Source: Candidatus Pacearchaeota archaeon
GTDB taxonomy: Archaea; Nanobdellota; Nanobdellia; Pacearchaeales; DTIR01
Direction of reading: 5' to 3'
NCBI GenBank assembly: GCA_018303805.1
Contig: JAGVXL010000001.1
Span: 506,164-570,163 of the forward strand
Length of the DNA: 64,000 nucleotides
In this document: one piece after another, positions 1-64,000 of the stretch
Position numbering within the stretch: the stretch's first letter is position 1
How the letters are laid out: each line of letters opens with the position of its first letter
The notes under the pieces: model-generated
What the model saw: the letters and a program-made list of their open reading frames with translations, nothing else
Databases searched by the model: none
Told to the model about the DNA's origin: nothing
Program-made: the position numbers and the translations under genes

Positions 1-3000
1 CAGGACAACCCTCTAATGAGATTTACTTGCCAGGATATTATTGCTCTGCCGCTTTGAAAATAAATCTGAATAGTGTTAATTATCCTGAAATCAAGGCAAA
101 AATAAGAATAGGAGATGATGAGTTCTGGCTTGCAAAAGGCCAGAGGTTCCTTGAAGAGAACTGCTGGGTTTCAAATATAGAGCAGAATATTATTGGAGGG
201 GGAAAAGTTACAATAAACTGCAAGGATTCAACTCCTGCAACATTAGAGATAGACCCGCCAAGAGCAAGATTATTGGTTAAGGATTCTGCAACAAAAAAAG
301 AAGTTGCATCAGATGATTTTGCTGTTAGGGATGAGCTTGTTTCAGGCAAGGGCATTTATCTCGGCTATGTTGGAAACACAGAAAAAGCATTGTCAACACA
401 ATTAAAACAGCTTAATCAGGATTTTGTTGTTATTGTGAAGCCAGAAGCAGCCACTGAAGATTATTTTAACAACCTGAATATAGTTGTTAACAGCATCCTG
501 AAAGGCAGGAAATATTCTTTTTTCAATGTTTTCAAAACCTTGTTGAAGGGCTCTGTGAAATTTGGGGAGGATGTTAAATGCTTAAGCGGTTGCGATGCCA
601 GCTTGGAGAAAGGCTTGCATGACTATCTAGGCAAGGATGCACTTTTCCAGATAGTTTCAACATCTGGAACAGGGCAGGGCACAGCATTTCAAGGTTACCA
701 TTTCACATTTGACAAGACAGTCGGCTCTGTTGAAAAGAGATATGAAAGTGAGGACTTTGGCAAGCTGCTTGAGAAATATTTTGCTGATGCAGCAGAAAAT
801 TACAAGAAGGTTGCAGAGCACTATGGCGATGAAAAGAAAGAGCAGCAGGAAGGGGCAAAGCCAACTTATTATGGCGCTGATGCCCTTTATGAAGCGGCAA
901 AACTTGCAGCAGAGCTGAAAAAATTCAAGACCCAGGAAGATCTGCTTAACAGAATAGTGAAGGATTATCCTGATTCAGGTGTTGCAGAAAATGCAAAACA
1001 AGAGCTTGAGCTGATGAGAATACATGACAGAAGCAAGGCATCTGCGTTTGTTTACACTGCAGGAGGAAGCTATTACACAATTCTAGAGGATATAAAGGAA
1101 GTTGGCAGGGATGACAAGTCTGTTGATTTAACAGTTGATTCAGCTACAGAGACCTATAGCGAGAATGAGGTAGTAAAAGGTACACTCGCTGTTGCAGGAA
1201 TTACAGAGGAATATGTTGATTTTTCCTATCAAAACAAGGAAGGTGATTTAAGGACTTTGAAGATTAAAGAAAAAGATTCTGTCAAGACATTATTCGTTAA
1301 AGACATAGAAACAGACAAGGAAATTTCAGTTAGTTTGAGAGTCAGCAAAATCAACCTGAAGAAAGAGGCATCTGTAACCTTAGAGCCCATGATTGCAAGA
1401 GCGCAGACACAAACTAATTTCACTTTTAAAATGGGGATTGAAAAAAGGGCGATAAAGCTAAGCCCTGAAAAAACCCAGGAGCTGATTAACGAACTTAATG
1501 ATTCAATTGCAAAATGGGAGACAATCGTGAACAATCTTGGCAATCTTGTCAAGACATGGAAGGGAACGTGCTTTGCCGGCTCTGCCTATCTTGTTGTCAA
1601 GAATTTCTTCAGCAACATGGGCGGTGGCAGCATGGCAAGAACAGAAGCCATGAATCACTGGAAAACGATATGCAAGGGCGAGATAGCAGAAGCAAAGAAG
1701 CAGGGCGTGGAGATGAGTTTCCATAAATGCTACACCAATCATGCAGATGAGATTGACGCTTCTGTAGGAAAAATAAAGGAAATTTATGCTGATGTGAATA
1801 ATGATGTGGGGAGCATTAAAAACATGCCAAATGTTTTGGAGACGCAAAAAGGGACATTTGGTATTTTTGATGAAAAATCAACAAATCAAGATGCATGCCT
1901 GAAAGCTTCACAGGAATATTTCAACAAATATCAGAATACAGTATTTAAGTCAGGAGAGAAAGGAAAAGACGACATTAAGGCAAGTGAATTTTTAAGCGAG
2001 GACAAAATAACTCTGCTCAGGGAAAACAACAGGATATATTGCGATGACGTGAAGGACATTCTTTTCAGCTTCAAGCTGCAGCAGGAATGCACAAATGGGG
2101 ATTTTAAATCTAAAAAAGAATACAAACAGTTCTGTGAGCAGATAAATTCAAGGCTTTACAGTGATATGAAGGAGTGGAAGACTATATCCTCCGAGTTGCA
2201 AAAAACTAAAACTGCACAGGAATTATTGGATAATGAAGGCATTCATGCCCGCATAATTTCTTGGGGCGGGGGTTTTGATAATCCCCTTCCTATCAAGAAA
2301 GAGGATTTGATCCCTAAAAAAGATTATATAAAATTGGATGAGAAGGGAATAAAAATTTCAGAGAAGCAGGAAGCAGCGATGATTACCTCAGCTTTTGGTG
2401 AATACATCCTTATATTTGAGCCTTCTGGTTCTGATTATAACATAAAAAAAGTTTATAGTATAGAAACAGAAAATAAAAAAATAATTTCAGCTAAAGAGGA
2501 GGAAAGAGGAAAAAAATTAGTCGACTTAAAGATTTCTTTTGCAAGGCTTACAGAGCCAGGGCAATACTCAAACCCCTATAAAAATCCTGATGTGAAATAT
2601 TGGGAATCAGGCCCTTACAAAGGGCTGCCTGCTGTCCTGCCCCTCGGAGAATATGCCAGCAAGGGATGGTATGTTGCAACTCAGCCAGCTAATCTTGGCA
2701 CTCAAGCAACCAAAGCATTCGCAGAATCAGGAATGCCAGTAAGCTACTGGATAAGCAATGTTAATGGCAATGGCTTGGAAGAATGGGAAACAGCAGGACA
2801 TGGAGATGACAAACCCTATTATATGTTCAGCATGCAGACAGGAATGCCTCTTGAATTTGAGTTTTCCGGATTAGACAAGCAGGAAGCGGCAAAAATGGTA
2901 AGCCTTGCAAGGCAATACCTGCTTGATGCCTCAAAGCAATACACAGGCAAAGGAATGGTGACAGTTGGCGGCAAGTCATTTTTTAGAGGCAAGCCAGCAG

Positions 3001-6000
3001 TAGCAATTCCCCAGTATGAATGCGAGGATTTTATGTCACCAAAGGAATGTAATATTATGTTCAATCTTTGCGACCCTGTTTTATGCCCTTCAAGCAGATG
3101 TGACTTTGGAGGCAAGTATCCTGTCGCTGATGTTGTCCAGACAGGAGTGATAGGAAGCATTGCTTTATGCCTGCCTAATATAAGAGAAGGCATAGCAGTC
3201 CCGATATGCCTGACAGGAATTCATGCTGGCTTGGATAATTTTGTGATGATACAGAAGGCAGTTCGTGACTGCCTGCAGGAAAACTTGAAAACAGGAAGAA
3301 ATGTTGGAATTTGCGACCAGATTAAATCAATCTATTTATGCGAGTTCTTCTGGAAGCAAGCTGCGCCTCTGGCAAAAGTTGGAATATCAAGTTTGCTTGA
3401 AAGTTTGTCTGGCAAATCTAATAATGGCGGCGGGGAATATTTGTTTGTGCAGGATTCCTGGCAAAAGGCCCAGGATTCAGTTAATTATTTCACGAATTAT
3501 TATGGTGTGAATGCATTCAAGGCATTCCAGGCAAGAAGCACAGAGGCAGCGGGAACAGAGGTTTGCAAGGCATGGGCTTCAGTAAGATACCCAACAACAG
3601 CAGGCATGTTTGGCAAGCTGCTTGCGCCTGAATCACCAACACAGTTTTATGCTACATTTTCAGAGGATGTTTTAACAGAAGCAACTCTCCCCCCAACTTC
3701 CCATTACAAGGTGTATTTCAGGATTTATGCAGGCAATGACCAGGGTGTTTATTACAATGTTTATTTGAAAGGGCAGCCGCAGACAGAATATTATGCCCAG
3801 ATGCAGCAGATAGCAGTTCCTAACGCAGTTGGATATATACCACAAGGCGAGCAGGTTGACAGGGCAACTGATTTTACAGCCCCCTCTGGATACAAGGAGT
3901 TGTGTGTCAGAATAAATGCGCAGGAGGAATGCGGGTTTGGGCAGGTAACAACCTCTTTCTTTATGAATGAATTAAAGGATACATATCTAAAGGAGCAGGC
4001 AACACAGCCAATCACAAAAGAAAGTGACTGCATAGAGGGAAAGCCAAGCATAACCCCTGTTGCATTAAATCTAAACCTGCAGGCAGGTGTTTCAGAAGCA
4101 ACTCAGCCAGCAATATACGAGAGGGGCATAATAAGAATATGCGCAACAGACAATCCGAGCATGACAACACAGCCAGACAGGTGGAAGCAAGTTGGCTATT
4201 GCGGGGACAAGAAGACAATATGCTGGCTTGACACAATCTCATTGAATAATAGTTTTAAGGATAAAGGCTTGTTGGGAGAAACATTGGACAAGGCAAAGGA
4301 AATGGCAAAAGAGCTTGAAGAGGGTAAGATGCTAGGTGAGGAGGAAAGTGATAAGGCATTGCAGGGTGCAGGAGAGAACAAAGAAAATCTGGTAGGCAAG
4401 GAAGAAGTTGGAAAAGCAAAAACAGAAGGAGAATTGGACAAGCTTCTCTCCAAAGAAAAACTGCAGTTTGCTGATGCAGATACGGTTGAGGCAGACATTG
4501 ATGATGCAATCAAATCTACAGTTTCACAATATGAAGAGGTAATAACTAAATCCGCCCTTAACGCAAAGAAGGCAGAGGCAAGATTTGAGTTCGCAGGAAT
4601 TTATGGGAAAATAACAAGGCTGATTTATGAGAACAAGGTTAGAAAGTCTGAAGGTGAAGAAGAAGCAGCTGTCGGAGCAGAAATAAACCTAGATAAGAGT
4701 AATGAGATAACAGAAGTTTTTTATGAAAGAGACGAGAAAACTATTTTATTTGATGGCAAAAAATATTATGTTTCTGTAGATCTTTCAGATTTGTCTGGAA
4801 AAACAAGAATTAGTATTTCTTTAGACTCTAAGCTAATCTTCCCACAAGTGAATCAGAGGCACATTTATAATTTAGATGGCAAAGGGGGGAATGACGTGGA
4901 GGTTACTTGGGATGGATTTTCAAAAACTCCCAGCATCAGGGTTACCTTAAAATTTGAGAGAATAAGCAAGATTAAAGAAAAGAAATGCAGCGATTGCAAT
5001 AAACTTTTTTCATCTTGTAGCATGGATGAATGCCATGATATGGGGGACTGTTATGTTAATTACAAGACAGGTGTGATTAGTAGCAAGTATGATTGTTTGG
5101 ACTGCAATGCAAACCTACCTTACAAACCTCTTTGTTCTGATTTCAATACTCCTGAAGAATGCGAGGGGAATAAATGCGATGTGATAGGATGTGCATGGGT
5201 AAATGGGGAATGTCAAATTAAAGTGGAGACAGAAGAAAAGAAACTTGCTCAAATAAAAACAACTGCAGAGCAGTGTACAAAATGCGGCGAGGGGCTGCTT
5301 AATAGATGTGATAGAGAAGAATGCCATAACCTAGGAAATTGTTATCTTGAATTTGCTAGTTTGATTACCTATCAATGCATAAACTGCAATGATAAAACAA
5401 AATGTTCTGCTTTTGACGACTATAATGAATGCAAGTTCAACAAATGCAATCTTGATTGCGGATGGACTTCTTCTGGATGTGTTCAATCTAGTTCTTCAGC
5501 TGATGAAAAAAAAAATTTGAATGAGGCTTCTGAGGATACAGCAGAAACTCCGGATAATGTCATCTGCATGGATATAGATGCAGAAGAAAATCCAGGAACA
5601 ATAACAGGCTCTGCTGTTTCAAACAACGAGGTTTGTATTATAATAGGCAAGGGCTACAGCGCTTCTGATATCCTGCAGTCAAAATCTGAAAGCACCTTCC
5701 AGAGCAGGCAAACTCTTTATGCCTTGGTTGACAAGTATGCAAAGCAGTACAATGTCAATTTCAATCTTGTAAGGGCATTCATAGAGGTTGAAAGCAGCTG
5801 GGATACAAAGGAACAGTCAAGCACAGGGGCTTATGGCTTGATGCAGATTAAGGATACAGTTATAAATGATTTCAAAGAAGGGGGGGCATGCGCAAAGTCA
5901 ATAGGGATATTATCCATAAACAAGTATAATACAGAGCAGAATATACAGGGCGGCGTCGCATATCTCGCCTGCAATATGAAAAGATTCAGCAATCTCGGGC

Positions 6001-6773
6001 TTGCTATTGCAGCTTACAAGGAGGGCCCTACTTATGTCTCAAAATACTGCAACACAGATGTTTCTTCCTGCAAAAATCCTTTGTTCAAACAGAACGGGGA
6101 CACTGCAAAGGCATATGTAAAGAAAATCGGGAAAGCATATTACTACACCGCTTCATTAGGTTCTCAGGCAAATGCAGCCGCCCCAGCTGTGAAGAAGCCT
6201 GCCAATAAAAAAGTTGTGATTGATGCAGGACATGGCGGCACTGACCCGGGTGCTGTAAACAGCGGGGGTATAAAGGAAAAGGATATTAATCTGCAAATTG
6301 TAAAAGAGTTGAGAAGCATTCTGGAAAGCAAAGGATATACTCTAAAGATGACAAGAGATGCTGACATCTCGACATCTCTCGCTTCAAGAGTTAAGACGGC
6401 TAATGATTTTGGCGCAGATATTTTTGTCAGCATCCATATGAATTCCGCATCATTGGATGTTGATGGCAAATACTGCTCTGCAAATGGTACTGAAACATTT
6501 TATTACAGGACTTCCACAAAAGGAAAGGAATTTGCACAAACAATACAGGAGAATGTTGTAAGTGCAATAGGCAATGCTAATAGGGGGATAAAAAAGGATA
6601 CAGAATCTGCAGAAGGAAGTTTATATGTTCTCAAAAATACAAACATGCCTGCTGTGCTTATTGAGCTGGGATTTATCTGCAATAAAGAGGAGATACAAAT
6701 TCTTTCAAATTCCCTTGAACAAGAGCAGATTGCCGCAGCAATCTCTCAGGCAGTTTCAACATATCTCTCATAA
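1..6773 (+). CDS. Giant Cys-rich protein with C-terminal lytic transglycosylase (SLT) and N-acetylmuramoyl-L-alanine amidase (Amidase_3) domains; 5'-truncated by window edge
   Basis: Frame is open from nt 3 (GQPSNEIYLPGYYC), so the track start at 27 is artificial. SLT motifs VES, GAYGLMQ, NIQGGVAYL, AAYKEG (~5710-6150). Amidase_3 motifs VVIDAGHGG, EKDINL, FVSIHMN, VLIELGF (~6205-6770). Confidence 0.92.
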   Translation, partial: GQPSNEIYLPGYYCSAALKINLNSVNYPEIKAKIRIGDDEFWLAKGQRFLEENCWVSNIEQNIIGGGKVTINCKDSTPATLEIDPPRARLLVKDSATKKEVASDDFAVRDELVSGKGIYLGYVGNTEKALSTQLKQLNQDFVVIVKPEAATEDYFNNLNIVVNSILKGRKYSFFNVFKTLLKGSVKFGEDVKCLSGCDASLEKGLHDYLGKDALFQIVSTSGTGQGTAFQGYHFTFDKTVGSVEKRYESEDFGKLLEKYFADAAENYKKVAEHYGDEKKEQQEGAKPTYYGADALYEAAKLAAELKKFKTQEDLLNRIVKDYPDSGVAENAKQELELMRIHDRSKASAFVYTAGGSYYTILEDIKEVGRDDKSVDLTVDSATETYSENEVVKGTLAVAGITEEYVDFSYQNKEGDLRTLKIKEKDSVKTLFVKDIETDKEISVSLRVSKINLKKEASVTLEPMIARAQTQTNFTFKMGIEKRAIKLSPEKTQELINELNDSIAKWETIVNNLGNLVKTWKGTCFAGSAYLVVKNFFSNMGGGSMARTEAMNHWKTICKGEIAEAKKQGVEMSFHKCYTNHADEIDASVGKIKEIYADVNNDVGSIKNMPNVLETQKGTFGIFDEKSTNQDACLKASQEYFNKYQNTVFKSGEKGKDDIKASEFLSEDKITLLRENNRIYCDDVKDILFSFKLQQECTNGDFKSKKEYKQFCEQINSRLYSDMKEWKTISSELQKTKTAQELLDNEGIHARIISWGGGFDNPLPIKKEDLIPKKDYIKLDEKGIKISEKQEAAMITSAFGEYILIFEPSGSDYNIKKVYSIETENKKIISAKEEERGKKLVDLKISFARLTEPGQYSNPYKNPDVKYWESGPYKGLPAVLPLGEYASKGWYVATQPANLGTQATKAFAESGMPVSYWISNVNGNGLEEWETAGHGDDKPYYMFSMQTGMPLEFEFSGLDKQEAAKMVSLARQYLLDASKQYTGKGMVTVGGKSFFRGKPAVAIPQYECEDFMSPKECNIMFNLCDPVLCPSSRCDFGGKYPVADVVQTGVIGSIALCLPNIREGIAVPICLTGIHAGLDNFVMIQKAVRDCLQENLKTGRNVGICDQIKSIYLCEFFWKQAAPLAKVGISSLLESLSGKSNNGGGEYLFVQDSWQKAQDSVNYFTNYYGVNAFKAFQARSTEAAGTEVCKAWASVRYPTTAGMFGKLLAPESPTQFYATFSEDVLTEATLPPTSHYKVYFRIYAGNDQGVYYNVYLKGQPQTEYYAQMQQIAVPNAVGYIPQGEQVDRATDFTAPSGYKELCVRINAQEECGFGQVTTSFFMNELKDTYLKEQATQPITKESDCIEGKPSITPVALNLNLQAGVSEATQPAIYERGIIRICATDNPSMTTQPDRWKQVGYCGDKKTICWLDTISLNNSFKDKGLLGETLDKAKEMAKELEEGKMLGEEESDKALQGAGENKENLVGKEEVGKAKTEGELDKLLSKEKLQFADADTVEADIDDAIKSTVSQYEEVITKSALNAKKAEARFEFAGIYGKITRLIYENKVRKSEGEEEAAVGAEINLDKSNEITEVFYERDEKTILFDGKKYYVSVDLSDLSGKTRISISLDSKLIFPQVNQRHIYNLDGKGGNDVEVTWDGFSKTPSIRVTLKFERISKIKEKKCSDCNKLFSSCSMDECHDMGDCYVNYKTGVISSKYDCLDCNANLPYKPLCSDFNTPEECEGNKCDVIGCAWVNGECQIKVETEEKKLAQIKTTAEQCTKCGEGLLNRCDREECHNLGNCYLEFASLITYQCINCNDKTKCSAFDDYNECKFNKCNLDCGWTSSGCVQSSSSADEKKNLNEASEDTAETPDNVICMDIDAEENPGTITGSAVSNNEVCIIIGKGYSASDILQSKSESTFQSRQTLYALVDKYAKQYNVNFNLVRAFIEVESSWDTKEQSSTGAYGLMQIKDTVINDFKEGGACAKSIGILSINKYNTEQNIQGGVAYLACNMKRFSNLGLAIAAYKEGPTYVSKYCNTDVSSCKNPLFKQNGDTAKAYVKKIGKAYYYTASLGSQANAAAPAVKKPANKKVVIDAGHGGTDPGAVNSGGIKEKDINLQIVKELRSILESKGYTLKMTRDADISTSLASRVKTANDFGADIFVSIHMNSASLDVDGKYCSANGTETFYYRTSTKGKEFAQTIQENVVSAIGNANRGIKKDTESAEGSLYVLKNTNMPAVLIELGFICNKEEIQILSNSLEQEQIAAAISQAVSTYLS

Positions 6774-6778
6774 AAAAG

Positions 6779-6906
6779 TGCGGGGGATAGGATTTGAACC
6801 TATGCAGGCACTAAGCCACTAGCTTTCTGAGATTTTTTCTTTCCGAGGTTTCTTCCTGAGAAAGCTCGCCTAAGGCTAGCCCGTTTGGCCGCTCCGGCAC
6901 CCCCGC
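6779..6906 (-). tRNA. tRNA-Leu(TAG) with 44-nt intron at 37/38 (6825-6868)
   Basis: Hand fold: acceptor GCGGGGG/CCCCCGC-A; anticodon stem CTAGC/GCTAG; loop CT-TAG-G|intron|A; long variable arm; T-loop TTCAAAT. Confidence 0.93.
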
Positions 6907-6909
6907 ATA

Positions 6910-6970
6910 ATAAGAAACCTACGGTTTCTTATGAACTTCCCTCTAAAAGGGTTCCTTACGAATTTAGATT
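6910..6970. repeat. Palindromic hairpin cluster immediately 5' of tRNA-Leu
   Basis: Perfect 10-bp inverted repeat ATAAGAAACC-tac-GGTTTCTTAT (6910-6932), then CCCT-ctaaa-AGGG and CCTTACGAA. Confidence 0.7.
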
Positions 6971-7025
6971 ATGCTTAATGCTATATAAAAATTTTGTTTT
7001 AGAGAAAAAGCCAAAATTTCCCTGC

Positions 7026-7283
7026 CTACTCTTTCTTTGCCTGTGCAGATGTTGATGCAGGGGATATGTAGATTATTGTGTCTCCCCTGATAAAGGCAAG
7101 CCCAATGCTCTTCTTGGCTTCATTGTTCTCTATCTCTTTCGCATTGTCAAGCACGATGTTGATGTGGATATCAAATGCCAGCAATGTGCCAACGAGCTGC
7201 TTGTCATTCTTCAACTGCAATAGTATCTCTTTGCCCTTGGAATTGTTCAGCAAGTCCAAAGGCCTTTCGACTCCGTTAACCAT
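7026..7283 (-). CDS. Sm-like archaeal protein (SmAP/LSm)
   Basis: RPLDLL...LLAFDIHINIVLDNA...FIRGDTIIYISP match the Sm1/Sm2 motifs. Confidence 0.92.
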   Translation of the reverse strand: MVNGVERPLDLLNNSKGKEILLQLKNDKQLVGTLLAFDIHINIVLDNAKEIENNEAKKSIGLAFIRGDTIIYISPASTSAQAKKE

Positions 7284-7382
7284 CCTAAAATCTTATCTGG
7301 AGAGTTTTTAAATATTTCCCTCTTTTAAGATATATATTCTAATTTTCATAAGATATTTAATCTTTTACGCTCTTTTTTTCGG

Positions 7383-7769
7383 ATGGGGGATATAAGATAC
7401 TTCATTAGGGATTATGTTAATTCTAAAAGGGCCCCAGATAGAAAATCCCAATTATTTATACATGAGGAAAATAGCGATTCAGCGCAAAAGCACGCACAAT
7501 ATATTTTGGATGAAATGCTTAAATGGGGTAGGCATAGGTTCTGGGAGATACAGCATTTTAATCCATTTTGTCACGGTGAATACAATTCAGAAAATATCGG
7601 TCCATCTGAAGGGACTGCCTCGTTGGAGGAACACATAGTGGGCATAATCTCTGATTTTGATAAGGACCATTGGAACAATATGATGAATCCGGCGTGGACT
7701 CATATTGGTGCAGATGCTGCATATGACAATGCTGCAGGCCTGCTTATTCTTGTGCAGAGGTTCTGCTGA
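7383..7769 (+). CDS. CAP/SCP-domain-like protein
   Basis: Motifs ENIG, HWNNMMNPAWTHIG and C-terminal VQRF are typical of the CAP superfamily. Confidence 0.6.
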   Translation: MGDIRYFIRDYVNSKRAPDRKSQLFIHEENSDSAQKHAQYILDEMLKWGRHRFWEIQHFNPFCHGEYNSENIGPSEGTASLEEHIVGIISDFDKDHWNNMMNPAWTHIGADAAYDNAAGLLILVQRFC

Positions 7770-7830
7770 AAAAGTTTGAATGATAAACGCAAAAGATAAG
7801 CTTTTTAAACTGAAATCTTATGTTTTTATT

Positions 7831-8196
7831 ATGGCAAGAAAAGCTTCTGGTGGAAAATACAAGAAATTAAGGAAGAAAAAGTTATTTGAGAGATTTGGAC
7901 AATCAAGAATTGTAAAACTGGGCAATCCAAAAAAGAAAAAAATTAGATGCATGGGGGGAAAAATAAAAACAGTCCTGCTTACTACAAATTTTGCAAACCT
8001 GCTTGACTTAAAAACAAGGAAATGTAAAAAGGCAAGCATTAAAAATGTCATTGAAACACCTGCAAATAAGTTCCTTGCAAGGCAGAATATACTTATCAAG
8101 GGCGCAATAATTGAAACAGAATTTGGAAATGCAAAGATAACTAACAGGCCCTCACAAGAGGCATGTGTGAATGCTGTGTTAATAGAAGAAAAGTGA
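7831..8196 (+). CDS. rps8e: 30S ribosomal protein S8e
   Basis: RKASGGKY...ARQNILIKGAIIETEFGNAKITNRPSQEACVNAVL. ATG 7831 preferred over track start 7780. Confidence 0.95.
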   Translation: MARKASGGKYKKLRKKKLFERFGQSRIVKLGNPKKKKIRCMGGKIKTVLLTTNFANLLDLKTRKCKKASIKNVIETPANKFLARQNILIKGAIIETEFGNAKITNRPSQEACVNAVLIEEK

Positions 8197-8214
8197 TATT
8201 GGGATTCTTATCAA

Positions 8215-8297
8215 TAGGAGTTCTAACCGGGGTTATATTTAGGAGTTCTAAAGAACCTTGGTTCTTTATTTATAAACCTTACGAAAGGTTTATAAAT
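8215..8297. repeat. Direct and inverted repeat cluster upstream of tfb
   Basis: TAGGAGTTCTAA at 8215 and 8240; AAAGAACC-tt-GGTTCTTT at 8250-8267; perfect 13-bp IR ATTTATAAACCTT-acga-AAGGTTTATAAAT at 8268-8297. Confidence 0.75.
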
Positions 8298-8341
8298 GGT
8301 TTTGCGAAATATTTATAAATACTGCTAAAGCTGTTTGAAAA

Positions 8342-9292
8342 ATGCCCACACAATTTATAAAAAAATGCCCAGAATGCGGAAGCATCAATCTAAGGCATGA
8401 TGAGCAGAAAGGCGAGATCCTCTGTCATGACTGCGGCTTAGTTGTAGAAGACAAGATGATTGACTTCGGCCAGGAATGGAGCCATTTTGAAGAGGGGGAC
8501 AAAAAAGGGAGAGGGGGGGCGCCAATGAGCATGCAAAAATTTGACAAGGGCTTGACAACAAATATTGGCGAGATTTCTGATATTTACAGATTAGAGGGTG
8601 CAAAACAGACACGCAAGTTTTTAAGATTAAAAAAATGGCAGGAAAGGGTATCCACAAGCATTGAAAGAAATTTAAGATTGGCAATGTTTGAACTGCGCAG
8701 AGTTGCATCTTTTTTGAGCTTGCCTAATATTGTCCGGGAGGAGGCCTCCCGTGTTTATAATGTTGTTCTACAAAGGGGCTTGGTAAGGGGCAGAAGCATG
8801 GAATCTGTAATTGCTGCATGCATCTATGCCGCATGCAGAAGCTACAACATTCCTAGAACATTAGATGAGATAGCGAATGCATCAGAAGTTGAAAGAAAAG
8901 AAATTGGTAGGACATACAGATTTATCACAAGAAAACTCACAATAAAAGTAACCCCCTCAAATCCTAAAGATTACATTCCAAGATTTTCATCAATTTTGCA
9001 TTTATCCCCAAAAACTCAGAACGATACTCTTAGAATATTAAGAAGGGCAGAGATTTCAGAGCTGACTTCTGGAAGGGGTCCTGCAGGGATTGCAGCAGCA
9101 GCATTGTATGTTGCTGCCTTGCTCAATGACGAGAAGAAGACCCAACGGGAAGTTGCAGATGTTGCAGGTATAACCGAAGTTACCATAAGGAATAGGTACA
9201 AGGAACTGCTTGAGAAGCTTGACTTGGAGGAAAAATTAAAGATAAAAGAGGCAGAGGCAACCAAGGAAAAAGAGAAGGAAAAGAAGAAATAG
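8342..9292 (+). CDS. tfb: Transcription initiation factor IIB
   Basis: Zn ribbon CPECG..CHDCG, cyclin repeats, GRSMESV, TQREVADVAGITEVTIRNRYKEL. Confidence 0.97.
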   Translation: MPTQFIKKCPECGSINLRHDEQKGEILCHDCGLVVEDKMIDFGQEWSHFEEGDKKGRGGAPMSMQKFDKGLTTNIGEISDIYRLEGAKQTRKFLRLKKWQERVSTSIERNLRLAMFELRRVASFLSLPNIVREEASRVYNVVLQRGLVRGRSMESVIAACIYAACRSYNIPRTLDEIANASEVERKEIGRTYRFITRKLTIKVTPSNPKDYIPRFSSILHLSPKTQNDTLRILRRAEISELTSGRGPAGIAAAALYVAALLNDEKKTQREVADVAGITEVTIRNRYKELLEKLDLEEKLKIKEAEATKEKEKEKKK

Positions 9293-9340
9293 ATAATTTA
9301 TAACGATAAAGCTTAAATTCTGATAATATTTAACTAAGCA

Positions 9341-9541
9341 ATGATAGAAGATTTTATTCTTAATACTACACAAGCAAAGCAGACGAGCCATGAAGAATCT
9401 GTCCCCAAACACATTAAATTTGTTGATAAAAGAAATCAAAAGCAAATTGACAAATTTTATGAAAGGGAAATATTAATCATGAAACACCTAAGAGAAGTTC
9501 GTCATGGACAAAGCCCATACCGCAACACTATTTTTAACTAA
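9341..9541 (+). CDS. Small hypothetical protein
   Basis: ORF fills the gap after an AT-rich promoter-like stretch; no motif recognised. Confidence 0.4.
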   Translation: MIEDFILNTTQAKQTSHEESVPKHIKFVDKRNQKQIDKFYEREILIMKHLREVRHGQSPYRNTIFN

Positions 9542-9589
9542 TTTTATTAAAAAAGATAAATTTATATTCTAGCTATTATCTCTTATTCT

Positions 9590-9781
9590 ATGGGCAAGGA
9601 TTTGGGAGAAAGGGTTAAGTTGCCGTCATTTAAGAACAATATTTTATTAGATATTGCTCAAATTAATCCTAAAAATAAGAAAAAGATTAATGAATATGCC
9701 CAAGACACAATAGAGTATGCTAACCGATTAGAAAATGCCCCCCGACCCGCAATCCTCAGAGTCAATAAAGAACTTCGCTAG
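9590..9781 (+). CDS. Small hypothetical protein
   Basis: ORF preceded by TATA-like TTTATAT; no motif recognised. Confidence 0.45.
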   Translation: MGKDLGERVKLPSFKNNILLDIAQINPKNKKKINEYAQDTIEYANRLENAPRPAILRVNKELR

Positions 9782-9798
9782 AAAGTTTTTAATTCTAA

Positions 9799-10695
9799 TT
9801 ATATCTCAACCCTCATAAAGTCCCTTGCCAGTTTTGTGTTCTTGAATACCTTTCTTGCCTCATCAAGTATTTTGTCCTCTTCTTTTTCATATCTTTGTGA
9901 GACATGTGTAAGAATAAGCTGTTCTGCTTTCGCTTTTTTTGCAATTTCTGCTGCTTGTTTTGCAGTGAGATGCTTGTATTCCCTTGCCTTTTCCTCTAGT
10001 TCTGCCGAGTAGGTTGCTTCTGATATAAACAAGTTTGCGTCCTTTGCAATCTTGATGCAGTTATCGCATACTGCGGTGTCAAGCATAAATGCAATACTTT
10101 TACCTTGCTCGACATAGCTAACATTCTCTGGCTTGATTGTTTTGCCTTTGAATGTTATGCTTTCCCCTTTCTGCAGTTTGCCTATCAAGGCACCTCGCAA
10201 GCCAATCTTTTTTATTTTTTTGATATCTATCCTTCTCTTGTCAGATTCAGAAAACCTGTAAGCAAGGCATGGTGCTCCATGCTGTAGAGGCAAGGCTTCA
10301 ATGCTGAAATCATCTGTTTTTACAAATGTTCCCCCTTCTATTTCTGTAACATCCACCTTTATCTTCCCTGCAAAAACAAACATGTTGTATATAAAATCAA
10401 CAAATCTCTTTGTTCCCCTCGGGCCATAAATCTCAAGGGTTTTGTTGTAGCCATTTAAGGCAAGAGTTTGAAGCAAGCCCGGAATACCCAAGACATGGTC
10501 GCCATGCCAGTGAGTGATAAGGATGCGGGTAAGCTTGCATGGGTTGAGCTTTGCAATGCGGAACTGCCTCTGGGTTCCTTCCCCGCAGTCAACAAGAATT
10601 GCTTCGTTCTTGTACCTAAGTAGGATGGATGTATGATTTCTTCTTGCAGTAGGAATTGCTTGAGATGTGCCTAAAAATGTGACTTCTATCATCAA
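9799..10695 (-). CDS. rnz: Ribonuclease Z
   Basis: FLGTSQAIP, DCGEGTQRQ, THWHGDHVLG, FMLDT, HLT, LTHVSQRY metallo-beta-lactamase motifs. Confidence 0.96.
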   Translation of the reverse strand: MMIEVTFLGTSQAIPTARRNHTSILLRYKNEAILVDCGEGTQRQFRIAKLNPCKLTRILITHWHGDHVLGIPGLLQTLALNGYNKTLEIYGPRGTKRFVDFIYNMFVFAGKIKVDVTEIEGGTFVKTDDFSIEALPLQHGAPCLAYRFSESDKRRIDIKKIKKIGLRGALIGKLQKGESITFKGKTIKPENVSYVEQGKSIAFMLDTAVCDNCIKIAKDANLFISEATYSAELEEKAREYKHLTAKQAAEIAKKAKAEQLILTHVSQRYEKEEDKILDEARKVFKNTKLARDFMRVEI

Positions 10696-10710
10696 TCAAG
10701 AAATCCCTGC

Positions 10711-10744
10711 ATTTTTAAATACCTTTTGGAATAAGGTTTAAATA
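10711..10744. promoter_or_regulatory. Divergent BRE/TATA pair between rnz and endA
   Basis: + strand AAGGTTTAAATA about 22 nt before endA; - strand AAAAGGTATTTAAAAAT before rnz. The same pattern recurs upstream of many genes in the window. Confidence 0.6.
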
Positions 10745-10765
10745 TCGTTTTAAATTAATAATCCC

Positions 10766-11341
10766 ATGAAAGTCAGGAAAGAAGGCAGGCAAGTTAAGAA
10801 AAAACCAGCTGACAAGGAAAAGAACAAAATCTTCAAGGTAGTATTGGCGGGAGAGAGGGTTTTTTCTAATGCCAAGGAGGCATTTACCTTATATGATTCA
10901 AGCAGGTTAGGCGAGCCAAAGGAAGGCAAGGTTTATTATTCCCTTGTTGAAACGCTTTACTTGCTTGAAAAAGGAAAATTGCAGGTTTACAAGGGCAAGA
11001 AAAAAGTTACAAGCAACATGTTCCTGAAAGAGGCCCAGCTTCTTGAAAATAATTTCCATACAAGGTTTATTGTTTTTAGGGACATGAGAAACAGGGGCTA
11101 TATAGTCAAAACTGCTTTAAAGTTTGGTGCCGATTTCAGGGTTTATGAACGGGGCGTTAAGCCTGGGCAAGAACATGCAAAGTGGATTCTTTATCCCGTT
11201 TTTGAATCCACTAGCTTAACATGGCATGAGTTCGCTGCGAAAAACAGGGTTGCGCATTCAACAAGAAAGAAGCTCCTTATAGCAATTGTCGATGATGAAA
11301 ATGATGTAACTTATTACGAGGTAGCATGGAGAAGGCCTTGA
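10766..11341 (+). CDS. endA: tRNA-intron (splicing) endonuclease, single-unit
   Basis: YSLVETLYL, DMRNRGYIVKTALKFGADFRVY (catalytic Tyr), EH (His, 10 residues later), KNRVAHSTRKK (Lys). Confidence 0.95.
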   Translation: MKVRKEGRQVKKKPADKEKNKIFKVVLAGERVFSNAKEAFTLYDSSRLGEPKEGKVYYSLVETLYLLEKGKLQVYKGKKKVTSNMFLKEAQLLENNFHTRFIVFRDMRNRGYIVKTALKFGADFRVYERGVKPGQEHAKWILYPVFESTSLTWHEFAAKNRVAHSTRKKLLIAIVDDENDVTYYEVAWRRP

Positions 11342-11381
11342 GAGATTGTTCTATTTTAATAAAATTGAGATTAAATGAAAA

Positions 11382-12242
11382 ATGATGGATGTAGAGGGAA
11401 AGAAAAGAAAGATAATGGAGATTATACAACAAAGAGGCCCGTCATTGCCGATTCATGTTGCGCGCGGCACAGAATTGAATATCTTGTTTGCTTCAGCGAT
11501 TCTCTCTGAGATGGTCTCAAACAAGATTCTGAATGTAAGCAGCTTGAAAGTTGGAGGCTCTCCTCTCTATTACTTGCCAGGTCAGGAGGAGATGCTTGAC
11601 AATTTCTTTGCGTATCTGCCTTCAAAGGAAAAGGATGCATTTCTTTTGTTAAAGAAGAATAATCTGCTTGAAGATGAAAAGCTGCAGCCGGCATTGAGGG
11701 TTGCAATGCGCGACATAAAGGATTTTGCAGTTTTATTCAGCATGAAAACAGAAGCTGAAGATAAAATTTTCTGGCGTTTTCATTCCTTTCGGAAAGAAGA
11801 TGCCATTAAAACTGCCGAAGCCATTCTCTCCAAGGAAAAAAAGCCAAGAAAAGAGGAAAGGAAAGATAAGACAGCAGAAGCCGCCAAGGAAACTTCCGGC
11901 TTAGAAAAATCAAAAGAAATCAAGAAAGTTGGAACCGATTTTATTAAGAAGGTTTATAGTTTTCTTGCGAATGAGAACATAAGGGTGTTAAGCGAGGAAG
12001 AGGCAAAGGGGAAAAGCCTAATGCTTAAAGCCATTGTAAATTCTTCCATAGGGGGGATAGAAATGCTTGTTATTGCAAAGGACAAGAAATCAGTAAGCGA
12101 GAATGATGTCAGAGTTCTGTTAAGCTACAATCAGGCGAGAAGATTGCCAATCCTATTTTTATGCAATGGGAAGCCATCGAAAAAGGCTTTACATGAGATA
12201 GAAAATTTTAAAAGCTTCCTATTTTTAAGGCAGATAGGATAA
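11382..12242 (+). CDS. Hypothetical protein (N-terminal wHTH-like)
   Basis: Long ORF with host-like codons; GGSPLYYLPGQE motif; function not recognised. Confidence 0.7.
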   Translation: MMDVEGKKRKIMEIIQQRGPSLPIHVARGTELNILFASAILSEMVSNKILNVSSLKVGGSPLYYLPGQEEMLDNFFAYLPSKEKDAFLLLKKNNLLEDEKLQPALRVAMRDIKDFAVLFSMKTEAEDKIFWRFHSFRKEDAIKTAEAILSKEKKPRKEERKDKTAEAAKETSGLEKSKEIKKVGTDFIKKVYSFLANENIRVLSEEEAKGKSLMLKAIVNSSIGGIEMLVIAKDKKSVSENDVRVLLSYNQARRLPILFLCNGKPSKKALHEIENFKSFLFLRQIG

Positions 12243-12253
12243 AAGGAGAAAGA

Positions 12254-12442
12254 ATGGGGAGAATAAAATCCGCGGTAATGAAGAAGACAGCAAAACAGTT
12301 TATCAGCGAGAATGCTGGGCTTTTTTCAGCAGATTTTAAAGGAAACAAACAGCTTGTTAAAGGTTTAATTGTTAACAAGAGAACAAGAAATATCGTTGTT
12401 GGCTATATCACACGGCTTGCTAAGACAGGCAAGGAAAAATAA
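12254..12442 (+). CDS. rps17e: 30S ribosomal protein S17e
   Basis: MGRIK...DFKGNK...KRTRNIVVGYITR. Confidence 0.93.
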   Translation: MGRIKSAVMKKTAKQFISENAGLFSADFKGNKQLVKGLIVNKRTRNIVVGYITRLAKTGKEK

Positions 12443-12513
12443 CATCATGCTCAAGCAGTATTGCTTGGATAACAAAGAACTGGGATAAACAAAAATTTCA
12501 AGGAGGTTAAAAA

Positions 12514-12831
12514 ATGACAGAAGAACAAGCAAAGAAAGAGAGAAAGGGGAGCGACAATAACACAATCTTTATTGGCGGCAAGCCCTTCATGAACTATGTG
12601 ACAGGTGTAGTGATGCAGATTACAACAAAAGGCGCGAGAGAAGTAGTGATAAGGGCAAGAGGCAAGTTTATCAGCAGAGCTGTTGATGTTGCTGAAGTAG
12701 CAGCAAAAAAATTCCTGAAAGAGCAGAATATTGCTGTGAAGGATATAAAGATTGACTCAGAGGAATTTGAGAACAAGGAAGGCAGAAAAGTCAATGTCAG
12801 CACAATAGATATAACCCTTGCAAGGAAGTAA
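12514..12831 (+). CDS. albA: DNA/RNA-binding protein Alba
   Basis: IFIGGKPFMNYV...RARGKFISRAVDVAE...VSTIDITL. Confidence 0.96.
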   Translation: MTEEQAKKERKGSDNNTIFIGGKPFMNYVTGVVMQITTKGAREVVIRARGKFISRAVDVAEVAAKKFLKEQNIAVKDIKIDSEEFENKEGRKVNVSTIDITLARK

Positions 12832-12900
12832 GATTTTTTCTTTCTTTTTATTTTTTATATTCTTCTTATTCAGAATTTTGCAGAAAGAAATCATGTGTGA

Positions 12901-12999
12901 TGGCTGTGGGCGGAGTTGAACCGCCGACATCTGCCTATCCCGAATCAATGAAGCAATGATTTCATGAGAGCAGCGCTCTGCCAACTGAGCTACACAGCC
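12901..12999 (-). tRNA. tRNA with CAT anticodon (elongator Met or Ile2), 26-nt intron at 37/38 (12937-12962)
   Basis: Acceptor GGCTGTG/CACAGCC-A; loop CT-CAT-G|intron|A; T-loop TTCAACT. Met versus agmatidine-Ile2 not resolved. Confidence 0.88.
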
Positions 13000-13015
13000 A
13001 TGGCATTAAGAAGAA

Positions 13016-13507
13016 TCAGTGTTTTAAAAGATTTCTTATTTTTCCCGCAATTATCTTAAGATGCTCTGGATCTGCTTTTGGTCCAAGCTGTGTTGTTATA
13101 TATCCCCTATATTCTTTAAAGAAAACAGTTTCTTTTGCCCATATTTCTTGAAAATCTTTTTCTAAGCCATAAATAGGATAAAGCTTTATGTGTGCATGAT
13201 TGACCCCAAGCCCTTCCATTATCATTGCTGTTCTTTTGACATTTAATGCCCTATCAAGCATTTTTGCAACTTTTTTTGCAATCTTTAATAATCCGCAGTA
13301 TTCATTATCTTGCATATTAAAAATATAAGAATCAAAATGTTTTTTTGGCATAACTAAAGTCATTCCGTCAACATTCGGATTTATGTCTAAGAAAGCCAAG
13401 AAATCTTTGTCCTCATAAATAATTTCCGCAGGAATTTCCTTCCTTGCTATCCTGCAGAATATGCAATCCTTATTCCCTTCTTGAGATGGCATCTTTGTAG
13501 TAAACAC
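13016..13507 (-). CDS. HIT family hydrolase
   Basis: DCIFCRIARKEIP, FLDINP; variant HIT motif HAHIKL. Confidence 0.9.
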   Translation of the reverse strand: MFTTKMPSQEGNKDCIFCRIARKEIPAEIIYEDKDFLAFLDINPNVDGMTLVMPKKHFDSYIFNMQDNEYCGLLKIAKKVAKMLDRALNVKRTAMIMEGLGVNHAHIKLYPIYGLEKDFQEIWAKETVFFKEYRGYITTQLGPKADPEHLKIIAGKIRNLLKH

Positions 13508-14123
13508 AGATTTTTTTAAGCTTGCAAATACTGCATCTTGGCTTTCTTGTCAAGCAAATCTCTTTGCCAAAAACAACAAAACCCAAATTTATAATCCTTT
13601 TGCATCTTTCAGGCACAATTTTTTCCAAATCAATCCTGATTTTTTCAGGCTCTCTGTTTTTTGTTAAGCCGAGTCTCTGACTGCAGACAGCAACGTGAAC
13701 ATCAACAGGAATTGTTGCCCTGTTGAAGCCATAGCATAACACAACATCTGCTGTTTTGCAGCCGACACCGGGCAATTCAAGAAGTTTCTCTCTTGTGCTG
13801 GGCACTTTGCCATTGTATTTTTCCAAGAGAATTCTGCAGACTTTTTTAATATTCTTGGCTTTCTGCCTGTAAAAGCCAGAGGGCTTGATGAGCTGCTGCA
13901 GTTTTTTATTATCTAATCTTAATATTGCTTTAGGTGTTTTTGCAATCTGGAAAAGCTGTTTTGATGCCTTTTCAGTATTTTCATCCCTTGTTCTCTGGCT
14001 CAATATGGTGGCTATTAATAGCTGAAAAACATTATCATGCCAATTTCTCAAATCTAAAAGATGCTTCATGTATCTCTTTTTAAGAAATTTACAGATTATT
14101 TTTGCTTTCTCCCCCCCTTTCAT
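13470..14123 (-). CDS. nth: Endonuclease III (HhH-GPD, 4Fe-4S)
   Basis: LIATILSQRT, LPGVGCKTA, VDVHV, C-terminal CxxxxxxCxxCxxxxxC. Confidence 0.95.
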   Translation of the reverse strand: MKGGEKAKIICKFLKKRYMKHLLDLRNWHDNVFQLLIATILSQRTRDENTEKASKQLFQIAKTPKAILRLDNKKLQQLIKPSGFYRQKAKNIKKVCRILLEKYNGKVPSTREKLLELPGVGCKTADVVLCYGFNRATIPVDVHVAVCSQRLGLTKNREPEKIRIDLEKIVPERCKRIINLGFVVFGKEICLTRKPRCSICKLKKICVYYKDAISRRE

Positions 14124-14644
14124 TTTTCAAAAAAATCTTTGGCTTCAAAAAGCCAATGAAGAGGATATTTTAAATCTGCCTTGCCCCTATTTACAACAAC
14201 ATAGCAGCCTAAAATTTTTGCCTTCGTTGGCTTGATAATTTTTATTATCTTTTTTAAACTAGTGCCTGTAGTCATAACATCATCTACAATTGCAATTTTA
14301 TCTTTCGGATTGGGAATATAGCCATCTATTAACTTATTAAGCCCATGATTTTTCTTCTTATTTCTAATCAGAGTTAAGTTCAGTCCATACTTTGAGCTTA
14401 TTGCGGTAGCAAGAGGCAAACCCCCATAATCAGAGGCAGCAATACAATTTGCTTCTTTAGGAATCAGGGCATATAATCTGTCTGTTATTTCATTCAAAAT
14501 CTCTGGAAAGCCATACGCCTTTTTTATATCAATATAGAAATCTGAGATTTTTTTGCTTTTTAATATAACTTTTTGCCTTTCAAGAACATCAAGTTGATTT
14601 AATTTTTCAATTAAGCCTCCCATTTTAAATTCCCGTTGTCTCAC
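14120..14644 (-). CDS. pyrE: Orotate phosphoribosyltransferase
   Basis: SDFYIDIK, IRNKKKNHG, PRPP loop IVDDVMTTGTS. Confidence 0.85.
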   Translation of the reverse strand: MRQREFKMGGLIEKLNQLDVLERQKVILKSKKISDFYIDIKKAYGFPEILNEITDRLYALIPKEANCIAASDYGGLPLATAISSKYGLNLTLIRNKKKNHGLNKLIDGYIPNPKDKIAIVDDVMTTGTSLKKIIKIIKPTKAKILGCYVVVNRGKADLKYPLHWLFEAKDFFEK

Positions 14645-14694
14645 ATTTGGATTTGTTATTGCTATTTACTATATTAGCAAATCAAAATGCTCGA

Positions 14695-14765
14695 TGGACC
14701 CATCGGGAATCGAACCCGAACTACAAGACTGCCAGCCTCGTGTCATGCCTTTAGACCATGGGCCC
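14695..14765 (-). tRNA. tRNA-Ala(GGC), intronless
   Basis: Acceptor GGGCCCA/TGGGTCC-A with G3:U70; loop CT-GGC-AG; T-loop TTCGATT. Confidence 0.9.
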
Positions 14766-14820
14766 GTTATTTACCACCTATTAAAAAAGAAAAGCGTTTA
14801 TAAAAGTAATTCTTGCCAGC

Positions 14821-16308
14821 TTATGCCCTGATTTTTTCCCTTAAGATTTTGGGTAAGTCGGAAATCTTCACCCTTTCCTGCTTCATGCTGTCACGCTCTC
14901 TTATTGTGACATCCTTCTGCTTCATGCTATCATAATCCAATGTTATGCAGAATTTTGTGCCGACTTCATCCTGCCTTCTATAACGCCTGCCGATGCTGCC
15001 CGAATCATCATAGAAAACTTTTATCTTGGAATCTTTAAGCATTTCATACACCTTTTCCGCCTCCTTGTCCAAGCCATCCTTGTTCACAAGGGGGAAAACA
15101 GCCGCCTCAAAGGGCGCCATTGCCATAGGAAACCTGAAAATCGCCCTTTCTTCTTTATCAACTTTTTCTTTTTTGTAAAAAATGTCAAGAAAAGCCCAGA
15201 TATTCCTGTCAACGCCAAATGAAAGTTCTAAAACATGCGGAATAAGTTTCTTGTTGTTATGAAAGATTTCAAGGTTTTTCCCGGAAATTTTTTCATGCCC
15301 CTTCAGGTCATGGTCTGTCCTGTAATGCAGGCCGGCAACCTCTTTGAATCCGCCAAGAGTCTCTAAATCCAGCTCAATGTCCATATGAATCTTGTTGTAA
15401 AAAGCCCTTTCTTCTTCGCTTAACTCCCTGAACCTAAATTTTTCTTTTGGTATTTTTAGGATGTCAAGATAAAACCCCTGTATCTTCGCAGCATTATAAA
15501 GATAAAATTTCGGGAATTTTTTATGCAGTTCCTTGCATGAAATCTCTTTTGCTTCTTTCTCCTCTGCCAGTTTAACATTTAGCTTCAGATTTTCAATACC
15601 TTCCCATTTTTCAGGATTAAGCTTGTCAATTTCATCCGCATCAAAAAAAATTTGAAGCTCTGCCTGCGTAAATTCTCTCAAGCGGAAAAACAGCTGTCTT
15701 GGCGAGATTTCATTTCTGTAAGCCTTGTCTATTATTGCCAATCCCAAAGGAAGCTTTTTCCTTGTTGCGTCAAATTCCTGATTAAAGGCAAGATAGGCAG
15801 ACTGGGCTGTTTCAGGGCTTAGATAGCCCTTCTCGCCTGCAAAACCTATTGAAACAGGAAACATCATATTGAACCACTTTACTTCGCTCAGCCCACCATT
15901 GCATTTAGGGCATTTCAGCTTTTTCTTTCCTATCAGGCTGTTCATCTCTCCAAGAGACATGCCATCTGTATACGGCTTTGAATCTTCTAATAATTGGTCT
16001 GCTTTGAAGCGGAAGTGGCAGTTCTTGCATTCTGCCAATGGATCATTAAAATTCTCTATATGCCCCGAGGCAATAAAAACTTTCTCAGGCAGGATGTTGT
16101 TGCCTTGGATTTCATAATAATTTTCCTCCTTAAGAAAAAAATTCCTCCATAAATTCTCCCATTTAATCTTCATCAGCTTTCCCAAATGCCCATATGTAAA
16201 AAATCCAGATTTTCCCCCATAAATATCAGCAGTTGGAAAAAAGAACCCCCTTTTGCAGGCTATTGCAGATATTTCATCAGCCCTGTTATTTTCAGGTTTC
16301 CCAGCCAT
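14821..16308 (-). CDS. glyS: Glycyl-tRNA synthetase (alpha2 type)
   Basis: YGHLG, SPETAQ, AYRNEISPRQ..FRLREFTQAE, LELSFGVDR, GSIGRRYRRQDEVG. Confidence 0.96.
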   Translation of the reverse strand: MAGKPENNRADEISAIACKRGFFFPTADIYGGKSGFFTYGHLGKLMKIKWENLWRNFFLKEENYYEIQGNNILPEKVFIASGHIENFNDPLAECKNCHFRFKADQLLEDSKPYTDGMSLGEMNSLIGKKKLKCPKCNGGLSEVKWFNMMFPVSIGFAGEKGYLSPETAQSAYLAFNQEFDATRKKLPLGLAIIDKAYRNEISPRQLFFRLREFTQAELQIFFDADEIDKLNPEKWEGIENLKLNVKLAEEKEAKEISCKELHKKFPKFYLYNAAKIQGFYLDILKIPKEKFRFRELSEEERAFYNKIHMDIELDLETLGGFKEVAGLHYRTDHDLKGHEKISGKNLEIFHNNKKLIPHVLELSFGVDRNIWAFLDIFYKKEKVDKEERAIFRFPMAMAPFEAAVFPLVNKDGLDKEAEKVYEMLKDSKIKVFYDDSGSIGRRYRRQDEVGTKFCITLDYDSMKQKDVTIRERDSMKQERVKISDLPKILREKIRA

Positions 16309-16342
16309 ATTGTAGCTTAACAAGAGATTTTTATAAATTTAA

Positions 16343-17113
16343 CTAATAGGACTTGGATTTTTCAAACATGTATGAGCCAAGAACAATCATAACAACAGAC
16401 ACAGCAGCCAGTACTATCAAGTCAAGCGTTTTCGGGAATATGGAAAATTTCATCAGGCTTGCCCTGAGGCCGTCAACGCCGTACATTAAAGGGTTTATGT
16501 ATGTGAAATAGAAAACAGGTTTTGGCAGGTTCTGCAGAGGGAGCATGGCTCCAGAAAGCAAAAATAAGGGGAATATCATAAAATTCATTATCAAATTAAA
16601 ACCCTGCACGTCAGACATCCTGGAAGCAAAAATCAGCCCCAGGCCGATGAATGTTATTGAAATAAAAAACATAAATAATGCCGCCCACAACACCCCCTGG
16701 ATTGTTGGTGTTTTAATGCGCATAAACAATGCTGCAGAAAGGATTATCAGGCCCTGGATCATAGTTATTGTAACACTGCCAAAAACCCTGCCTAAAACTA
16801 TTGAGATTCTGCTTACCGGAGTCACAACAATCTCTTTCAAAAATCCAAATTCCCTGTCCCATAGGAAGGATACTCCAGAGAACATAGCAGAGAATAAAAT
16901 TGTCGCGCCTATCATTCCCGGCATCAGGAAATTTACATAGTCTATTTCTTCAGGTATGCCTGGAATCATCACGCCAGAAAGGCCCATGCTGAAAAAAGCC
17001 AGGGATAATATAGGGATACCCAATGTTCCGATTATTCTTGACCTCGCCCTGAGAAATCTTTTCATTTCCCTTAACCATAAAGTGGATATCGCAGTCCAAT
17101 TAATCAGCTTCAT
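16343..17113 (-). CDS. ABC-2 transporter permease
   Basis: Six hydrophobic segments; WDREFGFLKEIVVTP; LSGAMLP..NLP; NPLMYGVDGLR. Confidence 0.92.
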   Translation of the reverse strand: MKLINWTAISTLWLREMKRFLRARSRIIGTLGIPILSLAFFSMGLSGVMIPGIPEEIDYVNFLMPGMIGATILFSAMFSGVSFLWDREFGFLKEIVVTPVSRISIVLGRVFGSVTITMIQGLIILSAALFMRIKTPTIQGVLWAALFMFFISITFIGLGLIFASRMSDVQGFNLIMNFMIFPLFLLSGAMLPLQNLPKPVFYFTYINPLMYGVDGLRASLMKFSIFPKTLDLIVLAAVSVVMIVLGSYMFEKSKSY

Positions 17114-18102
17114 TTTAATGGTATCAATCTATGACCCCCCTTTTCTGGCTTGCACTCTTCTTCCCTTATAGTTCTCCCAGTGAATCTTAGGAATACGTCT
17201 TCAAGGCTGGGCTTATGCAGGTTCACAGAGTTAACCCTGACTTGAAAATGCCTTGCTATGTTCATTATTTTTGGGATTTTTCTCTCTGCATCTAAAACAT
17301 TTAAAGCAAGAAACCCGTTATAATTCCTTATCCTTCTTACCCAGCTAATTTTTTTGACATACTCCAAAAATTTTTGGAATTTTATATTTTTAATCTGTAT
17401 TTCCAGCAGGATAACATCAGCCTCAACTAGCTTCTTCAGATTTTTTGGAGTGTTGATAGCGACTATTTTGCCATAATCAATTATTGCGACCCTGTCACAG
17501 AGAAAATCTGCCTCTTCCATGTAATGTGTTGTCAGGACTATTGTTACTTTCTCTTCCCTGTTCAGCTTCTTTATATAGTCCCAGATATGCCTTCTTGTCT
17601 GTGCATCCAATCCTATGGTTGGCTCATCAAGAAAAAGAACTTTTGGCTTGTGTATTAAACTCCTCGCAATTTCTAATCTTCTTTTCATGCCTCCAGAATA
17701 ATTTTCAACTAAGACCTTTGCTTTGTCTGTTAAATCTACCAACCCGAGCATTTTGCTTATTCTTACTGCTCTTTCTGCTTTAGACAGGCCATACATCCTA
17801 GAATGGAAATCCAGATTTTCAAATCCAGTCAGTTGGTCGTCTAGGGAAGGTTCTTGGAATACAATCCCTATATTCTCTCGCACATAGCCAGCTTCTTTTG
17901 CAATTTCAAAACCGGAGATTCTGGCAGTTCCTGCTGTTGGCTTGAGCAGAGTGGACAGCATGCTTATTGTCGTTGTTTTTCCTGCTCCATTAGGCCCAAG
18001 CAGGCCAAGAAGCTCTCCCTCTTTAACCTTAATTGAAATGCTGTCTACGGCTGTCAACTCTCCAAATTTTTTTGTTAGATTATCCACTTCTATTGCAAAC
18101 AT
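17110..18102 (-). CDS. ABC transporter ATP-binding protein (DrrA-like)
   Basis: GPNGAGKTT, YSGGMKRR, FLDEPT, TTHYMEEAD. Confidence 0.95.
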   Translation of the reverse strand: MFAIEVDNLTKKFGELTAVDSISIKVKEGELLGLLGPNGAGKTTTISMLSTLLKPTAGTARISGFEIAKEAGYVRENIGIVFQEPSLDDQLTGFENLDFHSRMYGLSKAERAVRISKMLGLVDLTDKAKVLVENYSGGMKRRLEIARSLIHKPKVLFLDEPTIGLDAQTRRHIWDYIKKLNREEKVTIVLTTHYMEEADFLCDRVAIIDYGKIVAINTPKNLKKLVEADVILLEIQIKNIKFQKFLEYVKKISWVRRIRNYNGFLALNVLDAERKIPKIMNIARHFQVRVNSVNLHKPSLEDVFLRFTGRTIREEECKPEKGGHRLIPLK

Positions 18103-18179
18103 TTTTGGAACAAGGTTTTCAATTTTTTAAATGTTTTGAGAGAGAAGAAAGCGGTTTATAACTTTTGTTAAGGAGTTAT

Positions 18180-18464
18180 CTAATTGGCTATTATTTCTTC
18201 AATATTTTTCTTTATCGAACCAATAAATGGTCCATTAAAATCTGACTTAATCAGATTTATTATATTAATATATTCATCTTTACTAAATTGAGTAAGCACG
18301 ATCTTGCCATCCTTTTTTCTTTCAGCAAAAATAGGCATATGGAATTTGTTTACCTTAAATCTATAAAGATATTCGTTAGGGTCATTGTAATTTCCAGAAG
18401 TTATAACATCTACCCTTATCTTTTTTCCATCATAGATTGTTTTTAAAGTTCCATAATATACCAT
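18180..18464 (-). CDS. AT-rich hypothetical protein
   Basis: ORF only; low-GC codons. Confidence 0.5.
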   Translation of the reverse strand: MVYYGTLKTIYDGKKIRVDVITSGNYNDPNEYLYRFKVNKFHMPIFAERKKDGKIVLTQFSKDEYINIINLIKSDFNGPFIGSIKKNIEEIIAN

Positions 18465-18541
18465 TAAACTACCTATAAACTAACCTTTTTAAAACTTATT
18501 GGAGTATGACTTAATCTTTTTCCTATAACTAAAAATATTCA

Positions 18542-18722
18542 AGCGGGGAGAGGGACTCGAACCCTCGAATAAGAGCTTGCTATTGTAGTTTCTCTACCTT
18601 CCTAGAGTTTCTCTCCGCGAAAAGCTGTGCTTTTCGGGGCACAGGAAAACTTTGTTTTCCTCTGTTTCTAAAGAGAAACTGTAGACTGCAGGCTCCCGCC
18701 GTAGCCACTGGGCCACCCCCGC
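18542..18722 (-). tRNA. tRNA-Cys(GCA) with 108-nt intron at 37/38 (18578-18685)
   Basis: Acceptor GCGGGGG/TCCCCGC with U73 discriminator; stem GGAGC/GCTCT; loop CT-GCA-G|intron|A; T-loop TTCGAGT. Confidence 0.9.
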
Positions 18723-18825
18723 GTGAAACATTAAATAGGGGTTTATTTTTAAAGTTTGTTAGGCAAGCTAGGCAAGCAGGGCAAGCAAGAAAAAGATTTA
18801 AATCGTTGCAGCAATTAAAGAGCAT

Positions 18826-18909
18826 ATGGAAGCCATAATAAAACTTGAAGATGTTTGGAAAATTTATAGTCTTAGTGAAACAAACCTTCCTGTTCTGAAG
18901 GGGCTGCAT
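18826..18909 (+). pseudogene. N-terminal remnant of a LolD/MacB-type ABC ATPase
   Basis: ATG 18826 reads MEAIIKLEDVWKIYSLSETNLPVLKGL, then runs into the antisense tRNA-Arg before any Walker A; promoter-like AAAAGATTTAAAT upstream. Confidence 0.65.
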
Positions 18910-18923
18910 TTTCATTTTAAAAA

Positions 18924-19145
18924 TGGGCCCGACAGGATTCGAACCTGCGACTTCTTGCTTTCTTTCCTTCTATTGTAGTTTTTCTACCTTCCTAGAGTTT
19001 CTTTTTCCGCGAAAAGCAGGCAATCCTCGCCGAAGCGAGCATCACGGGCTTTTCGGGGCACAGGAAATCTTTGATTTCCTCTGTTTCTCTAAAAAGAAAC
19101 TGTGGATAGAAGGCAAGCGCTCTATCCAAGCTGAGCTACGGACCC
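18924..19145 (-). tRNA. tRNA-Arg(TCT) with 147-nt intron at 37/38 (18960-19106)
   Basis: Acceptor GGGTCCG/CGGGCCC-A; stem CTTGC/GCAAG; loop CT-TCT-A|intron|A; T-loop TTCGAAT. Confidence 0.9.
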
Positions 19146-19341
19146 TTGATGATATCCAGCTGTTTCAATTTAAAAAACTTGTTGCGTAGCATGGCGAAAG
19201 CTTTTTAAATTTCCTTGTGTTAAGAGGAACAATGAAAAAGTCTCTTAGGACACTATTAGTGCAGGTCAGCTTGCTCGTTCTTGTACTTGTAGTAGTGCTC
19301 TTATAGGGGCCTCTTCATTTTTTCTTTTCAGGAGGTTTCTC

Positions 19342-19722
19342 ATGGCACTAAACAATTTACTTGGCTGTATAATAAGAATGGAAGAAACGGATAGATGCAG
19401 ATGCGGCTATATGTATGAGATAACCGTAAATTCCGAAGGAAGAGAAAGGACATTCTACTTTGATTTGAATCATCGCTTTAAAATAGAGGGGGAAAGGATA
19501 AAATTCGAGAAAAATAGAAGCCCTACTAAAAATGCAGAGGGGGATTACAAGAACAGCCCTATTGAAACAGTAGTTATAGGCATTATGCCGAATTATGGTG
19601 GTTTTAAAGAGGTTGGAGAGATAAAGAAAGCGCTTCAAGCAGCATATATTGAACATGAGAAGGAATGGAAGAAAGAGCCAAAATCTAATTTGGATTTAAA
19701 TAAAAGAGAATTATTACTCTAA
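19342..19722 (+). CDS. Hypothetical protein
   Basis: ORF with RBS-like GGAGG upstream; no motif. Confidence 0.55.
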   Translation: MALNNLLGCIIRMEETDRCRCGYMYEITVNSEGRERTFYFDLNHRFKIEGERIKFEKNRSPTKNAEGDYKNSPIETVVIGIMPNYGGFKEVGEIKKALQAAYIEHEKEWKKEPKSNLDLNKRELLL

Positions 19723-19753
19723 AATCCGAGAATTAATTCTCTGGGATTCTAAA

Positions 19754-20875
19754 ATGAGATTTATAAAAATTTTTGACACCACATTGAGGGACGGCGCGCA
19801 GTCAGCATCTGCTATGCTTAAAATAGGAAACGAGATAAAGGTAGCGGAGCAGCTCGAAAGGCTTAATGTTGATATGATTGAAGCAGGCTTTCCTGCATCA
19901 TCAAAAGCAGAGCAGGATATTGTTGGAATAATCGCTAGAGAAAGTAGCAAAACAATTGCAGCATTGGCAAGAGCAAAAAAAGAGGATGTTAAAAAAGCAT
20001 GGCATTCCATACGCAGGGCAAAAAAGCCAAGATTCCATATTTTCATTGCCTCTTCTGATGACCATATTAAAAATAAACTGAATATGAGCAGGCAAGAGGT
20101 GGTTAATGCGGCTGTTGAAAGCATAAAATATGCAAAAGAAATCAGCAATGGAAATGCCGAAATAGAGTTTTCTGCTGAAGATGCCACAAGAAGCAATGAA
20201 AGATTTTTATTTCAGTTGTATAACGCAGCAATAAAGGCAGGAGCAGGGATAATAAATATTCCTGATACAGTTGGATTTTTTCTGCCAAATGAGTTTTTCA
20301 GGATGGTCCGTAAAATAAGGAAAAGATTTCCTCTGCCAGAAGTAAGCGTGCACTGCCACAATGATTTAGGATTAGCAGTTGCAAATTCAATTGCAGCAAT
20401 ACATGCAGGAGCAAATCAAGTACACTGCACTATGAATGGGATCGGTGAAAGGGCAGGGAATGCTGCTCTTGAAGAAATTGCCACTATCCTGACTGTAAAG
20501 AAAAATTCTGTTAATGCCTGCAGCAATATTAAAATAGGGGAAATTTATAAAACTGCACAGATAGTGAGCAAATATTTTGGCGTGGGTATACCAGTATACA
20601 AGGCAGTAATAGGGGCAAATGCTATGAAGCATGAAGCAGGAATTCATGTTCAGCATGTTAAGGGCTATGAGGCATTTAATCCAGAATATATTGGGGCTGA
20701 ACGGGAGATAATCATCGGCAGGCATTCTGGTATCCATACTGTTCTTGAAGTTGCCAGAATTAACCGCATCAATATAGGAAAAGAAGAGGCAATTGCATTA
20801 TTAAATGAGATTAAAAAGAAGGGCTTAAAAATAAGCCAAAAAGATTTTAAGAGGTATTTAGAACAAAAAGCATAA
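19754..20875 (+). CDS. leuA: 2-isopropylmalate/homocitrate synthase family (DRE-TIM), short form without C-terminal regulatory domain
   Basis: IFDTTLRDGAQ, IEAGFP, FSAEDATRS, IPDTVG, HCHNDLGLAVANS, GERAGNA, HEAGIH. Confidence 0.88.
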   Translation: MRFIKIFDTTLRDGAQSASAMLKIGNEIKVAEQLERLNVDMIEAGFPASSKAEQDIVGIIARESSKTIAALARAKKEDVKKAWHSIRRAKKPRFHIFIASSDDHIKNKLNMSRQEVVNAAVESIKYAKEISNGNAEIEFSAEDATRSNERFLFQLYNAAIKAGAGIINIPDTVGFFLPNEFFRMVRKIRKRFPLPEVSVHCHNDLGLAVANSIAAIHAGANQVHCTMNGIGERAGNAALEEIATILTVKKNSVNACSNIKIGEIYKTAQIVSKYFGVGIPVYKAVIGANAMKHEAGIHVQHVKGYEAFNPEYIGAEREIIIGRHSGIHTVLEVARINRINIGKEEAIALLNEIKKKGLKISQKDFKRYLEQKA

Positions 20876-20906
20876 AGGATTTAAATTATCCTTTGCTGGG
20901 GTAAAC

Positions 20907-23375
20907 ATGGCTGAAGTGAATTTTCAGAAAATAGAGAAGAAATGGCAGAAAGAGTGGGAGAAAGCAGGAATCTTTCATGTTGCAGAAGACAGCAAAAAGA
21001 GAAAGTACTATGTTTTGGAGATGTACCCGTACCCAAGCGCAAGTTTTTTGCATATGGGGCATGTAAGGAATTATACCCTAGGCGATGTTTATGCAAGATT
21101 CAGGAGGATGAACGGATTTAATGTCCTTTATCCGATGGGTTATGATTCTTTCGGCCTGCCTGCCGAAACTGCCGCAAAGAAAGAAGGCATACATCCAAAA
21201 AAATATACTGAAGACGCTATCAAAAAAATCATAGAGTACATGAAAGCATTGGGATTAAGCTATGACTGGAACAGAATCATTGCAAGCCATGATCAAAATT
21301 ATTACAAGTGGAATCAGTTTTTCTTTTTGAAACTGTTCGAAAAAGGACTTGCATACAGGAAGAAATCGCCTGTCAATTGGTGCGAGAAATGTGAGTCTGT
21401 ATTGGCTGATGAGGAGGCAGAGGGCGGAAAATGCTGGAGATGCGGAAATGAGGTTATGAAAAAAGAGCTGGAGCAATGGTTTTTCAAGATTACAGATTAT
21501 GCTGAAAAACTTCTCAAGGGCTTGGACAGAATTGACTGGCCTGAAAGGATTAAGGTTATGCAAAAGAATTGGATTGGAAAAAGTTATGGAACAGAGATTG
21601 ATTTTGAAGTTGAAGGTAAAGCATGGCCCATCTTCACAACTCGGCCTGACACAATTTATGGTGTCACATTCATGGTTATTTCCAGCCAGCATCCAAGGCT
21701 GATGGAGCTTGTTACAGAAAACCAGAAAAAGGAGGTTGAAAATTTTGTCAGGAAATGCCAGAAGGCAAGAACTGCTGAAGAAATTGAGAATCTTGATAAG
21801 CAGGGTGTTTTTACAGGAAAATATGCTGTTAATCTCTTGACTAAAGAAAAAATTCCAGTATATGCCGGAAATTTTGTTCTTGCAGAATATGGCTCAGGCA
21901 TGGTTATGGCTGTTCCGGCACATGATCAGAGGGATTTTGAGTTTGCAAGAAAATACAAAATTCCTATGAAAGTGGTAATTCAGCCAAAGAATTGCAAGTT
22001 AAGTTCTGAGAAGATTGAGAAGGCATATATTGATGAAGGCATCATGGCAGATTCTGGAAATTTCAACGGCATGTTAAGCAGCAAAGCAATAGACCCAATT
22101 TCTGATTTTATTGAAAAGAAAAAACTCGGGAAAAGGGCAGTGCATTACAAGATAAGGGACTGGCTTGTTTCAAGGCAGAGATATTGGGGCACGCCAATCC
22201 CGATAATTTATTGCGGTAAATGCGGTGTTGTGCCTGTGCCTGAAAAGGATTTGCCAGTCCTGCTCCCGGAAAAGGTTGATTTCAAGGCAAAAACAAATCC
22301 CTTGTCAAGCAGTAAGGAATTTGTGAATGTGAAATGCCCCCTATGCGAGGGCAATGCAAGAAGGGAAACAGACACAATGGGCGGTTTTGTTGATTCCTCA
22401 TGGTATTTCTTAAGATATTGCGACAGCAAAAACAAGAACAAGCCATTTGATGAAAATAAGGTTGGGTACTGGATGCCTGTTGACCAGTATGTTGGCGGCG
22501 CAGAGCACGCAGTCATGCACCTGATATATGCAAGATTTTTCACAAAGGCATTGAAGGATTTGGGATTTGTAACATTTGATGAGCCCTTTGCTAGGTTATT
22601 CAATCAGGGGATTGTCTATAAGGACGGCTCAAAAATGTCAAAAAGTTCAGGTAATGTTGTCTTCCAGACAGATATTTCAGACAAATATGGAATCGACACT
22701 GCAAGGCTTTTCCTGATGTTTGTGTCCTCCCCTGACAAGCAGATGGAGTGGAGCGATGAGGGTGTGGAGGGGAGCTTCAGGATAATAAACAAGCTGATAA
22801 GGTTGAAAGAGAAGGTTTCAGGAAAAGGTGATGCAAGGCAGGAAAGCAAGATGAATCTGGCGGTTAAAAAAGCAACAGAAAGCCTAGAAAAATTTGAGTA
22901 TCCAAGAGCCATTATTTCAGTTATAGAGTGCGTTGATGCATTTTCAGATTCCCTCTCAAGGAAAAATTATGAAATCCTTTTGAAGCTGATGCACCCCTTC
23001 TGCCCGCACATAACAGAAGAGCTATGGCATGAACTTGGAAACAAGAGTTTTATCAGCCTTGAAAAATGGCCAAAGGCGGATGAAAGCAAAATTGATTTAG
23101 AATTTGAAAAACAGGAAAAGCAGTCTGAACTTGTTGTGGATGATATAAGAAATATTTTTAGAATCCTGAAAGAAAAACAAAACAAAGAGCCAAAGAAGGT
23201 TTATCTTTATATGCTGCCCAAGGAACTTGGGGTATACAAAGATGCCAAAGGGAGCATAGAAAAAAGTTTAAATGTTCCTGTTGAGATTTTTGCTGTTAAT
23301 GATCCCAAGAAATATGACCCGCAGAATAAGGCTGGTAAGGCAAAGCCCGGCAAGCCAGCAATTTATATCGAGTAA
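20907..23375 (+). CDS. leuS: Leucyl-tRNA synthetase (bacterial-type core, archaeal-type C-terminal tail)
   Basis: YVLEMYPYPS..LHMGH, MGYDSFGLPAE, editing domain FTTRPDT..GVT, GGAEHA, KMSKS; tail YDPQNKAGKAKPGKPAIYIE. Confidence 0.96.
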   Translation: MAEVNFQKIEKKWQKEWEKAGIFHVAEDSKKRKYYVLEMYPYPSASFLHMGHVRNYTLGDVYARFRRMNGFNVLYPMGYDSFGLPAETAAKKEGIHPKKYTEDAIKKIIEYMKALGLSYDWNRIIASHDQNYYKWNQFFFLKLFEKGLAYRKKSPVNWCEKCESVLADEEAEGGKCWRCGNEVMKKELEQWFFKITDYAEKLLKGLDRIDWPERIKVMQKNWIGKSYGTEIDFEVEGKAWPIFTTRPDTIYGVTFMVISSQHPRLMELVTENQKKEVENFVRKCQKARTAEEIENLDKQGVFTGKYAVNLLTKEKIPVYAGNFVLAEYGSGMVMAVPAHDQRDFEFARKYKIPMKVVIQPKNCKLSSEKIEKAYIDEGIMADSGNFNGMLSSKAIDPISDFIEKKKLGKRAVHYKIRDWLVSRQRYWGTPIPIIYCGKCGVVPVPEKDLPVLLPEKVDFKAKTNPLSSSKEFVNVKCPLCEGNARRETDTMGGFVDSSWYFLRYCDSKNKNKPFDENKVGYWMPVDQYVGGAEHAVMHLIYARFFTKALKDLGFVTFDEPFARLFNQGIVYKDGSKMSKSSGNVVFQTDISDKYGIDTARLFLMFVSSPDKQMEWSDEGVEGSFRIINKLIRLKEKVSGKGDARQESKMNLAVKKATESLEKFEYPRAIISVIECVDAFSDSLSRKNYEILLKLMHPFCPHITEELWHELGNKSFISLEKWPKADESKIDLEFEKQEKQSELVVDDIRNIFRILKEKQNKEPKKVYLYMLPKELGVYKDAKGSIEKSLNVPVEIFAVNDPKKYDPQNKAGKAKPGKPAIYIE

Positions 23376-23421
23376 GTTTTATATACTCTATTCTTGGTTC
23401 TTTATTAAAGAGGGATAAAAA

Positions 23422-23577
23422 ATGGAAACAAAAATTGGGATGATTGCTGCTGTTTCTGAGGCATTAAGATTCAGGAAGCAGAATCCAAAAGCGGGCAATG
23501 AGGGGGTTATCCAGCATATCTTCAATATGTCTATGCGGGAAAGGGATATGACAAAAAAGATGGGGATGGCAAGGTAA
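23422..23577 (+). pseudogene. Short ORF, probably truncated in its second internal repeat
   Basis: METKIGMIAAVSEALRF...TKKMGMAR*; the KIGM/KMGM repeat restarts and is cut where the ilvE-like fragment begins. RBS-like AGGGA upstream. Not in the ORF track. Confidence 0.5.
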
Positions 23578-23660
23578 CAGAACAGCTTAAAAAAGTTTAT
23601 CTTGATGCTGTTCATGGCAAGAACAAGAAATATGAAAATTGGCTGAGTTATGTTAAATGA
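23568..23660 (+). pseudogene. ilvE: C-terminal remnant of branched-chain amino acid aminotransferase (IlvE-like)
   Basis: GKVTEQLKKVYLDAVHGKNKKYENWLSYVK* matches the typical IlvE C-terminus from memory of the family; no start codon or upstream domain. Confidence 0.65.
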
Positions 23661-24112
23661 AAATAAGAACAATAATCTACTTGCTTGTTTTTATTATTGT
23701 TCTTTTTCTCTATAATTCCTTTTTTGGATTCAAGCCAGAGAATGATAGAACCATTGTTACAAATGTTATTGATGGGGACACGATTGTCATAAGCGGTGGC
23801 GAAAGAGTTAGGTTATTGGGCATAGACACGCCGGAGAAAGGCGAATTTTTTTACAAGGAAAGCAAGGCAAGGCTTGAAGAGCTGATTGAGAACAAAAATG
23901 TGACGCTTGAAAAAGAGGGCGATAACAAGGACAAATATGACAGATTATTGAGATACATATTCCTAAATGATACAAATATTAATCTGCAGATGGTTGAAGA
24001 AGGGCTTGCAATCTGCTATTTTTATGAGAAAAGCAAATACCAAGAGGCATGCAAAAATCTTGAAGAGAATGCGATGCAGAACAAGATTGGACGGTGGCAG
24101 GAAAAGAGTTAG
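23657..24112 (+). CDS. Thermonuclease (SNase-like), membrane-anchored
   Basis: N-terminal TM; VIDGDT, VRLLGIDTPE, DKYDRLLRY, NLQMVEEGLA. Confidence 0.93.
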   Translation: MKIRTIIYLLVFIIVLFLYNSFFGFKPENDRTIVTNVIDGDTIVISGGERVRLLGIDTPEKGEFFYKESKARLEELIENKNVTLEKEGDNKDKYDRLLRYIFLNDTNINLQMVEEGLAICYFYEKSKYQEACKNLEENAMQNKIGRWQEKS

Positions 24113-24146
24113 AATGGCTTTTAAAAGGCATAAAAGCTAAAAAGAA

Positions 24147-25109
24147 TCAGAGAAAGGGCAAAGCATTAATTTCTTCTCCCTCATTTTTCAGCAGGATTAC
24201 ATCTATACTTATATTTTCGTTAATAAATAGACTTTTTAATTCATCAATTGTTTCCTTTATTATTAGATGTTCTTTATGAAACAACTGAATAAAACAGTTT
24301 GGCTTTGCTAAAGATAAGATTATGGAGTTTACATATTTATTGTTATTAGCAAACTCTTTTAGTTTATTTTGGTTCTCTATAGAAAAGTTTCTTAAATTTA
24401 TTGAAAGTAACGAATAATTATATCCTAATTTGTTCATATCAAACATTATCCTTGAACCAGTAATAATTTTTTCCTTTTTTAGTCTCCTGAGTTTATATAA
24501 GGCTAATTCAGCCGAAATCCCGGCTTTTTTCGCAATATCTATTAATTTAATTCTTCCGTCTTCTTCTAACGCTTTCATAATCTTCTTGTCTTTATCATCC
24601 AATTTTATTTTTTCAGATGACTCGCCAATTATAACTAAGCTATTTTCACTCTTGCTTCCTAAAAACTTTAAAGGGTAAATTTTAGCATAATAGGGCTTTA
24701 TTATCAATATTTCCTCTATAGCTTCGCTATAATCCTTTGTTGCGTTGAAAAAATATTCGTTTATCTCCCTTTCCTCTTTAAATACGCCTTGTATGAATAA
24801 ATCATATTTGTTATTAACCAAACCTTTTGAAATCCAAAAATTATCTTTCCCCAATTTTTTATGGAACTCTTTAATATATTTTGGTTTTGTAAACTTAATT
24901 AATGCTATTGCAAGGGCATTATATCCTAATTTGGGATAATTGAAAAAAGTAATAAATCTCTTTATAACTCCTTCACTAAGATATTTATTGATTCTATAGA
25001 CTACCTGTTCTCTTGAAAGCCTTGTTTCTTTAGCTATTTTAGAAATAGGCTCTCTTGCATTGTGATAAAGATACCCCAATAACCTTGAGTCCTGTTCTTT
25101 TAATTCCAT
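24147..25109 (-). CDS. Lrp/AsnC-family regulator with tandem HTH units
   Basis: Two wHTH repeats (NAREPISKIAK; DGRIKLIDIAK), each followed by KLGY. Confidence 0.85.
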   Translation of the reverse strand: MELKEQDSRLLGYLYHNAREPISKIAKETRLSREQVVYRINKYLSEGVIKRFITFFNYPKLGYNALAIALIKFTKPKYIKEFHKKLGKDNFWISKGLVNNKYDLFIQGVFKEEREINEYFFNATKDYSEAIEEILIIKPYYAKIYPLKFLGSKSENSLVIIGESSEKIKLDDKDKKIMKALEEDGRIKLIDIAKKAGISAELALYKLRRLKKEKIITGSRIMFDMNKLGYNYSLLSINLRNFSIENQNKLKEFANNNKYVNSIILSLAKPNCFIQLFHKEHLIIKETIDELKSLFINENISIDVILLKNEGEEINALPFL

Positions 25110-25233
25110 GAGTTATCAATAAGCGGAATACTATTTAAATTTGCCTATTTATTAATTTATTTAAGTATTTATTTTAATAATTGCGTACTTTTAATTAGAA
25201 AGTTAATTATATATTAAAGTTTATTACTATTGC

Positions 25234-26166
25234 ATGACAATAAGTACATTAGTAGAAAAGATTGAACAATCTTTTGAGAAAGCAGAACCTAAAAGTCAAG
25301 AACCGAAAACTTTAGCTGAAGCTGTATCAAATTCATTAATAAAAGTTATTCCAAGAATTTCTCCAGAATTGTTTGATATTAGGAGAGAAGTAGATATAAC
25401 TCTTTCTAGCAAACAAATCGAGAAAATCGATACAATTTACAAAATGGCTCATCCCTTTGGTAATCTACCAGTAATTAAGTATGGTACCTTTAATGATTCC
25501 ACATTTGGAGCAGTAGCGAAACGAGATATAGAAATTGAAGGTGAAGAAGAAATGAAAGAAAGAAAACTTAAAAGAGTAAGAAAAATAATAAATGCTAGTA
25601 TTCCTCTTTTTTCATACGCTAATATAAAAGATAAAATTGTTTGTTATCCAAAAAGCTTAGACATTATTTATGAACAAGATTGGAAAGAAAAAAGAGAACT
25701 TGCATGGCCAACAGACGGAGCTCTAGGAGGCTTTTGTCGTGAGTCTGGAGAATATCAAGATCTAGGAAAGACCAACCTTAATATTAAAGGACATTGGAGT
25801 CCAAATTTCAAACTAAATGTTGCTGTGGAAGTACCAGAATTACCCAGGGGTTTTGTTGAACTTGGAGATGAGGCGGTCGCATTATATTATGCGCATGTTA
25901 AAGGAACTTCAAAAGAATTAAGAAAAAAAACTTCCTTACGATCTCCAAGTTTAGGAGTATTATGGATTCCTAATCCAAAAGCCTTTTATGCAACAGGAAA
26001 TATTCCTAAGATAGAACCACCTCCTAAAAAAGGTGACCCTGTTCTAGTTTTAGATATTCCTGGAGAAAAAAGAAGCTATAGGCACGCTGTTGCTGCATGG
26101 AATATCGGAGAAGAGATCCATTTCAGAAATTGGCTAGCTGAATATACTGAAGGGGGCAGAGTATAA
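25234..26166 (+). CDS. Hypothetical protein (AT-rich island)
   Basis: 310-aa ORF with A/T-ending codons; C-terminal GDPVLVL...AAWNIGEE. Confidence 0.7.
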   Translation: MTISTLVEKIEQSFEKAEPKSQEPKTLAEAVSNSLIKVIPRISPELFDIRREVDITLSSKQIEKIDTIYKMAHPFGNLPVIKYGTFNDSTFGAVAKRDIEIEGEEEMKERKLKRVRKIINASIPLFSYANIKDKIVCYPKSLDIIYEQDWKEKRELAWPTDGALGGFCRESGEYQDLGKTNLNIKGHWSPNFKLNVAVEVPELPRGFVELGDEAVALYYAHVKGTSKELRKKTSLRSPSLGVLWIPNPKAFYATGNIPKIEPPPKKGDPVLVLDIPGEKRSYRHAVAAWNIGEEIHFRNWLAEYTEGGRV

Positions 26167-26167
26167 A

Positions 26168-26542
26168 ATGGGCCTAATATTAACCGGATTTCCTGATATT
26201 TCTCCTGAGGATAGGGCTCGGAAAGATAGAGAAGTAAGAAAACGCCTTCATGGATACAAAATGGAGTTATTGGGAGGTATTGAAAAACATGTAAATGAAG
26301 TAAGAACAGACTGTCTACCTAAGACAGATATAAGAGTTCAAGTTGTTGAAAATATGACTCCACATCAGAAAGTAAGACTATTAAAAAAGCTTGAAGAAGA
26401 GATGAAGTCCTGTAGCGAATACCCAAGAGAACAATCCTGGGTTGAACAAGCGGTAAAGGAGTTTAAGCGAGGCAATTATAGCTATGAAACTATTTATGAT
26501 TATATCTCTGCAAAAGATATAGCTAAAATTGTTTCAAATTAG
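26168..26542 (+). CDS. Hypothetical protein
   Basis: Coupled to the previous ORF (1-nt gap). Confidence 0.6.
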   Translation: MGLILTGFPDISPEDRARKDREVRKRLHGYKMELLGGIEKHVNEVRTDCLPKTDIRVQVVENMTPHQKVRLLKKLEEEMKSCSEYPREQSWVEQAVKEFKRGNYSYETIYDYISAKDIAKIVSN

Positions 26543-26596
26543 TGAAGAATAAACAAATGTAAATAAATCGGAAAATTATATAATGGCAAAAATAAA

Positions 26597-26980
26597 ATGA
26601 AAAAATCTAAAATTGTGCTAGATTGGGATGAAATTGAAACTAAGAAGCAGAAAAAAGGACTCATTGATGCGGTTCTTTCAGAAATAGCCTTACTTAGAAA
26701 CTCCCCCGCTCTCAAGGATGTAATAAGTGATGATGGGATAAGTATTGCTGAAATAGACAGGAGTAATAATGTTGATGACAATGGAGTTTATACACTTAGG
26801 ATACTAAAAACCGGAAAGATTGTAGAGGATAATTCATACATGGAGTCTGATGGATACTTTTCAGAACCGAGATACAAGGGGGGAATGCCTGTTTCAAAAT
26901 CTGAATTAGCTCAAAAGATAGAATTCTATAAAATAACCCCAAACGATATCCGTACGATTCAAAAAAGAATCAAAAGATGA
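26597..26980 (+). CDS. Hypothetical protein
   Basis: ORF in same island and orientation. Confidence 0.6.
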   Translation: MKKSKIVLDWDEIETKKQKKGLIDAVLSEIALLRNSPALKDVISDDGISIAEIDRSNNVDDNGVYTLRILKTGKIVEDNSYMESDGYFSEPRYKGGMPVSKSELAQKIEFYKITPNDIRTIQKRIKR

Positions 26981-26985
26981 TGAGG

Positions 26986-28767
26986 CTAGCTAACCAACAC
27001 CGCCTTGATTCTTCTCACGCCTGCGGCAACCGCCTCTTCCTTGACTATTTTGAATTTTCCAAGCTCCTTGGTGTTCTGCACATGCGGGCCTGCGCAAACC
27101 TCCTTGCTGAATTCCTGTCCTGCCTTGCCGATTGAATAAACTGATACTTTCTCTCCATATTTTCCATCGAAAAATGCCAATGCACCTTTCTTTCTTGCCT
27201 CTTCAAGTGTCATTTCTTCCCTCTTGACAGGCATTGCCTTTTCAATTTTTTCATTCACTATTGATTCAGTCTTCTTGATTTCCTCATCCGTCATTTTTTT
27301 ATCATGTGAGAAGTCAAATCGCAATCTTTCTGCTGTTATGTTGCTGCCTTTCTGTTGGATATGGCTGCCTAGAACTTCCCTCAATGCCTGACCAAGAATA
27401 TGTGTTGCAGTATGCAGTCTTGTTGTCTGCTCTGAAGTGTCTGCCAAACCTGACTTGAATTTTTTCTCACTTCCCTGCCTTGAAATTTCCTGATGCCTTT
27501 CAAATTCTTTTTTAAAGCCATTAACATCAACTTTTTTATCTTTTTCGTCTGCCAGCTCGCATGTCATCTCAATAGGAAAGCCAAATGACTGATACAGCAG
27601 AAAGGCATCCCTGCATAAAATTTTGTTCTTGCTCTTTTTGCAGATATTCTCAAATTCCTTCAATCCTCTTTCAAGAGTTCCCCTGAAAAGTGCCTCTTCT
27701 TTTTCAAGCTCTTCAATAATAAATTTCCTGTTTTTGCTGAGTTCAGAATAATCTTCCTGATAAATCCTGATAACCTCTTCTGCAATTTTTTCTGTGAAAT
27801 TTTCTTTTATACCAAGAATATTGCCATGCCTGATTGCTTTTCTTATCAATCCCCTGAGGATATAACCCTGGTCTTTTTTCCCGGGATGAATGCGCTTCTC
27901 ATCCCCTAAAATGAATACCGCAGCTTTTAAATGGTCTGCGATTATTCTGATGCTATTTTCCTGCCCCCCATTTTCATTTTTTATCCCTGCAATTTCCTTA
28001 ATCCTTTTTATTACTGGCAGAAAAACAGAAGTTTCATAGACATTCTTTTTTCCTTGCAGCATTGTAATTGTCCTTTCAACACCCATGCCAGTATCTACAT
28101 TCTTCTGCTTTAGTTTGGAGTATTTTCCCTCTGCTGTTTTGTTGTATTCCATGAAGACATCATTCCATATTTCAAAGTATTTGCCGCAGCTGCATCCTGG
28201 CCCGCATGTTTTTGAGCATGGCTTTTTGCCGGTATCAATGAACATTTCTGTGCATGGTCCGCAGGGCCCTGTCATTCCAGCAGGCCCCCAGAAATTATCG
28301 CTTTTTCCAAGCCAGTATATCCTTTCTCCAGGTATGCCAAGATTCTGCCATATTCTTGCAGATTCCCCATCTTTTGGCGCTTCCCCATCGCCTGCAAAAA
28401 CTGTTACATGTAATTGCCCTGGCTTGAATTTTAGTTCTTTTATTAAAAATTCAAAGCTCCATTCTATTGCCTCTTTTTTCCAGTAATCTCCCAAGCTCCA
28501 GTTTCCAAGCATTTCAAAAAAAGTGAGATGGGAACTGTCGCCTACAGAGCCAATGTCTGTTGTTCTTATGCATTTCTGCGCATTCACCAACCTCTTGCCT
28601 TGGGGATGCGGCTGCCCAAGCAAAAATGGAACAAGAGGATGCATTCCTGCGGTTGTAAAAAGAACTGTTGGGTCATGTTCAGGAATAAGGGATGCAGAAG
28701 GAATTATTTTATGCCCTTTCTTATGGAAAAATTCCAAATATCTCTTTATGAACTCTTTTCTTTCCAT
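26986..28767 (-). CDS. alaS: Alanyl-tRNA synthetase, short form lacking C-Ala domain
   Basis: LFTTAGMHP, FFEMLGNWS, DTGMGVER, editing HTATH...CAGPH; ends right after the editing domain. ATG 28767 preferred. Confidence 0.95.
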   Translation of the reverse strand: MERKEFIKRYLEFFHKKGHKIIPSASLIPEHDPTVLFTTAGMHPLVPFLLGQPHPQGKRLVNAQKCIRTTDIGSVGDSSHLTFFEMLGNWSLGDYWKKEAIEWSFEFLIKELKFKPGQLHVTVFAGDGEAPKDGESARIWQNLGIPGERIYWLGKSDNFWGPAGMTGPCGPCTEMFIDTGKKPCSKTCGPGCSCGKYFEIWNDVFMEYNKTAEGKYSKLKQKNVDTGMGVERTITMLQGKKNVYETSVFLPVIKRIKEIAGIKNENGGQENSIRIIADHLKAAVFILGDEKRIHPGKKDQGYILRGLIRKAIRHGNILGIKENFTEKIAEEVIRIYQEDYSELSKNRKFIIEELEKEEALFRGTLERGLKEFENICKKSKNKILCRDAFLLYQSFGFPIEMTCELADEKDKKVDVNGFKKEFERHQEISRQGSEKKFKSGLADTSEQTTRLHTATHILGQALREVLGSHIQQKGSNITAERLRFDFSHDKKMTDEEIKKTESIVNEKIEKAMPVKREEMTLEEARKKGALAFFDGKYGEKVSVYSIGKAGQEFSKEVCAGPHVQNTKELGKFKIVKEEAVAAGVRRIKAVLVS

Positions 28768-28837
28768 AGAAGCATAAACATAAGGCAATTTAATAAGTTT
28801 TTCTATGAAATGGCTTTGCACATTTTCCTCTTATAGA

Positions 28838-29224
28838 TTATTGCCTCTTACGAATGTTTATGTGCAAAGCCCTATAGAAGAATTCCCTATCCCAATTTCT
28901 CAAGCTGTTTACTTTTTCCTTGGTTTCCCTTGCCTCTTTTTTTAATGGCCTGAATTTTGCAGCTGCCTTCCTTGTTGCATGAGTTTCCACATCGCTTACA
29001 GGCAGCCCGCCTATAATCTTGTCTATTTCTGCTGCAATCTCCCTTATTTTTCCCCTGGTCTCTTCTTTTAGCTTAAACTCAGCTTTTCTCAGCTCCTTGG
29101 TTGAGATAATAGCTTTTATGATGTCAAGAAGATGCAGTTGTATCTCCAGCAAATCCCTTTTGTATTCAACTGCTTCAGAATTGAGAATCTCTACATGAAC
29201 TGCCTGAGTTTCCACATCTTTCAT
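28838..29224 (-). CDS. Hypothetical coiled-coil protein
   Basis: Helical, charged ORF. Confidence 0.6.
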   Translation of the reverse strand: MKDVETQAVHVEILNSEAVEYKRDLLEIQLHLLDIIKAIISTKELRKAEFKLKEETRGKIREIAAEIDKIIGGLPVSDVETHATRKAAAKFRPLKKEARETKEKVNSLRNWDREFFYRALHINIRKRQ

Positions 29225-29250
29225 TTTTATAAAAGAATTTCCGCATTGAT

Positions 29251-29739
29251 TCAGCCAATCTTGCTGAATAATCTTTCATCTATGATTTGTGCCTTTGCCT
29301 TGATATCCTCAACCTCTTTCTCCCAAGAGTCTAATTCCTCCTGTTCCTTTGCCTTTGTTTCTTTAATCTTTTTCAGCAGGTTATCAATATCCAATAGCTT
29401 TTCTTTTATTATCTCAAAATTAGCCAATGCTTCCTTAAATTTATCTATTTTCACAAAAATTGGCTCTTTTGCCCTGCTGTAACTCATCTCCCTTTCTGCA
29501 TGCATAACCATTGGCTCGCTTATTTCTTGTGTTACTGCCCTCTGTTCAGGCATGACAGCCCTTTCCTCCCTTCTGGCGGGCATAACAGGGAATGCTGCCG
29601 GTTGTGCCTGCATCCGGGGCATCTCAAGAGGCGGTCTAACCGCTTCTTTTATCTGCTGCATCTCTGAAAAATTAGGCAGTTCAGGCAGTTCAAATCTTTC
29701 AGCAGGCATCCCTTCCTTCTTTTTTCTAAATAGAGGCAT
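29251..29739 (-). CDS. Hypothetical protein (Pro-rich N-terminus, coiled-coil C-terminus)
   Basis: EPIFVKIDKFKEAL...EELDSWEKEV. Confidence 0.75.
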   Translation of the reverse strand: MPLFRKKKEGMPAERFELPELPNFSEMQQIKEAVRPPLEMPRMQAQPAAFPVMPARREERAVMPEQRAVTQEISEPMVMHAEREMSYSRAKEPIFVKIDKFKEALANFEIIKEKLLDIDNLLKKIKETKAKEQEELDSWEKEVEDIKAKAQIIDERLFSKIG

Positions 29740-29873
29740 TTTTCAATTTGGAGGCATTTTTCAATTCCCAAAAAAATGAGGAATATTATATAAATAGTTT
29801 TGCTAACATCCTATAGTGGTAACAGAAAAAGCAAAAATATTTATTCTCCAGTATATTCTGCTTTGAACTTAAA

Positions 29874-30500
29874 ATGCTGGACAAAATGCTCTATGATTTG
29901 GCAGAGGGTATAGTGGGAAAAAATGGGATAGCCATAATTGATATCCTGAAGGATAACAGGGATGTTAACGAATTTAAGATAGCAGAAAAGATGAAGCTGA
30001 CTATAAATCAGGTCAGGAACATACTCTACCGGCTCGATGCCCATGATATTGTCAGCTTTATCAGGAAGAAGGATAAGCGCAAGGGATGGTATATCTATTA
30101 CTGGTCTTTGGACAAGCTCAAGGCACTGAAGCTTTTCGTGAAGATGAAAGAAAGGGGGATACAGCAATTAAACCATGTGCTAGCAAGCCATGAGAATAAG
30201 AGATTTTTTAGATGCAATGGATGTGAAATAGAACTGACAGAAGAGAATGCCTTAACCCATGATTTTATCTGTTTAGAGTGCGGCAATCTCCTCGAGTTAA
30301 GCGACAATAAAGGAAAGATAGTTGAAATAAGAAAGAATATAACAAAAGAAAAGAAGATTTTGGAGTTAATACGGGCAGAGATGGCAAAGTTGAGTGTGGA
30401 GGAGCATAAGAAAATTGGCATGAAAGAAAAGCGCGCCAGGAAACAGGCAAAGCAAAAACCAAAGAAAAAGAGCAAAAAGGCAAAAGGCAGGAAAAAATGA
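29874..30500 (+). CDS. tfe: Transcription factor E (TFIIE alpha)
   Basis: wHTH (EFKIAEK..INQVRNILY, GWYIYYW) and Zn ribbon CNGC..CLECG. Confidence 0.92.
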   Translation: MLDKMLYDLAEGIVGKNGIAIIDILKDNRDVNEFKIAEKMKLTINQVRNILYRLDAHDIVSFIRKKDKRKGWYIYYWSLDKLKALKLFVKMKERGIQQLNHVLASHENKRFFRCNGCEIELTEENALTHDFICLECGNLLELSDNKGKIVEIRKNITKEKKILELIRAEMAKLSVEEHKKIGMKEKRARKQAKQKPKKKSKKAKGRKK

Positions 30501-31147
30501 TGAAAGATAGAAGAAACAGAAGCATAACTCTGCAGCTTATTATTGCCAATTCAATTTTTTTCTTAGCCATGCTGCCGATAACTTACAGGAATCCTGCCTG
30601 GGTTGATTACATTGCCTTGATTCCGTCAAAGATACTATCTTCGGAAAGGCTCTGGACTCTTGTGACAAGCATGTTCATGCATGCAAGCATCCCCCATCTG
30701 TTTGTTAACATGATGAGCCTCATGTTTCTGGGCTCATCTCTGGAAAGGATTATAGGAAGAAAGAGATTTGCTGTGTTCTACATTGTGTCAGGGATCTTCT
30801 CTGGCTTGTTTTTTGTTGCATCGGCATTCCTGTTCCGCCAGGATTTGAACATCGGCGCAGTAGGCGCTTCAGGCGCAATTTTTGGGATTGCAGGAATGCT
30901 TGCCGTGCTTGTCCCAAAACTGCCTGTGTATATCATGTTTATCCCTATTGCAATGCATATGTGGTTTGCAGTAATCTTGCTGCTGCTGGTGTTATGGATT
31001 TTCTCATTAGTATCAGGAGTGCCAATAGGCAATACCGCCCATCTAGGCGGCTTGATTATCGGCTTTGTTTATGGTTTTTATCTAAGAACAAGATACAAGA
31101 GAAAAGTGCTTATGCTAAATAAATTCCTGCTGCATAGGGGATTTTAG
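30497..31147 (+). CDS. Rhomboid intramembrane serine protease
   Basis: TSMFMHASIPHLFVNM, GASGAIFG, NTAHLGG. Confidence 0.94.
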   Translation: MMKDRRNRSITLQLIIANSIFFLAMLPITYRNPAWVDYIALIPSKILSSERLWTLVTSMFMHASIPHLFVNMMSLMFLGSSLERIIGRKRFAVFYIVSGIFSGLFFVASAFLFRQDLNIGAVGASGAIFGIAGMLAVLVPKLPVYIMFIPIAMHMWFAVILLLLVLWIFSLVSGVPIGNTAHLGGLIIGFVYGFYLRTRYKRKVLMLNKFLLHRGF

Positions 31148-31195
31148 GAAGTATTTTAAACTTAAAATATTTGTTAAGATAAGAAAAGAGGAAAA

Positions 31196-31588
31196 ATGCC
31201 TGAAGATACCAGCGAGGTTGCAGAATTATTGTCTGAATTCAATACGAAGATTTCTGACTTGGAATCAAGGCACGAATTACTGCGGGAGAGAGTGATAAGC
31301 TTTGGGGGCGGTTTTGTTAAGAGCAGGGATGACTTAAAAAAAGAGTTGAATCTGGTAAAGGGGGATATAAGCAAGCTGCAGGATACAATAGGGAATATCC
31401 AGGAGAATTTGCGTTATATTCTTGCTCAACTGGATAATTTTGTAAGAAAAGAGCAGTTGCAGACATTTGAGAAGTACATTAAGCTCTGGGAGCCGTTAAA
31501 ATTTGCCAGAACAGAGGATGTGCAGAAAATGATTGATGATGCCCTGCGAAATGAGGCAAATGCAGGCAAGGAGGCGTTAGCAGGATAA
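31196..31588 (+). CDS. Hypothetical coiled-coil protein
   Basis: Heptad-rich ORF; no family recognised. Confidence 0.7.
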   Translation: MPEDTSEVAELLSEFNTKISDLESRHELLRERVISFGGGFVKSRDDLKKELNLVKGDISKLQDTIGNIQENLRYILAQLDNFVRKEQLQTFEKYIKLWEPLKFARTEDVQKMIDDALRNEANAGKEALAG

Positions 31589-31628
31589 CCATAAAAAGTT
31601 ATAAAAAGGTTGCCTGCCAAACAATAAT

Positions 31629-32294
31629 ATGCCGGGAGTGATAGACACAATATTAGACCTGCAAAAAAAGGGGCTGAATGATACAGAGATAGTCGCGCAA
31701 CTCCGCAGCATGAATTATTCTGCGCAGGAGATAACAGACGCTGTAAATCAAATTAAGATTAAATCATCTGTGAATGGGAAAGAGGAGATGCAGCCCTCAA
31801 TTATGGAAGAGGGGGAAACAGAAGTGCCGCTGCCAAGCAAGAAAAAAAAGCTTAAAGTCGGCATGAAAGAGGCGCAATACCCCCCTTATGCAGCATATCC
31901 CCAATATGCCTCAACTTTCCAGAATGAGGAACAACAGCAACAGGCAGCGCAGCCGGACATAGAGATGATAGAGGAGATTGCAGAAGAGATAGTATCAGAA
32001 AAATTTTCTGAGATAAGGGACAAACTCTCGGCAGTTCTTGATTTCAGGGACAACATGGAAATCAGAATTACGAATCTGAATGACCGTCTGAAGAGAATGG
32101 AAGCGACAATTGACAGCCTGCAGACAGCAATACTAGGTAAGGTCCAGCAGTATAACCAGGATATCCGCTCATTGGGAAGCGAAATGCAGGCCCTGGAAGG
32201 TGCATTCGGCAAGATTTTAAACCCCCTTGTGGATAATGTCAAAGAGCTTGGCAGGATAACAGACAGGATCAAGACAAAAGAAAAGGCAAAGTAG
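31629..32294 (+). CDS. Hypothetical protein with long C-terminal coiled coil
   Basis: Helical N-domain, disordered linker, heptads IEEIAEEIVSEK... Confidence 0.75.
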   Translation: MPGVIDTILDLQKKGLNDTEIVAQLRSMNYSAQEITDAVNQIKIKSSVNGKEEMQPSIMEEGETEVPLPSKKKKLKVGMKEAQYPPYAAYPQYASTFQNEEQQQQAAQPDIEMIEEIAEEIVSEKFSEIRDKLSAVLDFRDNMEIRITNLNDRLKRMEATIDSLQTAILGKVQQYNQDIRSLGSEMQALEGAFGKILNPLVDNVKELGRITDRIKTKEKAK

Positions 32295-32321
32295 ATTTTT
32301 TCTCAGGGTAATTTATATTAT

Positions 32322-32816
32322 TCATTTCTTGCTCAGAAACCAGGATAAAATAGCCCCTATAACAAAAAGAACCAGCACGCCAAGCACCGTTGGCTGCAAA
32401 ACAGTGTCCTTGACATCAGCAACACTAATTCCAACAACTCCGAGATATCTGTTTACCAAATAGCCAAAAACATTTATGCCTGAAATGACAAATACAGCCA
32501 AGAGCATAATTATAAGGGCGGCGCTAAACCCTTTGCTCTTTATCAAATTAAAGTTTGAATGAACAAAGGTGAGGATAAGAACAAATAAAAACAGGCAGAC
32601 AAGAAAAACAGCAAGCCAGGGTGTTACTTTGAGGGTGTATGTTCTTGCTAATGGAGTAATCAAAAATATCATTGCGATGACAAAGCTTATCAGGAAGTTT
32701 ATTGATGTATTTTCTCCAAGAACTTTTGTTTTTGCCAGTAGGGCATAAATAAGTGTAATTACAAACAGAAAAGCAAGGACTGGCGCAAGATAAGCAAGTG
32801 AAAATTCAAGAGCCAT
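32322..32816 (-). CDS. Membrane protein, paralog 3 of tandem family
   Basis: FLFVITLIYALLAKTKVLGE..IN..IS motif shared with the two neighbours. Confidence 0.8.
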   Translation of the reverse strand: MALEFSLAYLAPVLAFLFVITLIYALLAKTKVLGENTSINFLISFVIAMIFLITPLARTYTLKVTPWLAVFLVCLFLFVLILTFVHSNFNLIKSKGFSAALIIMLLAVFVISGINVFGYLVNRYLGVVGISVADVKDTVLQPTVLGVLVLFVIGAILSWFLSKK

Positions 32817-32830
32817 TTTAATCCCGGGGT

Positions 32831-33334
32831 TTAGTCCTGTTCAGGCGTTGTTTTTGGCACAGTAAGAGTAACTATTATTCCTACTATTACAACCAAAGCA
32901 ATTACACCCCCACCCCATTGCTGCCACCAGTTGTTAGAAGTGAATGAAAAACCCCCGTAAGTGTAGGAAAGCATCACTATAAAGATTATGAATGCTATGC
33001 TTGCCAAGATGATATAATAAACACCCCTGGTTTTTGAAGTTATGAACATCCCTACGAGTATGACTAAGGAGAGCAGCACTGCTATTGCTATCCCTAATCT
33101 TGGAAAAATTTCAGAAAAAAATCTTGGCATAAAATCCCACTGCAATGAAAGCAAGCCAATGGCAACACCAATAATCACGTCTATGCCCCTTTGCCCTCCG
33201 AGCACCCTTGATTTTTGGAGTATGGCAAACACGACTGCAAACACCAATAGGAAAGGTATTAAAACTGAAAAAACTCCAAAAGACGCCCACATCTGAAGCA
33301 TTGCATCAAGCTGTGTGAATCCATAATATACCAT
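32831..33334 (-). CDS. Membrane protein, paralog 2 of tandem family
   Basis: PFLLVFAVVFAILQKSRVLGG motif. Confidence 0.8.
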   Translation of the reverse strand: MVYYGFTQLDAMLQMWASFGVFSVLIPFLLVFAVVFAILQKSRVLGGQRGIDVIIGVAIGLLSLQWDFMPRFFSEIFPRLGIAIAVLLSLVILVGMFITSKTRGVYYIILASIAFIIFIVMLSYTYGGFSFTSNNWWQQWGGGVIALVVIVGIIVTLTVPKTTPEQD

Positions 33335-33444
33335 TTTATTTTGTATATTTTAGATGTTTTTTGGTTTTTATATAGTTTTCTATCCTTTAGATTTTTATTA
33401 GGTTTTTGCTTGGCTTATTGGTTTTTATAAATCTTATCTTTTTT

Positions 33445-33497
33445 TGCTATTGTAGTTTTCTTCTACCCAAGGACTCTTCTTTTAGAAAAAGAAGAGG
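33445..33497. repeat. Intergenic copy of the tRNA-intron terminus plus hairpin
   Basis: TGCTATTGTAGTTTTCTTCTACC vs TGCTATTGTAGTTTCTCTACC at 18578; followed by CTCTTCTTT-tagaa-AAAGAAGAG. Confidence 0.75.
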
Positions 33498-33499
33498 GC

Positions 33500-34003
33500 T
33501 TACTCCTCTTTGCTTTCATTTTTGCCTTTCATTGCCACAATAATAACAACCAGGATTATAACAACGAAAACCACTGACTGGAGGACCATGTTCCCTGCAG
33601 AGCCCTTGCCTGTTTCAATAATCTTGCTGAGCCAGCCGGTACTCCACAAAACCGCTCCAATGAGTATGATTCCTGTAAGGATGGCTATTGCTATCCCTAA
33701 CCCTTTATTGATATTCCCCTCTTTTGTTGTGCCTCCGACAAAGCCAAGGATTATCATAAAAACCAGTATCAGGACAGCCAGAACAGCAATAACCGGCACG
33801 ACTTCAACTATAACAATTCTTGCCTGCTCAACTGCAATGAGGATAAACGCGATAACCAGGGAGATAATAGAATTTATCTGGTGCTTGCTGTCCCCAAGAA
33901 TCTTGGATTTTTCTAGAATAGCAAAAATTAATGTAAAGACAAGGGCAAAAGGCAAGACAATCTGGTTGAACCAGTCCCCCCCAAAAATGCCTAACGGTGC
34001 CAT
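33500..34003 (-). CDS. Membrane protein, paralog 1 of tandem family
   Basis: PFALVFTLIFAILEKSKILGD..IN.IIS motif. Confidence 0.8.
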   Translation of the reverse strand: MAPLGIFGGDWFNQIVLPFALVFTLIFAILEKSKILGDSKHQINSIISLVIAFILIAVEQARIVIVEVVPVIAVLAVLILVFMIILGFVGGTTKEGNINKGLGIAIAILTGIILIGAVLWSTGWLSKIIETGKGSAGNMVLQSVVFVVIILVVIIVAMKGKNESKEE

Positions 34004-34035
34004 TTTTCCAGTTGAGATAACTTAAACTGCAGTGA

Positions 34036-34329
34036 CTATGCTGTTTCTTCTTCTGTTTCCTCTGCAGCCTCTTCCTTGCTTGGCACGGCAGATTTGCTTA
34101 CAACAATTACGTCGCCTACCGCCTTAACAAATTGGTGCGGCACAATCAAGCCGCGAGCACCGCCAAGAAATGGTGCAAGGCTGGAGTCCTTTGCAATTCT
34201 GATGCGCCAGCCGTCAATCTTGTTCTCAACAAGGTTTGCCTCTTCAATTTCCCCAAAGTAGTCCCCCCCATCAGTGAATACCTTCATGCCGACGATTTCA
34301 GAAACTTTCCTTATTTTTAACATTTTCAA
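34036..34329 (-). CDS. PRC-barrel protein (CdpB-like)
   Basis: SEIVGMKVFTDGGDYFGEI...IVPHQFVKAVGDVIVV. Confidence 0.85.
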   Translation of the reverse strand: MKMLKIRKVSEIVGMKVFTDGGDYFGEIEEANLVENKIDGWRIRIAKDSSLAPFLGGARGLIVPHQFVKAVGDVIVVSKSAVPSKEEAAEETEEETA

Positions 34330-34421
34330 ACCTTTTGTTTTTTATTAAATTAAAATAAAAAGGCAACTTTATATACTTTTCTCTTTGCTGGGCTGTTCGC
34401 AATACGCTTTCTGCATATCTG

Positions 34422-35150
34422 TTAATCCCTGCCGTTTATAATCTCCTGCAGCCCCTTCCAGTTCCTTCCTATATTTATGTCAAATCCCTCATTTATTTTC
34501 TTCATGCTCCCTGCGACATTTATGCCCAAGCAATACTCAATGCTGCTCGCCTTTGCCCTGTCAACCATCTCCTTATCTTCTTCAGAATCCCCAGCTATGC
34601 TGATAATCTTCGGGGAGTATTTATTCACTAATTCGTCTACTACTTTGTATTTATCAAATTGCCTGTAATACCCCCTATCAAACCCTAAAATTGCCTGATA
34701 GGGCATTCCTATCTTCTCAACAGTCCTTGTTATAAGTATCTGTTTTTGGTGTGGGCAATGCTCTTCTAAATACCCAAAGAATTCTGTTATGCCTGGGTAC
34801 AACCTTTTGGCGGCATTCTCAATATTAACCTCTATTTTTGCCAGGTCCCTCTCAAATCTTGTGAAATATGTCCGCCATATTTCAAACCTGCTCTTTTTCC
34901 CCATCTTCATTATTTTCAGCAGGGAGAAAGCCCCCCAGATTAGCGTAAGCGGATTCTTGAAGAAATTTTTCTTTACAAATGCCCTCGTCGGAGAATGGGC
35001 AATTGAGTCGTCCAAATCAGAGACAAACAATTCAGAATTTAGAATTGCCCTTCTTACGTCTCCTATTGACAGATTGTCTTTTGCAATAACCCATTTATCC
35101 CATTCATATTTTGTTGGCTTTATTAGGTATTTCATGAGATAAGAAAACAC
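34422..35150 (-). CDS. HAD-superfamily-like protein
   Basis: SDLDDS (DxD motif I), LITR (motif II), AGDSEED (motif IV). Confidence 0.7.
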   Translation of the reverse strand: MFSYLMKYLIKPTKYEWDKWVIAKDNLSIGDVRRAILNSELFVSDLDDSIAHSPTRAFVKKNFFKNPLTLIWGAFSLLKIMKMGKKSRFEIWRTYFTRFERDLAKIEVNIENAAKRLYPGITEFFGYLEEHCPHQKQILITRTVEKIGMPYQAILGFDRGYYRQFDKYKVVDELVNKYSPKIISIAGDSEEDKEMVDRAKASSIEYCLGINVAGSMKKINEGFDINIGRNWKGLQEIINGRD

Positions 35151-35305
35151 AGGAGTTTATTTAAAGATTTTTTGGATATGTTTTTTATTGCTTTAAAGAA
35201 TTGAGGTAATCCAAGGCCAAAGTTCTCTCTTCTTTTTCCATCTTTTCTTCATTAAATGTGTCAAGCTTTATTGAGAAATAGCATTTATAATTCTCTTCTT
35301 TGAGC

Positions 35306-35893
35306 TTAGCTAAAATCTTTTTCATAAATCATTATTGCCCTTGCCTTAATATTGGAATCATCCTTAATTTCACCAGGCCCTATTAATGCTTCTGTACCGA
35401 CATATACATTTTTGCCTATTTTTACTTCTCCAACTGCGAAATAATCTATTCCATACTCATGAGCCCATAATCTTGCACAATCACCTATCAAGGTGTTATC
35501 ATCAACTGATATCAGTTCTGGATAGAAGTAATCAAATTGAACTCTTGGTGCTATTGTAACATCTTTTCCGAGATTTACACCTATTAATCTCAGCAGATTG
35601 TTCTTTATATCTAATTCTGGAAAGTAGGGAATTGACTTGCACAGTTCTATAATTCCTGCATTAAATGAGGTTCTATAAAAATTACTTACTTTGTACCAAC
35701 TATGCTCAGGAACTTCTATCCCATGAAAGAATACTCCTTTGTTACAGCAAGATAATTCTTTTAGCACTTCTTTATTTACCTCTTTAATATGTATTCTTTT
35801 CCCATTTCAGTTATTTGAAAGAAAAATGTCTCTTTTAGGATACCTCTCTTTTAATCTTGTGATTATATCATCAACAACTTTTTCAAGTTTCAT
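35306..35893 (-). pseudogene. YvoF-like hexapeptide-repeat O-acetyltransferase, split by an in-frame TGA (35807-35809)
   Basis: KNNLLRLIGVNLGKDVTIAP..DYFYPELISVDDNTLIG..LWAHEY. ATG 35893 lies 1 nt after the PHP stop and is in frame; the track ORF starts at GTG 35767. Confidence 0.65.
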
Positions 35894-35894
35894 T

Positions 35895-36791
35895 TTACCC
35901 TCTTGGCAATATCCTCCTTTCAATCTCTTTATGCATCTGGCTTATCCCTACAGGAATAGCATAAGAAAAAAGGAAGTGGCTGCGGGGCACATAGCCCTTG
36001 TTTACTTCATACTCCAGATTAAAAATCTTTTCTTTCAACGATTTTTGCAGTGCCTTTCCACTTTCCTTTTCAAAATCTGCAATATCTATTTCTATATTTG
36101 CAGTTCCGATTAAATCCAAATCATTCTTGCTTCTTGCATGCAAGTCGGTATCTGCTATAACAGGACAGTTAATCTTATTTTGTTTTAAAATCCCTGAAAA
36201 ATTTTCCAATTTCTTGTTTGTGTCGCTGAATCTTATATTTTCTCCGATTAATCTCAGGGTCGAGCAAAATAGCTTATCAATTCCTTTCTTAAGCAAAGGA
36301 ATTGAATAGCCATTCCATTCCAAGGCTATCTTGCTGTTGTAATCCTTGCACAACCCAAACAGGAAATCTTCATTTTCTTTGCTGATGTCAGAGTAGTTTA
36401 AAGCGACAAAGGGATGGTCAATAACAGCAAAAGAATCTGTTGACAAGGCAGCCTCAATATTTTTTCCCAGCCCTTCCTTCTGCTTTATGCCTTTTTGATT
36501 GCCGAAGACAAGCAAGTGAAAACCCCCTTTGTTTTCATATTCCCCGACATTGAGGATATATCTCTCCTTGTCATCCTCATTTGTTACTTTTATCGCAAGA
36601 GAGTCATTTGTGACTTTGAAAGGATTTTGAAGTTTGTCAAACTCTTTTCTTATATCATCAAAAATATCCCTGTTATAGCCGGCCAATCCAACAATATCAA
36701 TGCCTCTTGCATACATTGCTTCGACAATGCTTTCTGCGTTATAACTATTAAAATGCGGGTGAATATGAAAATCTATCTTTGCTTTTGCCAT
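35895..36791 (-). CDS. PHP-domain phosphoesterase
   Basis: IDFHIHPH, FHLL, IDHPF, ADTDLH. Confidence 0.8.
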   Translation of the reverse strand: MAKAKIDFHIHPHFNSYNAESIVEAMYARGIDIVGLAGYNRDIFDDIRKEFDKLQNPFKVTNDSLAIKVTNEDDKERYILNVGEYENKGGFHLLVFGNQKGIKQKEGLGKNIEAALSTDSFAVIDHPFVALNYSDISKENEDFLFGLCKDYNSKIALEWNGYSIPLLKKGIDKLFCSTLRLIGENIRFSDTNKKLENFSGILKQNKINCPVIADTDLHARSKNDLDLIGTANIEIDIADFEKESGKALQKSLKEKIFNLEYEVNKGYVPRSHFLFSYAIPVGISQMHKEIERRILPRG

Positions 36792-36793
36792 TT

Positions 36794-37153
36794 TTATATT
36801 CTGAAAACATTAAAACCAAGATTCTTAAGATTCTTTTCCTCATCCTTTATTTTTTCATAGGCATTCCTGGCTAAAAGGACCAAAGCTTTACTTTTATCTG
36901 ATTCGTAACCCGTAAGCTCTAAGTCCAATATCTTCTTGAATTCTTTTGTTCTTCCATGTTTTTTAATGGGGGAATAAACAAGAATTAATTTACCATGTGC
37001 ATCATAAGAAGGATAAGGCAATCTTGCTCCCCAATCTGCTAACTGCTTTATCCTCTCTTTAAATCTTGATTCTAAGAAAATTGTCTCTATACTATTATCT
37101 TTACAATAACTAGTTAGAGTTTTGTAATTGTCCCCCACATCTTGCTTTACCAT
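36794..37153 (-). CDS. Hypothetical protein
   Basis: ORF 2 nt from the PHP gene, probably same operon. Confidence 0.55.
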   Translation of the reverse strand: MVKQDVGDNYKTLTSYCKDNSIETIFLESRFKERIKQLADWGARLPYPSYDAHGKLILVYSPIKKHGRTKEFKKILDLELTGYESDKSKALVLLARNAYEKIKDEEKNLKNLGFNVFRI

Positions 37154-37238
37154 AACAAAATATAGAAAGAGCCATTATTTAAATCTTCCTATTTTTAACT
37201 ATTTCTAAGTAACAACAATAATAAACTTGGATAACCGG

Positions 37239-37796
37239 CTAGATAAATCCTGAGATTTTATGCCTAAGTTCCTCATGAATAAGCCATAAAACAAGCAGGA
37301 CTGCATCTATTCCTGCTGTGATCATGTTTCCAATAGGGGTTGGCGGGATTAAATTCAGGCCAATCGGCTCTGTAAAAAATCCAACACGCAAAAATCCTGT
37401 TAGTGTTGAATCCAAGGCAAGATGAACTGCAATGCCTAATGCTACTACAAAGAGAATCCCTGAAATTTTTAATTTATGTTTGGTGAAAATCCTTTCTATT
37501 GGCCTTATTTTGCCTTTCTTCTCAAGCCATAAAAATGTAAGAGCCAGCATCAGAAATATTGGTATCCATAATATGCTGTGGGTAAAAGAAGGGTGCAGAT
37601 TCATCGCACCCCCATTCAAAGCAGAGGATATAGACATGCCATCAAACAAAACAAGCAAAATATCTATATCAGGCAGCATGCCTGCAATTCCTGCAATCAG
37701 AACATAATGCAAAGGGAATTTCTTCTTGAAAACATAATCCCTAAGCAATTCTGCGATTATTATTGCAACCAGAACATGCGTCACTGCAAATGGCAT
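37239..37796 (-). CDS. Membrane metal-dependent hydrolase (YdjM-like)
   Basis: VTHVL, GMLPDID, FTHS, HLALD. Confidence 0.85.
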   Translation of the reverse strand: MPFAVTHVLVAIIIAELLRDYVFKKKFPLHYVLIAGIAGMLPDIDILLVLFDGMSISSALNGGAMNLHPSFTHSILWIPIFLMLALTFLWLEKKGKIRPIERIFTKHKLKISGILFVVALGIAVHLALDSTLTGFLRVGFFTEPIGLNLIPPTPIGNMITAGIDAVLLVLWLIHEELRHKISGFI

Positions 37797-37879
37797 CCCC
37801 CAACAAATTGAAGCAGTTTTATAAAACTAATGAAAAATGGCAAGAAAAGTTTTAAAAACCATTTATGTTAGGGTATGTC

Positions 37880-38401
37880 ATGGCAAGAGGGATGTATTAT
37901 TATTTAAGGCAGGCATGGAAAAAGCCGTCAAGGGATATGCTTAAATCAAGATTGATTGAGTGGCGCAAGGGCAGGGCAGTAACCAGGCTTGAAGATCCAA
38001 CAAGAATAGACAGGGCCAGGAGTTTGGGTTACAAGGCAAAAACAGGATTTATTATTGTAAGAGTCAAGATTTTAAGGGGTGGCAGGACAAAGACAAGGCC
38101 TTCAAAGAAGGGAAGGAGAAGCAAGAGGCAAAGCCCGAGAAAAATCTTGCGGATGAATTACCAGTGGGTTGCAGAACAAAGAGCAGCGAGAAAGTTTCCG
38201 GGATTAGAGGTTTTAAACAGCTATTTTTTAGCCAAAGACGGCATGAATTATTTTTATGAGGTTATTCTCGTTGATAAATCAAGGCCTGAAATTCAGGCTG
38301 ATGAGAGCATTAAGTGGATTTGCTCAAGCAAGAACAGGGGAAGGGTATACAGGGGCTTGACAAGTTCTGCGAGAAAATCAAGGGGATTGAGGAAGGTTTA
38401 A
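37880..38401 (+). CDS. rpl15e: 50S ribosomal protein L15e
   Basis: PTRIDRARSLGYKAKTG, VLNSYFLAKDG, GRVYRGLTSSARKSRGL. Confidence 0.96.
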   Translation: MARGMYYYLRQAWKKPSRDMLKSRLIEWRKGRAVTRLEDPTRIDRARSLGYKAKTGFIIVRVKILRGGRTKTRPSKKGRRSKRQSPRKILRMNYQWVAEQRAARKFPGLEVLNSYFLAKDGMNYFYEVILVDKSRPEIQADESIKWICSSKNRGRVYRGLTSSARKSRGLRKV

Positions 38402-38412
38402 TTAAACAGAAG

Positions 38413-38640
38413 ATGAAAAACACTGCTTATAAAATAAGGGAATTTTTTAAAGAATTGATTAATCCGTATTACAGTGTTAGAAAAGAGCAGCAAGAACTAA
38501 GCCACAGATGTTCTATTCTTGAAAAACTTGCAAGCGAGCGCGGCTCAATCAGCGTGGTTCCGCTTGATGAGATTGAGAAACAGTTAGGCATAACAGAAAC
38601 AAGAAATGATATGGGAAACTACATTCCCTGTTGCTCGTAA
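38413..38640 (+). CDS. Small hypothetical protein
   Basis: ATG 38413 preferred; the track start overlaps rpl15e. Confidence 0.45.
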   Translation: MKNTAYKIREFFKELINPYYSVRKEQQELSHRCSILEKLASERGSISVVPLDEIEKQLGITETRNDMGNYIPCCS

Positions 38641-38649
38641 TTTTTCCTT

Positions 38650-39504
38650 TCAGGACATATGCAGCTCAACAACATCATCATCTTCTAAAATGTGATTGAT
38701 TCCAACCTTGATGCCGTTAAATTTTACTGATTTGCCATAAACCCTTGCAAATTTAAAGCGCTTGACAAAATCCTTATGGACATGCTCTGCCATATCTTTT
38801 ATTGTTGAATTGTTTTTTAGGACAAGAGGCTCGGCGTCTGGCTTTCTTCCAGGATGCTTTGTGTAAACCTTGACGAGGTTGAGGTTTTTCCAGATTTCAT
38901 CCGCGAGGCTCTTTTGGTTGCTGTAAATTATTTCTGGTGTTTTGATGCCTGTTTTTTTCAGCTCATTTTCAATAAGCGCTTTTTCTTTGTCATTCCTGAA
39001 CAGGAGAATGAGCAAATCTGCCTGCCTCATTATGCTGAGAAAGGCGGTGCCATTTTCAATTTCTGAAAAATTTTCCCTTATTGCAGGAATTTCTATAACC
39101 TGCAGCTTGACTCCATGATAATCAAGAGCCCCTATTTCCGGCATTTTTGTTGTGTAAGGAAATTCAGAAATTGCAGCATGAACATTTGTCAGTTTATTTA
39201 ACAGCATTGACTTGCCTGACTGGGTTGTGCCAACAAGGCAGATTTGCGCATCGGCTTCCTTCTTTACTGAAAGCTGGAAACCCCTGCCTTTTTTCTGCTG
39301 TCTTTCTTTTTCAATGTTCTCCTTCAATTTTTTATATCTGCTTCTTATATTCGCCCTCATTTTTTCAGCAGATTTATGCTTTGGCATGGTCCTTATCATT
39401 TCTTCCAATGCTTCTATTTTCTCCCTGTTGTTTTTTGCTACCGAGTATCTCTTTTCTGCAGCGAGATACTCGGGCGGCTGGTTTGTGCTCATTTTATATC
39501 CCAA
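38650..39504 (-). CDS. DRG/OBG-family GTPase with TGS domain (short form)
   Basis: PKHKSAEK, GTTQSGKS, FPYTTK, C-terminal TGS (VHKDF..FARVYG). Confidence 0.9.
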   Translation of the reverse strand: MGYKMSTNQPPEYLAAEKRYSVAKNNREKIEALEEMIRTMPKHKSAEKMRANIRSRYKKLKENIEKERQQKKGRGFQLSVKKEADAQICLVGTTQSGKSMLLNKLTNVHAAISEFPYTTKMPEIGALDYHGVKLQVIEIPAIRENFSEIENGTAFLSIMRQADLLILLFRNDKEKALIENELKKTGIKTPEIIYSNQKSLADEIWKNLNLVKVYTKHPGRKPDAEPLVLKNNSTIKDMAEHVHKDFVKRFKFARVYGKSVKFNGIKVGINHILEDDDVVELHMS

Positions 39505-39682
39505 ACATATCTTTTTTTATTTTTTTCTCGTAATTCCCTGCAATCAATTCTGCCTCTGCCAAAAGCAAATCGTTTTCCAAATCCCAAAGAAACCTTCTTG
39601 TTTTTGCAATATGCCTGCTGTTTTCATAAATCAGCGCATCACAGGCTTGTATCAGCTCACTGCGGCTTTTGTATTTTATCAT
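39494..39682 (-). CDS. Small hypothetical protein
   Basis: Overlaps the GTPase start by 11 nt. Confidence 0.45.
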   Translation of the reverse strand: MIKYKSRSELIQACDALIYENSRHIAKTRRFLWDLENDLLLAEAELIAGNYEKKIKKDMFGI

Positions 39683-39763
39683 CTAAATTATAAAGAAGAT
39701 GATTTTAAAAGACTTTTGAAAATCAAGGGAAAATTTTATTAACCTCTTCTTGTTTCTGCATGC

Positions 39764-41110
39764 ATGGAGAATATAAGGAACTTTTTCGAGCCAAAATCAG
39801 TCGCCATTGTTGGAGCATCGCATCACAAGGGCAAGGTTGGGAATATCATCGCGGGCAACATGCTCCATTTCAAAGGAAAATTGTTCTTTGTCAACCCAAA
39901 CATAAACAAGGTGCTTGGCAAAAAATGCGTTAAGTCTGTTCTTGATGTGAAGGAGAAAGTTGATTTGGCTGTGATTTGCGTGCCTAAAAATTTTGTTGCA
40001 CAAGTAATTGATGAGTGTGGGAAGAAAGGCATTAAATCAGCCGTGATAATAACAGCAGGATTTTCAGAGGTTGGCAACAAAAAGCAGGAGCAGGAAGTTC
40101 TGCAGGCTGCAAAAAAATATGGAATAAGAATCATCGGCCCCAACTGCTTTGGCGTTGTTAATCCCTATCTGCATTTAAATTCAACATTTGCCCTGAATAA
40201 TGTTGCGAAAGACTCAATATCCTTTGTGTCGCAAAGCGGCGCTCTTGGGGCATCAATAATTGATATTTCAGCTTCAGAGGGATTAGGATTCTCACGGATG
40301 GCATTCTTGGGCAATGAGTCTGACATTGATTTTAATGAAGTTATTGAATATCTGAATTCTGACAAAGACACAAAAGTCATTCTTCTGTATATTGAGGCAT
40401 TGAAGAAAGGGAAAGAATTCATTGAAGTTGCAGGAAAATGCAGGAAGCCGATTATAGTGATAAAATCAGGCAGCAGCCTTGCAGGGAGCAGGGCGGCATT
40501 AACACATACGGGCTCTCTCTCAGGAAGTGCAGAGATTTACAATGCTGCATTCAAGCAGGCAGGAGTTGTTATTGTGGATTCAATAACAAATGCATTGAAT
40601 CTTGCAAGATTCATCTCACTCAGCAAGTTTGATGTGAAATCCAAAAAAATAGAGAATGTGCTGATATTGAGCAATGCCGGCGGAGCGGCAGTTCTGAGTG
40701 CAGATTACTGTGAAAAAGAAGGATTGAATGTCATACAGATTCCTCCAAACATTCTTGAAAAATTGAATAGAATACTGCCTGCAGCATGGAGCAAAAACAA
40801 TCCAATAGACTTGATGGGTGATGCGGATGCCAAGAGATACAAGGATGCTCTTTTATTGCTTGAAAAGGAGAATTTCTTTGATGTTCTGATATGCCTTCTT
40901 ACCCCTCAGGCAATGACGCAGCCATATGAGACTGCTCTTGCCCTGAAAAAATTTGCAGAAAAATCCCGCAAGCCAGTTCTGGCTTCTTTTATAGGGGGCA
41001 GAAGGGTGAAAAGAGCAGCAGATTATCTAAATAAGCACAAAATTTTGTTCTTTTCAGAGCCAAAAAGGTGCGTTGAAATTATTGCGGCGTTGAAAGGAGA
41101 TTCAAAATGA
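39764..41110 (+). CDS. acdA: Acetate--CoA ligase (ADP-forming) alpha subunit
   Basis: FFEPKSVAIVGAS, IIGPNCFG, SQSGALG, THTGSL (phospho-His), NPIDLMGDA. Confidence 0.95.
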   Translation: MENIRNFFEPKSVAIVGASHHKGKVGNIIAGNMLHFKGKLFFVNPNINKVLGKKCVKSVLDVKEKVDLAVICVPKNFVAQVIDECGKKGIKSAVIITAGFSEVGNKKQEQEVLQAAKKYGIRIIGPNCFGVVNPYLHLNSTFALNNVAKDSISFVSQSGALGASIIDISASEGLGFSRMAFLGNESDIDFNEVIEYLNSDKDTKVILLYIEALKKGKEFIEVAGKCRKPIIVIKSGSSLAGSRAALTHTGSLSGSAEIYNAAFKQAGVVIVDSITNALNLARFISLSKFDVKSKKIENVLILSNAGGAAVLSADYCEKEGLNVIQIPPNILEKLNRILPAAWSKNNPIDLMGDADAKRYKDALLLLEKENFFDVLICLLTPQAMTQPYETALALKKFAEKSRKPVLASFIGGRRVKRAADYLNKHKILFFSEPKRCVEIIAALKGDSK

Positions 41111-41724
41111 GGGTAATGACAGAAAAAGATGCAGAGGATTTTTTGGAAAAACAGGGGTTCTCAATTGTAGAAAGAATGGTTGTTAAAACAAGGCAAGATA
41201 TTCCTAAGGCGGCCAGAAAAATTGGCTTTCCTGTTGTTTTGAAACTTTCCTCCAGCAGCATTATACATAAGACAGAATTGAATGCTGTTGCAGTTGACTT
41301 AAAAAATACTCTGGGAATCGCAAATGCACTGAGAAAAATGCCAAAAATCAAAAATGCTGAGTTTATTGTCCAGAAATTCGTGAAAGGGAATGAGCTGCTT
41401 ATTGGCTTGAAGAAGGATGCAGTCTTCGGGCATGTTTTAATTTTTGGTTCTGGCGGGATTTACACAGAAATTTTCAAAGATGTAAGCATGAGGGTTCTTC
41501 CTGCAAACAGGAAAGAGATTGAGAACATGGTTAGGGAGACAAGGGCATTTCAACTATTAATCGCGAGAGGCAAGAAGTTCAACATGCAGAAACTTCTTGA
41601 TGTGCTGGAAAAAACAGCGAAACTTGCAGCAAAGCATCCAGAAATAAAGGAACTTGATATTAATCCCCTGATTGTGAATGAGAAAGAATGCTTGGTTGTG
41701 GATGCCAGAATTGTTTTTAATTAA
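41107..41724 (+). CDS. acdB: Acetate--CoA ligase (ADP-forming) beta subunit (ATP-grasp)
   Basis: GFPVVLK...HKTE, FGHVLIFGSGG, ELDINPL..VDAR. Confidence 0.93.
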   Translation: MRVMTEKDAEDFLEKQGFSIVERMVVKTRQDIPKAARKIGFPVVLKLSSSSIIHKTELNAVAVDLKNTLGIANALRKMPKIKNAEFIVQKFVKGNELLIGLKKDAVFGHVLIFGSGGIYTEIFKDVSMRVLPANRKEIENMVRETRAFQLLIARGKKFNMQKLLDVLEKTAKLAAKHPEIKELDINPLIVNEKECLVVDARIVFN

Positions 41725-41730
41725 GGATAT

Positions 41731-42168
41731 TTATTTTTTTAAGTGTCCCATTGCAATCTTGAGGCATTTTCTCTGGTTGGGGTATTCAAGCAGTTTTAGC
41801 GCTGTGCTATAATCTGTCCAGACAAATCTGTCATGCTCCATCTTGTCAATCCTAATTTTTTTGCTTTTTAATCCAGCAATGAATAGCACATAAGTTTGCC
41901 CCCTGAAGCCAACCTTTTTCTGGAATTTTTTCCCGTAATCATATCTCCCGGAATGGTGAAGATTAATTATTTTATCGGCTTTTTGTCCGGTTTCCTCTTT
42001 GATTTCCCGTTTTGCTGTTTCCTCTGCACTTTCCCCATTTTTCCGCTTACCCTTGCATAACTCCCAGCCGTTCCAATGCAGCTTTCTGTGCAAGAGCAGG
42101 AATTCTGGTTTTTCGCCATGATAGAGAATGCAGAAAACCCCTTTTCTGTACTTATTCTTAATTTTCAT
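41731..42168 (-). CDS. NUDIX hydrolase
   Basis: WELCKGKRKNGESAEETAKREIKEETG. Confidence 0.9.
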   Translation of the reverse strand: MKIKNKYRKGVFCILYHGEKPEFLLLHRKLHWNGWELCKGKRKNGESAEETAKREIKEETGQKADKIINLHHSGRYDYGKKFQKKVGFRGQTYVLFIAGLKSKKIRIDKMEHDRFVWTDYSTALKLLEYPNQRKCLKIAMGHLKK

Positions 42169-42305
42169 CTTTTTCTGGACTGTATGCACACTAAAATTTA
42201 TAAATGCTCCTTTTCTCCTTGCATGGATTAAGATGTTCATCTTAAAGGGAAGCTTTGCTTTTGTAAGGTTATCCTAATTTGGAATATTTCTGTATTTATT
42301 TTAAA

Positions 42306-43247
42306 ATGAGAATTGTAAAGGATTTTTTATGGAAGCATGGCATGACTGTTGGGGAATTGGTTGCCAAGTTTGGCAGCCTGGGCTTTCAGGCAATAGAGCT
42401 GCATGAAGCATCGGAGATAATCCTAAAGATGAAAAAAGCCCGGGCAAAAATCTTTCTGACTTTTACATCAAACATGGTTACATCGGGCTTAAGGGGTTTT
42501 TTTGCGCAGCTTGTCAAGCTGGGCATGGCTGATGCCATTGTAACAACATCCGGCTCGATTGAGGAGGATATAATGAAATTTCTTGGGGATAATTTTGAAA
42601 TTTCCAATTTTAATGCAGATGATGTCCAGCTTCATGAAAAAGGCGAGAACAGAATAGGGAACTTGCTGATAAGGAATGAGAGCTATATGAAATTTGAGGA
42701 TAAAATGAATGAATGCCTAAACAGGATTTATGAAAAGAAAAAAAGGATTGACACTTCAGAACTGCTCAGGGAGCTTGGCTTGATGTTCAAGGATGAGAAT
42801 TCCTTCTTGTATCAGGCAGCCAAGAATAATATCCCTGTTTTCTGCCCCGGAATTGCTGACTCTGCTATAGGATTTCACCTGTTCATGTTCCAGCAGAAGC
42901 ATAATGATTTTATTATTGACACCATCCACGACATAAAGAATGCGGTTCTCTGCTCCAGCCATGATGAGAAAAAAGGGCTGATAGCATTGGGAGGCAGCAT
43001 ATCCAAGCATTACGCAATCTTCGCAGGGCTGCTTTCAGGGGGGTTTGATTATGCTGTTTACCTGACAACATCCCATGCAACTTCTGGCAGCTTTTCAGGA
43101 GCAACAACCAATGAGGCAAAATCATGGGGCAAGATAAAGGATGATGCGGCTGCAGCAACAGTCATAGGCGATGTCACAATCACCTTCCCCCTTGTCATGA
43201 TACCTGTTCTTGAAATTTTGAAGAAAGAAAAACTGCTGAAAATCTGA
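42306..43247 (+). CDS. dys: Deoxyhypusine synthase
   Basis: FLTFTSNMVTSGLR, CPGIADS, LGGSISKH, GSFSGATTNEAKSWGK (catalytic Lys). Confidence 0.95.
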   Translation: MRIVKDFLWKHGMTVGELVAKFGSLGFQAIELHEASEIILKMKKARAKIFLTFTSNMVTSGLRGFFAQLVKLGMADAIVTTSGSIEEDIMKFLGDNFEISNFNADDVQLHEKGENRIGNLLIRNESYMKFEDKMNECLNRIYEKKKRIDTSELLRELGLMFKDENSFLYQAAKNNIPVFCPGIADSAIGFHLFMFQQKHNDFIIDTIHDIKNAVLCSSHDEKKGLIALGGSISKHYAIFAGLLSGGFDYAVYLTTSHATSGSFSGATTNEAKSWGKIKDDAAAATVIGDVTITFPLVMIPVLEILKKEKLLKI

Positions 43248-43269
43248 TTAAAAAAATTTCAACTCTAAA

Positions 43270-44304
43270 ATGCAAGCGCGTTTCATTCTAAGCAGGAAAA
43301 TGGTTCTGAAGCAGTATGAACTTTTGAAAAAGTTGGGCGTGAAAACAAGCTACAGCTTTAAGACTAACAGGGAGGTTGGGAAAATCTTGGAGGAGGCGAC
43401 AGATTCTGAATTCTCAATACATCTTCTTGAAGAAACAGGCATGATTAAGAACAAAAAGAGAATATGGTTTTTTGCTCAGGCATGGAGCAAAAAAGATATC
43501 GGAGAGATAACAAAAAAAGGCGTAAGAAAATTTGTTGTTGACAATGAGAAGGATTTGCAGGAACTGCTTGGGTTTCTTGCAAAAAGCAAAATCACAATTG
43601 ATTTGGCATTGAGAATGCAGTTTCATGAGCATAGGGTGTCATCAGGCAGATATTTTGCATATGGCATGCCCTCTTCAAAAGTCAATGGGATAATATCAGA
43701 AATAAAGGATAATCCCAGCATCAGCAGGCTGGGAGTGCACATCCACCGGAAAAGCCAGAACACAAGCGAATGGGAAATCAAAAGCGAGCTGCTTGATTCA
43801 TTGGCAAGCCAGAGCATGAAAAGGATAAATTTTGTAAATCTTGGGGGCGGCTTGCCTGTGCAGTACAAGAGTTATACAGCAGAGATAATGCCATACATCT
43901 TTAATAAAATCAAGGAAGCAGCAGCATGGCTGCATGAAAAAGGCATAGAAGCATACATAGAGCCGGGCAGGTTTGTTGCCGCTCCTGCAGTAAAGCTTGA
44001 AACTGGAATAATCCAGATTTATAGCAGCGTAATTGTTGTCAACACCTCGCTTTACAATTGTGCATTGGACACATTGATAACAGAGACGAAAATGCTTGTT
44101 GAAAATGAGCTTGCTGATTATGAGAAAGGGGAGTATTATCTAATAAAAGGAAACTCTCCGACAAGAGACGATATTTTTCGGTATAAAGTGAAGTTAAAGC
44201 AGCTGAAAGTAGGGGACAAAATTGTTTTTCTTAATGCAGGGGCATACAACTACACGACAGATTTCTGCGGCTTCAGGAAACTTAAGACAGAGATTGTTGA
44301 TTGA
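43270..44304 (+). CDS. Group IV PLP-dependent decarboxylase (Orn/Arg/Lys/DAP family)
   Basis: YSFKTN (PLP Lys), NLGGGLP, EPGRF, GAYNYT. Confidence 0.85.
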   Translation: MQARFILSRKMVLKQYELLKKLGVKTSYSFKTNREVGKILEEATDSEFSIHLLEETGMIKNKKRIWFFAQAWSKKDIGEITKKGVRKFVVDNEKDLQELLGFLAKSKITIDLALRMQFHEHRVSSGRYFAYGMPSSKVNGIISEIKDNPSISRLGVHIHRKSQNTSEWEIKSELLDSLASQSMKRINFVNLGGGLPVQYKSYTAEIMPYIFNKIKEAAAWLHEKGIEAYIEPGRFVAAPAVKLETGIIQIYSSVIVVNTSLYNCALDTLITETKMLVENELADYEKGEYYLIKGNSPTRDDIFRYKVKLKQLKVGDKIVFLNAGAYNYTTDFCGFRKLKTEIVD

Positions 44305-44464
44305 TTAAAAGTTAGGTGAATTACAATTTGGTTATTCAGTCAGGGTTTGAAAATTTGCTCTAATAGAATTTATATCTTCATTGTTTATCTTACTGATAAA
44401 AAGCTTCATCTTTATTAAAAAGTCTTCTGCTTTTAATGTCATATTTCTGCAGGAATCTTCTGTA

Positions 44465-44620
44465 GGAAGAGGACCATTCTCACTTGCTTCAACTTATGTC
44501 AGCCCCCAACTCATTGTGGGAGCTTTTGCACTCTCCATAGTTGTTGGCTTAATTGCTGGTGCAGTGCCCACATATGGGGCATCAAAACTAAAACCAGTTG
44601 ATGCGTTGAGATATGAATGA
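44465..44620 (+). pseudogene. C-terminal remnant of MacB/FtsX-type ABC permease
   Basis: SIVVGLIAGAVPTYGASKLKPVDALRYE* signature with no upstream domain. Confidence 0.75.
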
Positions 44621-44733
44621 TAAAATAATCTGAATCCCGATTTCTATATTTTAGTATAGCAATTTATATAAATAAACTGCCCTAAGAATCATCTATAAGT
44701 AGTTCAAAATTAAGTGATTTTTTAAATTCTATT

Positions 44734-45021
44734 TTATCTCTTGTAAGCTTCATCGTGATGCCCAAAAAAGATAAACTTGACTGTTTTTGCGGATTCATCA
44801 ATTTCAAACTTGAGAACAAAGCTTTTCATGATATGCACCCGCCTTTCACCTGATAGGTCATATCTCAAGGGCTTGTAATGCTGCGGGTTCTGAATAATTT
44901 CATTCATCTTTTTTCTAAGAGAAGACCCAAGAACTGGATTTTTCTTGCATAATTTATTTATTTCCTCTTGACATTTAGGATGAACATAGATGCTGTAACT
45001 CATTTTAACCTTTTTATGCAA
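44734..45021 (-). CDS. RelE/ParE/YafQ-family toxin
   Basis: PQHYKPLRYDLSGERRVHIMKSFVL...GHHDEAY. Confidence 0.85.
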   Translation of the reverse strand: MHKKVKMSYSIYVHPKCQEEINKLCKKNPVLGSSLRKKMNEIIQNPQHYKPLRYDLSGERRVHIMKSFVLKFEIDESAKTVKFIFFGHHDEAYKR

Positions 45022-45035
45022 AAAGAGATAAGATT

Positions 45036-45326
45036 TCAGTGTTTAAATATTTCATCTACAGAATTAAATTTCAAAAAAGGTCCTTTCTTCCTTTTTTCTA
45101 TCTCTTTCTTAAATTCTTCTTTCAGAGGCAGCTCATCTACAGGATGCCAGTCAATTTTCTCGCAGAAATCCCAGTCTATATCAGAAATCTCTCCACTCTT
45201 CAAATATTTCTCAAATATTATCTTTTTCATAGCTTCTTCTCTAGCAATTTCACTCCAATTTACCCACATGAATGCCTTTAGCTGATTCTTAAAGTCTTCA
45301 GATACAGACAAGGTTAATGAAGCCAT
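45036..45326 (-). CDS. RHH-like antitoxin
   Basis: LTLSVSEDFK..VNWSEIAR; directly upstream of the toxin. Confidence 0.75.
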   Translation of the reverse strand: MASLTLSVSEDFKNQLKAFMWVNWSEIAREEAMKKIIFEKYLKSGEISDIDWDFCEKIDWHPVDELPLKEEFKKEIEKRKKGPFLKFNSVDEIFKH

Positions 45327-45327
45327 T

Positions 45328-45564
45328 TTATAGTTTCCCAGAGTTTTTCAACTCTTCAAATTTTTTTAATTCTTTAATTCTAAGTTCAAATCTCTTCTTC
45401 AGATATTCTGCCCAGTTTATCTCTGAATGCTCGTCCAGCTTCTTCTTTAAATCCTTAGGTATTGAAACAGTAAAGGTTCCCATTTTTAATAAACTAATCT
45501 TAGTGTATAAACAAATATTTGTTAGTATATTTAAACCTTTTGGTTTAGTAAATCTATTATTCAA
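45328..45564 (-). CDS. RHH-like antitoxin paralog
   Basis: FTVSIPKDLK..EINWAEYL, similar to neighbour; ATG near 45483 is likelier than the track start. Confidence 0.65.
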   Translation of the reverse strand: MNNRFTKPKGLNILTNICLYTKISLLKMGTFTVSIPKDLKKKLDEHSEINWAEYLKKRFELRIKELKKFEELKNSGKL

Positions 45565-45749
45565 AAGCTGTTTTAAGTTATGCTAATCTATATAAATCAA
45601 TTATATTCATAGGCTTCAGAAGTAGGCTAAAAATACGCGATTTGCAATTCAGTTTCAACGGACGTCGGGTCCATCAGGGTCCAACACTTCTTGGATGGCA
45701 AGCTTTATAAACAAAATTTATATAGTTCTACAATTTCATTTTTAAGGAG

Positions 45750-46895
45750 TTGAGCATGGAGCAGGGTGAAGTGAAAAAAGAGGTTGCCAGTAATATTAAG
45801 GAAGAGGAGAAGCATAGCACCCCAGAACCTAATTCTAAGGACTATGCGAAAGTCTCTGTTAAGAAACTTAGGCAGGAGGATATCCTTCCCATTTTGAAGC
45901 TTGTCGCGCCTGGAACTGCATTAAGTTCAGCGATAATAGACATAACAAAGGCAAAGAAAGGGGCGCTGATTATTGTTGACACGCAGAATTTGCAGAAGAT
46001 TATAGAGGGGGGATTCAGGGTAAACTGCAGGTTCACCCCCCAACGGCTGGTTGAATTGAGCAAGATGGACGGCGCAATCATCCTTTCGAAGGATATGAAA
46101 AAGATTCTTTATGCAAATACACTGCTCTCCCCAGACATAAGAATTCCGACGAGAGAAACCGGAACAAGGCACAAGGCAGCAGAAAGAACCGCCAAGCAGT
46201 TCAAGACAATTGCCATTGCTGTTTCAGAGAGGCGCAATACTATAACCCTCTATTATGAAAATTTGCGCTACAGCCTGAAGAATTCCAGCGAGGTTTTAAG
46301 CAGGGCAATTGAGTCATTGCAGCTTCTTGAAAAGCATTGTGAAATTTTTCAGGATTTGCTTACAAACCTCAACGTGCTTGAATTCACAAATCTGGCTACT
46401 ATAAATGACATATGCCTTATAATCCAAAGGGCGGAGATAATTCTCAAGATATCCACAATGATAAGGCGTTATATAGTGGAGTTAGGGAATGAGGGAGTCT
46501 TGCTCAGGATAAGGCTGAAGGAGCTTGTAAAGGATATAGAGAAGGAGGAGATGCTTGTCATAGAGGACTACTCAAAGCTGAAAGCAAGAAAAACAAAAAA
46601 CCTATTTTCAGTGCTTTCATTTGAAGAGCTCCTTGACATAAACAACATACTTCTTGCCCTTGCATGCAAAGAAGAGGACACCCCACTTGGTAAGGGCTCA
46701 AGGCTGCTTAGCAAGGCAAAAATTGAGCAGCAGGATATCCTCAAGCTTGTCAAGTCATTCAAGAATTTAAACACTATCTTTGAGTCCCCGACAGAAAAAC
46801 TTGCTGCAGTGTTGAATAATGAAAGTAAGGCAAGAAAGCTTCAGAAAGATTTAATACACATGAAAGAGCAGGTTATGTTGGGAAAGAGGATATAA
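45750..46895 (+). CDS. disA: DNA integrity scanning diadenylate cyclase DisA
   Basis: LKLVAPGTAL, DAC motifs DGA and TGTRHKAAE, AVSERR, linker, C-terminal HhH-like region. Confidence 0.93.
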   Translation: MSMEQGEVKKEVASNIKEEEKHSTPEPNSKDYAKVSVKKLRQEDILPILKLVAPGTALSSAIIDITKAKKGALIIVDTQNLQKIIEGGFRVNCRFTPQRLVELSKMDGAIILSKDMKKILYANTLLSPDIRIPTRETGTRHKAAERTAKQFKTIAIAVSERRNTITLYYENLRYSLKNSSEVLSRAIESLQLLEKHCEIFQDLLTNLNVLEFTNLATINDICLIIQRAEIILKISTMIRRYIVELGNEGVLLRIRLKELVKDIEKEEMLVIEDYSKLKARKTKNLFSVLSFEELLDINNILLALACKEEDTPLGKGSRLLSKAKIEQQDILKLVKSFKNLNTIFESPTEKLAAVLNNESKARKLQKDLIHMKEQVMLGKRI

Positions 46896-46918
46896 GCAAG
46901 CTTTCCGAACAAATAAAA

Positions 46919-47956
46919 ATGCTCACCCAAAAGGAGATATTGGAATTCCGTGAACTGCTAAATACTGCACAGAACCCTCTTTTTTTGTTTGATAATGATA
47001 CTGATGGCTTGTCTGCCTTCCTGCTTTTGAGGAGACTTGCAGGAAAAGGGAAGGGAGTTGTGATTAAATCTTTTCCTGACTTGAATGCAAGTTATACAAG
47101 GAAGCTTTACGAGTTCAATCCGGATTATGTATTTGTTCTTGACAAGCCATTAATTGCCAAGGAATTTATTGACACTGCCCTGTCTTTAGGAATAAAGGTT
47201 GTGTGGCTTGACCATCATCCATTGCAGGAGCATGAAGGTGTTTTTTACTTCAACCCGCTTGCATCAGAGCCTGCAACAAACGAGCCGACTTCCTACTGGG
47301 CTTACCAGATTGCAGGAAGGAAGAATGATGCATGGCTTGCGATGCTCGGCTGCATCGGCGACTGGTTTTTGCCTGAGTTTTCACAAGAGTTCCACAAGCA
47401 ATACCAGGATATTTTTTCAGATGTAAAAACAGCTGCCCAGGCACTCTATGAAACTCCTCTTGGCAAGATTGCAAAAATACTAAGCTTTGCATTAAAAGAC
47501 AGGACAACAAATGTCGTGAGGATGATTAAGTTTCTTATAGAAGTAAAAGATTTGCATGAACTGCTTGATGAGAACAGCAAGACAAGAACGATGTATAAAA
47601 GGTTCAGGGAGATAAACGGGAAATATTCCAAGCTTCTGGAAAAGGCAAAATCCTTTGCAAAAGGCAAGCTCCTGTTTTTCCAGTATTCTGGAGATTTAAG
47701 CATTTCAGGCGAGCTTGCAAATGAGCTTTTCTATAATTTCCCTGACAAGACAGTTGCAATTGCATACATAAAAGGGAGCGATGCGCAGATTTCATTGCGT
47801 TCAAAACAGGATATAAGAGAAAAAACAGCAATTGCAATTCAGGGTATTGAAGGAAGGTCAGGAGGGCATAAAAACGCCTGCGCTGCAAAAGTCCCTGTTT
47901 CTGACCTGCCGAAATTCAGGGAGAATCTGGAGAAAGAGCTTAATCCCTTAATATGA
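46919..47956 (+). CDS. DHH/DHHA1 phosphoesterase
   Basis: DNDTDG, VLDKP, LDHHP, SGGHKNA. Confidence 0.9.
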   Translation: MLTQKEILEFRELLNTAQNPLFLFDNDTDGLSAFLLLRRLAGKGKGVVIKSFPDLNASYTRKLYEFNPDYVFVLDKPLIAKEFIDTALSLGIKVVWLDHHPLQEHEGVFYFNPLASEPATNEPTSYWAYQIAGRKNDAWLAMLGCIGDWFLPEFSQEFHKQYQDIFSDVKTAAQALYETPLGKIAKILSFALKDRTTNVVRMIKFLIEVKDLHELLDENSKTRTMYKRFREINGKYSKLLEKAKSFAKGKLLFFQYSGDLSISGELANELFYNFPDKTVAIAYIKGSDAQISLRSKQDIREKTAIAIQGIEGRSGGHKNACAAKVPVSDLPKFRENLEKELNPLI

Positions 47957-49411
47957 TTTTCCAATATAGGCAAGATAATCTGCGTGTTTTCCGCAGATTA
48001 TGCATCTCTCATTGCGGGGCTTCTGCTTTTCTGGTATGTTCAGGACTTTTGCGCCGTCTGTCCTTGATTTCAGCATATCCTCGCATTCCCTTGACTTGCA
48101 TAAGGGCGTGAGGGCAATTTTTTTATCCTTGACTGCCTTTATTGTTTCTTGGAGCGATGCTGTTTTCACTATTCCATCTTTCAGCATTTTCTCTGCTTTT
48201 CTGAACAGGCATTCCTGGATGTCATCCAGAATTGCAGGAACTTTTTTCTCAATCTCAGAAATTTTTACAATTTCCTTTTTGCTGCTGTCTCTCCTGACAA
48301 GAATAGCAGAATTTTTTTCAATATCTTTCGGTCCTATCTCTATCCTCAGGGGAATGCCTTTTAATTCCCATTCATTAAACTTGAATCCGGGAGTATGCCC
48401 CTCTCTTGCGTCAAGGATTGGGCTGAATCTTTCAAGTTTCTTTTTTATTTCTTCTGCTTTTTTAATGACTTTGTTTTTGCTGTCATCAAAAAGTATTGGA
48501 ACAATAACAACAGCATTCTCGGCAATTTTTGGCGGCAGTATTAATCCCTTTGAATCAGAATGAATTGCGAACATAACCCCAATCATTCTTGTTGTTATCG
48601 CGAATGTATTCTGGTAGGCATACTGCTCCTTTCCGCTCTTGTCAAGGAATTTTATGCTGTATGCCTTTGCAAAGTTCTGCCCGTCATAATGGAAGTCAGG
48701 CCCCTGTATTGCTTTCCCGTTTGGCATCAGGAATTCCATCGAAATTGTGTATTCTGCCCCCGCAAATTTTTCTTTCTCACTTTTTCTGCCAATTAATGAG
48801 GGCAGTGCCATAAATTTTTCACAAATTTCCCTGTATATGGAAATCACCTGCTCTCTCTCAGCTTCTGCCTCTTCTTTTGTCGCGTAAACAGTATGCCCCT
48901 CATTCCACAGGAATTCCCTTGTCCTCAGGAAGGGGATAGGATTCTTAAATTCCCACCTTACAATGTTATTCCACTGGTTGATTTTCAACGGCAAGTCCCT
49001 CCAGCTTCTTATCCATTTAGAGTATGACTCATACATTATAGTCTCTGAAGTGGGGCGGACAGCAAGTCTTTCTGCAAGTTTTGTGTTTCCTGCTTCTGTA
49101 ACCCATGCAACCTCCGGACTGAACCCTTTGATATGCTCCTGCTCTTTTGCAAGTGTTTTTTCAGGGATGAACAATGGGAAATATGCATTTTTTATGCCTA
49201 ATACCCTAAACCTTTTGTCAATCTCTTCCCTGATTTTTTCCCATATTGCATATGCGCTTGGCTTCAGGATAATGCATCCAGAAACACTGCTGTAATCAGC
49301 CAAGTCCGCCTTAATCATCAGTTGAGTGAACCACTCAGAGAACTCATCCTTCTCGGCAGTAATACCAATCTCTTTCTTCTCTGGTTCTTTATTATTCCCT
49401 TTTTTTGCCAT
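47948..49411 (-). CDS. proS: Prolyl-tRNA synthetase (archaeal/eukaryotic type)
   Basis: AVRPTSET, QWNNIVRWE, FLRTREFLWNEGHT, C-terminal GKSY. Confidence 0.96.
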   Translation of the reverse strand: MAKKGNNKEPEKKEIGITAEKDEFSEWFTQLMIKADLADYSSVSGCIILKPSAYAIWEKIREEIDKRFRVLGIKNAYFPLFIPEKTLAKEQEHIKGFSPEVAWVTEAGNTKLAERLAVRPTSETIMYESYSKWIRSWRDLPLKINQWNNIVRWEFKNPIPFLRTREFLWNEGHTVYATKEEAEAEREQVISIYREICEKFMALPSLIGRKSEKEKFAGAEYTISMEFLMPNGKAIQGPDFHYDGQNFAKAYSIKFLDKSGKEQYAYQNTFAITTRMIGVMFAIHSDSKGLILPPKIAENAVVIVPILFDDSKNKVIKKAEEIKKKLERFSPILDAREGHTPGFKFNEWELKGIPLRIEIGPKDIEKNSAILVRRDSSKKEIVKISEIEKKVPAILDDIQECLFRKAEKMLKDGIVKTASLQETIKAVKDKKIALTPLCKSRECEDMLKSRTDGAKVLNIPEKQKPRNERCIICGKHADYLAYIGKSY

Positions 49412-49448
49412 GTTTGATATATGGTGGCCTATTTTATAAATATTAAGA

Positions 49449-49563
49449 TGGGCCTAAGAGGATTTGAACCCCTGTCTCTCGGTTTCTTTCGTTTTTCTTC
49501 GAGGTCTTTTTTTAAAAGAGCTCTCCGAAGCCGAGTGCCCTATCCAGGCTAGGCGATAGGCCC
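49449..49563 (-). tRNA. tRNA-Arg(TCG) with 41-nt intron at 37/38 (49484-49524)
   Basis: Acceptor GGGCCTA/TAGGCCC-A; stem CTCGG/CCGAG; loop CT-TCG-G|intron|A. Confidence 0.9.
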
Positions 49564-49612
49564 AAGCAATTCCAGGCAAAAGGAATTTAAAAGGTTAATC
49601 ACTTTTCCCTGC

Positions 49613-50800
49613 ATGGAAAAAGAGGGCTTTTACAGGGCAGTCACAACCCTTGTAGGCACAATTATTGGTGCAGGTATTCTTGCAATTCCTTATGCCATCA
49701 TGAAGGCAGGATTTCTTACAGGCCTGCTGAATCTTGTTGTGTTAAGCGCGGCTTCTTTTCTTATCTACCTGTTCACAGGAGAGATTGTGCTAAGGACAGA
49801 GGGAAATCACCAGTTGCCGGGCTATGCAGAAAAATATCTTGGCAAGGTTGGTAGCATGCTGATGGCTTTCGCAATGATATTTGGGATATATGGCGCGTTA
49901 GTCTCATATATCATTGGTGTCGGCAGAACTTTTACAGAGCTTTTTGGCATGCAGGATGTTTTATTGAATTTTCTCGGCTTTTCCTTCCAGTTCAATTTTA
50001 TTTTCAGCATCCTTTTCTTCATTTTTGTCTCTTTTGTTGTATATATCGGCTTGAAAATGGTCGGAAAATCAGAATTGATAATGAGCTCATTAATAATAAT
50101 CGCCCTGCTGTCAGTATCATTGCTTTCATTGCCACGGCTTGAGATTTCAAATCTTATGTCATTCAACTTTAGCAGGATTCTAACTCCTTATGGGGTGATA
50201 CTTTTTGCGCTTTCAGGGGCTGTTGCTGTCCCTGAAATGAAAGAGCAGCTGCAAAAGAACAGGAAACTGCTGAAAAAAGCAATTCTTGCCGGGGTTTTAA
50301 TTCCAGTTATTCTCTACTTTTTGTTTTCCCTGTCAGTTGTCGGTGCATGCGGCTCAGGAACAACAGAGATTGCAACTATCTGCCTGGGTCAGAAATTTGG
50401 CACCGTTGTCTTTTTGCTTGGCAATCTTTTTGCAATATTTGCGATGTCAACGAGCTTTATGAGCTTAGGGCTTGGACTGAAGGAGATGTATCATTATGAT
50501 TACAAGAAGAATGAAAATTTGTCTTGGGTTTATGCCTGCCTTGTTCCTTTTTTGTTCTATTTCCTGATATTATTTTTTGTTCAGGGAGAAATATTTTTTA
50601 AGACGATAGCAATCTCAGGCGGCATAACAATGACTTTAGAGGGCATTCTGATTGTGTTGATGCATAACAGGGCAAAAAAATATGGTGACAGGAAACCAGA
50701 ATACAGAATCAGGGCAAGTAAGATTATTTCTGCAATTTTAATCTTAATATTTTTACTTGGATTGCTTTATACCCTGCTGGAATTTGCTGGTGTGATTTAA
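49613..50800 (+). CDS. Amino acid permease (aromatic amino acid/APC family)
   Basis: GTIIGAGILAIP, about 11 TM segments, TSFMSLG. Confidence 0.88.
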   Translation: MEKEGFYRAVTTLVGTIIGAGILAIPYAIMKAGFLTGLLNLVVLSAASFLIYLFTGEIVLRTEGNHQLPGYAEKYLGKVGSMLMAFAMIFGIYGALVSYIIGVGRTFTELFGMQDVLLNFLGFSFQFNFIFSILFFIFVSFVVYIGLKMVGKSELIMSSLIIIALLSVSLLSLPRLEISNLMSFNFSRILTPYGVILFALSGAVAVPEMKEQLQKNRKLLKKAILAGVLIPVILYFLFSLSVVGACGSGTTEIATICLGQKFGTVVFLLGNLFAIFAMSTSFMSLGLGLKEMYHYDYKKNENLSWVYACLVPFLFYFLILFFVQGEIFFKTIAISGGITMTLEGILIVLMHNRAKKYGDRKPEYRIRASKIISAILILIFLLGLLYTLLEFAGVI

Positions 50801-50816
50801 ACTTAATCTAACATTG

Positions 50817-52193
50817 TTATTTTAATAATTTGAGCAATATTTCCCTTGCAATCCTGCTGTCTGCCCTGCCTTTTGTTGCAGCCATAACCTGCCCCAGCAA
50901 AAAGTCAAGCGCTTTTTTCTCCCCTGATTTAAAATCCTGGACTGCCTTTGGATTATTTTTCAGGATATCAACGCAGATTTTTTCAAGTTCCTCCTTGTCC
51001 TCAATCCTTGCTGTCTCTTTCAGTTTTTCCTTTGGATTGAATGATTTAGGGATGAACCTGTTCAGAAGTTTTTTTGCAGCAGTTTCAGTTATCTCCTTTT
51101 TTTCAATCATTTTGAGCAGCTCTGAAAAATGCCCGGGATTTATACTCACATCCTCAAGCTGCTTTTTATTCCAGTTTAAAATCCTCAGCAATTCAATTGT
51201 AACCCAGTATGAAGCAAGTTTCTTGTCAATGCCAAAATTCAGCACTTGCTCGTAAAATTCTGAAATTGCCCTGTTCTGGCTCAGCACTTCTGCAGTGTCA
51301 GTTTCAATCTTGTGCTGCTTCACAAATCTGTTTGTTTTTGCATGAGGAAGTTCAGGCAGTTCTTTCTCAATCTTAGCAGCGAGGTTTTTGTCATGAAGCA
51401 TGATTGGCAAGTCAGGGTCTGGAATAAATCTGTAGTCCTCTGCCTGCTCTTTTTCTCTCATTAAAATTGTTATGCCATTTGCCTCGTCAAAAGCCCTCGT
51501 TTCCCTTTTTACAGTATTTCCCTTTTTTGTTTCAGCTTCCTGCCTTGCAGTCTCGTACTCTACTGCTTTCATTATACTGTTCAATGAGTTGATATTTTTT
51601 ATCTCAACTCTTTCTCCAGAAGTAGAGATGTTTACATCTGCCTTTATGCCTGCATCCTTTTCTAGTGCTTTTATGTATCCAAGTGTGATTATCAATTTTT
51701 TCAGCCACTCTCTAACCTCTTTAGAGGATTTAAAGTCCGGCTCAGTAACAATTTCCACAAGAGGCAAGCCGCATCTGTTGTAATCAACTTCTCCTGTATC
51801 AGGATTCCATGCTGCAGGGTCTTCCTCAAGATGCACTTCCCTTATGCGTATGCCTAAGAATTCTCCTCCAGAGCCGACAGGTACACTATAAGAGCCAGAG
51901 ATTGTATCCTGATAACCTTTTGGCAGGTCAGGCCAGTCATAGTGCTTTCTCTGCCATATCAATGCCTTCTCGCTTAATTTGCATTCAAGCATTAATGCTA
52001 TTGCAATTGATTCCTTTATCGCCTCTTCATTAGGAAGCATCGGCTTGCTTCCGGGATATCCACAACAAATTGGGCAAATGTTAGTATTAGGTTTAGTATT
52101 TCCTTTTTTGTAATTAGTAGGACATCTACAAAAAAGTTTTTCTTTTGTTACTAAATATCCATGAACTTCTAATCCTATCTTAACATTTGACAT
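50817..52193 (-). CDS. gatB: Asp/Glu-tRNA amidotransferase subunit B
   Basis: KIGLEVH, CPICCGYPGSKP, HLEED, DYNR.G.PLVEIVTEPD, EIKNINS, DYRFIPDPDLP. Confidence 0.95.
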   Translation of the reverse strand: MSNVKIGLEVHGYLVTKEKLFCRCPTNYKKGNTKPNTNICPICCGYPGSKPMLPNEEAIKESIAIALMLECKLSEKALIWQRKHYDWPDLPKGYQDTISGSYSVPVGSGGEFLGIRIREVHLEEDPAAWNPDTGEVDYNRCGLPLVEIVTEPDFKSSKEVREWLKKLIITLGYIKALEKDAGIKADVNISTSGERVEIKNINSLNSIMKAVEYETARQEAETKKGNTVKRETRAFDEANGITILMREKEQAEDYRFIPDPDLPIMLHDKNLAAKIEKELPELPHAKTNRFVKQHKIETDTAEVLSQNRAISEFYEQVLNFGIDKKLASYWVTIELLRILNWNKKQLEDVSINPGHFSELLKMIEKKEITETAAKKLLNRFIPKSFNPKEKLKETARIEDKEELEKICVDILKNNPKAVQDFKSGEKKALDFLLGQVMAATKGRADSRIAREILLKLLK

Positions 52194-53193
52194 TTTTCAA
52201 GGCTATTTGGTTTAGTTTATTTATTTTTTCTGGATGATTGGAGGATATAACATTAAAAAATCTTCTTATAGTCTCTCGTTTGGATGTTCTTATCCTAAAG
52301 AACTCTTGATTTTGAGTTCTCTTGGGTTCACTTAGATTTATTCCATTTTCGTTGAGTTTATCTCTAACCCAAATAAGTATTTCACATGGAAGATCACTTG
52401 AGGCTTGCCCAATATCTAACCAAGGATTTTTCTTGGTTTCTCCTACCCCCCCTTCAGCATCAAAAAATCCTCTTATAAAAGAAAACTGTAAAGGCAGCTC
52501 AGAACTTTTTATAATCCTTGGGACTTCAATATCTCTAACCTTCTTCCCAGATTTTAGATTTAGCACATTTTTAAAAAAAAGATAGACTGGTTTAGAACAA
52601 ATTCTTAATGTGTACCATTTTTTTGATTCCTTTGTTTGAAAGTAGATATTTCCCTTAATGTTAAATTGTTTATATAAAATTTCATTTATCTTTTCTAAAA
52701 ATTCTTTATTACCCTCATAAAAATATATGGAATGTTCTTGAAAATCTCCTACATTTTCTTTTTTAAGGTGCCCATCTCCTTGGAAAAAACCAATTATATA
52801 AGCTAAATCCTTATTTAATTCTCTTGGTAATATTATTTTTCTTTGACTATTTTGGCTATATCCTTCATTACCCATGTAAATAAAATCCCATCTCTTTGTG
52901 AATTCTTTTTCACTTTTTTTACAATTCTTTTTCCAGAATCTTAATAAAACATAAATTTTTGAGATGGGAATAGGATTGTATCCCCTTACCCAAGAATAAA
53001 GTGTTTGATAGGGGATATTTAACTCTTTTGATAATTTCTTAATTGTTTTCTTATTATATAATTTTTTAATATCTGAATAAATTGATTTTATAGTTGGAGA
53101 AACACCATGCAAACAAATGTTTTTCCTTTTTTCCTTATTTTCTGCTTTTTCTATTTCTGGAAGGTAATTTTTAAGTTTCAATTTTAACTCCAA
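52180..53193 (-). CDS. Free-standing LAGLIDADG homing endonuclease with N-terminal HTH
   Basis: Two LAGLIDADG motifs (AYIIGFFQGDG, SFIRGFFDAEG); AT-rich codons; stop overlaps the gatB start by 14 nt. Confidence 0.9.
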   Translation of the reverse strand: MELKLKLKNYLPEIEKAENKEKRKNICLHGVSPTIKSIYSDIKKLYNKKTIKKLSKELNIPYQTLYSWVRGYNPIPISKIYVLLRFWKKNCKKSEKEFTKRWDFIYMGNEGYSQNSQRKIILPRELNKDLAYIIGFFQGDGHLKKENVGDFQEHSIYFYEGNKEFLEKINEILYKQFNIKGNIYFQTKESKKWYTLRICSKPVYLFFKNVLNLKSGKKVRDIEVPRIIKSSELPLQFSFIRGFFDAEGGVGETKKNPWLDIGQASSDLPCEILIWVRDKLNENGINLSEPKRTQNQEFFRIRTSKRETIRRFFNVISSNHPEKINKLNQIALKNVKC

Positions 53194-53362
53194 GTTTTCT
53201 GATTATTTCTATAGTATTCCAAGAATCTTTAATTTTCTTTTTAACATTATTTTCAAATTTTGATACAGCTGGTTGAGAAAGATTAAGTTTTTCTGCTATC
53301 TTTTTCTGCTTTAATCCTTTTTTTCTTAATTTTATAATCTCGATTTCTCTTTCTGTTAACAT
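53171..53362 (-). CDS. Small HTH protein (LuxR/sigma-r4-like)
   Basis: LTEREIEIIKL..KGLKQKKIAEKLNLSQPAVS. Confidence 0.85.
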   Translation of the reverse strand: MLTEREIEIIKLRKKGLKQKKIAEKLNLSQPAVSKFENNVKKKIKDSWNTIEIIRKLGVKIET

Positions 53363-53382
53363 AACTATTATAGGTTATATTA

Positions 53383-53401
53383 GATATATAAAACTTTCGG
53401 T
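53383..53401 (-). promoter_or_regulatory. BRE/TATA of the inserted cassette
   Basis: ACCGAAAGTTTTATATATC about 21 nt before the HTH ATG. Confidence 0.65.
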
Positions 53402-53402
53402 T

Positions 53403-53447
53403 TTAACAAGAAATATACCCATGTATCTCCAAGCCGATTTTTACCAT
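53403..53447 (-). pseudogene. gatB: Stranded 5' fragment of gatB
   Basis: MVKIGLEIHGYISC* vs intact MSNVKIGLEVHGYL; TATA-like GAAGATTTTTTAAAAT about 20 nt upstream (53467-53482). Confidence 0.8.
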
Positions 53448-53534
53448 AACAGGCCAAGCAAAAGGGATTTTAAAAAATCTTCCCTCTGAAAGAGATTAAA
53501 CCTTAGCAAGAAATCTGTCTGCTTCAGCTGATAG

Positions 53535-53681
53535 ATGAATTGTGTTAAATTATCTAAAAAGAAAGAAGGTAAGATTTATCATAAGTATGTTATTGTTTTA
53601 AAGAAAGGTTTAGTTGAAAAGGCAGGGTTCAAGGAAAGAGAGTATCTTTCAGAACACGAAGGGGGGAGGGCTATTGGATAG
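53535..53681 (+). CDS. Short AbrB-like ORF, possibly degenerate
   Basis: MNCVKLSKKKEGKIYHKYVIVLKKGLVEKAGFKE (48 aa, below track cut-off). Confidence 0.4.
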   Translation: MNCVKLSKKKEGKIYHKYVIVLKKGLVEKAGFKEREYLSEHEGGRAIG

Positions 53682-53899
53682 GGGAAGCCGAGAGATTTGA
53701 GAAGGGAGCAAGCCAGAGGGCTGATATCCTGAGAAAGCAGCGGAAGAAAAGGTAGATTTTTTCTTATCTCGTGTATTCCGTTTAGGTTGCAGGGCTTGGT
53801 TCTTGGGTTTTCGAGCCAGCAGGCGAGAAAACAGGTGGGGAAAGGGTCAAAAAGCTAAAAACAGAAAGGTTTAAATAATGTTTAAACATTGTTTAAACT

Positions 53900-54673
53900 A
53901 TGATAGAGACAGGAGTTATTAAAAATATAAGAAGATGGGGCAATTCTGCTGGGGTTCTGCTGCCTAGAGAGTGGATAGGAAAAGAAGCAAGAATAATCCT
54001 GGTGGACAGGAGCTTGGAGATAAGGAAAGAGGTTTTTGATATTCTCTCTGGCTATTTGGAAGACATTTTAGGGATATATCTCACAGGAAGCTATGCGAGA
54101 AATGAGCAAACTGAAGAGTCAGACATAGACATAATTGCTATTTCAAACAAAACAAAAAAAGAGATTATTTCAGGGAGATATCATGTTTCTATTGCAACCT
54201 TGGAGAGCATCAAAAAGACTTTAGAAACCAACCCTGAACTGATTCTGCCCAGGATAGATGAAGCCAAAATAATATTGAACAGCTCTCTGCTGGATGAATT
54301 GAAAAGCAAGAAAATAGGCAGAAATTCATTTAAAGGGTTTATAGGGGACAGCAGGAGAATAATCAGGATAAACAGGGGATTTATAGAACTGGATAAAGAA
54401 CAGGGATTTAAAGATTTAGATTCTGTTAATGTGATTTATTCAATTATTTTAAGGTTAAGGGGGGTTTTTCTTATTAACAAACTTCTTAAAAAAGAAAAAT
54501 ATAATAAGAAAGATTTTCTTCAATGGATAGAAAAAGAAGCTGGCAAAGAAGCAGAGAAAGTTTATGATACCTATCAACAAATAAGGGATGACAAGAAAGT
54601 TAAAGCAGAGATACAGATAGAAATCGCTGAAAGATTATTGAATAAACTGGAAAAAGAGGTAGATAAGCTATGA
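53900..54673 (+). CDS. Minimal nucleotidyltransferase with N-terminal AbrB-like segment
   Basis: RRWGNSAGVLLP; GSYAR..EESDIDI. Confidence 0.85.
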   Translation: MIETGVIKNIRRWGNSAGVLLPREWIGKEARIILVDRSLEIRKEVFDILSGYLEDILGIYLTGSYARNEQTEESDIDIIAISNKTKKEIISGRYHVSIATLESIKKTLETNPELILPRIDEAKIILNSSLLDELKSKKIGRNSFKGFIGDSRRIIRINRGFIELDKEQGFKDLDSVNVIYSIILRLRGVFLINKLLKKEKYNKKDFLQWIEKEAGKEAEKVYDTYQQIRDDKKVKAEIQIEIAERLLNKLEKEVDKL

Positions 54674-54852
54674 AAAGAAAAAAACGGCTGCAAAAAGGGA
54701 TTAAATCAATCAAAGAGCAGATAAATCTTCATGTTGAGAAAAAGGAGATTGCAAAAAAAAAGGGCAAAGTTGAATTGGCAGGATATTATAATAAGGAAAT
54801 AGAAAAATTAGAAGAAACAAAAGAGAAAAAAGAAAAGCAGATGGAAAGGTAG
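54670..54852 (+). CDS. Small basic helical protein
   Basis: ATGA overlap with the MNT gene. Confidence 0.6.
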   Translation: MKRKKRLQKGIKSIKEQINLHVEKKEIAKKKGKVELAGYYNKEIEKLEETKEKKEKQMER

Positions 54853-55007
54853 ATTCTGTATATTTTGAACGAGGTTTTTGATTTCTGTATTCTGTCTAAT
54901 CTGCAGGGCCGGGTTCTGAGTTTTTTAGCTGAGGAAGGGGGCTAAAAGACGGATTATGTAGACAAAAAATAGAAAGATTTAAATATGTAGTCACCTAATA
55001 TAATCAG

Positions 55008-55943
55008 ATGTATATAGAAAAAAGAAGAGTTAAAGGAAGGGTGAAGAACTATCTTGCCCATTCATTCAGGGAAGGCGGCAAAGTTCACAAGATAAGAAAA
55101 TATCTTGGGGCAGATTTGAATTCTCAAATCTTGAAAGAAAGAGTGGAAAAAGCAAGACAACTGATTCTTGAAGAGATAAATCAGTACAAAATAATAAAAG
55201 ACCCGCTGCAAACGCCTTTATCAAACGAGGAAATAGAATTAGTTGAGAACTTAGAAGCCGTAGGGGAGTTGAAGGTATTTCATCTGTCTAAGAGACAGTG
55301 GGAGCTATTTTCAGAACTGTTTACATACAGCACAAATGCCATTGAAGGAAGCGAATTAGATCGCCTAGAAGTCAAGGAAATTTTAGAGAAAGACAAATGG
55401 CCTAAAAAGTCAAAAGAAGATATTGCTGAAGCTTATGGTGTAAATGAGGCAATCCAATATATAAGAAACACAAAAGAGCATTTATCATTGAACTTGATAA
55501 AAGAGCTTCACGAAATTGTTTTTAGAAATTCAAGGAATTTTGCAGGTTATTTTAGGATGCGTGGAGAGGAGGTTGTTGTTAGAGATGGCTTGGGAAATGT
55601 TATTCACCATGGAGCCCCACAATCGCGGGTTCTCACGCTGCTGAACGAGTTAGTTGAATGGTATAGCAAGAATAGAAAAAAATATCCTGCATTGATTCTT
55701 GCTGCAGTTGTTCATAATCAGTTCGAGAATATACATCCATTCAGAGACGGTAATGGGAGAGTTGGCAGGCTGCTGCTGAATAACATACTGATTAAAAATG
55801 GATTGCCGCCACTAAATATTGATTTTAACAATAGAAAAGACTATTATCATGCACTGCAAGAGTATGAAAAGAATCATAATTTAAAACCAACAATTGACCT
55901 TCTTTTGAAGGAGTACAGGGCGTTAAGAAGGAGATTGAGGTGA
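55008..55943 (+). CDS. Fic/Doc family protein
   Basis: HPFRDGNGRVGR and STNAIEGS. Confidence 0.93.
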   Translation: MYIEKRRVKGRVKNYLAHSFREGGKVHKIRKYLGADLNSQILKERVEKARQLILEEINQYKIIKDPLQTPLSNEEIELVENLEAVGELKVFHLSKRQWELFSELFTYSTNAIEGSELDRLEVKEILEKDKWPKKSKEDIAEAYGVNEAIQYIRNTKEHLSLNLIKELHEIVFRNSRNFAGYFRMRGEEVVVRDGLGNVIHHGAPQSRVLTLLNELVEWYSKNRKKYPALILAAVVHNQFENIHPFRDGNGRVGRLLLNNILIKNGLPPLNIDFNNRKDYYHALQEYEKNHNLKPTIDLLLKEYRALRRRLR

Positions 55944-56074
55944 CTACATTCTGCAATTTTGTGGTCACCTAATCAGGCATCCTGTTTGATGTACAGGGCT
56001 TTGTTCTGCCTGTTTTTTGGTTTAGGGGTGTGAGAGCTCATAACATTTATAAATTCTATTTAATATTTGATAAT

Positions 56075-56257
56075 ATGGGAGCAAGACCCCCTGAAGCAAA
56101 AAAGAGAAGAATGGAATACAACATTGACCAGGAAATTTATGATAATTTTGTCAAGGCATGCAGCAAAAAAGGGCTTGCGCCGCAGGTTTTGATTGAGCAG
56201 TTTATGAAGAGGTTTAATCAGACAGGGCAGGCTCAGTTTTCTAGTCTCTATCCCTGA
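56075..56257 (+). CDS. Small RHH-like protein
   Basis: MEYNIDQEIYDNFVKAC..APQVLIEQFM; ATG 56075. Confidence 0.55.
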   Translation: MGARPPEAKKRRMEYNIDQEIYDNFVKACSKKGLAPQVLIEQFMKRFNQTGQAQFSSLYP

Positions 56258-56421
56258 TTTCTGCATGGCGGGGTGTGGCAGCAATGGGTTTTTTGGCAGA
56301 AAAAGGGAAGGTATCGGAAATCTCAGAAATCTTTTGATTTCTGATGGGGCGATAGGGTTAAAAAGATTACAGAAAACTGCAAAACAGATAAACTTAAAAT
56401 TAACAGATTTTTAAAAAGAGT

Positions 56422-56745
56422 ATGACTTATGCAGTTTACACAACTGAAAGTTTTGAAAAAGAGATTGAAAAGATTTCTGCATTTGAAAGAGGGATAATAC
56501 AGAAGATGTTTCTGCAGCTTAAAGAAAATCCTTATATTGGCGGCCAAATAAGATACAGGTTTTTCCGTGAGAAGAAAATAAAAGATAAAAGAATTTACTA
56601 TCTGATTTATGATGATTTAAAAGCAGTTCTTGTTGTTGCTTTTGGGGGAAAGAAGGCTCAGCAGGAAACAATTGACGAGACTGTAAAATATTTTCCAGAG
56701 TTTAGAAGATATCTTGAGAATCTTTTAAAAAGTGAAAGAAGATAA
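56422..56745 (+). CDS. RelE-like toxin
   Basis: YTTESFEKE..LKENPYIG..REK...RIYYLIY. Confidence 0.75.
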   Translation: MTYAVYTTESFEKEIEKISAFERGIIQKMFLQLKENPYIGGQIRYRFFREKKIKDKRIYYLIYDDLKAVLVVAFGGKKAQQETIDETVKYFPEFRRYLENLLKSERR

Positions 56746-56752
56746 AGAAGGA

Positions 56753-56965
56753 CTAAGCAACTCTCTTTATTCTCCCTTTTTTAACGTCTTCTAAACTGTT
56801 TTTGAACTGTTTTATCAGGTCAACATCTATTTTTTTTAAGATTACCAAATCGTTCATTTTTTCTACAGCTAAAATTGAGCCCTTGTTTATTCCAAGCTCG
56901 TTTCTTATTCTTAGCGGTATAACTACCTGCCCCTTTGAGCTTATTTTTGTTATTTCGGTTTCCAT
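56753..56965 (-). CDS. AbrB/MazE/SpoVT antitoxin
   Basis: TKISSKGQVVIPLRIRNELGI. Confidence 0.9.
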   Translation of the reverse strand: METEITKISSKGQVVIPLRIRNELGINKGSILAVEKMNDLVILKKIDVDLIKQFKNSLEDVKKGRIKRVA

Positions 56966-57065
56966 TTTGCACTCCTATGTAAGAAAGTAAGATTTTCCTA
57001 TTTTTAAAGGTTTTGGTTTTCTAATCCCTATCCTTGATTTCTTTCTGGGCTTGGTTCTTGGGATT

Positions 57066-57317
57066 TTATCTCTCATAAATATTCCTTCTATGCCCGACTT
57101 TAGTGACTTTTATTGTTTTTAAAGAAATATCAACATCAACTATTGCCCTGTAATTCCCGATTCTAAGCTTAAAGCCATCAATTTCTGCCAAATGCTCAAG
57201 AAACCTAAAAGGCTCTTCCTTGCATAACTGAAGCTTGTTCCAGATTCTTTCCTTTACTTCCCTGCCAAGCTTATTCAAATCATGCAAAGCCTTCTTTTCA
57301 AAAATAAGATGGTACAT
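57066..57317 (-). CDS. RelE/StbE toxin
   Basis: KLRIGNYRAI..VGHRRNIY. Confidence 0.9.
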   Translation of the reverse strand: MYHLIFEKKALHDLNKLGREVKERIWNKLQLCKEEPFRFLEHLAEIDGFKLRIGNYRAIVDVDISLKTIKVTKVGHRRNIYER

Positions 57318-57320
57318 GCC

Positions 57321-57557
57321 TTAAAGCCCAAGAATTTTCTTTGCCTCTTCTTCTGTGTAGAACTCGCCTTTTTTAATCCTTTCTCTGGCTTCCTTGATTT
57401 CAAGAATAGTCTTTTGGCTTAATTTGGGCTCTTTCTCGCACATTTTTGCAAGGTATAGCAGCTTTCTGACTAGCTCATCATAGCTCTCGCTCTTGTATTG
57501 CCTGAACCCGTCAAGTTCCACTTTTGTTGCAGGATTTAATTTTATTGTTGTTTCCAT
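57321..57557 (-). CDS. Cognate antitoxin of RelE
   Basis: ETTIKLN..ESYDELVRKL..GEFYTEEEAKKILGL; 3 nt upstream of the toxin. Confidence 0.8.
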   Translation of the reverse strand: METTIKLNPATKVELDGFRQYKSESYDELVRKLLYLAKMCEKEPKLSQKTILEIKEARERIKKGEFYTEEEAKKILGL

Positions 57558-57723
57558 ATACTAAGGTATACTTAAGTATACTATTTAAAGCTTTCGGTGA
57601 TTATTTTTATCCCTATCCCTGATTTAATCCTGGGGGGTGGCTGCAGTGGGGTTCTGACAGGGAAAGCGGTGGCGAAACTTTAAATATTGGGGTTGTTCTT
57701 AAAAAAATAATCAGTTAATAGAT

Positions 57724-57795
57724 GGGCCTGTAGTATAATGGCTATTATCCTCCGTTTGCAACGAAGAGATTCGAGTTCAATTCTCGACAGGTCCA
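57724..57795 (+). tRNA. tRNA-Ala(TGC), intronless
   Basis: Acceptor GGGCCTG/CAGGTCC-A with G3:U70; loop TT-TGC-AA; one C:A mismatch in the anticodon stem. Confidence 0.88.
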
Positions 57796-57909
57796 TAATT
57801 GAGCCCGTGGGTTTTTTGGGATTGAGCCGATGGGTTTTTAAACTCTATCTCATATAAAAAATAATAAGGGGATGGTTTCTGCTCAGAGAATTTCTGGGAA
57901 TGTTAAAAA

Positions 57910-58302
57910 ATGAATAAATTTAGGAAAACCTTAAGTACATTATTGATTCCTACAATTATAAGTCTAACTGGTTGTTTTCCTGTATCATCCTCTGACTTAG
58001 AAGGAATTATCAAAGGAGACAAAGTAAGACTTGTTAGAAAGAATCTATGTGCCAGTCCAGTACATACTACTTATCTTTATGCAACTAAAAGCAAAAAGAA
58101 AGAAATATGCTACGTTGATTATGATAATGATTTGAAATTAGATAATGTTAGAGTTTGTATCCCATTTGAAGAAATGAAGTTTTACGATATAAACGACCCA
58201 TTAGATAGACCAATCATGGAAGAGGCCCAAAAACAATTTGAAGAGTATATGAAGATTATCACCCCATATTTACAAAGCAAGGAAAAAGCCAATTTAAGAT
58301 AA
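57910..58302 (+). CDS. Putative lipoprotein, hypothetical
   Basis: Basic N-terminus, hydrophobic stretch, lipobox-like LTGC. Confidence 0.6.
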   Translation: MNKFRKTLSTLLIPTIISLTGCFPVSSSDLEGIIKGDKVRLVRKNLCASPVHTTYLYATKSKKKEICYVDYDNDLKLDNVRVCIPFEEMKFYDINDPLDRPIMEEAQKQFEEYMKIITPYLQSKEKANLR

Positions 58303-58468
58303 ATTATAGATTTCTTCTAGCTCTATCAAAGTATCTCTTTTAGCAGTTATATAGCAGGGTTTTGTTCATTGGGAAACCGAGCCGAACTGCAGTGAGGCGA
58401 GGTTTGGGGCGAGAAAACAGGCTGGGCAGGAAATAAACCTTTAAATATTTTAGTTTCTTGAGGACCAT

Positions 58469-58687
58469 ATGACTAAACCTACAAAATGGGAAAGTGAAGT
58501 TCAAGAGGCGGCATATAAATTTTTTGCAGTTCCAGTAATTTTTTTGATAGGACTATATGTAGCTTCAGTTATAATACAAGAGTTTACTGGTATAACTGAT
58601 TTCTTTAGATGGATACTATTCTCTGCAGGACTTATTGGGGCAATAGTATACTACTTTAAAAAACATCTCAGCGAAATTAACTGGTAA
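58469..58687 (+). CDS. Small two-TM membrane protein
   Basis: Two hydrophobic helices. Confidence 0.6.
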   Translation: MTKPTKWESEVQEAAYKFFAVPVIFLIGLYVASVIIQEFTGITDFFRWILFSAGLIGAIVYYFKKHLSEINW

Positions 58688-58698
58688 TCCCCCAAAAA

Positions 58699-59337
58699 AT
58701 GGCTAAATTATTTGATGATAAAAAAAGAGAGATTTTTAGATATTTAGACAATTGTGTAAAAGCCCAAAGGTGGGATAATCTAGATAATGAAACAATTCAT
58801 GAAAAATTTGATAAGAGACTTGGGAAAAAAGAAGTGGAAGGCATTCTTGAAAAATTAGAGGAAGATAAAAGTGTAAAAACAACTGAGATGAGTTATACTA
58901 TATACTATCCTAAAGATAATGAAAAAGAGGTATTAAAAAATTTATCTAAAAAATCTAAAGCAAATCTAGGATCTATTTATTTTATAATTTCAATTATTTG
59001 GCTTTATCTTATTTATAAATTCCCAAAAATAATAAGGATAGTTAGAGGAACAGAGCAGAGTACAAGTAGCGATTTATTTGTTTCAGGGTTTTTAATTAGT
59101 ATAATAATCATCTTCATTACATCTAATGTAGTTTATGGAATATTTTTATGGTTAAGAAAAAGAATTCCCTTTTTTAAAAAACAGAAAATTGTAGTTAGTA
59201 TATTCGTCTCTATCTTACTAATAATTTTGGTTGCTATTTTTACCCAGATAAAGTTTCCAAACTATCAGCTAATAGCAACTGCTATTATGACAGTTATAAC
59301 AATTGTTGTATCTTACTTAATAAATGTAAAAAATTAA
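58699..59337 (+). CDS. Hypothetical membrane protein (soluble N-terminus, 4 TM)
   Basis: AT-rich ORF with four hydrophobic segments. Confidence 0.65.
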   Translation: MAKLFDDKKREIFRYLDNCVKAQRWDNLDNETIHEKFDKRLGKKEVEGILEKLEEDKSVKTTEMSYTIYYPKDNEKEVLKNLSKKSKANLGSIYFIISIIWLYLIYKFPKIIRIVRGTEQSTSSDLFVSGFLISIIIIFITSNVVYGIFLWLRKRIPFFKKQKIVVSIFVSILLIILVAIFTQIKFPNYQLIATAIMTVITIVVSYLINVKN

Positions 59338-59412
59338 AGTTTTTTATCTCTATATCTTCACATAACTCTTTTTAGATATCTAGTTAGGTGGTTCGGAAGG
59401 GGCATCAGCCCC

Positions 59413-60285
59413 TTAATCCAGCATCCCCCACATGATGCTTCTTGCTTGCTTGGTGAGATGGGGATTTTTTCCTATGGATTTCAGGAATTTTGGGATGATT
59501 GTGTCAAGATTGTTAATTTCAGAGGGTCTTATCGGAAGGAAAGGAATGCCATAGTATCTGTAAGCCCTGTTCTTTTTTATTGTTCCGCTTCTGCTGTCTC
59601 GGTATTGCCCATACATCTCAATTATGCAGTTGTATTCAGGAAGGAAGAAATCAGGAACTGCAAAAACAATTCCGAGTTTCTTGAAATCTGGAAAGACAAG
59701 CATCTTGCCCTCATAGAAATAGGCTGTCTTGTTCTTGAAAAGCCAGTTTGCTATCATCACCTCATACAGGCTTCTGACTTCCTCTTTTCTCATTGTGATT
59801 TTGCTTAATTTCTTTTTGTTGCCCTTGCCCTGCTCAATGTATCTCATTGCATTCTTGTGCTTTATCAGCCATGCAATGAACCTCTTTCTTGAAGCTTCCC
59901 TTAAATTTGGGTGGTTTTTGTAGACTTCTTTTCCTATTCTGCTTGCCCTTTCCCTTTTCTCTGGATTTTTCCATAATTCAATAAGGAATTTTTTGTGTGC
60001 TTCTACTTTTTCAGGATGCTTTTTCCAGTATTTCTTCATGTAAATGGAATGCTGCTTTTTCAGTTCTGGATGCTGTTTCAGGAGTTTTATCTTGGAAATG
60101 CTGATTTTCTTTTTTATTGTCTTGCTGAGATGAATGCCTTTTCTATGGCTCTTTGTTATGCCCAGCTTGAATAATAACTTTTTTGTCCTGCTTTCCCTTT
60201 TTCTTGATGCTAAAGGCATGGGCTTGTTCTTGTTCCAAGGCTTCATGCCTTTAAGAAATCTGCCGAGTTTGTCTCTTGACTGCAT
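59413..60285 (-). CDS. Putative endonuclease: NUMOD3-like repeats plus PD-(D/E)xK/Vsr-like domain
   Basis: RDKLGRFLKG.KPWNK, HLSKTIKKKIS; RSLYE..IAN.L, VPDFFLPEYNCIIEMYG. Confidence 0.65.
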   Translation of the reverse strand: MQSRDKLGRFLKGMKPWNKNKPMPLASRKRESRTKKLLFKLGITKSHRKGIHLSKTIKKKISISKIKLLKQHPELKKQHSIYMKKYWKKHPEKVEAHKKFLIELWKNPEKRERASRIGKEVYKNHPNLREASRKRFIAWLIKHKNAMRYIEQGKGNKKKLSKITMRKEEVRSLYEVMIANWLFKNKTAYFYEGKMLVFPDFKKLGIVFAVPDFFLPEYNCIIEMYGQYRDSRSGTIKKNRAYRYYGIPFLPIRPSEINNLDTIIPKFLKSIGKNPHLTKQARSIMWGMLD

Positions 60286-60328
60286 TTTACATCAGAACCA
60301 ATGTTCCGATACCTCCTTTCTTATTTTT

Positions 60329-60577
60329 TTAGCTGTCTGCCAGTTTATCAATACATTTTTTATGAAATCTTAATTTTTCCTCACTATTGCCATCATTCCT
60401 TTTTATTAAAATGTGCCTTTCCTCTATTCTATGCAGGCATACGTAACAGCCGATTGGGTTGAACAAGCCGTTTATTTGATCTATCAATTTTGTTTCCTCC
60501 TCAAAGAAGCCATGCCTGTAAAGCAGGATTGCTTTATTGAGTGTGCTTTGATACTGCTTTCCGATTTCTATTACCAT
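60329..60577 (-). CDS. Small hypothetical protein, possible Zn finger
   Basis: CYVC...HKKC. Confidence 0.5.
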   Translation of the reverse strand: MVIEIGKQYQSTLNKAILLYRHGFFEEETKLIDQINGLFNPIGCYVCLHRIEERHILIKRNDGNSEEKLRFHKKCIDKLADS

Positions 60578-60670
60578 TTATATTTCTGGCTGCTGTAGTT
60601 TATATTCTTTTAGAATCAATTAGCTTTTCTTTTGCCAAGGATTTTCTTTTTCTAAAAGAAAATGCTTTTT

Positions 60671-61246
60671 TTAATAATTCTCAGCGAAAAGCTCATAAAA
60701 TGACTGGGGATGCTTGCATGCAGGGCATTTTTCTGGAGCTTCCATGCCCTCATGGACATAGCCGCAGTTCCTGCATTTCCATTTAGCTGCTTCTGCTTTT
60801 TTGAAAACCTTGCCTTCAGCAAGGTTTTTCAGCAGTTTCCTGTATCTCTTTTCATGCTGCTGCTCAACCTCTGCGATCTCCTTGAATGAGCCTGCGATTT
60901 CCTCAAAACCTTCCTGCCTTGCAATCTTCTCAAACTCAGGATAAATCTCCCCCCATTCCATTGCCTCACCCTCTGCAGCAGCATCTAGGTTCTCGATTGT
61001 TGTTTTTATTATGCCTGCAGGATAAGATGCGGTTATCTCGGCATTCCCGCCCTGAAGATATTTGAAGAAAACTTCTGCATGCTCTTTTTCATTATCTGCT
61101 GTCTCAAGGAATATTGAGGAAATCTGTTCAAAGCCCTCATCTCTGGCTATGCTGGAGAAATAAGTGTATCTGTTCCTTGCCTGCGACTCTCCTGCAAACG
61201 CCTTCAGCAAGTTCTGCTCTGTTTTGCTTCCTTTTACAGATGCCAT
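60671..61246 (-). CDS. rbr: Rubrerythrin
   Basis: AFAGESQARNRY, EKEH, EQQH, rubredoxin CRNCG..CPAC. Confidence 0.96.
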   Translation of the reverse strand: MASVKGSKTEQNLLKAFAGESQARNRYTYFSSIARDEGFEQISSIFLETADNEKEHAEVFFKYLQGGNAEITASYPAGIIKTTIENLDAAAEGEAMEWGEIYPEFEKIARQEGFEEIAGSFKEIAEVEQQHEKRYRKLLKNLAEGKVFKKAEAAKWKCRNCGYVHEGMEAPEKCPACKHPQSFYELFAENY

Positions 61247-61367
61247 TTTTATTTCCAGATGATTTTTTCCAGCTTTTTAATCTTTTCCCCCCATTATATT
61301 TATAATTATTAACTAATAAGTGGTAACAAACAGAAAGGTTTATAAGCGAGGGCATATCCAATAAGTT

Positions 61368-62615
61368 ATGGTGGAAATAACAAATCCAAAATTGAGGGAA
61401 TTGGACAGGAAAATTGGGGATTTTTATAAGCTCTCTGACAGATATTTTGGCTCATTGGCTAATATGCATGGAAGAGCAGTCTACAAGTCTGGCTTGGCGG
61501 CCTTGCTGGCTGAAGCTGACAGCATAAAGCCGGAATCTGAATTTGATGGGCTTGTTTTGAGGAATATTCATTCTAATTTAAGATTGAATGATTTGGTTAT
61601 GGACTATTTTACAGACCCAAATTTTTCTTTATCAGTAAGGGAATTTTTTGATAGAATTGCCGGGAATGGCTCTTTTGAACATTTGGAAATGAAAGTCAAA
61701 TCTCCCCTTTGGGTGGAAAGGTGGGAACATTCTGAAAAAAGTCAGGAAACGGACAATTCAAGAGTCAGCCCATTTATAGAAGAAGCCCAGAAATCAGCAA
61801 AAGACTGGCTTCCTAAATTAAAAAAAGATATTTTGGAGTATGGAAAATCAGGGGGTTATCTGCCTAACGATTTTGATATGAACATACTGCTGCTCCCCCC
61901 AAAATCAGGGGATAAGTGGAGTTACTGGAACTCAAAAACAAGGGTTTTAAGCATGGGTTCTTGTGGATTTGATTTTTTTCCAAAAAATGAAAAAGTCATT
62001 GCTGTTCCGGCTAAAGCATATAACATAGCATTCCATGAGATATTAGGGCATGCCGCCCATCAAATTCATTCTGAAAATCTGCCATGCTCATTGAGATTTA
62101 CAGAAGAAATAGGGATGATTACCCCAACAAAATCCACAACAGAGGGGGTGGCAATTGACAGGGAAAAGCAGGGTTATACTTTTTTAAGGGGCAAATTAAA
62201 GGAATTGGATTTGACTGAAGAGGATGTTGTGCTTCTGCAGGATAAAAATTATTTGCAGCATCAATCGAGATGTGAACTTATGCATTATGCTTTAACGAAA
62301 GACAGGGAATTGAGGGAAAAAGGATTTGATGGTTATGAGTATCTGCTGGGATTAACTAAAAACCCGGTTATGGCAAGAGTATTTAAATATGACTTCAATG
62401 AAGGATTTTTTGATGTTTGGAAATGGATAGGGCATACATTGGGTCCTATCCATTATGAAGGAATGGTAAACAAAACCAAAAAAGAGTTTGGTGAGGATTA
62501 CTTAGAAAAGGAAAAGAAGGATTTCCATAAAGCCACACTAAAAGGGGTTTGGTCTTGGGAAGTTTATCCTGATGCTGTTGCTTATTTCTTAAGAAATAAG
62601 GAAAAAAGGATATAA
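61368..62615 (+). CDS. Putative Zn metallopeptidase (DUF885-like)
   Basis: FHEILGHAAHQ followed by TEGVA (third-ligand Glu pattern). Confidence 0.6.
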   Translation: MVEITNPKLRELDRKIGDFYKLSDRYFGSLANMHGRAVYKSGLAALLAEADSIKPESEFDGLVLRNIHSNLRLNDLVMDYFTDPNFSLSVREFFDRIAGNGSFEHLEMKVKSPLWVERWEHSEKSQETDNSRVSPFIEEAQKSAKDWLPKLKKDILEYGKSGGYLPNDFDMNILLLPPKSGDKWSYWNSKTRVLSMGSCGFDFFPKNEKVIAVPAKAYNIAFHEILGHAAHQIHSENLPCSLRFTEEIGMITPTKSTTEGVAIDREKQGYTFLRGKLKELDLTEEDVVLLQDKNYLQHQSRCELMHYALTKDRELREKGFDGYEYLLGLTKNPVMARVFKYDFNEGFFDVWKWIGHTLGPIHYEGMVNKTKKEFGEDYLEKEKKDFHKATLKGVWSWEVYPDAVAYFLRNKEKRI

Positions 62616-62620
62616 TCCTA

Positions 62621-63184
62621 TCAAATTGCCTTTTCCAGTTTCTTAATTTTTTCCCACGTTCTAGCAAGCTTTCTGCTAGCTTCCTTAACAAGAAGCCTTA
62701 TGAAAAAATAATTTACAAGGATTTTTCCTTTGTTGGCTATAGGCATCTCTAGCTTCTCTGTTGATGCAATTTCGCACACTATTCTCCTGCCGAATGTGAT
62801 AATCCCTGTTTTTTTCCAGCCCGCGAGCTTTGCTTTGTTTATGAGTTCCTGCGCTTTCTGCAATGTTGAGCACGCAGCATGCAGGATGCACGGCTCCATT
62901 TTGAAATAGACTAATCCATGATGCTTTTTTGCTGAACTGCTTATTGCCTTTCTGAATTCTCTCGGGGAAATCTTTTCATGGCTCTTGAAAAGATACAAGC
63001 CCTCCTGCTTTTTTTCCTGCCCAACCATAAGCACAATCCTGCCTGAACAGCTTGAAGTTGTGTAATACTCTTTCCTGCTGTTGATTCTTTTGATGAGTTT
63101 TGAAATTGCCTTGTCAATATGCCCCTCATCCGACTTGTCCAGCTTTTTGAATTGCCCTTTCTTCAAGAACTCAAAATGTTTCAT
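62621..63184 (-). CDS. taw3: tRNA wybutosine/wyosine methyltransferase Tyw3/Taw3
   Basis: LDKSDEGHID, YYTTSSCSGRI, PCILH. Confidence 0.93.
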   Translation of the reverse strand: MKHFEFLKKGQFKKLDKSDEGHIDKAISKLIKRINSRKEYYTTSSCSGRIVLMVGQEKKQEGLYLFKSHEKISPREFRKAISSSAKKHHGLVYFKMEPCILHAACSTLQKAQELINKAKLAGWKKTGIITFGRRIVCEIASTEKLEMPIANKGKILVNYFFIRLLVKEASRKLARTWEKIKKLEKAI

Positions 63185-63253
63185 TTTTATTTTTTACTTC
63201 AAAACTAATCATCCTCTAATAAAATTTATATAGTTTAAAATCCTTTTTGAGAA

Positions 63254-63892
63254 ATGAAACCAATTATTGCTACAACACTTTCAGGATTGTTTATAAAAAA
63301 ATAGGCATGGGATACTGCCCATGTTCTATGGTATAAAAAAGCATCTAAAAAATTAAAGGATTTATCTGTTAATCAATGGGCAAAAAGAGAGGATTATTTT
63401 AAGGGAGTGGATGAAGTGATGAAAAGGCTTTATCCAAATTTAACAGACGAAAAACGGACAATAAAAGCAAGAAAGATGTTTTTTAGTTCTGTAGTAAAGA
63501 ACATCAAACAGAATCCTGATTTTAAAAATAAAGAAATTGTGGATTATTTCAGCTCCCTGAAAAATAAATACAGATTAGCATTAATAACCACAAACACTAA
63601 ACCTGCGCTTGAAAAAATATTATCAATAACACAATTCTTGGGCTTGTTTGATATAATTGAAACTTTAGAAGAAACAGAAAAGGATGATAAGAGGGCGGTA
63701 TTTGACAGGTTTGTGAAAAAGCATGGCAAGCCAGTAATTTACATAGGAGGAGACAAAAAAGATAGTTATGATTACTGCAAGGAAAGAAATATTTATTGCA
63801 TATTTGCCAATCTGGAAAATCAGGGGGAAATTGAGGGGATTAAATCAATCCCGAATCGGGGTGAATTAAAAGAAAAAATAGATTCCCTTTGA
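63254..63892 (+). pseudogene. HAD-like hydrolase interrupted by an in-frame TAG (63302-63304)
   Basis: ATG 63254 reads MKPIIATTLSGLFIKK*AWDTAHVLW... in frame with track ORF 63407; LITT and YIGGDKKDS motifs. Confidence 0.65.
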
Positions 63893-64000
63893 TTCTCAAA
63901 TTATCCTGTTTTCTATCCAAAAATTCCAGCCTATATTCCCTCTTCAGAAATTTTACTTCAAAATTTCTGCCCTTATGCCTGCGTCCTTGCACAACTTGCA

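Follow-up and report, generated by a model that had tools for sequence, protein, structure and literature searches.

Between 53.7 and 58.4 kb of the window, the whole stretch of 64,000 nucleotides analysed here, lies a cassette-like array. Promoter-bearing toxin-antitoxin (TA), Fic and MNT units are placed there, in either orientation, between single-orientation repeats of one family, here called linkers (Table 1). The host is a tiny groundwater archaeon (Woesearchaeota) with a genome of 575 kb, labelled G000 in the comparisons below. DPANN archaea have tiny genomes yet retain toxin-antitoxin and defence islands.

By domain content, the cargo is predicted to belong to the type II toxin-antitoxin, Fic and MNT families. 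Pfam matches include NTP_transf_2 plus DUF2080 in cassette 1 (E=1.6e-8), Fic (E=2e-19, with a PADLOC SoFic match at 4.6e-34), ParE_toxin (1.6e-8 and 2e-4), MazE_antitoxin (1.6e-7), DUF7557 (5e-6) and a weak ParG (2e-3). An archaeal TATA box lies 29-30 nt 5' of the ATG in each unit, in line with the promoter-like box that the initial annotation gave to every cargo unit. The RelBE, AbrB and Fic283 units are inverted.

Table 1. Features of the array, in window coordinates.
Feature	Position	Strand	Remarks
Linker 1	53759..53866	+	START box, core TGCAGGGCTTGGTTCTTGGG, END GGGGAAAGGGTCAAAAAG
Linker 1 hairpin	53808-53831	+	TTTTCGAGCC-AGCA-GGCGAGAAAA
Cassette 1	53900..54852	+	TATA box at 53870; gene pair conserved in G004
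Cassette 1, first gene	53900-54673	+	AbrB/DUF2080-nucleotidyltransferase, MNT-like, 257 aa
Cassette 1, second gene	54670-54852	+	coiled-coil, 60 aa; overlaps first gene
Linker 2	54873..54955	+	inverted repeat, 11-bp arms, GTTTTTTAGCT..GGCTAAAAGAC at 54920-54950
Cassette 2 (Fic311)	54956..55969	+	Fic/SoFic-like, 311 aa; gene 55008-55943; TATA 54978
Linker 3	55970..56033	+	short: START, core, T6 run
Cassette 3	56034..56257	+	orphan RHH/ParG-like gene, 60 aa, 56075-56257; TATA 56046
Linker 4	56240..56390	+	variant CTATCCCTGATTT type; inverted repeat 56321-56346; END GGGGCGATAGGGTTAAAAAG
Cassette 4a	56422..56745	+	ParE/RelE-like gene, 107 aa; TATA 56393
Cassette 4b	56753..56965	-	AbrB/MazE-fold gene, 70 aa; convergent; own promoter near 57001
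Linker 5	57014..57065	+	truncated right after core; abuts stop codon of inverted RelE gene
Cassette 5	57066..57597	-	RelBE unit; TATA 57582-57589 (+ strand coordinates)
Cassette 5, RelE/ParE	57066-57317	-	83 aa
Cassette 5, DUF7557 antitoxin	57321-57557	-	78 aa
Linker 6	57598..57678	+	variant type; followed by TATA box 57679 of tRNA gene
tRNA-Ala(UGC)	57723..57796	+	sole one with that anticodon among 14 ARAGORN tRNAs
Linker-like fragments	57798-57839		two copies of ATTGAGCC(C/G)(G/A)TGGGTTTTT, 5' of lipoprotein gene
Predicted lipoprotein	57910..58302	+	130 aa; no family match
Linker 7	58318..58435	+	type B START CTCTATCAAAGTATC..AGCAGTTATATAGCAGGG; hairpin 58374-58405
TATA box	58440		3' of linker 7; serves 72-aa membrane protein gene

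The linker is a degenerate G-rich repeat of 60-150 nt. As the initial annotation had observed for nearly all gaps, it lies on the + strand whatever the direction of the neighbouring genes, and it occupies seven of the nine intergenic gaps at a spacing of 0.2-1.1 kb. The 7-nt convergent gap at 56746-56752 has no linker, and the gap at 57797-57909 holds fragments only. Read 5' to 3', a linker opens with a START box (TTTCTAATC..TATTCCGTTTA) and continues with a core (TGCAGGGCTGGGTTCTGGGG). A T-run usually comes next, then a G-rich tract that varies and contains GGCGA motifs; a promoter-like END closes the linker. The pattern GCAGGGYYKKGTTCW, with at most one mismatch, has four matches in the window against 0.13 expected (53789, 54903, 55993 and 58354), all of them intergenic and on the + strand, and the 20-mer core recurs at 53788 and 57043 (0 expected). 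Two further details of the initial annotation hold: the copies at 53789 and 58354 share CGAGCC...GGCGAGAAAACAGG, and the copy at 57021-57062 joins ATCCYTGATTT, which is also found at 56250 and 57615, to GGGCTTGGTTCTTGGG. Repeat grouping places the copies at 53772, 54886, 55976 and 57027 in one family, with those at 56245 and 57610 as a variant.

The initial annotation placed the array next to tRNA-Ala, but the tRNA-Ala(UGC) gene sits within it. This position would suit a stack of elements integrated serially at the gene for a tRNA or another RNA, in which case the repeats would be att sites copied from the end of the tRNA. Tandem accretion and CIMEs at tRNA genes likewise show direct repeats between small inserted units that have no integrase. 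The 3' acceptor strand of tRNA-Gln(CUG) has the sequence of the core GCAGGGCT, and the antisense of the 5' end of that tRNA plus its leader reads ACAGGGCTATGTTCTTGGG. However, the stretches shared with tRNAs (tRNA-Gln, tRNA-Ala(GGC) and tRNA-Ala(UGC)) do not exceed 8-9 nt, tRNA-Gln is 440 kb distant, and the repeats, at 60-150 nt and with an internal architecture of their own, are not tRNA-end copies. Neither the four arrays of the relatives G001 and G004 nor island 2 contains a tRNA. Serial integration is weakly refuted by these data and is very unlikely.

A model built from linker copies was run with nhmmer --max against the entire 575-kb genome. The profile recovers only its 10 training copies at E<=4e-3, scores that are circular for that reason; below them, the best match stands at E=0.46. 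Two other models, R1 and R2, and scans for motifs added weaker copies. In total, about 12 copies are present, all within three accessory islands, some 15 kb in all: seven strong copies on the + strand at 53.76-58.43 kb of the window, three on the - strand at genome 455.99-456.94 kb, and two weaker ones at genome 29.6 and 31.4 kb in the third island. Whole-genome profile and motif scans detected none in the core intergenic DNA of G000. The relatives compared were G001 (a congener), G004 (another genus) and G003, drawn from 401 genomes of the order. The family is found in G000, G001 and G004 and weakly in G003, and in no others of the 401; with three genomes, independent comparisons are few. Pattern scans of metagenomes and viruses did not find it. 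The genome-wide scan proposed with the initial annotation separates the linker from ordinary intergenic regions. The motif does not mark terminators or regulator sites of intergenic DNA in general; it is restricted to three accessory islands of this genome and to one family of Woesearchaeota.

Many degenerate copies with defined START and END boxes, subtypes common to different genera, and tandem linker pairs with no intervening gene could also be produced by a small non-autonomous mobile repeat (MITE- or REP-like) inserting itself between genes. The linkers have neither terminal inverted repeats nor a significant fold, the copies are limited to about 15 kb of the genome with a uniform orientation at each locus (7/7, 3/3, 5/5 and 5/5 copies), a pair of occupied and empty sites was not found, and no transposase came to light in the analyses made here, all of which makes self-insertion quite improbable. 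Bacterial MIRU and REP/BIME repeats are also short, non-coding and intergenic, have a fixed polarity and may affect transcription. They are dispersed genome-wide, whereas the linker copies keep to accessory islands and lie at rearrangement breakpoints.

Integrons and CALINs have been reported in Archaea, Nanoarchaeota included (Ghaly et al. 2022, PMC9668308), and a classical integron cassette array without integrase (a CALIN) has to be considered. Sedentary chromosomal integrons and CALINs are likewise rows of short, TA-rich accessory genes with copies of one repeat family, all pointing the same way, between them; some of their cassettes are inverted, and relatives share cassettes in different order. 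Counted as sites, the linkers also show the spacing of a CALIN (at least two sites less than 4 kb apart, in the same orientation, bounding short ORFs). The repeats themselves differ. No R''(RYYYAAC)/R'(GTTRRRY) pair occurs in 53.3-58.7 kb (the genome total of 16 corresponds to 0.15 per 5.4 kb), RNAalifold gives 0 consensus pairs across 10 copies, and DNA fold z-scores of -2.2 to +0.7 on both strands are not significant. The statement that the repeats are not attC-like palindromes therefore stands as regards attC boxes and a consensus fold, although some copies do contain a small hairpin, into which the G-rich tract is sometimes folded with tandem G.A pairs. Linkers are no more alike within the genome (mean identity 54%) than between genomes (53%), unlike the sites of chromosomal integrons, and every cassette has its own promoter. 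The window contains no integrase, as the initial annotation stated. The sole PF00589 tyrosine recombinase of the genome is XerA (278 aa, without the extra IntI domain), although the absence of other integrase genes is not absolute at an assembly completeness of 77%. With 253 bits, the XerA gene exceeds the NF040815 (XerA) cut-off of 220, but it stays below the TIGR02249 cut-off of 265, reaching 229 bits in two pieces. A classical integron is therefore the least probable of the explanations, and extremely so.

Comparison between species revealed where the array has been rearranged. Fic311, RHH and RelBE are common to G000 and G001 with different order and neighbours, and the blastn blocks between the two genomes end at 54956/55969, 56034/56244 and 57066/57597. 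These ends lie just 5' of the BRE/TATA and at the stop codon, and abut a linker END and START. The Fic283 block shows the same edge pattern between G000 and G004. Nucleotide identity to G001 is 85.6% for the Fic311 block, 88% for the RHH block and 91.9% for the RelBE block, compared with 76% for the core. The RelBE and RHH units are younger than their surroundings, because their dS (RelB 0.25, RelE 0.44, RHH 0.39) is far lower than that of gatB (1.63) or of the flanking genes (0.8-1.0); Fic311, with a dS of 0.81, is at the level of the flanking genes and may simply have been inherited vertically. One hot spot, whose flanks (a 69-aa gene on one side and a DEAD-box helicase on the other) are conserved, carries different cargo in G000, G001 and G004, with linkers in all three.

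No portion of a linker is conserved along with its cassette above family level in the G000/G001 blocks. Since no linker part moves with the cassette, an integron-like model in which an ORF plus its site is transferred by a single crossover fits poorly. At present, the array is stable: its order is identical in all 14 contigs carrying these genes, from several groundwater assemblies at 97-100% identity, and excision, insertion or reshuffling was not seen among them, the 97-98% identical variants included; integrons differ here as well. The initial annotation had named two observations that would speak against a gene-capture platform, a motif common in ordinary intergenic regions and a gene order fixed across relatives, and the second is what is found at strain level. 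At species level, the order differs, and there homology breaks at linker edges. A repeat-delimited, cassette-like array is present as proposed, but ongoing capture was not seen.

We give a probability of roughly 0.5 to the following reading. In a modular accessory island, the linker would act as a directional element for junctions and expression that is specific to this lineage. Cassettes would have been exchanged at it over evolutionary time, and it would be no classical integron and show no visible activity. The reading builds on established points: the anatomy and restricted distribution of the linker, where the breakpoints fall, that two cassettes are younger, and that the array is stable at present. 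TA pairs, Fic, MNT and nuclease genes form self-contained units, from the BRE/TATA through to the stop codon, and are placed between an END and the following START in either orientation. The units would be exchanged, reordered and passed among related species over evolutionary time with recombination breakpoints at linker edges, and the linkers would stay behind as a scaffold. Recombination at the linker may follow homology that the conserved START and END boxes provide, or it may be catalyzed by a XerA-family enzyme. The T-run could end transcription of the preceding gene, and the linker may thus serve as a terminator-promoter adaptor too. A junction element exactly where species swap cassettes would provide a concrete handle on the building and renewal of such islands, as a candidate recombination or expression signal, and would widen the integron-type layout of gene capture beyond IntI and attC.

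The linker might instead be an expression adaptor only, a T-run terminator with an upstream element or promoter that spread with genes inside accessory islands by local duplication. Reordering would then be ordinary island scrambling, and breakpoints would seem sharp since the rest of the spacers is unconserved. A T4-T7 run follows the core in seven of the 10 G000 copies, and eight of the 10 are followed by a promoter and gene on the same strand. The END is the promoter of the following gene in island 2 and in G004; END and GGTGATTAAAGG..GGGTTTTTATA modules resemble the host BRE/TATA (AAAGGTTTAAATA). Such T-runs and promoter-like modules could account for the conservation with no role in recombination, and the array is stable across samples. 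However, the orientation is kept beside inverted units, where the promoter side of the linker points towards a gene's 3' end (57014-57065; Fic283), termination at oligo-T needs no 40-nt conserved START plus core, the linker is missing from every core intergenic region, and the dS values of RelBE and RHH point to units younger than their surroundings. An adaptor alone is a tentative alternative, less probable than the junction element. Even so, it would be an archaeal expression module, compact and portable, and a useful marker of accessory islands in this lineage.

A bolder version of the exchange reading is an independent, non-integron cassette platform in this Woesearchaeal family. Insertion, inversion and exchange of cassettes with their own promoters would take place between directional linkers that lack structure. 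The enzyme would be a XerA-family recombinase, or another one of the host that reads either the START and END boxes or, on the G-rich strand, the G.A hairpin. We consider this improbable. If true, it would be a so far undescribed archaeal analogue of the integron.

Among known systems, Xer/dif modules (pdif of Acinetobacter plasmids; IMEX) are also close to the array, being small, often TA-carrying modules bounded by short sites and without a dedicated integrase; here, too, a host Xer-family enzyme is the only tyrosine recombinase. Unlike them, the linkers are in direct rather than alternating orientation, an 11-6-11 dif-like inverted repeat was not found conserved among them, and XerA is a candidate only. 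Inverted repeats with 11-bp arms number three in 18 linkers against 2.1 expected. Two of these lie at homologous positions with spacers of 4 and 9 nt, most copies have none, and the host's own dif was not identified. A pair of tandem linkers that has no intervening gene is kept across genera and is therefore not a fresh excision scar, which counts against exchange at the linkers. In favour of the junction element, the promoter module GGTGATTAAAGGTTTTAAGCGATGGGTTTTTAT and linker subtypes are kept between genera despite saturated core synonymous sites (linker 7 is 74% identical to a copy in G004), and XerA-family genes lie 0.7-7 kb away from linkers in G000, G001 and G004.

The source genome (G000), which recurs in several groundwater assemblies, is a single contig (C1) of 575,132 bp with 38% GC, of which the window covers C1:506164-570163. 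Archaeal BRE/TATA boxes (AAAGGTTTAAATA) serve as promoters and the ATG follows 29-30 nt downstream, a spacing that suggests leaderless mRNAs. A degenerate G-rich repeat, the linker, separates the genes of island 1. Its cargo comprises an AbrB/DUF2080-nucleotidyltransferase (MNT) with an overlapping 60-aa gene, a SoFic-like 311-aa Fic (Fic311), an orphan RHH gene, a ParE-like gene convergent with an AbrB/MazE-fold gene, an inverted RelE/DUF7557 pair (RelBE), tRNA-Ala(UGC), and a lipoprotein. The repeat itself, reported in the initial annotation, was confirmed by repeat grouping, a degenerate-core scan, a 20-mer core, and a genome-wide profile search. Repeat search placed the copies at 53772, 54886, 55976, and 57027 in one group and those at 56245 and 57610 in another. 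The degenerate core GCAGGGYYKKGTTCW matched in four gaps (0.13 expected), and the 20-mer core was found again at 57043, where none was expected. A ten-copy profile run over the whole genome (nhmmer --max) returned only those ten copies, with E-values of 1e-11 to 4e-3 that are circular because the same ten built the profile; the best further match had E=0.46. Seven copies lie in island 1 and three in island 2, the cargo of which is a NOV_C-like gene, PIN-VapB, and a 283-aa Fic (Fic283). Two weaker copies came from motif scans and a second model; they belong to a third island, which carries a 915-aa restriction-like gene, an MNT paralogue, and a small gene.

Positions of linkers and associated features (window coordinates unless a genome, contig, or locus is named)
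Feature	Position	Strand	Remarks
Island 1 linkers	53.76-58.43 kb	+	seven copies
Island 2 linkers	genome 455.99-456.94 kb	-	three copies
Third-island linkers	genome 29.6 and 31.4 kb		two weaker copies
Third linker locus	C1:26.6-32.5 kb, outside the window	-	order: MNT paralogue, linker (31433-31480), ABC transporter, half linker, 87-aa gene, 915-aa restriction-like gene
Segment resembling gatB	53408-53481	-	74 nt, 80% identity to the gatB 5' end of G001
Fic311 homology block	54956-55969		85.6% nucleotide identity to G001
RHH homology block	56034-56244		88.2% nucleotide identity to G001
RelBE homology block	57066-57597		91.9% nucleotide identity to G001
G.A hairpins	53808-53831, 58374-58405; L030 1439, 6225, 7026, 8234	+	in some linkers
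TGTAG(A/T)CAC boxes	54957-54996, 55938-55978		both sides of Fic311
TTACCATTACA / TGTAATGGTAA	L001 8945-9003		flank the Fic283 promoter
TTTAAAC palindrome	53869-53898		MNT promoter
Inserted block	L032 8648-10335 (G001 C13)		beside a truncated linker
Double junction	L031 13480-13880 (G004 C1)		N run 13717-13726
Proteins of 217-326 aa	59413-60285	-	PD-(D/E)XK-like
Proteins of 217-326 aa	L031 3534-4187, 14679-15659		PD-(D/E)XK-like
Hairpin family CCCCGAAAATCT-N-AGATTTTCGCGG	genome 249708, 270140, 303922, 467313, 503372		examples; dispersed across the whole genome

Profile searches over 151 genomes (model R1) and 401 genomes of the order (model R2) recovered the linker family only in G000, in the congener G001, and in G004, a member of the same family deposited as Candidatus Woesearchaeota archaeon, with weak matches in the further relative G003. 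Across genome contigs, true matches to the pattern TATTCCGTTTANGNTGCRGGG occurred in G001 and G004 only; its 10 matches in metagenome contigs were all judged by R1 to be chance, and neither this pattern nor the promoter-module pattern matched any viral contig. In G001 and G004 the linkers again form same-strand arrays, amid TA, Fic, MNT, PD-(D/E)XK, NYN, HNH, and RM genes. Three further DPANN contigs (Nanoarchaeota, Pacearchaeota, and one metagenome contig) carry Fic311 homologues, also in accessory contexts, where neither the linker nor an equivalent repeat was found.

Fic311, RHH, and RelBE are common to G000 and G001 in a different order: MNT, Fic, RHH, ParE-like, AbrB, RelBE, and tRNA in the former, and Doc-like pair, RHH, Zn-ribbon, membrane protein, RelBE, Fic, PD-(D/E)XK, and NYN in the latter. 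The shared blocks begin a few nt 5' of the BRE/TATA and finish at or just past the stop codon; outside them the linkers are similar at the family level only. Fic283 shows the same block pattern between G000 and G004. For gatB and the flanking genes, identity between G000 and G001 is 75-77%. The corresponding dS values are 1.63 for gatB, 0.82-1.03 for two flank genes, 0.81 for Fic311, 0.44 for RelE, 0.39 for RHH, and 0.25 for RelB, with large errors for short genes such as RelE, RelB, and RHH. Since their dS is lower than that of gatB and the flank genes, RelBE and RHH are younger than their surroundings, a difference best explained by lateral exchange. The segment at 53408-53481 is the displaced original start of gatB and forms the left border of island 1, which begins directly after it. 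The flanks of island 2, a 69-aa gene and a DEAD-box helicase, are conserved, and the cargo between them differs in G000, G001, and G004.

The linker is read here as a junction element of cassette islands, with a probability of about 0.5. Fourteen contigs encode an exact RelB or Fic protein; they come from several assemblies, include variants of 97-98%, and are all colinear with the window. No portion of a linker was found to be co-conserved with a cassette, and a gene-less tandem linker pair is kept between genera. These three results weigh against both a classical site-plus-ORF model and high present activity. They also leave room for the simpler view of the linker as mainly a terminator-promoter adaptor; a pure expression module is considered less probable than a junction element. 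The initial description of a cassette-like array is supported, while the proposed gene-capture platform stays an interpretation, given the colinear contigs and the linkers that are not conserved with their cassettes.

Twenty copies aligned across three genomes divide the linker into a START (TTTCTAATC..T.TATTCCGTTTA), a core (TGCAGGGCTGGGTTCTGGGG), a T-run of 4-7 that is usual but not constant, a G-rich tract of highly variable length with GGCGA(G/T) motifs, and a promoter-like END, either GGGAAAGGGTTAAAAAG or GGTGATTAAAGGTTTTAAGCGATGGGTTTTTATA. Subtype A carries TATTCCGTTTA, subtype B has a 7-nt insertion that gives AGCAGTTATAGAGCAGGG, and subtype C (CTATCCCTGATTT) is confined to G000; A and B are common to different genera. 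No consensus secondary structure was found among the copies, and single-copy folds were no better than those of shuffled sequence. Some linkers contain a small hairpin on the G-rich strand: its 2x2 internal loop of tandem G.A pairs is conserved, its loop is of the AGCA type, and its outer stems covary (TTTTC/GAAAA vs AAACC/GGTTT). The strict pattern of this hairpin matched three times in the whole genome against about one expected, twice in island-1 linkers. Because of the G.A pairs, the sequence points to folding as a single strand (RNA or ssDNA) and not as a double-stranded palindrome. Readings of the linker as a C/D-box sRNA or G-quadruplex were dropped, as the boxes are not consistent, and an origin from a tRNA end was rejected, since only 8-9-mers are shared with tRNAs. 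Rfam over 14 kb (E-value mode) matched the tRNA alone, and the surroundings of tRNA-Ala(UGC) had no match in relatives at E<=1e-8. GC skew mainly follows gene strand and marks neither an origin nor a terminus clearly enough to account for linker polarity.

Published archaeal integrons combine IntI with canonical attC folds (PMC9668308), whereas the island-1 array has no attC boxes, fold, or IntI and is not an integron. A crude R''/R' scan of the island-1 region yielded no boxes, which, together with the missing consensus fold, agrees with the earlier statement that the repeats are not attC-like. The sole tyrosine recombinase of the genome, encoded at genome 460847-461683, is an archaeal XerA (NF040815, 253 bits), under the integron-integrase cut-off. 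A true integron-analogous system is possible, with a low probability. In the three genomes with linkers, each of the five tyrosine recombinase genes is 0.7-7 kb away from a linker; since synteny is shared, these proximities are not independent. Dif-like inverted repeats showed no overall enrichment in linkers, and a genome-wide list of inverted repeats with 11-bp arms held no linker-related candidate. In the island-2 interval of G001, a second XerA-like recombinase and an HNH gene abut a truncated linker. The inserted block (L032) also encodes a 176-aa protein with the C-terminal KSPLDSL, resembling XerA C-termini, and the linker beside it is truncated at GATTAAAG. An inverted repeat, ATTAGGCGAAG / CTTCGCCTAAT, flanks the promoter of this recombinase, and the motif TTAGGCGA is found again in linkers.

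Short direct repeats at cassette ends (ATTTTATCTC/ATTTTTATCCC around RelBE; TGTAGACA around Fic) were dropped as target-site duplications, being AT-rich and partly coding or operator-like. The boxes flanking Fic311 and Fic283 are probably operator sites for autoregulation, and an 11-bp hairpin spans the Fic311 stop codon. In the third island, the final codons of the ABC transporter resemble the linker core, and the 87-aa gene is orthologous to L030 10658-10921 of G001. The double junction in G004 consists of two alternative junctions 3' of one 112-aa gene on either side of a scaffold gap, one with two linkers and the other with a single hybrid-looking linker, and could stem from linker variation in the population or from an assembly artefact. 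The proteins of 217-326 aa, encoded at the margins of linker arrays in G000 and G004, form a homing-endonuclease-like family that Pfam does not cover. Basic modules are repeated in their N-terminal part, and a PD-(D/E)XK-like motif (VPDF..E.YG) lies at the C-terminus.
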